A stretch of 63,668 nt of DNA, counting the filler, from Olpidium bornovanus S191 (Eukaryota; Fungi; Olpidiomycota): assembly GCA_017911155.1 (NCBI GenBank). It is 27 parts of 27 records of this genome, joined end to end, with 100 filler letters (N's around TTAATTAATTAA, not from the genome) between each part and the next. Parts side by side here need not be neighbours in the genome. Positions count along the whole stretch, not along the records: positions 51,754 to 54,050 come from JAEFCI010006520.1; 26 more parts are not named here. The stretch is one strand, 5' to 3'. The notes beneath the pieces are model-generated. The model had not been told where the DNA came from and did no database searches. It saw only the letters and a program-made list of their open reading frames with translations. The translations under genes were made by a program, and so were the position numbers. Below, piece by piece: positions 1 through 63,668 of the stretch (position 1 is its first letter; every line of letters starts with the position of its first letter).

Positions 1-16
1 GGCAGTCCTATCAACT

Positions 17-100
17 TGTTGGCTGCGAGAACGGCCCTGTAGCGCGGAGGGGTTTGCACGAGATCAAAGTACGTATCCATTTGGATTAGGAAATTCTACA
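17..100 (-). mobile_element. Possible short LTR related at its ends to the LTR at 1804-1937
   Basis: TGTTGG...TAGGAAATTCTACA resembles TGTTGG...TAGGAATTCTACA at 1804-1937. No target-site duplication found (CAACT vs ATTGA). Confidence 0.35.
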
Positions 101-922
101 ATTGAATAGGACCCCTGCGACTATCGTATTTAAACACTTTGCCGAGCATAATCCGGAGTGACTCAGCATGTGGCTGTTGATCAATAGCGTCATATGGCTG
201 GCTGAGTCGCTGCATTTTGAGTTGTTGCAGCTCAGCCCTCAAAACGCCTATCTCGCCGGTGGGGTCATTGATGTCGTCTCCCCGGGGCCGGTTTGGCAAA
301 TCCTGGTCGTCTAGAAATCTTTCTCCATGTTCAAAACCGGTTGAAAAGATTGCTGCCTTGCTGGGTTTAGACTTGGGTGCCCTTGACGTCCCGCTTGTCG
401 GGGTTCCTTCTCCTTCGAGAGGCATGATGATGGGAAAGCGGCGAAAGCGCGGTGGCGAAAAAAGAAAGGCGGCGGCGGAAAAAAAAAAAAACGGCGGCAG
501 CGAAAAAAAAAACGGCGGAAAAGCGCAGCGGCGGTGGCGAAAAGCGGCGGCGGCGGCAAAAAAGAAAACGGCGAAGCCGAGCTGCGGGTGCCCGGAGGCG
601 TAGCCGAGCGGCGGGGGCGGCAGAGAAGCGCAGCAACGATGGCGGCCGCGGCGATGAAAGCGGCGGCGGCGGCGAAAGCAAAGGCGGCGGTCGGCGACGG
701 AGCGCTGCGGCGGAGGGCGGCGCTGCGGCGGCGGTCGGCGACGGCGGCGGCAAAGATGCGACGGCGGTCGGCGACGGCGGCGGCAAAGATGCGGCGGCCG
801 TCGGCGACGGCGGTCCGGTGTCAGAGTCCGTTTGGGCTCATAACCTGTTCGTTTTCCTTTGTGGTTTTCGTCGCTGTTGAGGCAAACGTGTTTATTGAGA
901 AAAGGAGAAAGATATACAAACA
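96..922 (-). mobile_element. 5' part of a Ty1/copia-type LTR retrotransposon: candidate LTR 846-922, PBS 834-845, GCC-rich leader, truncated gag-like ORF
   Basis: Minus strand reads ...AACA then GGTTATGAGCCC (half-tRNA-iMet PBS). Candidate LTR TGTT...AACA of 77 bp. 33-bp tandem units at about 725-815. Short coiled-coil ORF (MPLEGEG...GVLRAELQQLKMQRL) ends where TGTAG begins at 100. Confidence 0.65.
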
Positions 923-1202
923 TTCAGGGGTTCCGACCCCGGTACGCGTAACTCCACCCGGCAAATCCCAACATTTCCAATGCCTAGGGTGTCCTCGGGC
1001 AAACTCCCTTGTATGACTTTGCCAAACCATGTATGCTTGTCCTTCCAAGTGCTGTGTAGCAAGGGCGAGTGTGTCCTTCTTGTCGAGTTCTGCTTCGCCC
1101 GCGGCGGCTTCCGGCTTGTTTTGGAATGCTGCCAGGGCCGCTGCACCCTCGGTCCCTTAGTAGTTAGGGATGGCGGCCATCATGGTTCTCGACACCGTGG
1201 CA

Positions 1203-1937
1203 TCAGGCTTGCGAGGGGGTTTGCGGGACGCGTTGTACTCGTTGGTGTTTTAAGTCTTTGTCGAGGAATCTTTGGACGTGGTTTTGCTGTAGCTTATTGT
1301 CATGTTCGAGTTTGCGGCTCCTGTGGTAGTCGTCACTGCGGGTTTCTTCCATGGGTCCCTCTTCCAGGCGTCTGGTGTATGCTTGGAGCTGGGTCAATTG
1401 TCGGCGGAGTTCCCGTACTTTCTCATTGTAGTGCTGGGCCATGTCCACCTTGTGGTTCTGTCCATATCTCCCCAGGGGTGGCGTGCCTGAGGGCGTAGTT
1501 GTTGGCAAGGCCCAGTGAACCAGGAGCGGTTGTCCGTCCATGGTGGCTTTGGCCTAACAGAGTGCAGGCGGTGGTTTTCCGCGTTAGTACTGACGGTTCT
1601 CTCCTATTGCGCAGTTGCCGACGGGTGGCTTTCTTTTGCGCAGTTGCCGATGGGCGGCTCTCCTTTTGCGCAGTTGCCGACGGACAGCTCTCTTTTGCGC
1701 AGTTGCCGACGGACGGCTCTCTTTTGCACAGTTGCCGTCAGGCGGCTCTCTTTTTGCTTTGGGAGATTATCGTGGGCAGGAAAGTCCGCTTGGGCTCATA
1801 ACCTGTTGGATTTGGAAGCCGCAGACCGAACCAGAAGCCGAAGAGGCAGGAGAGGATTGTATTTTCGTGTGTTCGGGGCGTGGCGTTGCTATCTACTCCA
1901 GGCTCATTTTATATGGCGAGCAGCTAGGAATTCTACA
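1203..1937 (-). mobile_element. 5' part of a second copia-type element: LTR 1804-1937, PBS 1792-1803, repeat-containing leader, gag-like coiled-coil ORF remnant
   Basis: Minus strand TGTAGAA...CCAACA followed directly by GGTTATGAGCCC. Downstream reading frame HYNEKVRELRRQLTQLQAYTRRLEE is coiled-coil-like. Confidence 0.65.
1609..1757. repeat. Five tandem units of about 29-30 bp in the retroelement leader
   Basis: GCGCAGTTGCCGACGGACGGCTCTCTTTT-like unit repeated five times with substitutions. Confidence 0.9.
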
Positions 1938-3192
1938 AAGGGGCAACAGGGGTAAATGAAGGAGGAGTGGGCGCAGTGTACTATCCCGTTTTGTTTCAGG
2001 TTGTGTTCCAGCCCCTGTTTCAGGCCTCGTTTTAACAGGCCCTCAGGGTGCACGCGGTGTACAGTATATGTATGTACGGTACCCCGCTGCCTCAGCTGAG
2101 CGCTCACCTTTGTGTTCTTGCCCGTTTGATTCCAACGCACCCCACCCACTTCCCACCTTCCCCACCCCCGCTCTCCATCAAGACACGGGCACTGACAACC
2201 GGAACCACCACTCGGAGGGCTCATTTGGCGGCTCGGAAAGCGGCTACCGAGTCGCACGGGTGGCCAACGTCATCTCAGAGGCATGCATAATCCAATGGCA
2301 ATAGGAAGCCGCTACGTCATGCTCGGAAGCACCTTCCCTACCAAACATTTGCAAACATTCCCTGTTGGCGGTCAACGGTTCGCCCCGGATTTGGACTTCC
2401 GCATTCCACATATCACGGTTTGAAACAATTGTGCTTGTGGACTTTTCAATTTGCGAACAGCATTAACGAAATTTGGAGATACGAGGGCCCCCTTTGGAAC
2501 CTTCTCCTTCTCCGTTGCCATGGTGGCCGTGCGGCGTGTAATTTCCGTCACCGCTCTCCTAAGGGGATGGCGACCCGAACCGCCCGCCCATCCCCCCTTC
2601 CCCCCTCCCCTCCCCCCAAAGATCACACAGTCGACTTTATATCCGACCTGGCTAATTATAAAAAATACATCATTTGTATCAAATTTTTGCAGACTATCTT
2701 TGGGTCGTTGAATCGTTGAAGCGTAAACGCAAGAGTCACAGCGCCATTGCGGCATAGAAAGATAATAAGAACTTCGAAGAATTTCAAGGAGAGGTTGAAT
2801 TGTGAAACATTGCTCTGCTGAGTCACCATCTTGGGCGAGTTGTCCGTTGCGCCTCTGGTTAACATTTCCACAAAAGTCAGTAAAACTAAATGAGAATTGC
2901 TCTGTACACTGTTCATCGTTGGGGGGTTCTGGTAAGGTCCATAGCTGCGGAAACGGAGCCAGAAGCGGAGGTGCGCGAGCGGGGAGCGGAAGCGGGGAGC
3001 GACGGGCGGAGCAGGAAGAGGAAGTGTTTGTTTTCTTGGTGTTGTGTTCGGGTGAGGGTGAAGCGCGAATTCACCTGTGGGCGCACTCCCCGAGGGGGTT
3101 ATACCCCCCCCCCCCCCCCCCCCCCCCCGCCCCCCCCCCCCCCCCCCCCGCCCCCCCCCGCCGCCCCCCCCCCCGCCCCCCCCCCCCCCCCC

Positions 3193-3306
3193 CCGCGCCG
3201 TCTGCGCCGCCTGCACCCCCCTGCCGCGCCGTCTGCGCCGCCTGCACCCGCCCGCCGCGCCGTCTGCGCCGCCTGTATCCGCGTGCCGCGCCGTCTGCGC
3301 CGCCCA
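3193..3306. repeat. Minisatellite of about 30-31 bp running into the contig end
   Basis: CCGCGCCGTCTGCGCCGCCTG core repeated four times after a long poly-C tract. Confidence 0.9.
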
Positions 3307-3406
3307 NNNNNNNNNNNNNNNNNNNNNNNNNNNNNNNNNNNNNNNNNNNNTTAATTAATTAANNNNNNNNNNNNNNNNNNNNNNNNNNNNNNNNNNNNNN
3401 NNNNNN
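3307..3406. other. Artificial contig-joining spacer (first of 26)
   Basis: 44 N + TTAATTAATTAA (stops in all six frames) + 44 N. Identical spacers start at 3307, 14988, 16157, 18404, 20905, 22714, 24123, 25671, 27963, 29227, 30361, 32431, 34181, 36865, 38688, 42825, 44629, 46964, 48146, 49470, 51654, 54051, 55491, 57188, 60217 and 62257. Confidence 0.99.
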
Positions 3407-4015
3407 ACGATACCCCCCCCCCCCCCATGGGCAGCACCCACCCCTCCCCACCAAGCGGGAGGCAGTCCCTTCCTCCCCACCAAGCAGCGGGGTTCCGAGG
3501 GCAGCTGAAACCGAAAACGAAAAAAAAGCCTTTTATTACGCTACACCCTTCTCCGCGCGTTCCGCAGAAGCTTTGGCCGAATTAGCGTCGAATCCTGCAC
3601 CCCCCCACCACCCGGATGGTTTTTGACGAACGGCAAATTTCCACTGTGGGGGATGCTTCGGGCACAGGTCCCTCTTTCCCCTGCCCGCTCTCCTCCACCG
3701 GCAAACCCTGTAAAACGTTGCCCGGATTTGGGTGTCTGAAACAGTAGAAAGTTTGCCACAGCCGTTAATGAGGCTCCGGCCGAGCTTCAGGTGGACCGCC
3801 TTCCCCCGCCATTTGCCCTTGCCGAACGACGTGGGCTTGCTCGGGTGCGCGACACTCCCCGGGATGACTTTATGGTTTTCTATCAGCTGACACAGCTCCA
3901 CAATGAAAGACGTCCCCCAACCCCCCTCTCTCCTTGTCAACAAGAGAACCAATCGAAGCGACCCGCGCTCAAGAAAGGCACAGGGAGGGCGGGAGGTGGG
4001 GGACGGGCTTCGGCG

Positions 4016-5639
4016 CTATTTGAACAGGTCGGCAAAGAAGCGGTCTACGTCCTCCGAGATCTCCTTCTGGGACCGCCTTTCGTCTGTCGGGCTCCGACTC
4101 CGCGGCGGCCGGTATGGTTGCCGGCGACCATCCCGCGACATGCGCTTGCTCTGCCGCCGGCGGTCGGCGCTTCGACGGTCGCGGCTTCGGCTGCGACGGA
4201 CGGAAGACGTCCGATCTGCATCCCGCGCGTCTACCAAGAGGGGTTTCGCAGAAAAAAAATAAAAAAAAAAGAAACAGTCAGCGAAAGCGATTAGGCGTGC
4301 GATCGCCCCTTTGTTCCGGGCGAAACGCGCCACTGGCCGCCACCTTCAGAAACGCCGCTCGCCGTCCGGCGGCGGTGTTTCTTGAGGGACCCGTCTTCGC
4401 CGTCCGTTCGGCCGCCGCCGGTATCGCCGCCGCGTTCCGACCGCCTGCCCGATTTGCGGCGCATTCGCCAATGACTCCGATCTTCTTTCTGCGCCGGCGA
4501 CAACGACGACGACTCGCCGGCCGAAGACGGCGCGCGCCCGGGCGATCCTTTTCCGCCGCCTGTCCTGTCCCCCCGGGTATCGCCGCCGCGTTCGGGCCGC
4601 CTGTCCGAATTGCGCCGCCTACGCCGGTGACGCCGATCGTCTTCCTCCGACGACAGTTCGCCGTCCGAAAACGGTGCGCGACTGAGCAACCCGTTTTCGC
4701 CGCCTGTCCCGTCCGAGGCGACATCGTCGCCGCGTCCGAGCTGCCTGCCCGATTTGCGCCGCCTCCGCCGGCAATGCCGATCGTCTTTCTTCGACGACGA
4801 CTCGCTGCCCAAAAACGGCGCGCGCCTGGGCGACCCGTCGTCGGCGCCTGTCCCGCGCCCACCGACGTCGTCGCCGTGTTCGGGCGGCCTGCGCGAATTG
4901 TGCCGCCTCCGCCGGTGACGCCGATCATCATCCTCCGACGACGACTCGCCGCCCGAAGACGCCTCGCGCCGCGCGGGCAGCCTCGTCCTCTTCCTCTTTT
5001 CCTTTTTACGGTGCCGCCGCCTGCTTTCCTCTCCGGCAGCGGAGAAGTCTTTCTCCTCGCGGCTGTGGTGCAGCTTGGCGGAGCAATCTGGGCACAGTCG
5101 CAACTTCACCAGGGCGTTCTTGCGCTCGCCGCCCTCCGAGTACGCGAAGTTGACTTCCCAAGACTTCAGATCCTCCTCCTCCTCGCACCGCAGGGCGCCG
5201 CACACGAACTGGCCCTTACCGCCCACGGCTTCCGAGTGCGTGCGCCACCGGAGGGCAATCTAAAGTGCCCCCCGCGCGGTTATATCAGCGTTCTTTCGTC
5301 TGTTGTTGCCGAAGGTACGCCTCGCCTCGGGAGCAAACACAAAAAGCCACGTTTTAGAGAAGCGCCGTACCTTCCCTTCATCGTAGCGCTTGAGCTCCGC
5401 GATGCAGTACTCCTTGAACAGCCTGCCGTAGTACTTTTTCGCAACCCGTTGTTCCCACGTGAGCTGGTTCTCGTCTTCGTCGGGACTCCGGAGAAACTGG
5501 TGGTTCTTCTTTAGCACATCGAATCTGCGGGGAATAGGACGGAGTTTAATAAACCGTGGAGAGACCCGTGAGTTCAAAAGGGAGCGCGACCGCAGGCTTC
5601 AGCCGGCGTCCGCGCCCGTCCTGGCCGGGTCGACCAATA

Positions 5640-5691
<52 letters not shown>

Positions 5692-6043
5692 CCGCTCTCT
5701 CTCTCTCTCTCTCTCCCGCTCTCTCTCTTTCTCTTTTTCTCTCTTTGTGTGTCCTTTTCGCAAAAGAAGAAAACCCCCCCACGTACTCGGTAATATACTC
5801 CTTTTCCGCCTCCCTCTGTCGCTCCGCGAGTTTCTCGGCGCCGCCGTACACGCGCAGATACGTGTCGACGAAGTACTTATGGCGGGTCCACGCGCCCAGG
5901 CCGTTCAGCTCGTTCCTGAATACCTTCCTGCTGTGCAGCTCGGCGGCGGACGGCGGCGCCTCCGGGACGGCGTCGTCGCCAGCCGCGGCGAAGCGGCGGG
6001 CGCGGACGGAAGGGGGCGGCCGCGCCGGCCGCAGGGCTGCCAT
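4016..6043 (-). CDS. FRA10AC1: FRA10AC1 family spliceosome-associated protein, multi-exon
   Basis: ATG at 6043. Motifs RHKYFVDTY, DVLKKNHQFLR, LTWEQRVAKKYYGRLFKEYCIAELKRY, IALRWRT...GKGQFVCG, EVNFAYSE...KNALVKLRLCPDCSAKL. Acidic C-terminus EDVDRFFADLFK with stop at 4016-4018. Last intron boundaries uncertain. Confidence 0.92.
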
Positions 6044-7115
6044 ATCAGGCTCGCGCCTAGCTTTTGGGGGCGGCGGCGTTTCGGCGCAGGCGGGCCGAGG
6101 TCGAGACGCAGGCGGGGGTTGCGGGCCCGCGCAAAGGGGTTTTTCTTTTTTTTTTTTTTCAGGCGGGCGCGGAAAGGGCTCGCTCTCGTCCCCCCGCGCT
6201 CGTCACACCCGGGAATCTGGAAGGGGCGGTTTCGCTGCACAGGCAGGAAACAAAAAGTGCCTTGCCGCCTCGCTTGGTCTCTCTCTTCTCCGGCGGCAAA
6301 AAGGGCCAGGCAAGGAGAGGAAAAGCAGAATGAGAGATAGAGAAAGAGAGAGAGAGAGAGAAAAAAAAAGATGGTGAGAGAGTAAGAGAGTGAGTGTTAA
6401 GGGTTTTAGGATTAGGGTTGTTAAATAGTTGTCTAAGGTTAAGGCATCAACCCCTGCCCCCCCCCGCCACTTTTCGTTTTATCTTTTTATTTTTTTTTTC
6501 GAACGGCGCGCCTTGCTTCGGCATTTCTTCTCGAAGATTAGGCGGACCGCCGTCGTAAAACCGGGTGGGAAGAGGCCAATCTCGCTTTTTCTTCGCCTCA
6601 CCGGAACGCGGGCATTCCTTTCTCAAGCCGGGAATGGGGTCATCACGAGCGCTTGGCGATTTCGCTCGAAACCGGTGTCGGGGGAACGGGGAGGTTAACT
6701 TGATGACGAAGTCGGCGCGGTTTTCACCGGACGGCACCTCGCATAGGGAAGGGGGACCTTAACTTCTCGGGCGTAGACGGTTTTTCCTTCAATCAAGTTA
6801 TCTCCCCGTACGGAGCAACCTCGGAAAAGGTAAAAGAATCACCGGTTGGCCGGCCTCGCCCTACGGCGGCTACGGTATACCTTATAATTATGGCCCGAGA
6901 GATAACTGATTGATTTCGACTTCAGCGAAGTTATTCTTACATTATAACTCCCGAAACCGAGGCGGTAACTTATCCGAGGGAAGACTGCATAGACTTGCGA
7001 CTGAACATGACATACGTGACAACATCATGTGCATCGGTTTATGATTATTTGTAATTTTTGGTTATGTCACATCGCCGCCCGCTGCCTCGAACGCACGCGT
7101 GTCGGTTGATGTTAG

Positions 7116-8477
<1,362 letters not shown>

Positions 8478-10047
8478 GCAACGCGAAGCCACCAACTCCC
8501 CCCCCTCCCGGTCACGAGGGGAAACCGCAGGTGAACAAGCTGGAAGCCGAGAAAGTCATATGCGCGCGCGGGACCTCCGCCGCGGGCTCCCGGTTGGCTC
8601 GCTTGCCACCCCAAGTCTCCCCAGCGCGCGCAGCCTCAACGGCCAAAAAAATTATTTGTGACACGCAAACGGTCGCCGCGACTCCCCTCTCCCCACACCA
8701 GTTTTTGTTACGAAGCTCTGCCAGTTTACGCGTAGCGCAGGAACTCCCGACGATTGAGCGCAATATATCTAACGTTTCGCGGCTGTTCGAGAGGACTCCT
8801 GGGCCTGGATTGTGCCGCGGGAGGCTCGGCTGGGATTTATAATGAACGATGAAGAAGCTCTTGCGAGGACAGGACAAAAAAATGCTTGGTTTCTCCTCAC
8901 GTTCTTTCATCCGAGCCTCGAACTGGCGCAGCACGGGTTGTTGGCATGTGATGAACTGGACTCCCAGAAACCATGAGATCCTGCTGTGGCTACTTTCTGT
9001 CAGACCTATCGCCGCCGTGTAGAACCCGAAGAGGACGCAGCGAGGCGAGACGAAGAGCAGAGAAGGCTTTCTGTGTTTGTGGCTACGGAAAAGGCGCTGC
9101 TGAATGGCTACGTAACCTACCTTAAATAGCGCTCGCCTATTTTGGAGCACGGCGCCGAGGAAAGGGGAGAGCCCCTTCGCGCTGGTGCTGCGCCGCCCTT
9201 TTTCGTCTCGTATCCAACACCATCGCCCCCGGTTCCGCACGCTCGTACGGGAGGAGGAGAGACGGGATAGTCCCTGGTCCGTCTCTTCCTAACCAACCTC
9301 CGTTTGCAGTGCAGATATGTGGTGGCCCCCCCCCCCCCCCCCCTCCACTCCCCTTTTCCTTTCGCCAACCCGCTACGAGAGCGCGACTTGACGGACAACG
9401 GATCGGGGTTCGAGAATTGGACCGGACCACCACCATCCTCTCCCTCTCCCCCCACCACAGTTTCCCGGCGAAAACGCGGAGTCGCTCCACCCCATAGCTA
9501 CTAAACAGCCGGCGTTCGCGGGAGCAATACCCAGGGCTGCAGCGCACTCAATTTCCCAACCAGTGCCGGTCGGATCTGCGGCTACCCCCAAAACACACCC
9601 CCTCTCCCTTTTCCAGCCTTTTTCACCAAAACGAAAACCGTTTCTCTCCAGATCAAAGCGGAGAATCCTCCCCCCCCCCTACCCCCCGCCGTCCCGGCGC
9701 CTCTGCCTGGCCGCCCGAGCTGTGTCCCGCCGGGGTTTTGGTGCTCCTCCAACGCACAATTTGCGACGGGTCTATACATATCGTCGGGTGTTTTTTGTGG
9801 TGCCCCATCTTCCTTGACGGGTGAAAACAGGATGTGTGAGCGTTTTATACACCTGCATCGTCCCCTTAACAATGTCGTCCGCTTTTGTCAGGCTGCGGAC
9901 GGCTGCGGGAACGACGTTCGGACCTTCTCATCCAGCTTCCGGCGACACTGTTGCAGTCCGGCGCAGCAGTGGCCATGTCTGCCACGGCAGCAAGCTCTCG
10001 GAGATCCGCCTTGCTCCAAGAGGTATATACTGCACTGTAAGGATAAA

Positions 10048-11319
10048 TCACGGACGCTCGTCTGCCGCGTTCCACCACTCGGGTCCCGCTCCGGCGGGCG
10101 TCAGCTTGAGGCCCTCATTGAAGGCTTTGGTAAAGAACGGCGAAAGCTCGTTTATCTCCATGAAGCCAAGATTGCTGACCTGTTCGTGCGATACATCCGA
10201 GAACAGCAGAATGATGCAGATCCGCCGTGATTTGAGTAATAAAGCCAGGCGTGACTCCGTTGGAGAGCGATTCGTGCACTGAATTCGAAAAATCCGCGTT
10301 TTTCGGGAGCCTCGGCACTGGCAAATTCAGCAAGCCAGACAACACCGACCTGCAAATGGTACGGATCAACGATCGCAAGACCCGCCCTCGCCTTGGCCTG
10401 GCGAGCTTCCCTCAGATCGCTGACCAGCTTGTGGCACGCCGTCACTTGCGGGATATCGTCTGCCGCTCTGGTAGCACGGTGGCTGTGAACCACGAAGGAT
10501 CCTTGGCCGAAGGCTCCCGCATATGCCGGCCCCATATTTCCGACCTCACTCACACCTCAAACAGCATGAAGGCGGTCTCCAAAAAGTGGAAAGGCAACTC
10601 GCTGAAGGCATCCTGCGAGTTCTCTTCGAGCAGTTTCTGTTCCAGGTAGCCTTCGCGCGGATTTCCGAAAATCGTCGTGTAGGACGAGTCAGGTTTCCAG
10701 GCCGGACGAGAAGACTCTCGCGGGCAGACGGGGCGAACCCGGCGGCAGCGCTTGGGGCAAAACAGAAGAAGCTCGGGCTGTCGGCGACCCACCGACGTCC
10801 AGCCACTCGGGCGGCTGCACAACGCACTTTCGCGCCTTCTTCAGGGCCACGGCGAGCCACAGCGGGACTTCCGCGCGGATGGGCGGCCGAAACGGCCCGT
10901 ACGATCCCTGGAACCGCGAAAGCGCGGTCGGCGCGTTCAGTTTGGCGCCGCCGCCACGTTCTCCACGCGCTACTGCGCCGGGCGGCGGCGGCGGCCCCCC
11001 CCCCCCCTGCGCGTTTGACCGTCGCTTCCGGCAGACACCGGCCCTCCCCTAGGCGACGTCGAAAGCGCTTTTTCCGGGAGGCCCCCAACCGGAAAGAAAG
11101 TGCGGTCTTTCCGCAGCGCACGGCGGCAGGTGTGCCGGCGGGCGCCGGAAGAGGCGAGCAAGGGGGACCGGCGGACCGCCGAAACGAAAACCTCACCGCG
11201 ATGAAGTGCAACTCCGGCAGCCTGTGGGTCGGTGTGATGTGCACCCGCTGGTCTCCCGCGACGAACTCGCACTCCGCCGGCGTGAAGGCGGCCCCGGCGC
11301 AGTCCCTCGGCAGCGCCAT
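10048..11319 (-). CDS. PSF2: GINS complex subunit Psf2, five exons
   Basis: MALPR...FTPAECEFVAGD...LPELHFIA / GSYGPFRPPIRAEVPLWLAVALKKARKCVVQPPEWL / YLEQKLLEE...FSELPFHFLETAFMLFE / ADDIP...LVSDLREARQAKARAGL / NLGFMEINELSPFF. Stop at 10048-10050. Confidence 0.95.
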
Positions 11320-11458
11320 GTGTGCGTGAGCGTCGTCGGTCCGACCTTTGGCGGGCGGGCGTTTGCGCGGAGAATTTTCGTCCGCGTTCTCCGCGGAAAA
11401 GCCGCCCCGGCTAACCGCCCCGGCTAACCGCCCCCGCCTTGCGCCCGCCCACCCGACC
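11320..11458. promoter_or_regulatory. Compact bidirectional promoter between PSF2 and C9orf78/TLS1
   Basis: Only 139 bp separate the two divergent ATGs. Contains a direct repeat GCCCCGGCTAACC x2. Confidence 0.6.
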
Positions 11459-13383
11459 ATGCCGCCGAAGACGACGAAGACGACGGCCCACGACGCTGCC
11501 CGGAGAAAGGGGAGGAACTACCGCACGAAGCAACCCGCCGCCGGCTGGGGCGAAGGAGGAGTCTCCGCCGAACGCCCGCCGGCCTCGCCGGAGGAGGATG
11601 GGGAGCAGGAGCCGCCGGCACGCGGACAGCCTCCGCGGCAGGGCGAGGCGGACAGCCCGCCGAGCGCTGCCAACGCCGCCGCACGAAAAGGAGCGGAGGC
11701 AACCGGCGAGAAAGACGACAAGGTTTCGGAGACCGGGTGCGTGGGAGGGAAGAGAGAGAGAGAGAGAGAGAGACGGAAGCGCGATCCGCCGTCTCGCGCC
11801 CTTTTTTCCGCGAAGCGGACGCACCGCTACCACCACGCGGCCTTTTCTCTGACCCTCGCAGGCTCTGGCCCCCCGTTTCGAAACGCCTCAGTGAGAACCT
11901 CGAGGACCTGTTCGAGTTCCGGCGACTGAGGAAGCGAAAGCACGGCGTTGACTCAGAGAAGTTGCAGAAGGGCGAGTCGAAGAAGAAGAGGAGCAAGGCC
12001 GGCGCCGTCTCGGAGGGGTCCGCGCCCGCCGGGGCTGGAGGGGCCGAGCAGGCCGCCGGAGCGTGAGTGAGAATCGGGGAAGACGACGGGGAGGGAGGGA
12101 TACGTGCAATTCCCCGCGGCAATTCTAGACTTACGCCCGCCGCTTTGTGTCACGTGCGAACTCGGCAGGGAAGATGAGGAGAAGGAGTCGAGAGTAATAA
12201 AAGACAACTTCACAAAGCAGACGAACGCGCTGGACGTGGACAAGCATATGTGAGGAGGGAGCGGGAGGGGCGACGCGGAAAGGGGTGGGCTCTCTCGGCG
12301 AAACAGTGGTGACATGCCCTTACGCAACGACCCTTCTGACGCCTGGACGGTCTGTAGGATGGCGTATATCGAAGGCCAGTTGCAGAAACGCCGAGGGGCC
12401 CGCACCGAGACGGGTGAAGAGGAGGAGGTTGCGAGAGCAGCGGACCCGAGGGACGAGCTGTTCAGCGCGCCGGACCACCTTAAGGTCGGGACAACAGCGT
12501 GGGAGCGCGGCGGAGCGCGAGGGGTGGGGTTGGGAGCGGGAAGGAGGAGGAAGGCGGCTAGGACTGCCGACCGGCCCGAGTTGATGCTCGTGAAGCTTGA
12601 CGATGGGCATTTCTTGCGTCTGCAGGTGGAAAAGCAGAAGGAAAGGGAAGAAAACGTCACCCAGTCAACTTCCATGTTGACAACGATACCAGAGGTCGAC
12701 CTGGGCATCGAGTACGTCTGCCGTTTGTTCTGCTCGTCCCCGCCACCCCGAGCCCATCCCTGGCTCGGAAGGGTATTTTATATTTTCCACCAGCACTTAG
12801 TCCGCCACCTTGCCCCCTTGTTTTCCGTCGTTCGCCGTTTACGAAAGTGCGCGGTTACGGAACATCGAGAAGACCGAGAGGGCGAAGCGGCAGATGCTCG
12901 AGACGAACGCGCGCCGAAGGGCTTCCGGCGACTTCGGAGGATCGAGCCACGTGGCCACGGAACGATGTGCGTTTCGCTTTCGCTTTTATTTTTATTTTTA
13001 TTTTTGCGTTCTCGTTCTCCTTTATTATAATGGAGAGAGGAGGGGTGTTTTCAAACTCCTCCTGTTCTGATTTTGTGCCCTTCTTTCGGAACTGCTCCTT
13101 TCTTTGTACTTAATCCGATCCGCTCGCTTTGTGTTTCGCCTCTATGCGTGCGCAAAATTTGCCGCGATTTCTAGTCTGGCGCGGTGGCCGGCGTATCGGC
13201 GATCGCGACCGGCCGTCGCAGCGCGGCGGCGGGGGCGGCGGCGGGGGCGACGGCGGCGGCCACAGGGGACACGGAAGCCACGGAGGCCACGGGGGCGGCG
13301 CGGCCAGGCGGCGCGCCGCCGAGCAGCGCGCGACGGACGACCTGGTCGTGGAGCGGTTCAAGAAAAAGATGCGCAAGTTCTGA
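11459..13383 (+). CDS. C9orf78: C9orf78 / Tls1 (HCA59 family) splicing factor, multi-exon
   Basis: Motifs EDLFEFRRLRKRKHGVD, DNFTKQTNALDVDKHMMAYIE, QSTSMLTTIPEVDLGI-DARLRNIEKTERAK, ATDDLVVERFKKKMRKF stop. Confidence 0.93.
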
Positions 13384-13734
13384 ACGGGGAGAGGAGGCGT
13401 TTCATTTATCTCTTTGGTTTTTTTTTTCATCCTCCGAGGGAAGTAACCTCCCTGGGGGTTTCGGCGAAAGGGGAGGGGGATGCCGGCCGCCCGTCAGGCA
13501 AATTACAGCTGGTTTGTTTTTTGTTTTACCTACGCCCACGTACCCCCCCCACGCCTCAATCCCCGTCCCGGGTGGATAATATCTACTTTTCGGCCCTCGT
13601 TAAAAGCCGGGAGGAAGAAAACACACTCGAGGCAAAAATATAACCTCCCGCGCGCCTACCAAAAAAAAATAAATAAATAATGAAAAAAAAAATCCAAAAT
13701 AACGATCCATAACGATCCCAACTCGAAGCGACGT

Positions 13735-13767
<33 letters not shown>

Positions 13768-14452
13768 TTTTGTTCACTATTCTCGCGGACGATCAAAAGA
13801 CTAGCAACCACGTTTAGAGGGCGCGGTGTGTGCCGTGCACGTTCGCGTGTGCACGCTTTGCGCGGCGTTTTGAGACAGGCCGCGAAAGCGCGCTTCGTGG
13901 GGCGTTGAACCGGGAACGACGGTCCGGTCGGCAAACGGAAGAAAGGACCCGTGCGGAGCAAGTTCGGGCTTCCCCCTTTCCCCGGGCCCCCCCCCCCCCC
14001 TCCCTTTTCCGCCACTGCGAGGGATTTGTGGGAGGGGGACGGACGCGGGCGGGCAACGGGGCGAGTCGACGGCGGCGAGCCGGGGAAGGTGGACCGGGGC
14101 GGCGGCGGGGCTATCGGGCGGTCTCAGCGACGACGCGCAGGCGTGACGGGAAAACGCGAACGGGCGGTGGAGCACAGGTTGCAGAACGCACTGCGCACAA
14201 GAGCACGTCGCAGAGTGCATTCAGTACCGGTCGCAAGCGACAAGAACTCAAAAATCTGCTGATAATTCGGCGTCCGCAGCGTATCGGCCCGCGCGGCCGC
14301 GATAGAGAGAAAAAGAGAGAGAGAGTGTGTGTGAGAGAGAACAGCGTGAGGCTCGCGCGGGGACGCTCTCCTCGGCGCCTCACGCCCGCGGAGTGACTAA
14401 TCGAGAGGTTTTGAAAAAAAAACCTCCCCGCAGCCGCAGGCGCCAGGGTTAC

Positions 14453-14537
14453 CCGCTCTTAGCTCAGTTGGTAGTAGCGTGCGACTGTAGTTCCTTCTGT
14501 CATCGCACGGTCCCTGGTTCGAATCCGGGAGAGCGGA
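14453..14537 (+). tRNA. tRNA-Tyr(GTA) with an 11-nt intron (14491-14501)
   Basis: Acceptor stem CCGCTCT/AGAGCGG. Anticodon stem TGCGA/TCGCA around CT-GTA-G[intron]A. T-arm CCTGG-TTCGAAT-CCGGG. Confidence 0.95.
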
Positions 14538-14865
14538 TATGAAATCATTTTCGAGAGTTTTCTGCTTTTTAATTTTTTTTCTTTACTTTTTCTATTTCTT
14601 TTTTTTTTTTTTTTTTTCTTTCCCTCCGCCCGCCGCGGAAAAGAGCTGGGAGAGAGCGAGAGAGAGAAAGGAGAGAGAGCGACGGGAGTTAAAGAAAAAA
14701 CCGAGGAGGGAAAAGGCGCCCCCCCGCGCTTTCCGCTCTCTTTCGCGGATACTCATGGAACGGCGGCAGCAGCCAGACGCGGCCTCCCGCCGACTCCTGC
14801 TGGAGGAGGAGCATCTGGCTCTCCGAGGTAAAAACGAAAGGGAGAAAAGGAGCGAGAGAGAAACG

Positions 14866-14917
<52 letters not shown>

Positions 14918-15087
14918 CCGGAAAAGCCCACCACACCGGGGGGCGACGGCCCCGCGGGGAAAAAAAAAGGGTTATCCCTTCCCCGGANNNNNNNNNNNNN
15001 NNNNNNNNNNNNNNNNNNNNNNNNNNNNNNNTTAATTAATTAANNNNNNNNNNNNNNNNNNNNNNNNNNNNNNNNNNNNNNNNNNNN

Positions 15088-15976
15088 GAAACTGATTGTC
15101 GTCAGGCTGCTGATTATGCGCACTCGAAGGCGCATATATGGGGCGACGAGGGTTGTACTCCGCATGACCGGCACCCGGTTCACCCAGACCGAGCGGCGGG
15201 GCTCTGCCAAAGCCAACAGCCAAGCCGCCCGTGTCCCCATGAGGGCTCCGGCGCCGATGACCGAGTTGCGAGAGTATTCCCGATGCGTTGTCGCGGGCGA
15301 GATCGGCTTTAGCGGCTTCATCGATGTCGACTGCGTGGATCTCGTCGTTTTCCCAGCCTGCGGGGTAAGTGGGCGCTTGATGCTGACGTGGAACGGCAGG
15401 CTGCCGATGGTTGGCGGGAGGAGCAAGGCGAGCAGGGTGATTAAGCGGTGCATGAACTTGCTGCGCGGCTTCGAGAGCTGCGAGGCGTCCCATAAGTGCT
15501 TGGATCTGCGCGGCGCTCCCCTGTTTCTGAGCCTCGTTGGCCTGCTGCTGCGCCTCGAGGGCTCCCTGGTGCTGGCGTTCCAAGCGGTCTTGTTCGTACT
15601 CGTAGCGCCGATGGACGTAGGCGAGTGCTGCATTATGCTGATGGCGTTCGAGGTCAGCAGCGGCCTTTGGAGCCGGTAAGAAACCCCCTACGACGCGTTT
15701 TTCGTCGTCGAAAACTTCACCGCCGGCCATGGCAGCCTCCACGGGGTTGGTAGCGATGGTTTCCAAGGTGGGAACGGTGAGGAAAGCGCTAGCATTGCTG
15801 CCGGTGGCCTTGGTGTCGGCGTCGTCGCCGCGTTTTGCCGCTCGGTGTGCTGCGCGTTGTCCTCGTTCGGTTTCCGGCTTTTCGGCCTGAATGCTGCTTC
15901 CCGGAGCCGTGAACGTCGGTACCGCAGGCGGAGGAGGCCTCCGTTTCTTGCCTGGCGGCGGCGTACGGCTGGTCAT
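15088..15976 (-). CDS. Intronless ORF with a coiled-coil region, possibly retroelement gag-like; 3' end lost at the contig edge
   Basis: Long open frame from ATG 15976 (the ORF track starts at a GTG at 16054). Coiled-coil stretch QDRLERQHQGALEAQQQ...IQALMGRLAALE. No diagnostic domain recognised. Confidence 0.35.
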
Positions 15977-16262
15977 GGCTGCTGAGATCGGTTTTATGCA
16001 CTGTGCTGGTCCACGCGCGGCGCCGAACAGCGGTGGTTCTCTCTCGGTGGTCACCCGCTACTCTCCTTGCTTCAGCAGGTTCTCCCTCGTCGGGAGGTGC
16101 TCTGACGATGTCGAAATCGGCGTGTTTGATATGGAAGCGGTGGAGACGATGGTTCANNNNNNNNNNNNNNNNNNNNNNNNNNNNNNNNNNNNNNNNNNNN
16201 TTAATTAATTAANNNNNNNNNNNNNNNNNNNNNNNNNNNNNNNNNNNNNNNNNNNNGCATTG

Positions 16263-16548
16263 GTTGGGGTGGTGCCGGTTTTGGACAAAAACCACACGTT
16301 CTCGGCGACCTGTGCGCTAATTTAAGTTCCGTAACTCGGAGACGGTGCCCAGGATGTCGGTCATCCCTGTGCCATGTTTCGTCGGGATTCGATTGGGTAT
16401 TCGTTCAGTTGGGGTGGTGCCGGTTTTGGACAAAAACCACACGTTCTCGGCGACCTGTGCGCTAATCTAAGTTCCGTAACTCGGAGACGGTGCCCAGGAT
16501 GTCGGCCATACCTGTGCCAAGTTTCGTCGGGATTCGATTGGGTATTCG
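16263..16548. repeat. Two tandem copies of a 145-bp unit
   Basis: GTTGGGGTGGTGCCGGTTTTGGAC...GATTGGGTATTCG starts at 16263 and 16408 and the copies are nearly identical. Confidence 0.92.
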
Positions 16549-16659
16549 CTTGCGACCGAGGACCTCAAAATTCCAGGTTTCGCCAGGTTTTCTGTTCCCA
16601 GAGACCGAATTAATACGATTTCTTCTCCGAACGGTTGCCGGCCGTCCAACGGCCACTTG

Positions 16660-16915
16660 TGTTGAATAGCGCTCGTTGGAAGCTTTTGTTTGATATATGT
16701 TTTGCGGGGATCGGGTGCCGGGGAACCGAGCTATGGCGGTGGGTCGCGCAGCCGAAGTAAGGTGAGGGGCTCAGAAATTAATTCCCTTTAATCACGTGAC
16801 TCTCCAAAGACTTTCTCTCCTTCGTAGGCGCACCCCACACGTCCCCCTCGTTATCAATCCTCGTCAGAGCTTCGAGCAGCACAATAAATAATTTCTTCAA
16901 ACAGGTTATGAGCCC
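16660..16915 (+). mobile_element. Candidate copia 5' LTR ending at 16903, with PBS 16904-16915
   Basis: ...TTCAAACA-GGTTATGAGCCC. The LTR start TGTTGAA at 16660 is tentative. Confidence 0.6.
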
Positions 16916-17424
16916 AAAGGCATAGAACGGCAAGGATCAGCTGAGCCCTTCGTAGCCCAGGAGCGCACCAGGAGAGATAGAAACCCCTCTCTGCTCGCGC
17001 TTCCCGCTGCAACGGCGCTCTTTCCTTCGTCTGAGTCGTTGTGCTTTTCACTGCACACGTTCCCTTTTTCCTTCGATAAGCCTACATTCTCTCTGTTCTT
17101 TGACAGAACAGCGCGTTAACCCAACCAAGAGGCCGTCGATGCGGGTCGTCTTCAAAGAAAACTCCTCTTTTGACAACAGGATCGAACCCAGTCGCCGCGT
17201 AAACCCTTTGGTACTGGACGACCATGCCTGTTCTCGCACACAGCCGGTCGCGCGTAGGCGGTCGTCGCTCTTCTGCGCAAACTGTGATGCCCGGCGCACT
17301 GCCATCGACGACCGCAACAAGAGATAGTGAACGTGACGCCCCGGTGCGGAGCCGCGGGCCGTCGTCCGTCGCAGCGCGAAACCGCGGGTCGCCCTTCTTT
17401 TGCAGTTGACAGTGCTAGGACCTT

Positions 17425-17551
17425 GGGCTCATAACCTGTTCGGTATTCTGCTTTGTTTATTACTACGTTTGGAGAGAAGGGAGGGAGAGCGCGGGTGGGG
17501 AGCGGGGGTACCTCGGGGAGGCTACCAGGCGGCGGGGACCGCAACTCAACA
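17425..17551 (-). mobile_element. Copia PBS (17425-17436) plus candidate LTR (17437 to about 17551)
   Basis: Plus strand GGGCTCATAACC-TGTTCGG... The far end AACTCAACA is the same motif that ends the LTR at 54520-54620. Confidence 0.6.
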
Positions 17552-17574
17552 CAACAACACAACGACGGCAGCAT

Positions 17575-17730
17575 GGTTATTCTCACCCAACTGCAGCAAC
17601 TTCCTTGGCAAAGTCCAAAATGGATTTGCCGGCAGCAAGTTGACAAAGCTTGATTTTCATTGGTGCAGCGGGTTATTCTCACCCAACTGCAGCAACTTCC
17701 TTGACCAAGTCTAAAATGGATTTGCCGGCA
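17575..17730. repeat. Tandem duplication with a 96-bp period
   Basis: GGTTATTCTCACCCAACTGCAGCAACTTCCTTG...ATGGATTTGCCGGCAGCA at 17575 and 17671. Confidence 0.88.
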
Positions 17731-18360
17731 GCAGTTGTTCGGAAAGACCGGGTGACAAACCTTGATTTTAATCGGTGAGACAAAAAGCAATTGCCAATTT
17801 CCTGGCATTTTATTGGTCAGCACCACGTTACTGCCAACTGACCCTAACAGGTGCATCTAAAAACCCGCGGTTCGGGTCTGCCGCGCCAATTTGGATATTA
17901 AATGACACGATATTTTTTCCTTTAATTCTTTTTGTTCCGAGAATCTCCGGAAATTTTTGTCTCTGGATCCCCACATCCTGAAAACACACTGTATCACGTG
18001 CATTATTTCACAGTGCGTCAAATGCCAGGCAGAATTTTAGGAAAACAGGGCGGGCGTCGAAGGGGCGTGGAGGTTCTCCTTCGGTAACACTTGTACAATT
18101 GCTCGCACATTGGCAAACCTTCCCCCTTGACCCCTCAAAAGCCAAAACCCCGCACGCGCGCGAATGCGCCCAATTACTCTTCCTCCGGTTGAACGAATCC
18201 CAGACATACTCCAAAAACTTCGAGCGAATGCAAAGGTTTCGTTTACTACGTACTGGAAGGGGGCCCCCGCACGCCCTACCCCACGTGGCCGTGGGAGCAC
18301 CCGCTACCCCTTTCCTCCCAATGCTCTCCCTTTCCCTTCCCCCCCCCCCCCCCCCCCGCG

Positions 18361-18403
<43 letters not shown>

Positions 18404-18505
18404 NNNNNNNNNNNNNNNNNNNNNNNNNNNNNNNNNNNNNNNNNNNNTTAATTAATTAANNNNNNNNNNNNNNNNNNNNNNNNNNNNNNNNNNNNNNNNN
18501 NNNAA

Positions 18506-18536
<31 letters not shown>

Positions 18537-18545
18537 GGAGGAGGG

Positions 18546-18579
<34 letters not shown>

Positions 18580-18776
18580 AAAAAGAAAAGAAAAAAAAAC
18601 CTGAGAGTGAGGTCCCGAGCACGCCCCTCCAGCCGGAGGCAGGCCGAGGCTGCCGCAGCTAACGCACTTTCCCACCAACGCTCTTCTCTTTTTTATTTGC
18701 CGCAGAAACAACTGCGCGGGCAGCGGGCGAGCCGGTTAAAAAAAGAAAAAGAAAACCCCTCGCAACGCCAAGAGAA

Positions 18777-20197
18777 ATGGAAGGAGAAAACCCGATCGTG
18801 TTTTTTGACATCTCCATAGGCGGCCAGCCGGCGGGGAGAATGAAAATGGAACTGGTGCGTGTGCGTGCGTGTGACGAAAAGAGGACTCGCCTCCTGGACT
18901 AGCGTGGCTTTTTCTTGTGTGTTTACGCGGAAGCCAAAAGCCACCGTGAATTTTCTTTTCCAAAACGGCCGCTCGCCCGTATGTATGTTTTTTCTGATAT
19001 TATCCCTCTCGTCTTATTTCTTCACTTTCGCCGCGCCAGTTTGCAGACGTCGTGCCGAAAACGGCGGAAAATTTCCGACAGTTCTGCACGGGCGAGTACA
19101 AGTGGGTCGCGCTGGCCGATGGCGGGGGGAAGGGGGGGGGTCGACGGGTGGCGGCGTTTCAAACCAAATGTCACGCGACGCTGACGACGGGCGGCTGGTG
19201 CCGGCGGCATACTTTTTTTGCGGTCTTCGGCCTGTCTCCCGAACAGGAAGGACAAAGTTCCGCAGGGGTTCAAGAACAGCACGTTTCACCGGTACGGGGG
19301 CTCGGCTTTGGAGAGGGAAAAGGGGCCGGTCAGTAAAGATGCGTCGGTCGCCTTAAATTGAACGGTGGGCGTGTAATTGTTTATTACAGAGTGATCAAGG
19401 ATTTCATGGTGCAAGGCGGGGACTTCGTTAAGGTTTGTCGCTGCCGAAGGGGCGACAGCCCTTGCGAGGCGCCCCGAAAAGACGAGTTCAAGACCAGGGG
19501 GAGGTAACCCGAGCGTTTACCTTTTGTTGCTTCGCGAACATCCAAAAGGGCGACGGCACGGGGTCTATGAACATCTACGGGCCCGAAAAGTTTCCGGACG
19601 AAAACTTCATCCTCAAGCATTCCGGGCCGGGGTTGCTGTCGATGGTGAGGAAGGAGCCGGTGTTTGTTTTTTTTTTCTTTTTTCTTGCTTGTTATCGCGT
19701 GACACGACAGTGGGACGTAAAAAGCTGCCGGGTACGGTGCTTCTTCCGTCTTGACCCTCCCGACCCTCCCTCTTTCCCGCCGTTTTTTTCCCCCGTGAAC
19801 AAGGCGAACAGCAGACCGAACACCAACGGATGCCAGGTAGGTTAATACCATTATTTTTTCCGCGCGGCCGCCGATGGTCTGTGTGAGGGGGAGGGGGGGG
19901 GTGGGGTGGTGTGGAGGAGGAGAATCATTCTCTAAAAAACCGGATTTTTCTTCACTGTTTTTTTTGACGTGCCGCGCGCACCCACGACACGCTCGCTGTC
20001 GTCAACTCCGCCCATCCCGTCCCCACCGCAAGTTTTTCATCACGTGTGCAAAGTGTGACTTCCTGGACGGGAAACACGTTGTCTTTGGCAAGCTGATAGA
20101 CGGCCTGCTCACTCTAAGAAAGATTGAGAACGTCCCGATAGGCCAAGAAAACCGGCCGAAACTGCCCGTCACGATTACAGAGTGTGGCCAATATTAA
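18777..20197 (+). CDS. PPIH: Cyclophilin H (U4/U6 snRNP peptidyl-prolyl isomerase), seven exons
   Basis: [80 protein letters not shown]...[46 protein letters not shown]...ECGQY. Very close to the PPIH family. Confidence 0.96.
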
Positions 20198-20655
20198 ATC
20201 TCGGAAAGGTTTTTTCGTAGATTTGTGTTCTGGTTTCCCAACTGTGGCGAAATGATGTGCTGGAGAGAGAGACAGAGAGAGAGAGTGCGAAAACGCGCGC
20301 AGTCTCACCTTCGCGAACGAAAAGGCGACGGGTCACCGACATCGCGCTAAAGCTGTCGTGGTTGTGCGGATATCGCCCAAGATACGTGTGTAGGCACACA
20401 AACGGCGTCCCGGCAACTGCGCAGTGCGTTGACGGGGCGCACATAATGACGGAAAGCCACGTGCCTCACCAGGCTACCCACTCCAGTCGGTGTGCTCGGC
20501 TCTTAGTCACGTGACTATCCATGTCACAAGGCGCACCGTCAACGGTGTCCGTGTGTCTCCGTGTGTTTCGCGCGCACCAGTGCTCAGAGATGCCCAGCCA
20601 CGTGATTGGTAGAATCCAGGGGGGACGCACACCAAGCGCCCCACATGGGGATTCG

Positions 20656-20862
20656 CCACTCAATATATGGCTACACGCCCATGTTAGAATCCCACGAGTG
20701 TTTTTTCCTGAGCATTGTCACCTGATCTCGCTCACGCGTCTGACAATAAAAAACAACAGCCACTCAATATATGGCTACACGCCCATGTTAGAGTCCCACG
20801 AGTGTCTTTTCCTAAGCATTGTCACCTGACCTTGCTCACGCGTCTGACAATAAAAAACAACA
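20656..20862. repeat. Two tandem 104-bp units, each holding a 77-bp TGTT...AACA segment
   Basis: Units start at 20656 and 20760. TGTTAG...AACAACA segments at 20682-20758 and 20786-20862. Confidence 0.9.
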
Positions 20863-21049
20863 GGGGGGCTCATCTATGTGACATACTAAGGTTCAACGGC
20901 GGGCNNNNNNNNNNNNNNNNNNNNNNNNNNNNNNNNNNNNNNNNNNNNTTAATTAATTAANNNNNNNNNNNNNNNNNNNNNNNNNNNNNNNNNNNNNNNN
21001 NNNNACAACAAAGTAAGATAGAAGAAAGGGGAAAGGGGGCGAATCGGAA

Positions 21050-21958
21050 GGGAACGCGGCAGAAGTAGAAATATCATCGTGGTTCTCCGGTTGAAACTCG
21101 GGCGTCCGTAGGGCGTAATGGCATGGCTCACCGCGAACTGGTAAGAAACCGAGGTGGCGGAGTTGTGCATCGAGGTCGAGGTTCCAGCAGCGGGCGGACT
21201 GGCGTACCCCATAGTGATTTTCGAAGGAGAAGGACATGATCGGGGCGGGTCACCTCAAAGCCCTCTACTTGTTTCATGTGGACGGGCTTATCAACAGGGA
21301 AGTTGAGGTATGCCGTGACGAAGTCGGCCGTCGGGATAGCCCAGCCGGACGAGGCGGCGATGGCGAAGAGGAAGCGCAAGGCCGGAAAGGTAATCACCGG
21401 GGACCAGGTTTTGTCGAAACCGATACCGGGACGTTGAGAGTATCCTTTCGCTACGTATCTTTCTTTGTATTTGTCGACAGCGCCATCGGCGTGTAGTTTG
21501 AGTTTGTGCACCCAAACGCCCTAAATGAGGCGAGCATTGGGAGGGCGAGGGATTAGTTCGAAAACGTTGTTCGTGAGGAAAAAACCATATTCCTGTTGCA
21601 TGGCGTCCTTCCAATGCTGGGCGCCGTGACGCGAGATTGACGGGTACTGCGGGAAAGTCTCTGGCTCATACCTCATGGAATGGTGCGGGCGCGGCGGCGC
21701 CTTCGGGAGATGGCTGTGCGAGGCGAGGCGCGCGGATGGTGGCGCGACAGCGGGGCGCGCGGATGGTGAGCTTCGGGCTTCGGGCAGGGTAGCCGCCAGA
21801 GGCGCAGAGGCGTGACGGCGGGGCGCGACGGTGGGGCGCGCGGAGGGCCGATGGGCAGTTCCGAGTTGGGCTCATGGCCTGTTATTTTCGGCTTGTTTTG
21901 CATTATTGCCGGGACGGGTTCTCGTTTGGTGAATCACAGGCGCAATTGCTATTTAACA
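21050..21958 (-). mobile_element. Internally deleted Ty1/copia element: LTR 21880-21958, variant PBS 21868-21879, degraded reverse transcriptase
   Basis: RT motifs HWKDAMQQE, WVHKLK..DG.VDKYKERYVAKGYSQRPG, ADFVTAYLN, LRKSL.G..QSARCW. In-frame TAG at 21521-21523 and a frameshift. LTR termini TGTTA/TAACA. Confidence 0.9.
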
Positions 21959-22467
21959 TTTCCCTCGCGTGCAAATTTGAGAGCAGAGCGTGGGGCCGAT
22001 GACGGGGAAGACAAAAAGCAAGGCAGGGGAGTTGGAGAACGGTTGCCATGGTAACCACCCCCGAAGTCGCAAAACTCACCGGGCCCATCCGCTTCTCCGG
22101 ATTTTGCCTCCGCGCCCGGCCGGAAGCCATGGAAGCCGGCATACGAACCGTCCCGCCGCTTAAAAGCCGTCGCCCAGGCAATTTCAATCCTCCGCAACCA
22201 GCGGACCCTTCCCCCCCCCCCCCCCTCCCCCCTACTCCGCCCTGTCGACGGCCCAAGGCCTGCAAAAATCCGATCTCCTCCCGCTCACCGAGGACTCATC
22301 GTCTTCGCCCCAGGTCCAGCCGAGCACCGTCTAACCAAACGCCGCCCCGACAAGCCACTTGAGAAAGCGGGGCGTTTGGAACAGCGCAACACCCTCCTCG
22401 CGGCCCCCTTCCCTCCCTTCTCGCTCCCGGGTTTGCGAGGGCGAGCCCTCGGTCGACTGATTTCATA

Positions 22468-22705
22468 ATGGGTTGCGGGGCGTCAAGAAACGTAGACATG
22501 GCCGTGGTCAAGACGGCCATCGAACGCCCTTCCTCGGAGCCGGCGCAAATTCAAGCCACGGCGGAGGAGAAGTTGCACGACGCAGGAACGGGCATGACCG
22601 CCGTTCACGATCGAGCGTCAGTCGCCGTCGCGGGCGTCGTCACGGCAAGTCAGTCCGCGGCCGGAAAGAATTTAGAGGACAAGGCAGCATCGTCGCAAGT
22701 CGCTG
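22468..22705 (+). CDS. First exon of an unidentified protein with an MGCxxS dual-acylation N-terminus
   Basis: ATG GGT TGC GGG GCG TCA (MGCGAS). The frame is open to a GTAAGT donor at 22706. Confidence 0.55.
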
Positions 22706-22982
22706 GTAAGTCTNNNNNNNNNNNNNNNNNNNNNNNNNNNNNNNNNNNNNNNNNNNNTTAATTAATTAANNNNNNNNNNNNNNNNNNNNNNNNNNNNNNN
22801 NNNNNNNNNNNNNAAGCTCCTAAAAAAGCCTGAGAGGTGCTGTCCGGGTCCCGACACGCCCCAGCCCAATAGCGCGTCCTATCCAATGAAGAATATCCAC
22901 CTGGCCTTGTCAATCGCGACTTTTTTTTTTCATGGGAGCAGACGTGAAAGCGGGAGCCCTGCTGAGCGCGCCGGGGGCGACG

Positions 22983-24094
22983 TCACATTCCGAGCATTTT
23001 CCTGAAGTCCTGGTTGGTCTTCGGCGTTAGGTCCCGCTCCCCTTCGCCTTGGGGCTTCGAGCTGCGCTTCGAAAAAGCGTTCGCAGCTTGGGGCGCACTT
23101 TTCGCGGCGGCCTTCTTCGGCGCAAATTTCGTTTTGGTGGCCTGCTGCTTCCCCGCCGCCGCCGCGGGGTCGTACGCCGCCACGCTGACCTTGCGGCCGT
23201 GCAGCGTCGCCCCGTCCTCGGCGAGCAGCGCCGCTTTCGCCGCCTCGGCGTCCGCGAACCGGACAATTGCCAGGCCGCGCGGCGTGCCGTCTGCGCGAGA
23301 CAGCAGCCGGATGTTCTCAACTGCGCCGTGCTTGTCGAAGGCGGAGTGTCGGGATTTGTAGAAGGGCGGGAGGCAAGTAAACGAGCGAGAGGCAGCGAGT
23401 CGGTTTATGCGACTCAAATGGCCTACCGCCTTCGTTCGCAACCGAAGTAACCAACCTTTTCGCACACCGCTTTCAACTCCTCCGCCGTTGTGCTGAAACT
23501 GAGACCGGAGAAAAACAGGGCCTGCGGGTCCGCACCCCTGCATGTCGGAAACGCGGAACGGCGAAATCAGCACGACCTTGGGGGTTCAGCAGAATTCGCC
23601 CGCTCTACCAGAGCTTACGGTGGTGCCTTCCGGGCCTTCCTCAGGCTTGGATTCGATATCGCCACAAAGAGATTCCACTGCGCGCCGAGGTTCATGCCGT
23701 CCAGTTGACAAGCGGCCTCCGCTTCGCGCTGGGCGCACAAAGCCCGTCAAATGTTGCGACTAAACGACTTGGAATCAAACAGCGTATGTTTTTAAGATAC
23801 CTCCTCTGCGAACTGCACATAAGCGAACCGTTTATGGTGGGAGCCAGTCGCCGGGAGGCGCACCCGTTCGATCGTGCCGAACTATATTCAGGCCCAGAGA
23901 ACGTCCAGTCAGAGTGCCATACCAACAATCAGGGGGCAACGGTTTCCAGCCACGCAAACAGGCCATATCGCGGACAAGCAAAAGACGCTCCAAGAAAACG
24001 ACATGCAGAAATCACAACGAACGTCTTTGAACAGTTCGGTCAGCTCCTGCTCGCTATACCCCTCGGGAAAATTGCAGACGTAGGCTGTCCTCAT
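22983..24094 (-). CDS. PRP24: Prp24/SART3 U6 recycling factor, 3' part
   Basis: Successive RRMs (YVCNFPEGYSEQELTELF; FGTIERVRLP...RFAYVQF; FDKHGAVENIRL...RGLAIVRF). C-terminal LSm-interaction motif KTNQDFRKML. Confidence 0.88.
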
Positions 24095-24223
24095 ATCGCC
24101 CTCGTCGCGACCACTTTCGACCNNNNNNNNNNNNNNNNNNNNNNNNNNNNNNNNNNNNNNNNNNNNTTAATTAATTAANNNNNNNNNNNNNNNNNNNNNN
24201 NNNNNNNNNNNNNNNNNNNNNNG

Positions 24224-24267
<44 letters not shown>

Positions 24268-24366
24268 AAACGCGCTAATTAAATTCGCCCAAGGAGACGC
24301 CGTTCGCCCCTGTCCCGAGAGAGAGACAGATTTTTTTAGGGACAGCCAGAGAGAGAGAGAGGCCGC

Positions 24367-25670
24367 ATGCGCCGGCCAGTCGTCGATGAAGAGTCGCTCG
24401 CCGACGATTGCGGCGGCGGCGCCGACGACTTCGACGACGAAAACGATGGTGCTACGGCGGGGAAGAGGAGAAAGCGGCGGGAAAGTGGGCCCGGAAGCCC
24501 TCGCGACGGGAGGCCGGCCGGAAGGGGGAGGAGGAGGAAGATCCCGGTGACGGCGAAACCGCCGCCGCTGCCGCCCGGACGAGCCGGCGGAGTCAGGCCG
24601 GCGCCGGAAGGCGCAAAACTCCGGTCGGCTTCGACGCTGGCGTCCAGCATCACCCGGACCGTCATCCGCCGCTTCCACGTCCTGAACAAAGAGCTGACGA
24701 AGGCGCACGCCGCCCGGGACCCGGACAGGGCGGCGACGCTGGAAAGCGAGAAGCGCGCTCTGGGTGGCCTCGAGGTGTACCAGAAAGCCTCGCTCGCCGG
24801 TCAGTCGAAACGCCGTGGCGGAGACACCAGCAGGTGGCTGGTCGCGGAACTGAAAAAGCTTGGGGTTGACAAGGTTCGGACAGTAATAATAAAAAAAAGA
24901 AGAGGTCGGGAAGGGGCGGTTTTATGAATTTTTCCGTCCTCAAACTGCGGAGACCTGACTTTTGCCGAAAAAAAGGGACGCGAAAAGCCGATGCGCCTGC
25001 TTGAAGTAGGTGCGCTGTCTTCCGTCAACTACGCGAAGGAAAGCTCGTGGATAGCCGTGACGTCCATAGACCTGGACAACACGCACGACGTTAACGTCAT
25101 AAAGGCGGACTTCATGGAGTACGCCGCTCCGGACTCTGAAAGCGGTCTTTACGACGTTCTTTCGCTCAGTCTGGTTGTCAACTTCGTGGGCGACCCCGTC
25201 GACCGGTAAGCAACAAGGCTCGTCTGCCCGACTGCTGCCGGGCTCGGCGATTGTCGTTTCTGCGTATGCAGGGGACCCGCTGTCTGGGGGATCGCGTATT
25301 GGGCTGATGCTTGGGTTGTCCTTTTTGTTTCCGTCCCTTGTCCTGTTTGTTTCCGTCCCTTCTCCTCCTCGCCACGCTTCCCGACAGCGGGAAAATGCTG
25401 TCGAGAACCCGCCTTTTCATCCGCCCGCCGCCTTCCGCCTCTTCGACCTCGGGTGTCCTTCCTGCCGGCTTTTCATACGTTTTCCTCGTTCTCCCTCTTC
25501 CTTGCGTCGCAAACTCTCGATACATGACGAACGATCATCTCCTGCGTGTCATGGCGCACCTGGGTTTCGAAAACGCGGCGTCGCACTGCTCTCCACGCCT
25601 GGCGTACTACCTGTTTCGGTACGTTCGGGCCGAGGAAGGGGAAAGAGCGAAGCCGCGGCAGAAGAGGATC
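24367..25670 (+). CDS. BMT2: 25S rRNA adenine-N1 methyltransferase Bmt2, 3' end truncated
   Basis: TRTVIRRFH.L, LGGLEVYQKAS..GQS..RGGDTSRWL, LLEVGAL, FME...YDVLSLSLVVNFV, FLVLPLPCVANSRY. Confidence 0.93.
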
Positions 25671-25770
25671 NNNNNNNNNNNNNNNNNNNNNNNNNNNNNN
25701 NNNNNNNNNNNNNNTTAATTAATTAANNNNNNNNNNNNNNNNNNNNNNNNNNNNNNNNNNNNNNNNNNNN

Positions 25771-26116
25771 CAGAAGTTTATTCGATGATCTGGGCAGGGC
25801 ACAGGAGTTCCTCGCGCAATCCAACAAACGAGCGCAGTTGGCGACTTTGAAGACCAAAACTGTGATGATGGTTCTTCGGTGGGCCCTCATGGGTCAGAAG
25901 GTAAGAGGATGTTATGAAGTGCGACGCGCGATCGACACGTGCGCTGACGCCAATTTTCTTCCCTGGGTTTGCGTCGAAAAGCAAGGGCCATCGATTGCGG
26001 AGTGCCTGCACATTCTGGGTTACAAGGAAGCTCTGCGCCGCCTTGAAGTCGCGGTAGAGTTTTGCAGAGATTTAGAGGAGCCCTCGCGGACGGTCGCGAC
26101 AGTCTCAGAAGCGTGA
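25771..26116 (+). CDS. C-terminal anticodon-binding domain of a (probably mitochondrial) glutamyl-tRNA synthetase
   Basis: MMVLRWALMGQK[81-nt intron]QGPSIAECLHILGYKEALRRL matches the LR.ALTG...GP.I.E....LG..E.L.RL motif. Confidence 0.75.
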
Positions 26117-27157
26117 AATTTTTTGCGCCCGTCGTCGTCCTCGCCGTCCCCGTCCGGCCCTGCGGGATGACGACGCCGCCGCGTGCACGCTGGACGCGTT
26201 TTTGAGAAAGTGGGAGAGGAGGAGAGGGATTTGTCGACGCTCTTGTCCGGCCACGGGGCCGAAGGAAAAAGACCCCCACGCCGAAGGAAGATGCCGGAGA
26301 GGACGACGACGACGACGACGTCGAGTGAAGGGAGAAAGGTGCTAGAAGAAGTCCGTGGCCGTAGGCGAGACCTGCGAGTTCCCGCCCCGGCCCACACGCG
26401 CGTGGCGCAGTTCGCCTTCCACGGGAAGCTGCAGCTGATCCGACGCCCTTTTCCAAGCCCGCGCGCCTGGCGCCCTCTGGCGCGTCCGCGCCCGCGTTTT
26501 ACCCGAAGTTTGCCGGAATCGGAACGCCGCGCACAGTTTCACTCCCTCCAGCACGCGCACCTCGTGGCCTTTCCGACGCGCTCCCACGTTTTTCCCACAG
26601 TCGCGAAAAACGGAATCCGGATTTGCAAGTCCCCGTATTGCCGAAAAATTCCGGGTGATAAATTAGCACTTCTGTAAACAGAAATGAAAAACAAAAAGTT
26701 GATTGAAGGGAAGCGAGAGAGGAAAAGGAACAGGAATTTTTTTCTCTTCGACGAAGCGGGGGAATTCTTCCGACGAACGCGGTCCCGCCACCACCCGGAG
26801 CGCGAGAAATAGCGGCTTGATGGCGTTCCGGCGCACTGTGCCCCGCCTCACGGTGCGCCGGCGCGCCATGTGCTGTTACTGTACGTTTCGCCTTGTGTGG
26901 CGTATTCTTGGCGCCTTTCGCCAGGGAACCAGACGTCCTCGTCACCGCGCGGCTCGGGAGGCAGCGCGTCCTCCCGTCGCCCCCTCCCTCTCCCCCCCGC
27001 CCGCCCCTTTCCCAACCCGCCCCTAACTATCTCTCTCGCGCTTCCCTCCTCCCCCCCACACCCCCCCCCTCCTCCCACCCCGCCCTTGCCGACCCCAAGT
27101 GCTGCACATATCCCTCGGCGCCGGATCGCAAGAGATTGGACGAACGAGGCAGCGCTG

Positions 27158-27244
27158 ATGAACCGCAGCGGGAGGATCTCGCTCCTGCTGGCGCTGACTG
27201 CCGCGTTCTTTTTTGTCGAGCTGGCGGTCGGATATGTGGCCAGG
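27158..27244 (+). CDS. First exon of a Zrc1/Cot1 (ZnT1-like) CDF zinc transporter
   Basis: MNRSGRISLLLALTAAFFFVELAVGYVA followed by AG|GTACAG. Phase matches the exon starting at 43073. Confidence 0.8.
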
Positions 27245-28062
27245 TACAGCTGTTCGTGGAAAGCGTGTGCGTGTGGGGGACGAAACCAGCATCGAAACCC
27301 CGGCAGGCGGGGGTGTGGGCCGGGAGAACGTGGAAGCCGCGGCGGGTTCCTTGAAGGTCGTGTGCGAGGTTTCGCGGGGAGGCGGGCGCTCGCGTTTCGG
27401 TAGGCGCCGGCCCCCGCGGCTGGGTAAGTTTCGAAGGCACTTACAGTTGTTCCGACCACGTCACACGCGCGCGTGCGCGCCTCCCCCCCCCCCCCCCCCC
27501 CCCCCCCCCCACCACAACCCCCCCCCCCCCCCCCCCGCCCCCCCCCCCCCCCCCCCCCCCCCTCACACACACACACACAAACACGCGGATCGTCAGACGA
27601 AAGAGAAAAAAAAAAATAAAAACAAAAGGGGAATAACAAAAAACGAGGAAAAACGCGTTCACAGCGAACGCTTTCTGTTGTCGCAACGCGCCTTCCCCTT
27701 CCCCTTTCACCCCGTCTCACCCGACCCACGCCGACCTTCACCGCAACCACCCCACCGGTGTATTTTTTTTTTTCCCTTTCCTTTCCTCTTTTTCCCCTTC
27801 ACCCCAACTCCGGCTTCGCTCCCCGCTTCCGGGGAGACACACATGAAGACGGTGCCCTTTTTTTGCTGATTTGTCTGAAACCTCCCTTTTTTTTCGTGTT
27901 TCGACCGGAGGAGAGGAGAAAAGGGAACGCAAAAACAATAAACAACAAACGGCCGCCGCCGCNNNNNNNNNNNNNNNNNNNNNNNNNNNNNNNNNNNNNN
28001 NNNNNNTTAATTAATTAANNNNNNNNNNNNNNNNNNNNNNNNNNNNNNNNNNNNNNNNNNNN

Positions 28063-29193
28063 ACATGGTACGGTCTGCCTACTGCCTCCGGTAATGGCAT
28101 TCGCCCGTCGCAGGAATGCGCATCTGGCATCCTGAGGCTCACTGTTTGCCTTCGACGTTGATGCCCGTTGGCCCAAAAACGCCCGCGTGCCAAACCAGGA
28201 GCTGAATAATGCCACCTACTCGGACACGGCAAAGGAGATCTCGTTTGACAAGGCATTCGCCGGCCCCGGATTTTTCGACCTTGAAAGCAAATCCTACTAT
28301 TCGCCGAACTCGCTAGTCCCGCCGGCGATCACAGGGCTGCTCAACGGCGACGCGCTGCGGGCGTTCAAGGACAACGGGATTTACTATGTCTGCGGGGACA
28401 ACACCCGCCCCGAACTTGTGAACAACGCGTCGTCATATCACGCGCTCCGGACCACCGTTGCCTACAACGGGTTCGACGGCATCGTCATCATTCCCCGCTA
28501 CGCCACCAGCATCTACTACAACGTCACGACTTTCGCCGAGGAAGAGTACCTTTTCAACACGATCTACTACAACTTGCCGGAGGTCCGCGGAAGTAGGTTA
28601 TTTCGGGCTGGGCATTTCGGGATGGTAGTCGCGCAAACCCCGCGCTGATTCACGAAAATCCGATTTCGCCAGCGTGGAGAGAAATCTACGCTTTGGAGGT
28701 GTCCAGGGTGACATTGCAAACGTTGTCTCTGCCCCCGGACGCTTACATGTTTCACCAAGCGAACATGAGGGCCAGCGACATAACGCAAGCAGTCCAGCCG
28801 TACTTCCCAAACGGCAAATTCTCCCTCCTGATGCTCTGGGTTGAGATGGTGACAGAGAGCATCCGAAAGCGAGTTAATTGGCCAATCGTCTCGAGGCCTA
28901 TGCAGGAAATAGTCCAGATATTTCTCGACAGGGAGAACCGTGATACCTGCGGCGTGAAGTTTGCCAAGCTGATCAAAGGCAACCAGCTCATCGGTGTTCA
29001 GGTGACAGGGGGTACGAAGGAGTGCCCCTGGCCGATATCCGTTCCGGGCAGCGTGAAAGGCCGAGACACGGTCAGCGCTTGGAAGTTCGAGCAGCTGTCG
29101 CCAGCCGATCCTCTAACTGTCTGGGTCCCCACCAAGCCCAACCAAACACAGACAATCCTGCTCGACCCGCCTGTCCCCTGGGTGATGTCCTAG
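28063..29193 (+). CDS. Agd3-like (CE18) polysaccharide deacetylase, C-terminal part
   Basis: ELNNATYSD..KEI.F, SLVPPAITGLLNGDAL.AFKDNGI..VCGDNTRPEL, PRYATSIYYN, DAYMFHQANMR, SLLMLWVE.V...VNWPI. These match my recollection of Aspergillus Agd3 motifs. Confidence 0.85.
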
Positions 29194-30579
29194 TTAAAGA
29201 GCCAAACTCTCCTAACGAGTTCATGGNNNNNNNNNNNNNNNNNNNNNNNNNNNNNNNNNNNNNNNNNNNNTTAATTAATTAANNNNNNNNNNNNNNNNNN
29301 NNNNNNNNNNNNNNNNNNNNNNNNNNCATGGGTGCTTCGGGCCGGTCACCGACCGCACTCCGCACGCCTTTGTCCGCCGAAGTTCGCACATCAGATGGAA
29401 ACGAAATAAACGGAAAAATTACACCAGCGTTCGCAACGTAGATGTGCCGAGCGCCGCGCGAAATAAAAGTGATGCGGCCCGCGAAGAAGTTTGCCACGCC
29501 GCAAACATAAATTCCCGAGAGCCTTTGCCAGTTTTACCCCAGTGGCCTGGCGGGGAACGTGCGGTTCTATCGTCTCGGCAGTTGTTGCTGACCAGAATGA
29601 AACCAGGGTAAAAACGCGGCCGGCCCCGCGCTCGCCCCCCTCCGGTCGGGGCGGCCTACTGTTTGCGAGCTGACGGGTCTCATCAGGCAAAAGGCCGGAA
29701 ACATTTTCGAACCCGGCTGCAAAGACCATCGGCCGCGTCGTTTAAAGGCAACGGGAAAACATCTGCGTGCAACCACCCAACATCTTTCCCCTTCCTTCTC
29801 TCACCCTCCCATCCGACAACGGCGGGTGACTAGAAGCTGCGGCCAGCGTTTTGCGGGCGGCCACCGCGGGGTGCTGAGTCTGTTTACCTGCAGACGTTTT
29901 GCGCGCGCCCCGGAATCTGGTTTCCGATAGCCAAATTCCGGGAGAAAAGCTCGCGCACGTTGCGTGATCTGTCGGCAATCGTTTTTGATTTCTGGCTTTG
30001 TCGCGCAAATTATTCTCGACAGCGTTCGGACATTCGAAACGCTCGGCTGTTCCCCCCAAGTACTCCGCGATTGTTGACTCTGAAAACGTCGGCGTCAGAC
30101 CTTGTCGGCGCCGAGTCAGGCACTTATGGAATGATCGGGAAGCAGAGTATTGATGCGCATTGGCCGGCTTAGCGCCGGAATTTCCGCGTATACGCGGTCA
30201 TTGAGGCCCACGGCCGGGTCCAGGCTAAGCGAACGGGTCCGCGCTGTCCTTCGAAGAGGTGCCCGACCATCGTAATAGGGCGCAACCCGGTTTTTTTTCC
30301 CTCTTCCTCATTTCCTTTTTGGTGCGCTTTGCCCTCCCTTGCGCTTCTTTTTTTCGGCACNNNNNNNNNNNNNNNNNNNNNNNNNNNNNNNNNNNNNNNN
30401 NNNNTTAATTAATTAANNNNNNNNNNNNNNNNNNNNNNNNNNNNNNNNNNNNNNNNNNNNTCCACACCCCCCCCCCCCCCCCCCGGGCGAAATTTTTCTC
30501 TCCGAGCGAAATTTTCTTTTGCTGCGGCACAGAAAAAAAATGGGGGGGGAGCGGGCGACGGCCTTTTTCCTTCGCGCTA

Positions 30580-30920
30580 CCCGCCTGGCGACGCTTCACT
30601 TTCTCCAGCGCAATCGACTTGAAGTCTCTCGACGCATATTTGGTCTCATTCCTCGTCAGCACCTTCTCCGCCTCGTATACTGGCCTTCGCTTCGGCGATT
30701 GCTCGATGATGTAGGCCTTGACGTGGGGCGGGATGGACGAGTCGCCCTTCTCCTTCGTCGCAAACTGTGAGTGCGTGATTGTGTGATGGTGCCGGTGATG
30801 CGAGGGCCGAGCCGCTAACTGGGAGGCCGACGGCGCGGCGGCGGAGGCGGCAGAGGCGGCGGCAGACAAGGCGACCGGCGGCGGCTGCTGCTGCTGCTGC
30901 TGCACGCCTGCGTCCGCCAT
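30580..30920 (-). CDS. Probable first exon of an unidentified gene
   Basis: ATG at 30920, poly-Q/Ala start, then ordered sequence YIIEQSPKRRPVYEAEKVLTRNETKY. No family recognised. Confidence 0.35.
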
Positions 30921-32530
30921 GTGTACGGCTGAAGGTGCTCTCCGTTCGTCGTGAGTGCGTGCGTGCTTGATGCGTGAGTGTGAGGGGCTAGTTTGGCGGG
31001 AAAAGGGCGTCTCGGAAGTTTGACGCTGGCGCGGCGGGCGCGCCGTTGCGTTTTTTTCCGTCCAGGAACATTCGGGTGGGGATTTTGTCCGGCCGGAGAA
31101 TTGTTTTTCGAAGGGGAACGGGCGTTGAATCGCCACATGCTGATTGCGGGTGCCATAGCAACGCCCACCCAGCGGCCGAAAAGGAACGGGCAGCAGCAAC
31201 GTCAGCAGCACGCGGGGGACGGCCGTGTTGCAGAACGGAGGCGGCCTGCTTGGCAACGTTGACCGCCAACGTGACCGCGGGGCGCATGGCCTGTGCACGG
31301 GCCATGGGACGGGCGGCCCGTGCGCTTTTGTTCACGCAAGAGCGAAATCTCGCTGGAAATGCGTGCGTGAGGCGATTAATGGGACGGATGTGGGGGGGCA
31401 GGGGGTAGTTTTTTGTATCCCTGCCGTTGTTACCAGCGCCGGGACCAAGCCTCTGCCGCCCATCTTTGTCGCAGCTGGGTTCTCTTAACTATCCCCTAGC
31501 TGCGGCTGGGGGAAGAACGAGGGAACGGGAACATAAATTTTGCAGGAAAAGGTCGTTTTGCAGGGGCCGCACGCTTCGGACGGTGATTTCTGAATGAGCG
31601 GCGCCCTTTTTTGGGTTGAAGAGGCGACGCTTTTCTAGACTTTCCAATGTACTGTGGCGGGGCCGTTCCGGGTAGCTCTCTGGAAACGGCTGGACTACCG
31701 GCCCAAAGAACAGCGGCGGCAGCTGCGTATTCTACGCGTCTGCTCGCCCTGCCTCGGCAAATGCCGCTCAAGACTTTGCAGCAAAGCGGGCGTCGAATAC
31801 CCCGCCTGTAGGAAACCGACGAGCGCAGAAGAAGTTGACTGCCGCACCTGCCTGGCGGGGGCTTTTTGTTGCTATTAACATTTTTATACGCTGCGCACAC
31901 CATGTTCATGTCATTGGACGGCGCAGAGCTTCTGCGAATGGGCGAACGGGGCTGGGAGGTGGTTAGATGTCGATCTCTCATCATTATTATAATTCAACTC
32001 CCAATTCTATGTCAGCCATCTGGGTGAAGGGGGAAAGGTGTGCACGTCACGTAACGCATAGAATCGAGAACCCCCCCCCCTGCTTTTAACGAACTTTTCC
32101 CCGCTTTATCTCGGCCCCCACAGTTCCAATTCCCACAAACGTAGTACTAAACGAAAGCCCTCGGCAAGCTCTTTCGCACCGCCATATTCGTTTGGTTTTT
32201 GACGCCTTTATAAAGACAAATTACAGGAACGGTCATTTTAAAGACCATCCAGAAGGCAAAACATGGCAATTTTTGAGGCCTCGGTCGCAGGCGAATTTCC
32301 AGCTGATTGGCATGAAACTTTTCAAGCGGAGAGACGACGTCTCAAAGTATCCGTTGCAAGTACGCAAACAAAATCAGCATTTAGACGACCGAGAATAAGC
32401 GGTTTTTGGTTGAAAACCGGCTTCACAGGANNNNNNNNNNNNNNNNNNNNNNNNNNNNNNNNNNNNNNNNNNNNTTAATTAATTAANNNNNNNNNNNNNN
32501 NNNNNNNNNNNNNNNNNNNNNNNNNNNNNN

Positions 32531-32985
32531 ATGAGCTTATTGCGTTGCGGCTCAGGCAGCTAGAAAGACGGGAAGTCGACCTTGAACGGGCTAAGGAGCG
32601 ACTGGAGAAAGAACGGGAAAAGGCAAAGGAGATGGTGGACTCAGCCCGAACGACACGGGAACAAACCATTGAACCCGGAGAATGGGTCTTAGTGCAGAAT
32701 GATCGAGTATTCAACGAGTTTTGGACAGAGTGGAAGCTCTTGCCTCGGTGGTTTGGGCCCTATGTCGTGGACGAAGTGAACCGAGACACTCGAACTTACG
32801 TCCTTCGTGAGCTGGATGGAACCCCGTTAAAGACTCGATATTCGGAAACTCAGATCCAGCTGTTCTGCCGTCGAACTGGTGAGATGCGAACGGAACCGAC
32901 GCAACTGGAGGCGGAGCTCAGCGAAGAAGATGAGTTGGGACGTGACGAAGAAGAAACAGACCTGCGCTCAAGAATGCACGATTAA
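32531..32985 (+). mobile_element. Ty3/gypsy integrase C-terminal (GPY/F) region
   Basis: EPGEWVLV...WKLLPRWFGPYVV....TYVLRELDG is the GPY/F motif. A purine tract GAAAGGGAG followed by TG at 33220 may be the PPT and 3' LTR start. Confidence 0.85.
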
Positions 32986-33426
32986 CACGTGACGAGCGTA
33001 TTCAAACTACGACGCCCTGATTCCTCGTCGAGGATACGTAGGCAGTCTATGATCGTTGGATACCCATCGGGAGACGCGGGACAAATAAAAAATCGTGCAG
33101 CGTGGGACGTGGAAGATTGCCGGAGGACGCATTCGGGACCGGACCATACTCGCTCATCGACCACGTTTGCCGACAGTGCTATCTGCGGCGTTATGAACGA
33201 ATAGGTCGATGAAAGGGAGTGTGGCGCCTCGAGGCTCGAAACGTCAGGTTGAAGGCGAGGAAGGGATGGTGGCGATCTCGAATGAAGGAGGCCGGGTGAC
33301 CAAGTTTCAACTACCAAATGCCCAGACCAAATTCCAAAACTTGATCTCGAAATTCCACCGTACTCACGGGTTTTTTTTTATTTTGTTTCTCTCTGGAAGA
33401 AAGGGAAAAGGGGAGTGACGTCGCGA

Positions 33427-34180
33427 CTACGGAGCGGGCGGCGTGTCAGCTGCCGCCGAGCCGGGAGCAACGGTCGCCGAGGAAGACCCGCTGGCAGATG
33501 GCGTCGCGGGCACAGCCGCTGAGGAAGGCTTGCTGGTAGCAAGGGGCACGGGGACTGAAGAGGCGAAAGTCAATGACGGAAGGGCGACTGCGGCGGTTGT
33601 CCGCGACCGCGTGCTACGATGACTGCTGGGGGCGGTGGCGGTCGCGATCCTGCGACTTGTTGTGGAGGCGGAGGTGGAGCCAGATGTTGCCGGGGCAGGC
33701 GCGGGTATGGTCGTCGACGCGGAGGCGTGGCTGGCGCGAGCTTGCGACCGTGTGACGCGATCCGAAGGGGGAGGAGCGCCCTCGTCCCTGCCGCCTCCCT
33801 CAGGATTGTCGTCGTCGTCGCGCGGAATGTCCCGCCAAATGTCTGAGAAGAGAAAATTTTGTGAGCGTGTTTGGCCCTGGTCGACCCGGGACATGTCAAT
33901 GGGAGGATCCTCTCGTGCTACCGCGAGCCGGCGGAGAAAATTATAGGATTCGGCGCTTTGGTGGAGCTCCGGGAACCAAGAGTTCCGAGCGCGGGAAGAA
34001 ATGGCTGCCAAGGCATCGTCTGCAAGCTCGGCGTCTGGCTGTGGCGGAGAGACCGGGTGCATGAGGACGCGAACCTGAATATAACTGTTGTCGGCGACGG
34101 GAGGGGGGCGCGGATCGTAGTCGCGATCTTCGGGGCCGCCGGGGCCACAATACTGCGTGTCTGACGGCAAGAACAGGAAT
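33427..34180 (-). CDS. Unidentified intronless ORF, open to the contig edge, antisense and downstream of the gypsy integrase
   Basis: About 250 open codons with an S/T/A/P-rich C-terminus. No ATG start seen (the track start is TTG). Confidence 0.3.
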
Positions 34181-34904
34181 NNNNNNNNNNNNNNNNNNNN
34201 NNNNNNNNNNNNNNNNNNNNNNNNTTAATTAATTAANNNNNNNNNNNNNNNNNNNNNNNNNNNNNNNNNNNNNNNNNNNNCCCCCTTCTCTTTCCTTCCG
34301 GCGATTAAATAATTATAAAACAGACCTTAAAACACCCGAAACACTGCACGACCGGGAAGGGGGGGAAGAGGGGGACCGGAAACCCGGCATTTTTTTTTTC
34401 TTCTGTTTACGGGATTCGGCAGGGACAGAGCCCGGGTCCCCGGGATGCTCGCAAATTAAACACGTGTGGGGTTCGCGCGGACTGGGCGTGAGAGGGCTAG
34501 GCTTCGCGGACTCGCGGGAATTTCGCGGAGCGCGAAGACGGCGCCCGGCGGGGGGCCGGGGCGGGGATCCGGGCAGAAGTCGCGGGAGTTTTTTTCAGCC
34601 CGCGGATCCGCAGAGGACTTCGGGGTTTGCGTAGCGAGGAACGACTCTGACGTCGTCCTGTTCCTCAGCTCGTCGGCCGACGGGCATAAATAGCGTCCTC
34701 CCCGCTCCGTAGCCCCTTCTTCACCGCAGACAGTTTTTACAGCTTTCCGGAAGTATCCCCTTCCTTACTTGCTAGCGCTTCACCTTACCCGTAGCTCTCC
34801 CTCGGACCTGACGTCGCAATACAAAGAGACTTGAACTTTGCCGAACCTTGCCGCAGTACAGTACTTTATGACCGTTCGATGGAGTTGCAACTGAGGAGGA
34901 GCGC

Positions 34905-35610
34905 CGACGTTATCGCGAGTTGGTCCGAAGCCTGATGTACCTTGTTCTTTGCACAAGGCCTGATATCGCAATGGCAACAAGTTTCTTAGTCCGATTAATT
35001 GCTAATCCTTCACCAGAATGTTGGAATTCTCTAAAGCGCATTCTTCGTTTCCTCAAAGGAATTGCATCTTTCGGGTTACGCTTTATTGCTGGACCTGCAG
35101 CGACACTTGTCAACCAGTTATCAGCTTATGCTGGGTGTGATTTCGCCAATGATCCGACTGATCGCCGATCGATCACAGGCTATGTGATCTTTTATAATTC
35201 CAGTCTCATTGCTTGGAAATCAGTCAAGCAATCATGTACGACACTCTCTTCAAGTGAAGCAGAATTAGTTGCTGCTTTGGCGACTACTCAAGAAGTGATC
35301 TGGTTACGTCAGATTGTGACCACATTGTGTGGTCCTCAACCAACTACGAATATCTTCATCGATAATCGTGCAGTCATCGAGTTAGCTAGCCGCACAACTC
35401 ACAACGCTCGCACATTGATGTGCGTCATTTCTTTGTTCGCGACCAAGTTACCCATGGTCAAGTTATCGTTGTTCCCATTGCTACCACCGCGAACGTCGCC
35501 GATACTTTTACCAAAAGTCTCCCGAAGCCCCGTTTTCTCAAATGTGTTGCTTCACTCGGTCTCGTTCATCACTCCCCTGCTGTTCCCAACAAGGAGGAGT
35601 GTTAGAATTA
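34905..35610 (+). mobile_element. Degraded Ty1/copia RT C-terminus and RNase H, PPT and start of the 3' LTR (TGTTAG at 35600)
   Basis: YRELVRSLMYLVLCTRPDIA, YAGCDFANDPTDRRSITGY, IAWKSVKQ...LSSSEAE, HIDVRHFFVRD, NVADTFTK. Frameshift near 35415 (the KH of TKHID is missing). AAGGAGGAG lies directly before TG. Confidence 0.93.
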
Positions 35611-36964
35611 GCGCCTGTGCGTCTGGTCGGAACCCCTCGATGTACAGTAACGTAGTTTCCTCGTAGCAATGGAAGTTGCGCGACGCGTCCTGCACTCCTG
35701 CGGAAACCCTCAAAACGAACACTTCGTCCTCGTTTCTGCCTTTCACCCCTTTGATGCGTTTCCCGTCCTGCTTCTGAGTTTCCGTTTCGAGCTTCTGCGC
35801 TTGGGGGGGAGTGTCGTAGTCAAGCGCTGTCCCCCTCACACATGCTGTTTGTACCGGGTACCATTATTCGGCCCTTACTCTCCGATTATCTTCCAATACA
35901 CATAACCCTGTCCAAACGTGAAAGACTGGGCGTGAATTGCCCACGAGAGGTAGTTACCGCCATCTGCAGCAAGAGCAGGGAAATCGAAGGGGGCGAGGCG
36001 GGGACGCACAGAGAGAGAAAGTACGTGAGCCATGGGATCGGGTGTTTGGAAGTTCGGAGGCTGAAGACTAGCGAGCGACGAGGAAGTTTCTGGACAGGGA
36101 CAAAAGAAAAACGGCTGGGGAGGGGAGCAGAAAGGAAGCTCAAAAGGGTTGACGGCGAACGGTGGTGCGGTTCCGCCGGTTCGCTTCTCGTCGGGACGGA
36201 CGGTTCTCGTCGGGAGCTTAAAACTCGGCTGACAGGCAATTAGGCGAGCGACGAGCGGCAAAGCGGTGAGTGGGTCGAGCAACGAGCAAGGTCGACGAAA
36301 GTGTCGGCGGCAGCAGTCGTTGAGGACTTTCGAGGAGGACGAGGACCGGAGTACGAGGACCGGAGTGTGTGTGTGTGGTGGGGCATGGGTGACGAGTGCA
36401 ACGGTGCTGATAATGTTTGTGACTATTCTTCTCCTGTTTGCGTTCGAGAGGTGGGGGAGACTCGGAGAGCTCCCCACCCGATCGGTTGCATTTCCAATGA
36501 TCACGTGACTAGTAGAGCGCATTTTTTTTCAGGTCACAACAGGGATAAAGGGGTAAAAAAAAAAAGGGGGGGGGCTGAGCCGTGGGTACACTGCGCGTAC
36601 CGGCCCCTGTTATACTCCTGGAGAATCCTCAGATCTCCGTCATATAAAATGCCTTGCCGAGCTAGAGAAGCGGCGCCACGAATACAGTTTTCCTCTTCTC
36701 CTCCGTCTTACGGGGTTCATCGCGTTTCCGTCTGCGGGTCCTCAAATACTCTTGGCTCTACTTTTACAACAAAAGGGACGACCAACCCCCCTTCGCGCGT
36801 GTTAAAGCCGAGCCGGAGGAGAAGGCGAAGAAGATGCGCCGCGCGGGTCCGCGAGAACGGCGGGNNNNNNNNNNNNNNNNNNNNNNNNNNNNNNNNNNNN
36901 NNNNNNNNTTAATTAATTAANNNNNNNNNNNNNNNNNNNNNNNNNNNNNNNNNNNNNNNNNNNN

Positions 36965-38111
36965 CATGTCAGATCGCACGGTCGCACAGTGTTATTGGTC
37001 AGAAGTCTCCAACGCCATGTTGCCAGACGGAATGGGGTGACGCCTTGAGCGAAAACCGAGATTGGGACGGGCGGGATATCACCTCCACAGAGCCATTGCC
37101 AAAACGGCATCGCCCCTAATAAACCCTTCGTCGTAAGCGAGCATGCTTCCGTGGTGCTGCTGCACATTCTCAGCCAAAACCTTGTTCACTTTTCGACCAG
37201 ACTTGATGTTGTATTTTAAGTACAGCCGCTTCTCAGCAACGTGGAAGAACTCCGTCACGATGTACGAGGCAAGGTTGTACAGGTTAGCGTTCTTGGGTTC
37301 CTTCCGCAAGCGCGTCAAAAGCATCCACATTTGCAGATGGTTCACGGAAAGCCAAGTTTGGTAGCAAGTGTCCAGGCCGAGCACTTACGACAGGCAGAAA
37401 ATACAAGCCGCAAAGTTCAGCGCGAAAAATGCGTGGGCGACAGTAAGCAAGCAAAAGAGGGCGGCAGACAGGGGACTCCGCAACAATATGCAAGAGTACC
37501 TTCATTGTAAAACTTCTGGTGTGCTTCCTGGTGCAACTGCAAGTCTTTCGCCAAGGAGAAAGCAACCCCGCCGGTCACGTTGGACCTTCCGTACGCTCCA
37601 ACAAGGAATCCAACTCGCGCCCGAAACCTCCGGTAAAGGTTCTTTTCTACTGCCGGAATAAGCAAGGACATAGGAGCCCGCATGTAGGTCGTCCCGATGT
37701 TGGGCAGCTTCGGGACCGACATGGCTCGCGGGTCGGTTTGCAACGCGCGCGCCGCTTCCTTGCTCCGCGTGATGCGCGGTGCGTCCTCGTTCCGCCGGGC
37801 GCTCGAACTAAATGCTGCGACGGCAGCGGCTTTGGCTGCGGCTCGGTGCTGCGGACACGAAGTGGGCGATGAGCAGGGCAAACGGCGCGCACTCCGTTTA
37901 TCGCTCGTTGTGGAGCGCTCGACAAGACCGGCGAGCGCCGCGCCGGAGGCCGACAGAAAGTGTCCTGCCTGGCTGACGTCGTGCGCGCAGCTCTGGCCGC
38001 AGTTTGTATCGGACAAGGGCTTCGGAGTTTTACAAGCGCACGGCCTGGGCTTACCGCGGAGACCCGAAAGGCCGACAAGCCTCGCGAGGTGATGGCCATC
38101 GCAGAAGCCAT
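36965..38111 (-). CDS. CBP3: Cbp3/UQCC1 ubiquinol-cytochrome c reductase chaperone, 3' end truncated
   Basis: LGLDTCYQTWLSVNHLQMWMLLTRLR and HHGSMLAYDEG...DAVLAMALWR. Arg/Ser/Ala-rich N-terminus from ATG 38111 or 38099 resembles a mitochondrial presequence. Confidence 0.88.
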
Positions 38112-38213
38112 GGAGGCGGTGTGCGCGCAGCGAAGCGACGGCGGGGACGGCTGCGGTTGCGCCTTTGTGTGGATATCACGGCCTTCGGCGATTAAGGCCC
38201 CGCACATTCGGTG

Positions 38214-38223
38214 ATCACGTGAC
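38214..38223. promoter_or_regulatory. RTCACGTGAC E-box (Cbf1/USF/TFE-type bHLH site), one of four seen
   Basis: ATCACGTGAC about 100 bp upstream of the CBP3 ATG. The same 10-mer class occurs at 16791, 20506 and 36500. Confidence 0.45.
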
Positions 38224-39144
38224 CAGCGCAGTCCGACCGGACGAAGAATAATCAACCCGGCTTCCCCGGCCCTGACGGCCGGTGACGCCGGTGACTAGGC
38301 ACGGCCGACGTCGAGGCGGACGACAAACAGAAAGGAGAAGCGGGTGCGGAAGCCGGGTGCGAACGGCGGTTGGGCAAAACGCGCCTGGTAAGCGGCGATG
38401 CATTGCGCAGCTGGCGAGGCTCGGGCGTAACGCGCAGAAATCCCCATCCCACTTCGTTTTTTTTTCCTTTTTTTTTCCAGCCAGGGGCTCGAAAATGGGA
38501 AACGGAGAAAACCGCCACCTCCAATGGCAGGCAAGAGCCACTACGCCTAAGGGAAATAATGATCAAGAAATGTTTACGATGTACGTGTTTCCGCTGATGG
38601 TGATGCTAATGTGACCACGAGCTTTAATGTCGTGCGCGAACGGAAGGTACGGCAGATACTGAAAGTGACTTTGTCGGCGGAACATGCNNNNNNNNNNNNN
38701 NNNNNNNNNNNNNNNNNNNNNNNNNNNNNNNTTAATTAATTAANNNNNNNNNNNNNNNNNNNNNNNNNNNNNNNNNNNNNNNNNNNNCATGATCAAACCA
38801 AAAACACCTTTTGACCCGCTCTAAACCAGACGGCCTCAGCACAAAAACAAAGAAAACATCATTGGTAAACAGCTGAACAATAATGTTGCGAGCTCCGCTG
38901 GATGTCGGCCTACGTCATGCAGAGGGGCAAGCAGACAAAAGGAAACGTAATTGTAGAAGCCCGTGACAATCGACGCTGTGACTAAATGAAGCCGTCGATG
39001 CAAAAGAACGGGAACCCCCCAGGGCGGGGGGAGAGGGTGGGGTAAAACCGAAGTAGGTACTATTCGTGAACTGGTGAATGGAGAAAAGTATGCGGTCACG
39101 ACCTGCTCCCTGGCTAAACGAACAACGAAGGCTTAACATAGAAA

Positions 39145-40457
39145 TCAGGCGGCCTTCGCCTCCTTGCGTCCCGCGGCAGACTGCTTACGAACAGCGTAAA
39201 ATATTGTGAATAAAGCCAGATTGAACAACAGTAATCGAGGACGGCGCTACCGCACGCAGGAAACGGTCGCTCACCTTCTTAGGCACGCGAGCCTTGGCGG
39301 GAGCCTTCTTCTTGGTACCGGCAGAGCTCTTGGCGGACGTACTCTTCTTTGCGACCTTGGCCTTGGTGGTCTTGGGTTTCGCCTTCGTGACCTTGCCCTT
39401 GGTGGCCTTGGCCTTCTTCACAGGTGTGCCGGATCCTCCCTCGGCCTGGGTCATATGAGAACCGTTATAAACAACATTCCCATCGGGGACGCAATCGATA
39501 AAAATATAAATCTCAAATCTGTTAATTGAAAGACAACAAACCTTCTTCTTAGTGGACTTAGGCTTCTTCTCGGTCGATTTTTCGGGCTTGGTGAGCTTAA
39601 CGGAGCCAGAATGTCCTGGACGGCGGCATTACAGCCCAAATCAGGCGCCTGAAATTCGGGGTTCGAGCAGACCATTGAAACACACCGACGAGCCTTACCT
39701 TTAGGAACCGCAAAAATGCCCTTTTCAACCCCGCGCTGGTACAGGAAAAACACACGTGGTGCCGGTGAGTCATAGGAACGGGCGCAGGACGCTAAAGAAC
39801 TTGTTCTCAAACTGATCTGTGAACGTTCAGGGTACCTTGATGGAGCTGTTGATCTGGGCCTCGTGATTGCTGCCAAGGTGTTTGAAGTTCGCAGTAATGT
39901 ATTTCTTGATGGCTTGGCGCGAGGAGCCCTGAACGTCAGCATACATTAGTTATAAACAAGGATGTTGCCGGCAGGCACTCCCCTTCCCCAAGCGGAAATA
40001 TGCAGTCGTTCGGCCCACCTTACGATCCTTCAAAGTGAGGATCGCCGCCTTGACCTAACAAAGGTAAGTAGGAGGCGGAAGATTATTATCCCACGAAAAA
40101 AATGCACGAACTAGAGCAGTAAGCTTGGCAATTAATCTACGCCACGTTCGCATTTGGGAAGCCGTACCATTTCCTCATACTGCGTAAACCCCAGGGGAAA
40201 ACGACCAAAAGGACGAAATTCCAGCCGAACCAGCGTTTGATCAGAACTTCAACAACTCGGCGAACAAAGCCGACGAGCCGACGCGTTCACGGGGCGTCAA
40301 AAAAATATGCTGCGCACGAGAGCAGCGAAGAACCACAAACCTTGGGATGAGCTGCCGTTTTGGAGGAGCCCGGGGCCTTCTTCGCCTTGGCCTTCTTGGC
40401 AGGAGTCGCCGGGGCGGCAACCTCGGGCGCAGCGACGGGGCTCGCGTCGTCAGACAT
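39145..40457 (-). CDS. H1: Linker histone H1, eight exons including a 12-nt micro-exon (40168-40179)
   Basis: Spliced globular domain HPK/YEEM/VKAAILTLKDRK/GSSRQAIKKYITANF...QINSSIK/RGVEKGIFAVPK/GHSGSVKL, then a Lys/Ala/Pro-rich tail. Stop at 39145-39147. Confidence 0.93.
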
Positions 40458-42924
40458 TTTTTTTTGTTTTTTCTGTGCTGCGGGAAAGTCGCGTCGGGAG
40501 GTGGGAGCCGTCAGGCACGCAGCCCGCGGCGGGGGGGGGGGGGGGGGCACGTCGCCCTCGTCCGGAAAGCGTCAATTTTGCCGAGGCAATCACCACCGGC
40601 GGCAAACCGCTTTTCTCCGGGGTCTTCCGAATCGAAGGCGCGCGCGCGCCGAGGGATCCCAGCGGCGGCGCACATGTTGAATCACGGGAAAACCGAGGTG
40701 AACGCGCTTCACCGCGCGCAGCTCCCCACGCCGCTACCTCCTTGCGGGACGGCCTCTACTCCGGCTTTCTCCCGTCACTCCCCCGCCTCCGCCAGACGCG
40801 AGGACACCGCACGAGATGACAGCCCGCGCCCGTCTCCGCTCACGTTATCGTTTTTTTTTCCCCTGGGGTGTCGCGTTGCGCAGCGGGTGGTGGGTGAGGG
40901 CCGAGGGGACGGGAGCGGGGCGGGGCGGGGCGGGGAGGGGCGGGGCGGGGCGGGGCGGGGGCAGAGGGGAGGAGCGGAGGGGAAGGGGGAGGGCGGAGGC
41001 TCTTCGACGCGGGGCGGGCTTTGTCCCCGTGACCCCCCTTCTCACCCCCGCCCCCCCGCCCCAGCCTAGCGCCCCTTTCTGCCGTATATGGTATGCGCAG
41101 TCTGGTAGCGCTGCGACGGATGGGTCACCGCCGGTCACGTGGTCACACGCTGAGCTCCAGAACTGCGATGTCCCAAATCACACAGGGCCAAACGCAACGA
41201 GCAGTGTCCAGATCGCCCCGTGTGCAAACTCAAGGAGCCTCAATTCGTTACAAAGCACATTTTTTCGCAGGGCTCTTATCTCAAACGTGAATCTGAGCAT
41301 TCCAGATAAGCTGGAATAAACGGGACAGGCCATTTGGATACAAAGCCCGCTAAAAGAACTGCTCTAGAATAACACGAAGGGCAAAAGACATACTGCATTG
41401 TGGTAACCCTCATCAGAGGAAAAAAATCTCCCGCCGGCCCTGCACCTCTGAAGCTCCCGTTTGCGTGGCCAAACACTTTAAGAGAATTGTATGAGAGGGT
41501 TTCGACGTTGCTCTTCAAGCTTCTCGGCATTTCGTCCCGTAGGCGGGTTACGCGGAACCATTCACTGGCGCGAGTGAATCGCCACCCATTCCGATCACAC
41601 GCGTGCACGGTGTCTGCTGGTTTCCATCGCCGGCCGACCATCTTGGCGCGGCCCTCGCACTTGCCGCCTCCGAACTCCTATTTTTTTTTCTTTTTTTTTT
41701 GTTTTTTTGGCCTTCCTTTTCCGCCGCCTACAAACGTGCTCCGTGCGAACCTGGCGACCCTTTTTTTTTTTGTGCGATTCTGCAGATGTTCCCGCCCGCA
41801 GAGCGAACCGACCCACTTCGGCTGTGGCAAAAAAAAGGGGGGGGGGGGGGAAGAAGGGGGAAGGGGGGAGAGAAGTACGCGACCTGTGCGGCGTGGGCGG
41901 CCCGCGCGCGCGGAGCGGCCCAGGTGACACACCACCTCAAATGGTTTCCGATCGGCCTCAGTTGCAGTGGCTGCCTGCCCTGTGGTACCCTTGGCGCGTG
42001 CTCCAGGTCCAGGGTCAGGCGTGGGCCGCGCGGGAAGCCGGTATGCCTTGGGCTGAACCTGTGAGTATGCACGAGTTGTGTGCGTTTTGGTTGGATGAAA
42101 CTTTTCGCTTACTGTGTCGTACGGGTCACATTGACTAATGTGATAATACAAGAGACAAATTTTGAATTCCAACCGAATCCTGCTACCCCGATGTTGTTGG
42201 AATAAACAACTCGCAGTGGGTACTCAGGTGGTCCAATTTGGGCCGTTCGTTAGTAAGGACCACGAAAACTACCAGATCCTCTCCTGGCAGATGCAGTGTG
42301 GGAGGGCCTCTCTCTGAAAGCGCAGATTTGAAACAATTTCCCGTTCCAATTCCCCTTTCGGCGCACGTGGACGGTGAACACCTTGCTAGCCAGAACATTG
42401 CCAGCCATCAATACGGAGAAAGAGCACTCCCCAGCGCTTCTGAACACAAAATGGAAGCTCTCTCGGTGTGAGCCTTTTCATCTGGACAATTGACAAATCA
42501 ATCAGATGCACCACATCAAGAAAGTCACCGCCCAATTAGTGGGGGGAAGGAGGGGGGGGGGGAAACCGGGGGGTGGTATAGCTCAGTGCAAATTCCGTCG
42601 CCGTACGGAAAGGAAAGTAGACCTGTAGCCTGCCATTCATAATGCGGTTCCGACATGGAATTCAGGCCCCCGGATCCAGTTTTCTTTAGGTATTGAACGG
42701 CAGCATGCTCAACCCCGTGCAGCCAATCGCCTTGCCCTGCCTGCTGCTGGTAGCAGCTACCACACTTTTGCGTGTATACAGGTGTATGCCATCGTCTATG
42801 CCAAAACCACGTTTTTATCCGCCGNNNNNNNNNNNNNNNNNNNNNNNNNNNNNNNNNNNNNNNNNNNNTTAATTAATTAANNNNNNNNNNNNNNNNNNNN
42901 NNNNNNNNNNNNNNNNNNNNNNNN

Positions 42925-42979
<55 letters not shown>

Positions 42980-43072
42980 CCCCCCCCCCCCCCCCCCCCC
43001 CCCTCACACACACACACAAACACAAACACGCCCTCGCGGACGCCGGAAAAAAAAAATACTACTTGGCGCCAG

Positions 43073-44628
43073 CTCGATTGCGCTCCTGGCTGACGCGTTT
43101 CACATGCTCAACGACATCTTAAGCATGGGGATCGCGTTGTACGCCATCAAGGTGCACCCGGGTGTTGTGTTTTATTTGTTTTTTTTCTTTGTGCTTTGTT
43201 TTTTTTTTTCTTTGTGCTTTGTTTTTTTTTTCTTCTTTTTGCGCACTTTTTTTATTCTTTCTTTCCGTCTGGACAATTTCATTATTTCGCGAAATGTCTC
43301 GTAACTGCAACGAAAATCTCTTTCCGTTCTCTCGGCAGCTGGGGAAACGCAAAAATCGCAAGGCTCAATTCACCTACGGGTGGCAAAGGGCGGAGATCCT
43401 CGGCGCGCTGATCAACGGGGTCTTCCTGCTGGCGCTGTGCTTTTCCGTCATCCTACAGGCCGTTGAAAGGTTCATGGAACCCGTTGGTAAACACGAATTT
43501 TTTTATTTTTTGTTTCCTCTCCGGGGGCAACTTTTCTTTCTCGTGTTCGGACAGAGAAATTCGCGCGAAAACGCGTGGGCAAGGCGTCCGGCGACGGCGG
43601 CTTTCGACTGAACGAAAAATAAAATAAAAAAACACGCTCTCGCTCGCGCGACATTTTCCGGCGGCAGAGATCCGGCACCCCGTCCTCATGCTCGGCGTTG
43701 GTGCGGTCGGCCTGGCCGTGAACGTGTTCGGGCTTTTCCTCTTTCACGATCACGCCCACGGTCACGGCCACGGCGACTCGCTCGGCCATTCGCACAAGAA
43801 TTCGCGCTGCCGGGACGAGGAACCTGCGAGGGGAGCTGCCGAGACGATCGAGGAGATCGTCGTCATCCCCGAGCCTCCCGCGTTGGCCGCGGATTCGGCC
43901 GCTGCGGCCGACGAAAACGACGACTCGCCCTCGGCGGCCCTGTCGAACTCTCTGGCGGCGCCGTCGGATCAGGACGAGAAGGCGGCAATGGAGCCGAGCG
44001 TCGCTAACGGCGCGGAAGACCTTTGCCTGGAGGACCGGCCGCGCGGGGCGGGAGGCGGAGGCCACATGAACATGCGGGGCGTGTTCCTGCACGTTCTCGG
44101 GGACGCCCTCGGATCGGTCGGCGTCATCACCGCGGGGCTGGTCATATGGCTGACCGATCTGCCCTGGAAGTTCTACGTGGACCCCATCGTCACGCTAATT
44201 TTTGCTGGCATCACCCTGTCCACCACAGTTCCGCTGGGTGAGCCTGCTTTGTGACTCCCAACCCAGGCGTTTTTTTTTTTTTTTTTTTTGCTTTTTATCA
44301 CGCCCGGAAAATTTTTGCAGTGCTTCCTCCCGAGGATTCTCTCTCGGTTTGCGCGCACGCCAGGAAGTTTTTCACACGCTTCCCCCCCCCCCCCTTCTTC
44401 CCCGTCTTTGTGTCATTTGCGCGTGGTTTTGCCAGTCCAGTCCACGTGCTCCGTTCTTCTGCAAGGGGTCCCGAGCAGCATTCGCATCGAAGACGTTCGT
44501 GCGAAGATCATGAAGGTGCAGATTGCGTGATCTCAATTTTAGAGCCCGAATCGCTCAGCGGCTGAGAGGCGAAGGGCGCCCGCGCAAATGCGACAGATCC
44601 AAGATGTCATTTCCATTCACGAACTGCA
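43073..44628 (+). CDS. Zrc1/Cot1 (ZnT1-like) CDF zinc transporter, exons 2-6, truncated
   Basis: SIALLADAFHMLND, FTYGWQRAEILGALINGVFL, His-rich loop HDHAHGHGHG, NMRGVFLHVLGDALG, YVDP, LLQGVP, IHELH. Confidence 0.96.
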
Positions 44629-44913
44629 NNNNNNNNNNNNNNNNNNNNNNNNNNNNNNNNNNNNNNNNNNNNTTAATTAATTAANNNNNNNNNNNNNNNN
44701 NNNNNNNNNNNNNNNNNNNNNNNNNNNNTGGGTTTTTGGTCTTTTTTTGTTTGGGTTTTTTTCTTTGATGGGTTTTGTCGTATATTTTTTTGGTTTTTTT
44801 TTAATGTTTTTGTTGTTCGTTGTTGTTTTTTTGTTTTTGGTTGCTTTTTTGCTATTGTTTTTTGGTGTTTATGTTTTCTCGTTCGTTTTTTTTTTGCAAC
44901 CCCGGGTGCGCCC

Positions 44914-44948
<35 letters not shown>

Positions 44949-45390
44949 CCTATGCGACTGCAGCGGCGAAGGCCTTCTGTTCCTTGCTGGCGGGACGGTG
45001 CACCGCTTGGATCTGGAATTTCCATCCACCCGAGGTCCTCAAAGGGACTCGGGGGCTGATGGGGCCCTGGCCGGTCCGTTCGACATTTCGGATCCTGAAT
45101 CTCCTTGTGGGTTCACGGGGTAGGGGGGGGGGTGTTCCACAGATCTTGGTGTTTTCCGGGGTGGGCGTGATCGCCACCGTCAAAACTTTTTTACCCTGCG
45201 GCGCCGGGACATTTTTTTTTTTTTTTTTTTTTTTCGCGCGGCGCGGCCCACACAAGGGGGTCCCCTCCCTCCCCTCGTGGGGGGGGGCTCGTTTGAGCCT
45301 GCTTTTGGTCGTCGGCGGGAATTCCCCCTTCCCCCCCCCCCACCCGCACCCCGCCATCCCGGGGCTTTTGTCGCCAAACCCGGGACGCAG

Positions 45391-46963
45391 CGGGCGAACG
45401 CGGAACGACTTCAGTACCGAGTTCAGTCCCGAAGCGCTCGAGGCGCTGAACACTCCTCTGACGATCCTTGCCGAGGACCTCCAGAAAGTAGAGGCTAGGC
45501 GCGCCGGACGATAGTTAATCCGACACCTCACACTTTTTAAAATTGTGACCGCCCGCTCACAGTTCGACCGTTGTGCACCAGAAGCCGGACCCTGACGCCT
45601 TTTTCGGGATCAACGCTTATACCCGACATACGAACACGAACCCGTCCCGTCGGATAGCGAGTTGAAACTCTTTTGCGTCGTGTGGAAATACGGAAACGAG
45701 GGAGGAGTGAGGACTCACATCACTCCGAACATCGGCGACTGCGACGGTAACGGGTGGAGAATGTACATGAGATTTTACGCTTCGACGGGTTCGAGCCAAA
45801 TGGGGAAGGGTGAATGGGGGTGCATAGGAGAAAGCAAGAACCCTCTCAGGAGCTTTTCCTGAACAGTTTCGAGTTTTACGTTAACGTGTACGGCAGACAC
45901 GAACCTCACGATGATGCTGCACGCTCCGGGGTACGCGGAGTGGAACGTGAACGATCCGCAGGTAATTGACCGGATCTTGGTGGGAGGGGACGAGGATATA
46001 TCCGGTGTTATACTGTCGGGAAAGTCCCGACGGTCGCGTCGGCGAGTCTAAACTCGACAATCAGTTCGCACCTTTCCCGTCCCACGATCAGGAACACCAC
46101 GAGGAGAGACGAAACACCCGCATTGCGAATTGTGCAAGCGTTCGTTCGGAAGAATAGAACGGGCTTTTGGAGAGCTTTTGCACGCGCTCATTATCTTCGC
46201 GAGATTCTGGGAACTCGGGTCGGTCCAGCCGGGTTCGACCGCTTGCACCGGTACCGTTTACGGATGCAAAGCTGCCCGCGGTGACGAAAATTTCGAAACT
46301 TGGGGCTACCCGTACTACCCGTCACACCGGAATAAGAGGGGCTAATTCTGTCGGGATAGATGTCCGGGGTTGGAACACGCGCATAGACGGGTACCCAGAT
46401 TTGCTTTTTGCCAACATACAGATCCAGTACGGAGGCAGCACTACGCGAGGGTGGCTCTGCCCCAGGGGATAGACATCGGACGCCGTCGCATCAGAAATGC
46501 GATGATAGAAGCCCTCAGAAACGGATCCAGCAGCGAATACGCCAGTATAAGTCATCAGCGCCGCCGTCAAGACAGGATCACCTTTCCGTATTCGATGATA
46601 ATCAGAAACGACGTCAGAATGATGTTGTGCGTCGGGTCGTAAAAGGATGAAACGGACAGGATCTTTTAAAAGGCGTGCCGGCGGACACGGATTTACCCGC
46701 CGAAATAGTACAGACGCTGTAGCTGTTCCTCGTCCCGGACTCCCGGTTGGGGTTCCTTTCGGTGTCCAAAAACATCAGGAGCGCGCTGACAGGTTTTCAC
46801 GTCGAGCGGCTGGATGTATCTTCGTGTTCGGCCGCTTTCAGGCGCATGTTAAAGCCCGAAACTTTTATTAGACACGTATCCGAGTCGGATATATCTGGTA
46901 CCAAAATAGATCATATAGAATTATGCGGCCTCGTCGCGCAGTCAGAATGTCTGAGAGAAGTAA
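45391..46963 (+). other. Unidentified coding-like region (short-intron gene or degraded foreign gene)
   Basis: Lower-GC, complex sequence. Protein-like segments occur in changing frames and are separated by plausible short introns. No family recognised. Confidence 0.3.
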
Positions 46964-47760
46964 NNNNNNNNNNNNNNNNNNNNNNNNNNNNNNNNNNNNN
47001 NNNNNNNTTAATTAATTAANNNNNNNNNNNNNNNNNNNNNNNNNNNNNNNNNNNNNNNNNNNNTGCGTTGGTGTACAAATAGTGCCCCGGAAATTTTTTT
47101 TTTGTTTTTTTTTTTTTTTTTTTTTTTTTTTTGTTTTTTCTCAAGCGCGGCGTGGGCGGGGCGGGTTAGGCACTTGCGCACCCGATCGCGCGCACATAAC
47201 AAGAAAAACAGAAACAAAACAAAAAAAAAGGGTAGGGAAACGCGGCGGACGCGAAAGAAAAAACGCGAAACCGAGTTCCCCCCCCCCCTCCCCTTTGCTC
47301 GCGCGGCCGGCGCGAAAAACAAAAACCAAGGGAAAAAAATAACGACGACCCCGCAAGCGGAAGGAGGAGAAGCGGGGAAGCGAGCGGGGAAGCGAGGGGA
47401 GGAGGAGGGAAGGGGAGGGAAAGGAGGAGGGCGGGCGAGAGGGAAAAGGGGGGGAACGGAGCAACGGGGAGGGTGGTTACCGCCGTTTTTTTTCTTTTTT
47501 TTTTTTTTTTTCTGCCCCCCCTTTTCCACCCTCCCACTCCCCCGTCTCCCTTTCCCCCGTTCCGTTCGGCCCGGTTTCTCCCCCTTCCACACCTTCCTCC
47601 GGAACGGAGCACGATTCTTTATTTAACAGTCCCGTCGAGGAACTTTTTTACAACGCAACAAAAGAAAAAAAAAACCACCTGCATGACACGCTGAAAGGGG
47701 CCGATGCATGCGCTAAATAGATTAACTGTCTACAGATAACGGCGCCGACGGGCGCCGGCC

Positions 47761-48145
47761 TCAATTCCAATCACCCCAGCAGTGCGAAGCGCCGTGTGGG
47801 TGTTGTCCCGCGTATTGGTATTGCGGCGGGCCGCGGGAAAACTGGGCGCCGTCCTGGCGGAAAAACGGGTGGCCACCGGCACCTCCCATGCCGCCTAATG
47901 GGTCCGCGGCGCCGCCGAAGAAGGCTTGCATGAAATCGGATCCTTCGCCAAATCGGAACGTGGCCCCAGGTCCGCAACCGCCGGCCATGCCGCCGAAGCC
48001 ACATCCATCCTCAAAGTCGGCGCCCATGTCGTGTCGCCGGCGCTTCTGCGGGTCGGAAAGTACCTCATAGGCTTCGGCAACCTCCTTAAACTTGTTGTCG
48101 TCGTCTTCGGATCCGAGCTTCTTGTCCGGGTGGTGCTCTAAAGCA
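47761..48145 (-). CDS. C-terminal J-domain protein, DNAJC7/Tpr2-like, 5' end missing
   Basis: ALEHHPDK...KFKEVAEAYEVLSDPQKRRRHDMGADF, then a G/F-rich tail (FMQAFFGG) and a stop. A J-domain at the extreme C-terminus fits DNAJC7. Confidence 0.8.
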
Positions 48146-48245
48146 NNNNNNNNNNNNNNNNNNNNNNNNNNNNNNNNNNNNNNNNNNNNTTAATTAATTA
48201 ANNNNNNNNNNNNNNNNNNNNNNNNNNNNNNNNNNNNNNNNNNNN

Positions 48246-48278
<33 letters not shown>

Positions 48279-48285
<7 letters not shown>

Positions 48286-49369
48286 CCGCGTTGCAAGCGA
48301 ACCCAAGGGGCATCCCAATGGCCCCGTTCGTGGTAAGATGAGAAGAGTTGGCGGTAAAAAGCAAACGCCCCGACCTCTTGCCCCCCTTCCCCCCTTCCCC
48401 CCTTCCCCCTCGAGTCCCTCCTCCACTTCCCACCTCCCACCTCCCGCCCTCAACAAGATGTGCCGAGCTCCCACGATCGCCGGAAAGTTTGCCCAGGGGG
48501 GTGGGGTGGGGAATGGGAGTGCGAAAGCCAGAGCCGGGTCGAGCCGAGACGGTAGGGTGGTAGGCTGTTCGCTCGGCTGGGCGGGCGATAGGGAGAAAAG
48601 GGCTTTTGGCCTGAAAGGACCTCACCGGGCGCGCCACGACGACGTAAAACGAGGCGCGGCGGGGGATACGGCCGCGAAACTCACCTCGCCGACCCCCGCC
48701 CCCCGGTATCGCAAACCGGCGCCCGACTTTCCGTCGGGTTGGACCCGCTCTCCTTTTCCAGGATAACGTCGAGGACTACACGGGCGGTGAACCCGCTGAC
48801 GTCGTTCTTCGGAAGTTCCAGGAGGCGGTGGCGTACGTGTAATTTGCGTGCCAGGGGCACAGAAAGCGGGAGTGAGAGGCGAACCCGAGCGGCCGAGGCC
48901 GAGAATCATTCTTTTCTTGTTGCGTTTTGGGCGAAATTGAACGCCGTCAACTATCCTCCCGCCGGCACCGCACCCGCCGCGCTTTTCAATCCCCCCCCCC
49001 CTTTGCTGCTTGCGTTGCGGTGCGAATCCCCTAGAAAATATAAGTACATGGAGGTGAATACAATGCAGCGCAAAAGAAGCCTGGAAAGCAAAATTCCGGA
49101 GATCAAGAAGACCCTTGAGGCTGTGGAGTTCCTTCGGTCGCGGAAAGTGCGTTCGTTCGACGAAAGATGCCGTAGGCTGGGGGAAGCGCGCCGTGGCTGG
49201 AAGATGGGGGAAGAGGGGCGGGGGGGGCTGTGGCAGAAGCAAGATTTACAGTACTGCTCCGGAAATATAGGAGTCGGACGAGTCGATCGACACACAGTTT
49301 GAACTCAACGACACCCTTTACGCGAACGCGAAGATCGAGCCTCGGGACAGCGTGTACCTGTGGCTTGGG
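48279..49369 (+). CDS. PFDN3: Prefoldin subunit 3 (VBP1/Pac10), first four exons
   Basis: MATALQANPRGIPMAPFV/DNVEDY...LRKFQEAVA/KYKYME...LESKIPEIKKTLEAVEFL/FELNDTLYANAKI...VYLWLG. Confidence 0.95.
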
Positions 49370-50577
49370 GTAAATTGAACGGATGCGCGGCAGCTATCTT
49401 TTTTCCCGGCTATCTGGTTTTAGCAGACAAACGGGGGGCCGGCAGGACATCTGGTTCAAAGGAAGCATGNNNNNNNNNNNNNNNNNNNNNNNNNNNNNNN
49501 NNNNNNNNNNNNNTTAATTAATTAANNNNNNNNNNNNNNNNNNNNNNNNNNNNNNNNNNNNNNNNNNNNCCCCGCCCCCCCCCCACCCCTCCCGTCCCTT
49601 GCGCGGGCCGCGCCTCACCCCTTTATGGTCCTGCTGAGACTCGCATTGGACGCCCTCAAGTCGTTGATCGACTGCTGGAAGACGAGAGACGCGGCACTCA
49701 TATTTTATTTTACTTTTTTTTTTTGTTTCTTCGCGCTGGGCGATTTCAAACCACCGGCTGCGTTCGCTAGCAGACGTCTCGGAGGAACGGCGACCGTCGT
49801 CGTAACCGCGGCCGCCGGGAAGACGTCAGGATATCCTCCGCGGGCGGTGGTCCGCGGGTTGTTGCTGGGAGAGCCGCTCCTCGTTGCTGGCAGAAAACTG
49901 CGGCCGGGAAAGGGGGAGGATGGGGGAGGGTCGGGGAGGCGACTTTACCACGCGTACCACGCGTCGCGCGACCTGCGTGACGACGCTTTGGCGAAATAAA
50001 AAATAAAAAAGAAAATAAACACGGCCGGTTGGGCACAGCGCGGGCTGCTGGTTGGTCGAGCGCGCGTTGAATTGACTCGATTCGATTGAAACGCAAGTGC
50101 CGCGCGTTTTTTTCAGGCCCGCAAACAACCCCGCCCTTCCTGTGGCATCGCCGGACCTTCGCCCCCTCAGCGGCGACACACGCTCGACGCATGCCGTCAC
50201 ATGGGTCGCAAATACGAAGTGGAATGTTTCCTTCTTTCCCCAGCCAACACCCCCTTCCCCCTCTTCTCTCCCAACCGCCGTGCAGCGGCCGCTGCCGGGA
50301 AACGAAGGCACCACTGGGACAACAAACAGGCGGTGATATGCCGGCGAAGCAAAGTAGTACGCGCCTTCCATAACTCTGCAACCGCCAACTGCGACCGCAC
50401 TCGAGATAGCTAGGCACCCTCCGGGGAACCGGTAAATTGCGATGAACGGCGCACAAAGATATAGATGTACGGCATCGGTCAAAAAAAAAGCCCACGGCTC
50501 TCGGCCCCGCTGTATTCCCTCCCACCTTGACGTGCGCTTTTCAATAATGCTTTCAAACACTCCCAACCTCCTAGGCT

Positions 50578-51653
50578 CTAGTCCTCCTCCGCCATTATCA
50601 GCGTGATCAGCGAGGTCCAGCCGGTGAAAGGATGCGACCGCCGGCCTTCACCGGTGACATCCAAATACTGCTCCCACACATAACCTGTTTTCTTGTAACT
50701 CTATGGGGTGCGAAACGTATGGTGGAGGGCAGAACGCAAGTGAGAAACAAGCGCGACTTCTGGTTTCGCAATAGCGTTCCGCAATGTTCAAAATGTGGCG
50801 CTTCGTTTCAAGATCTTCCGTTTGTTTGCTTGGCTTTGTTCCCTCTTTCCTTGCCGGCATTGAACCCATCGAATTAGCAGCGGCTCCTCACCCACCTCAT
50901 AAACCGTTTTTATAATATTTTTTCGTAGATCCTGGTACACTTTGTTGGCGAGCTCGCGGTAAGGCCCTTCGACTTTTGCATATTTCTGCGTCGGGTAGGC
51001 ACGGGTGGTCGTCGGTGGCCATTAGTGCACGGTGCTCAGGCGCAGACGTTCAAGGATTTTACTCGGGGTCGGATGGGAAATTAAAAGCGTGAAATCGAAA
51101 GAAAGAACGGTCATCCTAGCATAAACAACCTAAATTGGCGGAAATCACCAACGCTATGATAAAATGAAAAACAATGGAAAATTCTTGCTGCTGCGCAGAG
51201 ACACACCTTGTGCAGCACACTCAACGCGAGGAAGTTTATGTTCACCCAGATGGGCCCCCTCCAGAAATTCTCTCCTTGGCCGTAATAAGCGTCCGACTTG
51301 GACAAGGAGCGCAAGCCATACCTGTTCAGAAAGACCGACATAACAATTGAGTACGGGTTCGAAGTAAGAAGTTCAACGCCAGCGTTTGGGTCCGAACAGG
51401 GACGTCCCCCAAAATGTAGGGGAAAAGAAGTTGGCAAGCAGATGGCGCGAGGGAAAGAAGTGACGTACGGCGACCACAGGTGGTCTGGGTGGTGCATCAG
51501 CTTCAACAGGGCTTCAACCTTCGGCGAATCGTGCGGCAACAATCCCAGCAGCAGCGGGAAGAGCGTGACATATCCTTTGTGACATACGGGAATGGAATCA
51601 TCTTGACATTATCCCGAGGAAGGACAAGACGGAGAGCGTTACACGGAGCATGC
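50578..51653 (-). CDS. CWH41: Mannosyl-oligosaccharide glucosidase I (GH63, Cwh41/GCS1), 3' part
   Basis: [55 protein letters not shown]...[15 protein letters not shown] stop. Confidence 0.95.
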
Positions 51654-52021
51654 NNNNNNNNNNNNNNNNNNNNNNNNNNNNNNNNNNNNNNNNNNNNTTA
51701 ATTAATTAANNNNNNNNNNNNNNNNNNNNNNNNNNNNNNNNNNNNNNNNNNNNCGCTGGCTGTCAATCGGACAGGGGCTTATTTGGGCTCACGTATTCAG
51801 CAATTGTCAACTGCTTTAACCCCAACACCCGTGGTTCTCGAATGCAACTTTCAGCAATGCACGTTGATGTCATGCGCATTCCTTACGACTATGTGCAGGT
51901 AATGCAAACCCCTCGTGTTCCACGACCAATGGCTCCGGTGAATAAAACATCCGTGATGTCACAAACCTGTTGATATTAAACTGACGGCCCGGAGAAAACC
52001 GCGGCACAGTACAGGAGAACC

Positions 52022-53360
52022 TCAGCCACAATTGGGGAGAGAGTCTCCTTTGCCGAATGTGCGCCTTCTGGACGTAACGGCAACGTCTTCCTCGGTCTGC
52101 AAGGGCCAGGTCGAGCACGGAGGCAGACGATGAGCGATGACGGGTGACAGACAATCAACACGCTGTTGGAGGAAACAAAAACTTGGAATAGGAGCACATG
52201 GCACTTAACAGCTTCGTGGTAACACTGGATGCCATCGTACTTCTTAAGCCATTGTTCCAGTTGCTCGCCTTCGAGATCGTCTCCGGACTCCTCGTCGTCG
52301 ACAGGAAACAGCGGATCGTCGGCGTCTCGTTTTAGCTCACCTGAGTCGCCCACCCGCACGTCCAAGGTGGACGATCTCCACCGACCATGCTTCTTGCCGA
52401 CAGCCCGGTTGCGTCGACGCTCGCGCTGCAGCTCAACACTGGTGGGTTTCCAACCATTATATTTCTGCAGATTCCGCGAGCCAAGGAGTATCGCGACCTG
52501 CAAGGCGACTTCCTCAGGCGACTGCCAAAGGATGGATGGAGAGGGGAAGAGAGAGCAGCGACAGTCAACGAACACCCCGAAAAAGACACTAATGTAGCAT
52601 AAAACATGTTGCAAAGTACGAAACGAACGCTGGAAAAATCTAAAAGATATTCCCTCAGGCTTCCAACGTACGATGTAACGGCCGTACGTCAGGCGAAACG
52701 ACCTGTGCAGTTTCTTCCAATGTCCAACGCCGTATTTGCCGATTAAGTTGATGAGTTTCTGACGGTACTCAGGGATCCAGCGATTGTCCTTAAAAAGCCA
52801 CCTGGGATCAGTTTCCGGTTGGAAGAAACTGGTAGGAAGAGGCAAGATCACGTCAAAAAAAGGGAACGGTCAGAAGACGCGACCCACTGGGGAACACCGA
52901 CACCGCCGGGCTAAGCACCCCACTCAGCCTCACTGCTGCAGTGGGACAAATTCACCTGCACCCACAGTTGGTTGATGAACCCTGACTCGTCAATAGGGAC
53001 ATATCTCGTCCGCTCGGGCAACTCGCAGAATAGAAGCCTCGTGCGTCGGACGAAATCCTGCCTCTCGGTGAGTGGCCGTCCCCTCAGGATGGGGCCCACA
53101 CCCGGGGGCCCCAGTAACGCCGCACGGACCTGCGGGAGCTCGTCCTCGGACCAACAACCTTCCTGCTCGCCGGTCCCCCAGCCCTCGTCTCCGTCGATAT
53201 CAACTTCACTCTCGTCCGACCACTGGTCCCATTCCAGCGCGGCGTCGGCGTTCAACACCACGGGGTCAGCACCTTCTTCTGTGTTGCGGTGCCCGGGCCG
53301 CAAACGGGGAACCGGGGGCTCATCATCCTGCGGTGGTGCGCAGTTCTCATCCACAGCCAC
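52022..53360 (-). CDS. Myb/HTH-like protein resembling the p2 subunit of the MTA1c (AMT1) DNA 6mA methyltransferase complex
   Basis: Spliced: QDFVRRTRLLF...IDESGFINQ|LFFQP...RWIPEYRQKLINLIGKYGVGHWKKL...EEVALQVAILLGSRNLQKYNGWKP.S.EL.RE..RNRAVGKKHGRW. True start unresolved (the track start at 53360 is GTG). Last exon tentative. Confidence 0.7.
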
Positions 53361-54507
53361 GGCCCTGCACGCCGCACGCTTCTTGCCGGCGGCGCGAGCG
53401 GGGAGCCTGGGTGCGGCGGATGCGGCCTGTTTCCCTCTGCCGGTGCCACGCGTTCGGCGGGGCTGCCGTTAAGCCCGAAAAGCACGAGGGTTGTTCCGCG
53501 GGAAAGCCGCGAGCGGCGGGAAACTGAGCGTCAGCGCGTCTCCCTTTCCGCCTCGATCCGCCTTCTGAGGCGGGCGGCCGCGAAAGGCAAGCGAAACACG
53601 CTCCCGCCCACCTCTGCCCGCCGGGGCATGGCAGGTTCCCGTGCGCGGGGGGCGGGCGACCGAGTCACGACGCGCTCAGCCCCTTTCCTGCCGCCCCAGC
53701 TTCCCGCCTTTTACGACGGCAGGAGGAGACATGTAAGTACAGCCCCCGAAACAAAAACCAAATAAAAAAACAAATGCCCGGGGACGACCCGTTCTGGGGC
53801 TGTGAGATTTCAGTCAGGACTGATGGGCGACAGCTAGATGTGCGCCACTCCCATGGTCCCTAAACTGAGCAAACTCAAATAAATGCAACAGGCGCCAGAT
53901 ACGATCTCCAAATCATAAGGAAACCAGCCCATGTCATCAGAATTGCAAGCGCCACACCAGGCAAATCCAACAACGGCAATGGCGATTTTTTCAGGCCAAG
54001 AACAAGGTCACTTGCTACAATTGCGGCAAAAAAGAGAGCACATCGCGAAANNNNNNNNNNNNNNNNNNNNNNNNNNNNNNNNNNNNNNNNNNNNTTAATT
54101 AATTAANNNNNNNNNNNNNNNNNNNNNNNNNNNNNNNNNNNNNNNNNNNNCATGTTTTGAGTTGCACTGGAATTGACTACAATCGGTGGGCAGTGAGATT
54201 CGAAAGGACGGTGGCGACAGTGGCGACGGCGGATGGCGGCGGTGAGCGACCGGAAGGGCGGCGGCAGATGGCGGCGGTGAGCGGCTGGAAGGGCGGCGTC
54301 GACGGCGGGCGCAGTCGAGTCAAGGACTGCGGCGCAAGAGACGATGACGGAGTACGCCCTGCGACGGCGGCGGTGCGGAGGATGCGCCACTGAGTGAACG
54401 GCCGCGAGGGCGACGGCGACGCAGCTGAGTGAAGGCTTCGGGGCGGCGGGGTGAGGCGGCGAGAGCGCAGGACGTTGGCGCGCCGTCAGGTCCGTCAAAG
54501 TCCTGTC

Positions 54508-54620
54508 GGGCTCATGACCTGTTAGAGTTATTGGTTTCTCGCCCGTTGGGCGTCCGAGAGGTTTATTCGGAAACTCCAATATTGTACAATGCAAAAAAGA
54601 AACTAAACCAAAACTCAACA
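54508..54620 (-). mobile_element. Copia variant PBS (54508-54519) plus candidate 101-bp LTR (54520-54620)
   Basis: Minus strand ...CTAACA-GGTCATGAGCCC. Termini TGTTAGAGTT / AACTC-AACA are near-perfect inverted repeats. A GCC-rich leader follows. Confidence 0.7.
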
Positions 54621-55590
54621 AACGTCTCTTCCTGGTGCACTGCGCATGCGCGCACGTTCGAAGAGTTTGAATCAAAAACTGCCCGGCTTCGGCTTTCTAG
54701 GCCAGCTAGAGACTCGGTCTGTGGTGTGGAGAGTTTTTTGGTTGCAAGCGCGTCCCTGACCTTTCCATTTGTCGGTGCCATGATCGCAGTACCGACCATC
54801 GGTACTGCGATCTGTTACCGCAGAGAAACGGGTTTTTTTTCCCTTTTTTCCCCCTCGCCAAACGACCAGAGTTGGATGCCCTTTGGGCGGCGGAGTGCTT
54901 GGAATACGTCTTTGCCCTCGAAGCCGCTCAACGATACGCGGCGTCGTGTTGCTCTGGGAGGAGCTCCCAGGCAAGCTCGGAAGCATTGCTCCCGCCGAAA
55001 AGAGTGCCGAGACTACACGGCGCGGGACGCGCCGCACAAGGATATGCTGCGCCCGTCAGGCACTAAAGGGGGGGCGAAGCAAAACAGTGAAGCGCGTTGC
55101 GCCGGAGCGCACGCCGCCGGAGCCCAGAACAATCGCCGTTCCCTTCCACTTTGGCGTGAAAGTTTCCGCGTTTGGTCACGCCACACCGCACGCGGCTTAA
55201 ACCCCGCATTTCAAAAGACGGCGCCAAGGCCTCGCAACTGCGAACCAGCGAAAGCGCACGCTGAAAGCGGAATCGCGCCCTTCGTCATCGCGCAGCACAC
55301 GGGTTTTCGAAATGTTATCTCGGTAACAGCGCGCTGCAACGTGATTTTTTCTCGCCCGCCGTCCGGTTTTTGGGTTCTTCGGTAAAAGGAAAAAGCGCCC
55401 CAACTCTTCTCCGAAGCGGAGTTGAGGTAACTTTGTTTTTCCTTTTCTTTTGACAAACTGGAAAAGCCAAACCGGAAGCGGCTCGGCAGGNNNNNNNNNN
55501 NNNNNNNNNNNNNNNNNNNNNNNNNNNNNNNNNNTTAATTAATTAANNNNNNNNNNNNNNNNNNNNNNNNNNNNNNNNNNNNNNNNNNNN

Positions 55591-56904
55591 CAAATGCCTC
55601 TGGGGAACGCAGAACCCGCACGTATGATCTCGGTGAAGACGGCAGAAGCCCCTCCTCTTCGGGCTTGGTCGTGCTCGTTGCGGAGAAGGCCGGTAGCGTC
55701 CGCACACATGACGCGTGACTGACATTATACACGCGGAGCTTTCGGTCACGGCAGAGAGAAAACGCAAACGTAGAACCGTTGACTGTGCAGCTGTCCATGG
55801 CGATAGGCTGCGACGCGGCTGTTTCGCCCGCGACGGTCTTTGAGGCGGTTCCTGCGCCCTTCCGGGGGCTGCCGATCGCCTGGAACGCGCTCGAAAGGAG
55901 CCTCGTAATGCCGTTGTTTTTCACTTGGGAAATCAAATCCGGAGCCGGTATTACTGAGTCGTGGTAGACACCCGGCGCGGACAGCGTGATGACGGCGACG
56001 GATCCGTCCCGGCATGCCACGAGGAATGTGCCGGCACTTGCCGCGTGCAGGAAAGCCGGCGCCGGCCCGCCGGCCCGAAGACGCCGAACTTCGTGGGCCG
56101 ACACCATATGGTGCGGGGAAAACCTGTTTTCCGAGACAAAGGACGCGAGGGGAACCAGCAAGCTGCACAGCATGCCGCGCGTGAGGAGGGTCACGACCAC
56201 TGCGTCCGGCTGACTTGCGTCTTCATGGATATGAACCGTTGGCACGACCGGTGCGCTGAACCGGAAGCGCAACGGGCGCGGAGTTCCTGACGGGGAAAAT
56301 CAAAAAAAAAAATATTTCTGTCAAGCGTCTTGAACCGCACAACGGAGGCACGCCGTGAAGCGGTGTTCGTTCGGGGTGCGGCGGGCGCGCCATACCGAAA
56401 CGCACCTCGGCTGTTGTCGGACAGAGATAAGAGCTGCAGGTCCAATTCCAATCGCGTATCGCTCACGCGCCAGACAATGAAGCTGGAGGCGTCGTCTTCC
56501 AACTCGTGCAAGCCACGGAGCGCGGCGGAGGCCGCGACGTTCGGTCCTGTAGCGAAATTATTCTGCGAATCGAAGACGGCGTCTCGGGCGTTTCTGCCAG
56601 GGGTCCGCCAGTAACGGCCGTTTGTCCCGTTCGCCACGTTTCCGAAGCGATCCTCGTCCTCTATCCGCTGACGGTCTCCATGCAGCTGCTGGTGCTCCTC
56701 GTCCTCGTCCTCGTCCTTCTCCGCTTGCTCCTCCCCTCCGTCCTCTGCCGGTCTTCTCCAGGGTCGCGGGGTGATTACGTGCTCAATTGGCGGCAGCGAG
56801 GCTGCCAGGTGGTCCCAGTCCACCGAGGTCTCCTTCAGCCAGAGCGGCGACGGCGACGCGAACAGGGCCTGCGGGTTCCACGGCAAAGAGTCGGAGGTGT
56901 CCAT
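55591..56904 (-). CDS. Nucleoporin Nup160/Nup120 family, N-terminal beta-propeller part
   Basis: ATG at 56904. FIVWRV..TRLEL, MRFRFSAPVVP, FLVACRDGSV, and the characteristic FAFSLCRDRKLRVYNV...C. Confidence 0.72.
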
Positions 56905-57287
56905 GGCAGCGCGCGCGGTTAAGCGTCGACTCGACCCGCGTTTTCGCCCCTCCCCTTCCCCGCGCCGTTCCTCAGGGACGGTTTTTTTTTTTTTTTTTTT
57001 TCCCTTGTTCGCGCGGAAAAGGGGGCCGTGTGGGACCAATTGGTCCCCCGGGGGAAAAAAAGGAGGAAAACGCGGGGCGGGAGCGGGAGCCGGGGGGGGG
57101 GGGGGCGGGGGGGGGGGGGGGCCCCTTTTTTTTTCCGGAAAAAAAAAAAAAAAAAAAAAAAAAAATCGCCCCCGGAAAAAAAAAAAANNNNNNNNNNNNN
57201 NNNNNNNNNNNNNNNNNNNNNNNNNNNNNNNTTAATTAATTAANNNNNNNNNNNNNNNNNNNNNNNNNNNNNNNNNNNNNNNNNNNN

Positions 57288-58858
57288 AAGCAGATAAATC
57301 CGAGCCCGTGGCCACCAGACAGTAGTGGGTTGTTTGCCAGCGAGAGCGAGTGGACGGTGTCAAGGAGCAGCAGCGAGTGAATGAGCACTTTGAGCGCCTG
57401 GGAGCATGGTCCACATTCAGAAAATCATGAAAAACAAAATACAAAATTCGTCAAATCGCATGACCAGCATTTCAAGATGCCCAACGTTTCCCATTCGGCA
57501 AGGGAACGTTCCCCAGCGGCATTTACGTTATCGTCAAGCTCACAGTTATCGCAGTTCACAGCAGCAAGCCGAGGGTGGATTCCTATGACATCCGCTATGG
57601 ATTCAATAGACGGTACGCTGAGTGGGACGTCGTGAAGGTCAAAATTGACCAGGAGCGGATCATCTCGAGGTGCCTGCTGGTATGCTGCTTGCTTCGATGC
57701 GAAGATTTAAGAGCGACACCAGCTGGACAACTCAGCGTTTTCATCAATAGGAGTTCAAGCTGCGACTCAAGACCTGGGGAGTCAAGCACAGCTCGCCAGG
57801 TCGTGAAGCAGGGCCTGCCAGGCAGCGGCACGAACCTGGAAGACGGTCAAAAGCTTCGCCAACGGCTTTTGTTCCCGCGTCCGGCACGCCTGCACGTACA
57901 ACCAGCTCAAGTCTTCCGCTGACAGGGCTCGTGGTTTGCCGTTCCCGCCGCACGGCGCATTGTGATCAGTCCGCTCGACCAGCGTTGGTGTCTCGGAGAC
58001 AACACTGTTTTCGCAATCTTCAGGCGAAACCGCGCCGCGAAGGTCAGGGAGCGGGAAGCGGACGCGCTTCAGATCCGATAGCGACAGCCCTCTCGCCCGG
58101 CTGCTGCGGCTGCTGCGGAGGTGCGAATGCGACGAATGCATACGGAGGCCCGCGAAGGCGGCCGCCCCGACTGTCGTCGAAAGGATGTTCTTCCAAACCG
58201 ACGTCCGCTCTAGCCGCGGAGAGACCTTTAGTATTCCCTTGCTCGGCGGCGGACGCTTGAGCGTTTGCTGCGGTACCGAAGCCGACGAGTGTCGCGACAC
58301 TGGCAGCCTGTCGGATACCAATGGGAAAGGGATTTTGGCGCTCATACCGTCGAGTTGACATTCGCCGGCAGGGTTTTGAGCGTGTTTTGGCGCTGTCTGC
58401 AGCGCTCCCGCCAACTGCGCCTGCCGCTCCAACCACGACAGCGCGGAGATAAGGCTTCCCTGGCCCACCTCATCCAGCGCGATCTGCGCGATGGCTTCAT
58501 CGTGGCCCATCTCGACAAGGGCCCACAGGTTGCTTGACGCCGGTCGATCAAGCGGCTTGGTAATGGAAGTCGGGCTTCTGGTCGCGACTGATGCGGGTAG
58601 TTCTACGGCGTCTTGCCCATGCCGCCGCGATGCACAGCCGGTTTCTGAACAAGGTTCCGCGTCTCGTAGGTCGTGCTCACACCGCTGCTGGCCATCCGGC
58701 AGGCAGCGTTCCTTGGACTCGCTTTCTTGCTGAAACTTTTCGTAAACCTTTTCCGCCAGCTTGCCTGCCGTAATGTCCGGCAGCCGGGCCTCCTCAAACG
58801 GGCCGTCCATCGCGGTGGGCGACAGCGGAACAGTGCACCGGAACTTCGGTCTCGCCAA
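57288..58858 (-). CDS. PPP1R37 / yeast Mhp1-like LRR protein with PP1-docking motifs and a UBA-like segment, partial
   Basis: KGILK and KRVRF motifs, LSWLYVQAC.TRE.KP, then LRR exons (VNCDNCELDD; LKVLIHSLLLLDTVHSLSLANN). UBA-like LVEMGHDEAIAQIALDEVG.GSLISALSWL. Start uncertain. Confidence 0.65.
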
Positions 58859-59324
58859 ATCTGCCTTTCGTTGTTTCCGTTTTCAAAAGTATAACTTGAA
58901 TCCCCGCGGTTTTCCCTTTGCGAAAAGAAAACCGCTCGCGATGGAACGAAGCTGGTCTATCTTCCGCGCACAAACGGCGACGTCGGTGCGCCAAGCCTGG
59001 AACGGCCCCCGGCCCGCCGTTGTGCGCGCGACCTCCTCGGTTCCTGGAGCGTGCGTGGCGCGGTTCTCCGTGCCTGCCGGTGCGCTTCCGCCGTGTTTTG
59101 CGCGCCCCCGCTCGCGCTACAGCCGCCAGACAACGCCGCAACCATCTACCTGGGGACGACGGGGGCGTCGCAAGCGCCCGCGCCGCGCCGTGCGACACGA
59201 CTTGGGGTTTCTGCCCGGAGACGTGCCTTGCCCCACCGTTCGAGAGGAGCCCCAGAGCCGCGCCGCGGCCTCGGAGGGCTGAAGTCGCCGCCCCCCGGCT
59301 CTCGCGGAGAACGACGGCGACGCC

Positions 59325-60000
59325 ATGGCCGCAGCAACAACGCGAGAGCCAACGCGTACATTTGTTGAGCAATGGGAGCAGAATGCACCGTTGACTGACA
59401 CACAAAGAAGGGGGTTCCTGGCATTGCAAGCAGCCTGCTCGGAACTGCCTCCGCCGACGCAGGTGAAGGCCATAAATCCCCGCCAACCCCTTCCTTCATG
59501 CTGCTCCTGCGCTCCACGACGACGCCTGTGTGGATCGTATCTACACCCCTCTCACATGCTGCCCTTTTTTTAAACAAAAATTCGTGTTTTCTCAGCTCGA
59601 CGACGACGACTCCGAACTGCTTCTGGAGCCGGTAACTCCCATCCCCGGGTCGGCGTTCCCTGGGAGGAGGTTGTCAAAGTTTGGCGAAAGCGATGTACCT
59701 GCCGTGCCCGGGACCGGCCAACCCCTCCGTCAGCCAGATCACCCGCAGGTTGACGGCACGGGCGGCGGCGACGCGCAAAAGCTCAACATACTGGGGCCGA
59801 CTCTGTCGGCGGTGACGTTTTCGCCGCCGCCCGTTGACAATAAGCCTTCGCCCCCGCCGTTGCCACAAGAGAAGCCGGCGGGGTTGTGCACGCCGTCCCC
59901 AACGGCTCTGCAGGAGCCTGTGGAGTCCACGCAGCAGTTCTTCGACTGGTTCTCCAGAATGGAGGAGGAAATGGAAAAGGGCCAAGAGGACGTGTACAGG
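59325..60000 (+). CDS. COG3: Conserved oligomeric Golgi complex subunit 3 (Sec34), first two exons
   Basis: EQWEQNAPLTDTQ...LQAAC.ELP and VESTQQFFDWFSRMEEEMEKGQEDVY, ending at a GTGAG donor. Confidence 0.8.
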
Positions 60001-60316
60001 TGAGAGAGACGGAGTGCAGACTATGCTGTGCATCGTAGCCTGCAGCAGAGCCCATGGGATGTCTGCTCCCGTCAAGCTGGAACCTTGGCGATAGACATGC
60101 AGGTCCTGTTGTTACAAAACCGGAACGCCGCGGGAAAAGAATTCCCCGTCGTCTTTTTTCAGGCACATCTTGACCTGTGCTATTCCGTAGAGCCTATCTC
60201 GGCGAAATGTTCTTATNNNNNNNNNNNNNNNNNNNNNNNNNNNNNNNNNNNNNNNNNNNNTTAATTAATTAANNNNNNNNNNNNNNNNNNNNNNNNNNNN
60301 NNNNNNNNNNNNNNNN

Positions 60317-62256
60317 CATGATCTGCTGGGTCTGCTCCTCTTCGGACAGGTACTTCCTCTTCTCCGTGCCCGCGGCGGGGAGCCCCCCGGAGGCCGCGGC
60401 GTCGCCGGCAGACGACGCGGAGGTCGCATCCGCCGCTGCGGAGACCGGCGACGCCGGATCCGATTCGCCTCCGCTGCCGCCGGGCCGGTCTGGCGCTGTG
60501 GCAACTCCGTTCCCGTCGGACCTGCCCTTCCCGGCCGAACCCGCCCCGCCGCCCTTGTTGCCACCGGCGCCCTTTTTCGACGGGCGGACGTCGTTGACGA
60601 CATAGTTGTACAGTTTGTAGAAGCTGTCGTAGTCGAGGGCGTCAATGTCCAGCTCGACCTCCTCGGTGGCGCCGCGGAGGTGGGGCATCGAGTCGTGGAT
60701 GATCTCGATGACCGTCTCCAGCTTGTCCTCGCCGAGAGAATTGATCATCTCCGACAGCTGATGCTTGTGCTTGAAAAGGATAACCGGCGGGGACGCGGGT
60801 GCGGCCGTCTTGGCCTTCTTCGCGGGAGGCTTTGAGTTATCAACGGGCGTGGATGTGACCGCCGACTCCTTTGCGGAGGCAGGGCGGAACCGGTGCTGCC
60901 TGCGGCCGTCCTCTCCTTCCTCGCCGCTCGAAGTAAACTCCACTTCGCTCGCCCGCCTTTTCTTGACCCGCTTGCGCTTGGCCGTTGCCGTTCCGGCTGC
61001 CAGCTCCTCCCACTCGCCCTCCAGGGAAGTGGCCGCCTTGGACGTGCTCTTTCGCCGCGACGCGTTGGCCGCCGCTTCCACCTTCGCCGTCTTCGTCGCG
61101 GACGCCGACTTGCTTTTCGAGCTCTTTCCAGATTTGGACTTGCGGCCCGGTGGGCCCGGTGGCGTCGACTCCGACCGTGATTTTTTCTTCTTCGAGGGCT
61201 TGACTGCCACCGTCGCGTTCTTCAGCTCCTCTAGGCGCTTCTGCATCATGTTCATGTGAGCCTCCATCAGAGCGAGCTGCTCGAGGTTCCCAAGCACCGG
61301 ACTCTCTGTTCAATAATTTTATTTGAGATCAGAAACACTATTGCGACAGAAAAACTACTGCTTTCCCTCGTGTACATTCAAAAATAAACCTACCGTCATC
61401 GTCTCCTTCTTCCGACTCGGACTCGTCTGATTCTTCCCCCTCGTCGCTGATCTTCGCCTTCGCAACCGCGGGCGCCGAAATCTTCTTCGCCGCCGCGCCA
61501 CCTTTGACCCCAGACTTTGCAGACGGCTTGGGAGCGGCCTTTTTGGAGGCCGGCGGCGGCGGGAGATCCTTCCACTTAGACCGGAAGATCTCGCTCAGCT
61601 GCTCGCCTTTAGTATACACGGGGTCCCCGGGATGATTAAACGCGAAGCAGTTTTCGAACATTAGATTCACGTCGCTCTCAAACGCGCGGGGTGTAGCGTA
61701 CTCCCCCGCGCTGAGCTTGCGACGGATCGTGGACAGGTCCATCGGGTGCTTGATGATGGTCAGGTACTCTGGGATGTTGAGCGCCACGGGGTTGACGGGC
61801 TGCAGGAAGGGAAAGTTTATCTCCGAATACTGCTTTTTGCAGAGCTCGTTCAGTACCGCCGAGCAGAACCGCATCTGCCGGTCCGCCCCTGAGGGAGCGG
61901 AACTTTTATTGGATGACTTGCGGGCCGAAGTAATGGGCTTGCGAGATGCTGACGGCCGCGGCCGCGGCGTGGCCGCGGGTTTCGCCGGCAGGACCTGCGG
62001 CGCGACCGCTGGCGGAGCAGTCACCGTACCCATCCGAGCCGCGTCAGTCCGCGAGAGAGAGCCGGGGGTAGACCGCGCAGACGGGCCCCCAGTTGGAACC
62101 TTCTTCAATTGGTTCTCGAAGATGGACTCGAGCTGCATGGCCATCTGCGAATACACCGATTGGCGCCCATTGTACAAATAGCAATTGCGGAAGACCAGCC
62201 GCACATCTTCGGCAAAGGCGTTAGGGTCCGCATATTGGCCTTTTGACAGCTTGTCG
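60317..62256 (-). CDS. BDF1: BET-family bromodomain protein Bdf1: end of BD1, BD2 and ET domain, partial at both ends
   Basis: VRLVFRNCYLYNG (BD1 end). FCSAVLNEL...FPFLQPVNPVALNIPEY..IIKHPMDLSTI (BD2). KHQLSEMINSL...VIEIIHDSMP...EVELDIDAL (ET). Confidence 0.95.
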
Positions 62257-62356
62257 NNNNNNNNNNNNNNNNNNNNNNNNNNNNNNNNNNNNNNNNNNNN
62301 TTAATTAATTAANNNNNNNNNNNNNNNNNNNNNNNNNNNNNNNNNNNNNNNNNNNN

Positions 62357-62460
62357 CGCCGGACTCTTCCACCGGGCCAGCGGTGGCCGCATCGCCGCTC
62401 GAAGCCATTCTTTGGAACTATGGACCGCGCTGGTCGGTCAAATGTGTGTGTGGGGGGGAA

Positions 62461-62491
<31 letters not shown>

Positions 62492-62883
62492 GGGGGGGGG
62501 GGGGGGGAACCCGGGGGGTTGGGAGGGCAGAAGAAGGGATGTGGGACCCTCGTGGGTCCGCCGCCCGCCCGCCCTCCCGCGTTGCGGAATGAGGGGGGGG
62601 AAGCTGGCCCCTGTCACGCATTGGAAACCTGCGCGCGCGCGAACGCCACGCGACGACGCGGCAAGGAGTGAAAACGAAAACTCACATTTCGCGAAAACGA
62701 CCCCCTTCGCGAGTGGGCAGACACACATACCCCCTCTCCCCACCACCTTCCCCCCTCTCCGCCCCACTCCCTCCCCCCCTTCCCCCCCACACACACATTT
62801 GACCGACCAGCGCGGTCCATAGTTCCAAAGAATGGCTTCGAGCGGCGATGCGGCCACCGCTGGCCCGGTGGAAGAGTCCGGCG
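62357..62883. repeat. Inverted duplication of about 110 bp (62357-62467 vs 62773-62883)
   Basis: The contig's first 110 bp are the exact reverse complement of 62773-62883, and both copies abut poly-G/C tracts. Confidence 0.92.
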
Positions 62884-63668
62884 GCGGTTTTCCGGCGGCG
62901 CCGGGCGCGCAACCGGACCCGGTTCCGCGCGAGGATGGCGGCGCCAGCTCGCTAGAAGAGGGTAACGCCGACGACCCTGCTAAACAGCAGGAGGAGGCAA
63001 CGAAGGAGAAAAAGGAAGACGTCGGCCCTCCGGCGGGGGCCGCGCCGCTCGCCGGGTCGAGCGAAGAAGAAAGCGAACGGCCATCGACGGAGGCGCCGGG
63101 TAATTCGGAAATCACCGGCGAGACAAAAGAGGAGGCGGAGGAGGCGGAGGAGGCGCAGCAGCCCCCGAAGGGCACGGACTCTTCTCTCCTCGACGTTCCT
63201 GTCGTCGGTAATCTCGCCGTCGGAATCACGGAGAAGCTTCCGGCCGTCACTGACGACGAGCTCCCGAACGACGGCTCCGCCCAGCCCGCCGTCGACGCAC
63301 TCCCGACGACAGCCGACGACGCACCCTCTGATTCCGTTACGCCTGCCGACAACGCACTTCCTAACGTCGTTCGGCTTGCCGTCGACACACTCCCGGACGT
63401 CGCTACGCCCGTCGGCGACGCACTCCCGGACGTCCTCACCCCCTCCGCCGACACACTCCCGGGCGCCTTCACCCCCCCTGTCGAAAACGCACCCCCAGAA
63501 GCTCCCGTCACGCCGGACGACGACGTACTGCCGGAAAACCCCCTCAAGCCCATCACCGACCCACTCCCGGACGTCCCCCTCACGCCCATCACCGACCCAC
63601 TCCCGGACGTCCCCCTCACGCCCATCACCGACCCACTCCCGGACGTCCCCCTCACGCCCATCACCGAC
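62832..63668 (+). CDS. Acidic, Pro-rich ORF open to the window end, with 12-aa tandem repeats (PITDPLPDVPLT)
   Basis: ATG at 62832 with no stop to 63668, so it is absent from the ORF track. A 36-bp unit is repeated three or more times from about 63551. Confidence 0.55.
   Translation, partial: MASSGDAATAGPVEESGGGFPAAPGAQPDPVPREDGGASSLEEGNADDPAKQQEEATKEKKEDVGPPAGAAPLAGSSEEESERPSTEAPGNSEITGETKEEAEEAEEAQQPPKGTDSSLLDVPVVGNLAVGITEKLPAVTDDELPNDGSAQPAVDALPTTADDAPSDSVTPADNALPNVVRLAVDTLPDVATPVGDALPDVLTPSADTLPGAFTPPVENAPPEAPVTPDDDVLPENPLKPITDPLPDVPLTPITDPLPDVPLTPITDPLPDVPLTPITD

Follow-up and report, generated by a model that had tools for sequence, protein, structure and literature searches.

A probable p2 subunit of the MTA1c/AMT complex

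The eukaryotic DNA N6-adenine methyltransferase complex, MTA1c or AMT, consists of AMT1/MTA1, AMT6-7/MTA9, p1, and p2. Genes for p2 are already known from many eukaryotes. The p2 protein is built of an N-terminal domain (NTD) with two helices, a Myb/homeobox-like domain, and, at the C-terminus, a domain (CTD) with one long and one short helix (PMC9174199, PMC12485025). Stable SAM binding by MTA1 requires assembly with p2 (PMC9174199). The p2 NTD mutants M21E/L25E and F42E abolish activity and leave assembly intact, and the p2 HLD makes no contact with DNA (PMC12485025). Across eukaryotes, p1 and p2 have been found exclusively alongside AMT1 (PMC12695648).

Here we describe an expressed nuclear gene of Olpidium bornovanus S191 whose product is very probably orthologous to p2 (AMTP2), the small MTA1c/AMT subunit that has no catalytic role itself and activates AMT1/MTA1. 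The protein is a divergent, previously uncatalogued member of this known family. Positions are counted along the window, which is the whole stretch of DNA analysed (63,668 nucleotides).

Gene structure and transcripts

A stand-alone 2.3-kb contig (51754-54050; JAEFCI010006520.1) carries the gene on its minus strand. Two studies (X1 and X3) supplied spliced transcript contigs, which divided it into five exons with four GT..AG introns, and its coding sequence of 1056 nt (352 codons) runs from the ATG at 53629-53627 to the TGA at 52024-52022. The original prediction had placed the gene at 52022-53360 and had joined two ORF fragments across a single GTGGGT…CCAG intron. Its left end coincides with the TGA, whereas the start lies outside these limits, at ATG 53629 in a small first exon. 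The quoted intron is real, as both contigs skip exactly 52829-52965, but it is one of four. The joined fragments are indeed continuous in the transcript contigs, where …DESGFINQ is followed by a Leu from the split codon CT|T and by FFQPE….

The 5' leader (53630-53733) reaches 53733 in the contig pieces of X1 and 53723 in those of X3, and the true 5' end may differ. It contains an 18-codon uORF (ATG 53732-53730, TGA 53678-53676) as well as a TAA that is in frame with, and upstream of, the main ATG. The coding part of exon 1 (53612-53629, phase 0) holds the ATG, with a G at -3, and five further codons (MPRRAE). This ATG is the sole Met codon of the entire frame, exons 2-5 being free of Met. All four introns are spliced out in the X1 and X3 contigs: intron 1 (53611-53463, 149 nt, GTGGGC…GGCAG), intron 2 (52965-52829, 137 nt, GTGGGT…TACCAG), intron 3 (52671-52522, 150 nt, GTACGT…TGGCAG, 45% GC), and intron 4 (52209-52097, 113 nt, GTTAAG…TTGCAG). 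The coding part of exon 5 (52022-52096) adds 24 codons (TEEDVAVTSRRRTFGKGDSLPNCG) before the TGA, and the 3' UTR (51754-52021) extends past the edge of the piece, with contigs covering 51754-52096 unbroken.

Intron 3 sets the Myb-like part of the protein apart from the part beginning with EVALQ. Because it is in frame and contains no stop, the mechanical ORF at 51976-52851 reads through it, and its retention would add 50 residues within the domain. Three other donors, CAG|GTCGTT (52702), CAG|GTGAAT (52955), and CAG|GTGAGC (exon 4), were rejected because the transcript contigs splice elsewhere. It should be noted that the searches used single exons or the natural ORF across intron 3, and that residue numbers for the full protein are arithmetic.

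Homologues and their profile

When 1.84 billion proteins were searched exhaustively with phmmer, 29 matches were returned, with E values from 2.5e-8 to 1e-3 and 38% identity to the Olpidium protein for the best match. These are small proteins labelled "hypothetical", with sources in early-diverging fungi, Amoebozoa, CRuMs, Blastocystis, and metagenomes; most are 80-275 aa long and matched in two colinear stretches, and three reach 350-389 aa. With the ORF through exon 3, intron 3, and exon 4 as query, none of 118 candidates from a word-index protein search reached E ≤ 0.01, a result that speaks only to close relatives of 160-509 aa, none of which is indexed.

When the profile of the 29 homologues was compared with the PDB, the best match was Paramecium p2 (Ptep2, 7f4t_B; 2.6e-17, residues 15-127 of 128), together with Tetrahymena AMTP2 (7f4l_B, 8xyl_D, 7yi8_D; 5e-17 to 8e-17, residues 23-134 of 142). 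SNAPC4 (3.5e-9), p1 (3.7e-9), and TRF2 (~1e-5) followed. The strong link to p2 is made through the intermediate homologues, and these are unnamed hypothetical proteins in their own right. Within the Olpidium gene, the profile gave 58.6 bits for exon 4 (positions 70-122) and 30.3 bits for exon 3 (positions 22-64), and the translation of intron 3 gave no score against it.

The profile also reached p1 through the Myb-like domain and the region that follows it (7yi8_C, 3.7e-9; 7f4l_E, 4.2e-7). The protein could accordingly be read not as p2 but as p1 (AMTP1), or as one fused adaptor of the p1/p2 type. Its 352 aa come near the length of Tetrahymena p1 (360 aa), and for some fungi just one of the pair, p1 or p2, has been reported (PMC12019607). 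However, the p2 chains matched eight orders of magnitude better and over profile positions 4-121, compared with 30-110 for p1, and a p2-type NTD, absent from p1, precedes the Myb-like domain in the Olpidium protein. The added length is an N-terminal low-complexity extension rather than a p1-like HTH and long C-terminal region. Furthermore, direct PDB searches with the exons reached p2 and never p1 at E values up to 10. We therefore consider identity with p1 or a fused adaptor very unlikely, and p2 remains the preferred reading.

Integrity and origin of the gene

All four invariant columns of the family (G, Y, N, and W) are retained in the Olpidium gene. The near-invariant Q of the family motif GRQNL is replaced (LLGSRNL), and the Trp that precedes the S.xxLR motif in most homologues is missing or displaced. 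In the phylogenetic tree, from which four fragments shorter than 100 aa were left out, the Olpidium gene fell at the midpoint root with a very long branch, and, as most of the forks were open, the tree yielded no lineage placement.

This divergence would suit a true p2 homologue that is decaying or re-purposed after the loss of AMT1, or a contig that comes from an associated organism; in either case the gene would be silent on 6mA in the labelled species. The equivalents of M21 and Y41 are substituted as well, the contig stands alone, and no reads were obtained from two deep RNA runs under the same species label (X24 and X18), although the last point counts as no test. However, the ORF is intact over five exons, and the gene is transcribed and spliced (word depth 34-76, two studies). 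Two coding differences separate it from the transcript contigs, one of them synonymous. The stretch is present in 14 runs of 7 studies, and 11 of these runs, from 5 studies, carry the same organism label. In addition, p2 has been reported solely together with AMT1 (PMC12695648). Decay or a foreign source is thus highly improbable.

The three parts of the p2 core

Exons 2-4 encode the three p2 parts in order. The motifs quoted in the original prediction were all found: DFVRRTRLLF and DESGFINQ in exon 2, FFQP…W.PE..QKL..LIGKYGVGHWKKL in exon 3, and EVALQVAILLG..NLQKY.GWK…N...GKK in exon 4. The Tetrahymena p2 layout that it had given likewise fits the p2 chain (…EDGALNHSYF…YWTPLNQKALQRGIELFGVGNWKEI…ELELRTCMILGINDITEYYGKK…NIAKGKK).

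The p2-type NTD is encoded by the end of exon 2 (52966-53066, minus strand; ERQDFVRRTRLLFCELPERTRYVPIDESGFINQ plus the split Leu codon) and runs on as FFQP in exon 3. This segment was absent from the query of the homologue search and is therefore an independent part of the evidence. By BLASTP it shared 17 of 35 residues with the NTD of P0012 from Quaeritorhiza (E 1e-9), and an HMM of the NTD gave it 15.1 bits, compared with at most 4.5 in 1000 shuffles. The whole-family profile found no match in exon 2, because many of the homologues are N-terminally truncated and the NTD is poorly modelled. The exon-2 part of the ORF (52968-53360, 131 aa) returned nothing from the PDB at E ≤ 10, because the NTD gives too short a signal, which the low-complexity extension dilutes. 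In Tetrahymena, several NTD residues touch MTA1 and activate it; by indirect mapping through two alignments, R22 of this set corresponds to R, L25 to F, and F42 to F in the Olpidium protein. By the same mapping, M21 is changed to T, Y41 to F, and H39 to Q, the last of which is also the family consensus.

Exon 3 (52672-52828, minus strand; RWIPEYRQKLINLIGKYGVGHWKKLHRSFRLTYGRYI) encodes the end of the NTD and the Myb/homeobox-like domain. Its best PDB match was a Myb repeat of SNAPC4 (1.4e-7 over 30 residues; LIxLIxKYGVGHWxKI), with Terfa and c-Myb next, and the direct match to Ptep2 had an E value of 0.17. In Pfam, exon 3 matched the Myb family (PF00249) at positions 2-26 with 16.9 bits (E 0.0068), below the gathering threshold of 24.4, in a domain that is split by an intron; nothing was found for exon 2 or exon 4. 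These matches raise the question of an ordinary single-Myb/SANT chromatin or transcription protein, similar to SNAPC4, TRF, or the CHD1 HTH and unrelated to adenine methylation. In favour of such a protein, the Pfam result consists of a weak Myb match alone, and 19-20 of the 29 homologues show a match to Myb_DNA-binding or HTH_CHD1_Hrp3. However, the likeness to SNAPC4 and Myb is confined to helices 1-2, and most of the family score is carried by the NTD and CTD, which match p2 alone in the PDB.

The CTD and the last helix of the Myb-like domain are encoded by the first 55 codons of exon 4 (52357-52521, minus strand; SPEEVALQVAILLGSRNLQKYNGWKPTSVELQRERRRNRAVGKKHGRWRSSTL), which are, on sequence comparison, the most family-specific part. 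Searched alone against the PDB, exon 4 matched only the Tetrahymena AMTP2/p2 chains (E 0.26). Exons 3 and 4 together, as the natural ORF through intron 3, matched AMTP2 in two colinear stretches (E 0.012), a direct signal that is weak by itself. An ordinary Myb/SANT or telomere-binding protein, the counter-case named in the original prediction, was outmatched by p2 when the comparison went beyond the 30-residue stretch of helices 1 and 2, and we give it only a very slight probability.

Predicted fold

The AF2 model, in which the 50 residues read from intron 3 are included and the NTD is missing, had a pLDDT of 74, rising above 90 in the conserved helices. The top eight Foldseek matches were all chains of p2-containing MTA1 complexes, with probabilities of 0.97-1.0. 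In VIA-align, the model superposed on p2 chains with a Z of 12.8 and an rmsd of 2.0 Å over 90 residues (p2 residues 50-139, 24% identity). The p1 chains also superposed well, at Z 9.2-9.4, but below p2, and repeat R2 of c-Myb reached a Z of only 3.6, which argues against an ordinary Myb protein. Comparing such a model with the MTA1c structures had been proposed at the outset, and the p2 chains were the best fold match. The homologue profile, the NTD match, and the fold all favour p2 chains and support the p2 candidacy.

Extensions outside the p2 core

Beyond the p2 core, the protein has a basic-then-acidic N-terminal extension of ~130 residues and an acidic C-terminal tail of ~70 residues. The first part of exon 2 (53352-53462, minus strand) encodes a basic stretch, residues 7-43, with 11 K/R, no D/E, and the motif GKKRAA. 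It is probably a nuclear localisation signal that serves nuclear import. The middle of exon 2 (53109-53351, minus strand) encodes an acidic Trp-containing extension, residues 44-124, which is probably disordered; with 23 D/E and 4 K/R, it agrees with the long acidic N-terminal extension noted originally. Neither the basic stretch nor the acidic extension had a match in Pfam or the PDB. The remainder of exon 4 (52210-52356, minus strand) encodes acidic C-terminal tail with one short predicted helix (…EQLEQWLKKY…; model residues 185-198, pLDDT about 57-65). This helix is amphipathic and might recall p1, which is part of the case for that protein weighed above. All of these segments, from the basic stretch through the Trp-rich acidic extension to the tail, are lineage-specific additions to the p2 core.

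The acidic Trp-containing segment (…LEWDQWSDESEVDIDGDEGWGTGEQEGCWSEDE…, ~80 residues) might be a module that binds H2A-H2B or H2A.Z, or a DNA-mimicking autoinhibitory module, and so tie AMT1 activity to nucleosome-linker chromatin in this lineage; we find this rather doubtful. As a separate and similarly doubtful point, the lineage may be one without a previously reported AMT1 pathway or 6mA.

Predicted role and significance

The solved ciliate complexes suggest how the Olpidium protein might act. The N-terminal helices (…FVRRTRLLF…GFINQLFF…) would pack on the MT-A70 domain of AMT1 and would keep the site for SAM binding and catalysis in its active conformation. The Myb-like domain and CTD would pack on the N-terminal helix of AMT1, beside the HTH of p1, and p2 itself would probably make no contact with DNA. 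By the same analogy, the complex would maintain 6mA symmetrically at ApT sites that lie close to the 5' ends of genes undergoing transcription.

The presence of p2 specifically marks the AMT1/MTA1c pathway. In the published survey, p1 and p2 were found only where AMT1 is encoded as well (PMC12695648). A p2 gene that is intact, spliced, and expressed therefore predicts ApT methylation in the source organism, where such 6mA would be very probable. The gene callers missed this gene, probably because its domain is split over three exons and two frames, and none of about 15 billion public protein sequences closely resembles it. It therefore offers an annotation correction and a divergent sequence for p2 profiles. 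The current picture of eukaryotic 6mA is unchanged by it.

Comparison with known systems

The Olpidium protein shares the three-part order of p2 from Tetrahymena thermophila (AMTP2; 7f4l_B, 8xyl_D, 7yi8_D) and Paramecium tetraurelia (7f4t_B), with about 25-28% identity over the aligned parts and a direct E value of 0.012. Common motifs are …LN..(Y/F)F in the NTD, (F/Y)GVG.WK in the Myb-like domain, and …(I/L)LG…Y.G.K…N.A.GKK in the CTD. However, at 352 aa it is much longer than ciliate p2 (128-171 aa), and it has a few added residues within the loop of its NTD and also between its Myb-like helices.

SNAPC4, c-Myb, and TRF/Terfa resemble it over 30 residues of helices 1-2 (LI.LI.KYGVGHW.KI) and have no counterpart of its NTD or CTD. 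The Myb/homeobox-like domain and next helix of p1 (AMTP1; 7yi8_C, 7f4l_E, 8xyl_C) are related to those of the Olpidium protein, but p1 has this domain at its extreme N-terminus, lacks a p2-type NTD, binds the AMT1 N-terminal helix through a leucine-zipper-like HTH, and clamps DNA with its N-terminal region; neither the leucine-zipper-like HTH nor the DNA-clamping region was found in the Olpidium protein.

Unnamed p2-like relatives include KAJ3085523.1 of Quaeritorhiza haematococci, KAI9228513.1 of Piptocephalis tieghemiana, CAG8719554.1 of Acaulospora colombiana, and sequences of Clydonella, Diphylleia, and Blastocystis. They share with the Olpidium protein the motifs W/F-V-R-x-M/T-R-L-x-F, LNQ.(Y/F)F.P, and KYG(V/I)G.W, as well as LLG.(Q/R)NLQ.Y.GWK and …RN(K/R)A(V/I)G…G.W(K/R). 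In several of them, too, the protein is extended at its N- or C-terminus (275-389 aa), although the N-terminal extension is Ser/Thr/Pro-rich in these relatives and acidic in the Olpidium protein.

Gene structure and transcripts

The piece at 51754-54050 carries a single gene, on the minus strand. Fourteen public runs carry part of the stretch, 11 of them under one organism label, and the piece was compared with contig sets from two different studies and with two raw-read RNA runs. Both contig sets contained one and the same spliced molecule, at word depths of 76 and 34, which skips 53463-53611, 52829-52965, 52522-52671, and 52097-52209. All four introns read CT..AC on the plus strand and hence GT..AG on the minus strand. 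The GTGGGT…CCAG intron of the original prediction is real, being skipped exactly (52829-52965) in the contigs of both studies, and the two protein fragments that it was said to join are present in two frames: mechanical ORF 52911..53360 ends C-terminally in …DFVRRTRLLFCELPERTRYVPIDESGFINQ, and mechanical ORF 51976..52851 holds FFQPE…RWIPEYRQKLINLIGKYGVGHWKKL… plus …EVALQVAILLGSRNLQKYNGWKP…NRAVGKK….

The observation is thereby confirmed, with a fuller gene model of five minus-strand exons: E1 (from at least 53733 to 53612, with the ATG at 53629 opening MPRRAE in phase 0), E2 (53462..52966, 165 codons and 2 nt), E3 (52828..52672, 1 nt and 52 codons), E4 (52521..52210, 104 codons), and E5 (from 52096, 24 codons, TGA at 52024-52022), whose 3' UTR extends past the edge of the piece. 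The CDS comprises 1056 nt (352 codons). No Met codon occurs in the frame apart from the ATG at 53629; the base at -3 is G, and a TAA lies upstream in the same frame.

Intron 3 (52522-52671) is exactly 150 nt long, in frame, and stop-free, so that one mechanical ORF covers both E3 and E4; it is removed in the contigs of both studies. Its retention would add 50 residues within the Myb-like domain without truncation, and its first codons (…YIVRW) mimic the …YLxxW motif of the homologues.

The 5' leader contains a minus-strand uORF of 18 codons (MSPPAVVKGGKLGRQERG*, 53676-53732), 47 nt upstream of the main ATG, which might dampen translation. At three positions, the transcript contigs depart from the assembly identically in both studies: 51835 (T>C, 3' UTR), 52702 (C>T, synonymous AGG→AGA), and 53309 (G>A, replacing Pro with Ser within the N-terminal extension). 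This pattern suggests that the genome and RNA sources differ in strain or allele. The far end of the piece (53892-54050) is covered by low-depth contigs of one study only (X1, depth 4-6), one of which has 28 unmatched letters where it leaves the assembly at 54016, and lies beyond an A-rich low-complexity stretch (53749-53774). A plus-strand ORF (MSSELQAPHQ…) begins at 53931 and continues off the piece. This may be a neighbour transcribed divergently from a shared ~200-bp promoter region.

The two raw-read RNA runs (X18 and X24) are deep and bear the label of this species; with ~10 million reads sampled from each, they gave 0 reads on the piece, which counts as no test. In contig sets from other studies, the transcript stands at a word depth of 34-76. 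Strain or conditions may differ between the runs and those studies, or the short contig may derive from an associate of the labelled species.

Sequence comparisons and homologues

Exons were used singly as queries, or as the natural read-through ORF spanning the in-frame intron 3. Pfam gave a sub-threshold Myb match in E3 and nothing else. Against PDB sequences, E3 matched the Myb repeats of SNAPC4 at 1.4e-7 across 30 residues and gave a weak match to Paramecium p2 (7f4t_B, E 0.17); the sole matches of E4 were three versions of Tetrahymena AMTP2/p2 (E 0.26, 47 residues), and the read-through ORF matched AMTP2 in two colinear stretches (E 0.012).

Since a word-index protein search found no relatives, an exhaustive HMMER search was run with E3, intron 3, and E4 as the query. 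It returned 29 proteins (E 2.5e-8 to 1e-3), mostly of 80-275 aa and matched in two stretches, with three at 350-389 aa and none above 38% identity. Those named are "hypothetical proteins" of Piptocephalis, Quaeritorhiza, Acaulospora, Clydonella, Diphylleia, and Blastocystis. The profile built from the 29 matched p2 chains over nearly their full length (Paramecium p2, 2.6e-17; AMTP2, 5e-17 to 8e-17) and other Myb-like chains far more weakly (SNAPC4, 3.5e-9; p1, 3.7e-9; TRF2, 1e-5), which favours p2 over an ordinary Myb or telomere-binding protein as best match. On the gene itself, the profile scored 58.6 bits on E4 (positions 70-122) and 30.3 bits on E3 (positions 22-64), with no score on the intron 3 translation, and the gene retains G, Y, N, and W at the four columns that are invariant in the family. 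A tree gave no lineage placement for the gene.

Among the 29 homologues, Pfam matched only Myb_DNA-binding or HTH_CHD1_Hrp3 and no dedicated family, and every p2-like protein of fungi, amoebozoans, Diphylleia, and Blastocystis was deposited as 'hypothetical protein'. A curated family model for p2 appears to be lacking.

Predicted fold and domains

The AF2 model of E3, intron 3, and E4 had a pLDDT of 74, with conserved helices above 90. The best eight Foldseek matches were all chains of p2-containing MTA1 complexes. With intron 3 residues included, the model superposed on p2 residues 50-139 with Z 12.8 (rmsd 2.0 Å, 90 residues), compared with Z 9.2-9.4 for p1 chains and Z 3.6 for c-Myb R2.

Although outside the family-search query, the end of E2 matches the homologues' N-terminal helices: BLASTP aligned it with Quaeritorhiza residues 85-119 (17/35 identical, E 1e-9), and a dedicated N-terminal domain (NTD) profile scored 15.1 bits, versus ≤4.5 in 1000 shuffles. 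Read through two alignments, the R22, L25, and F42 positions are Arg, Phe, and Phe, and the M21 and Y41 positions are Thr and Phe.

Outside the p2 core, residues 7-43 form a basic stretch resembling a nuclear localisation signal. The predicted acidic N-terminal extension corresponds to the Trp-rich residues 44-124 (23 D/E versus 4 K/R); neither it nor the acidic tail has detectable relatives in Pfam or PDB.

Likely role in 6mA methylation

In ciliate structures, p2 consists of an NTD, a Myb/homeobox-like domain (HLD), and a CTD (PMC9174199; PMC12485025). Architecture, profile similarity, and predicted fold all agree with p2-family membership, supporting the original p2 interpretation, and the protein very probably belongs to this family and acts with AMT1. 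The p2 NTD contacts the MT-A70 domain of MTA1, whose stable SAM binding needs p2 (PMC9174199); NTD mutants M21E/L25E and F42E abolish activity with the complex intact, and p1 clamps DNA while the p2 HLD makes no DNA contact (PMC12485025). Given these functions and the residues at the R22, L25, F42, M21, and Y41 positions, the product would be expected to be the subunit that activates and scaffolds the AMT1 complex in this organism.

Both p1 and p2 have been traced across eukaryotes, reported exclusively alongside AMT1 (PMC12695648), and P1 and P2 have been described in early-diverging fungi (PMC12019607). The gene therefore adds a divergent member, not catalogued before, to a known family and is no new kind of system.
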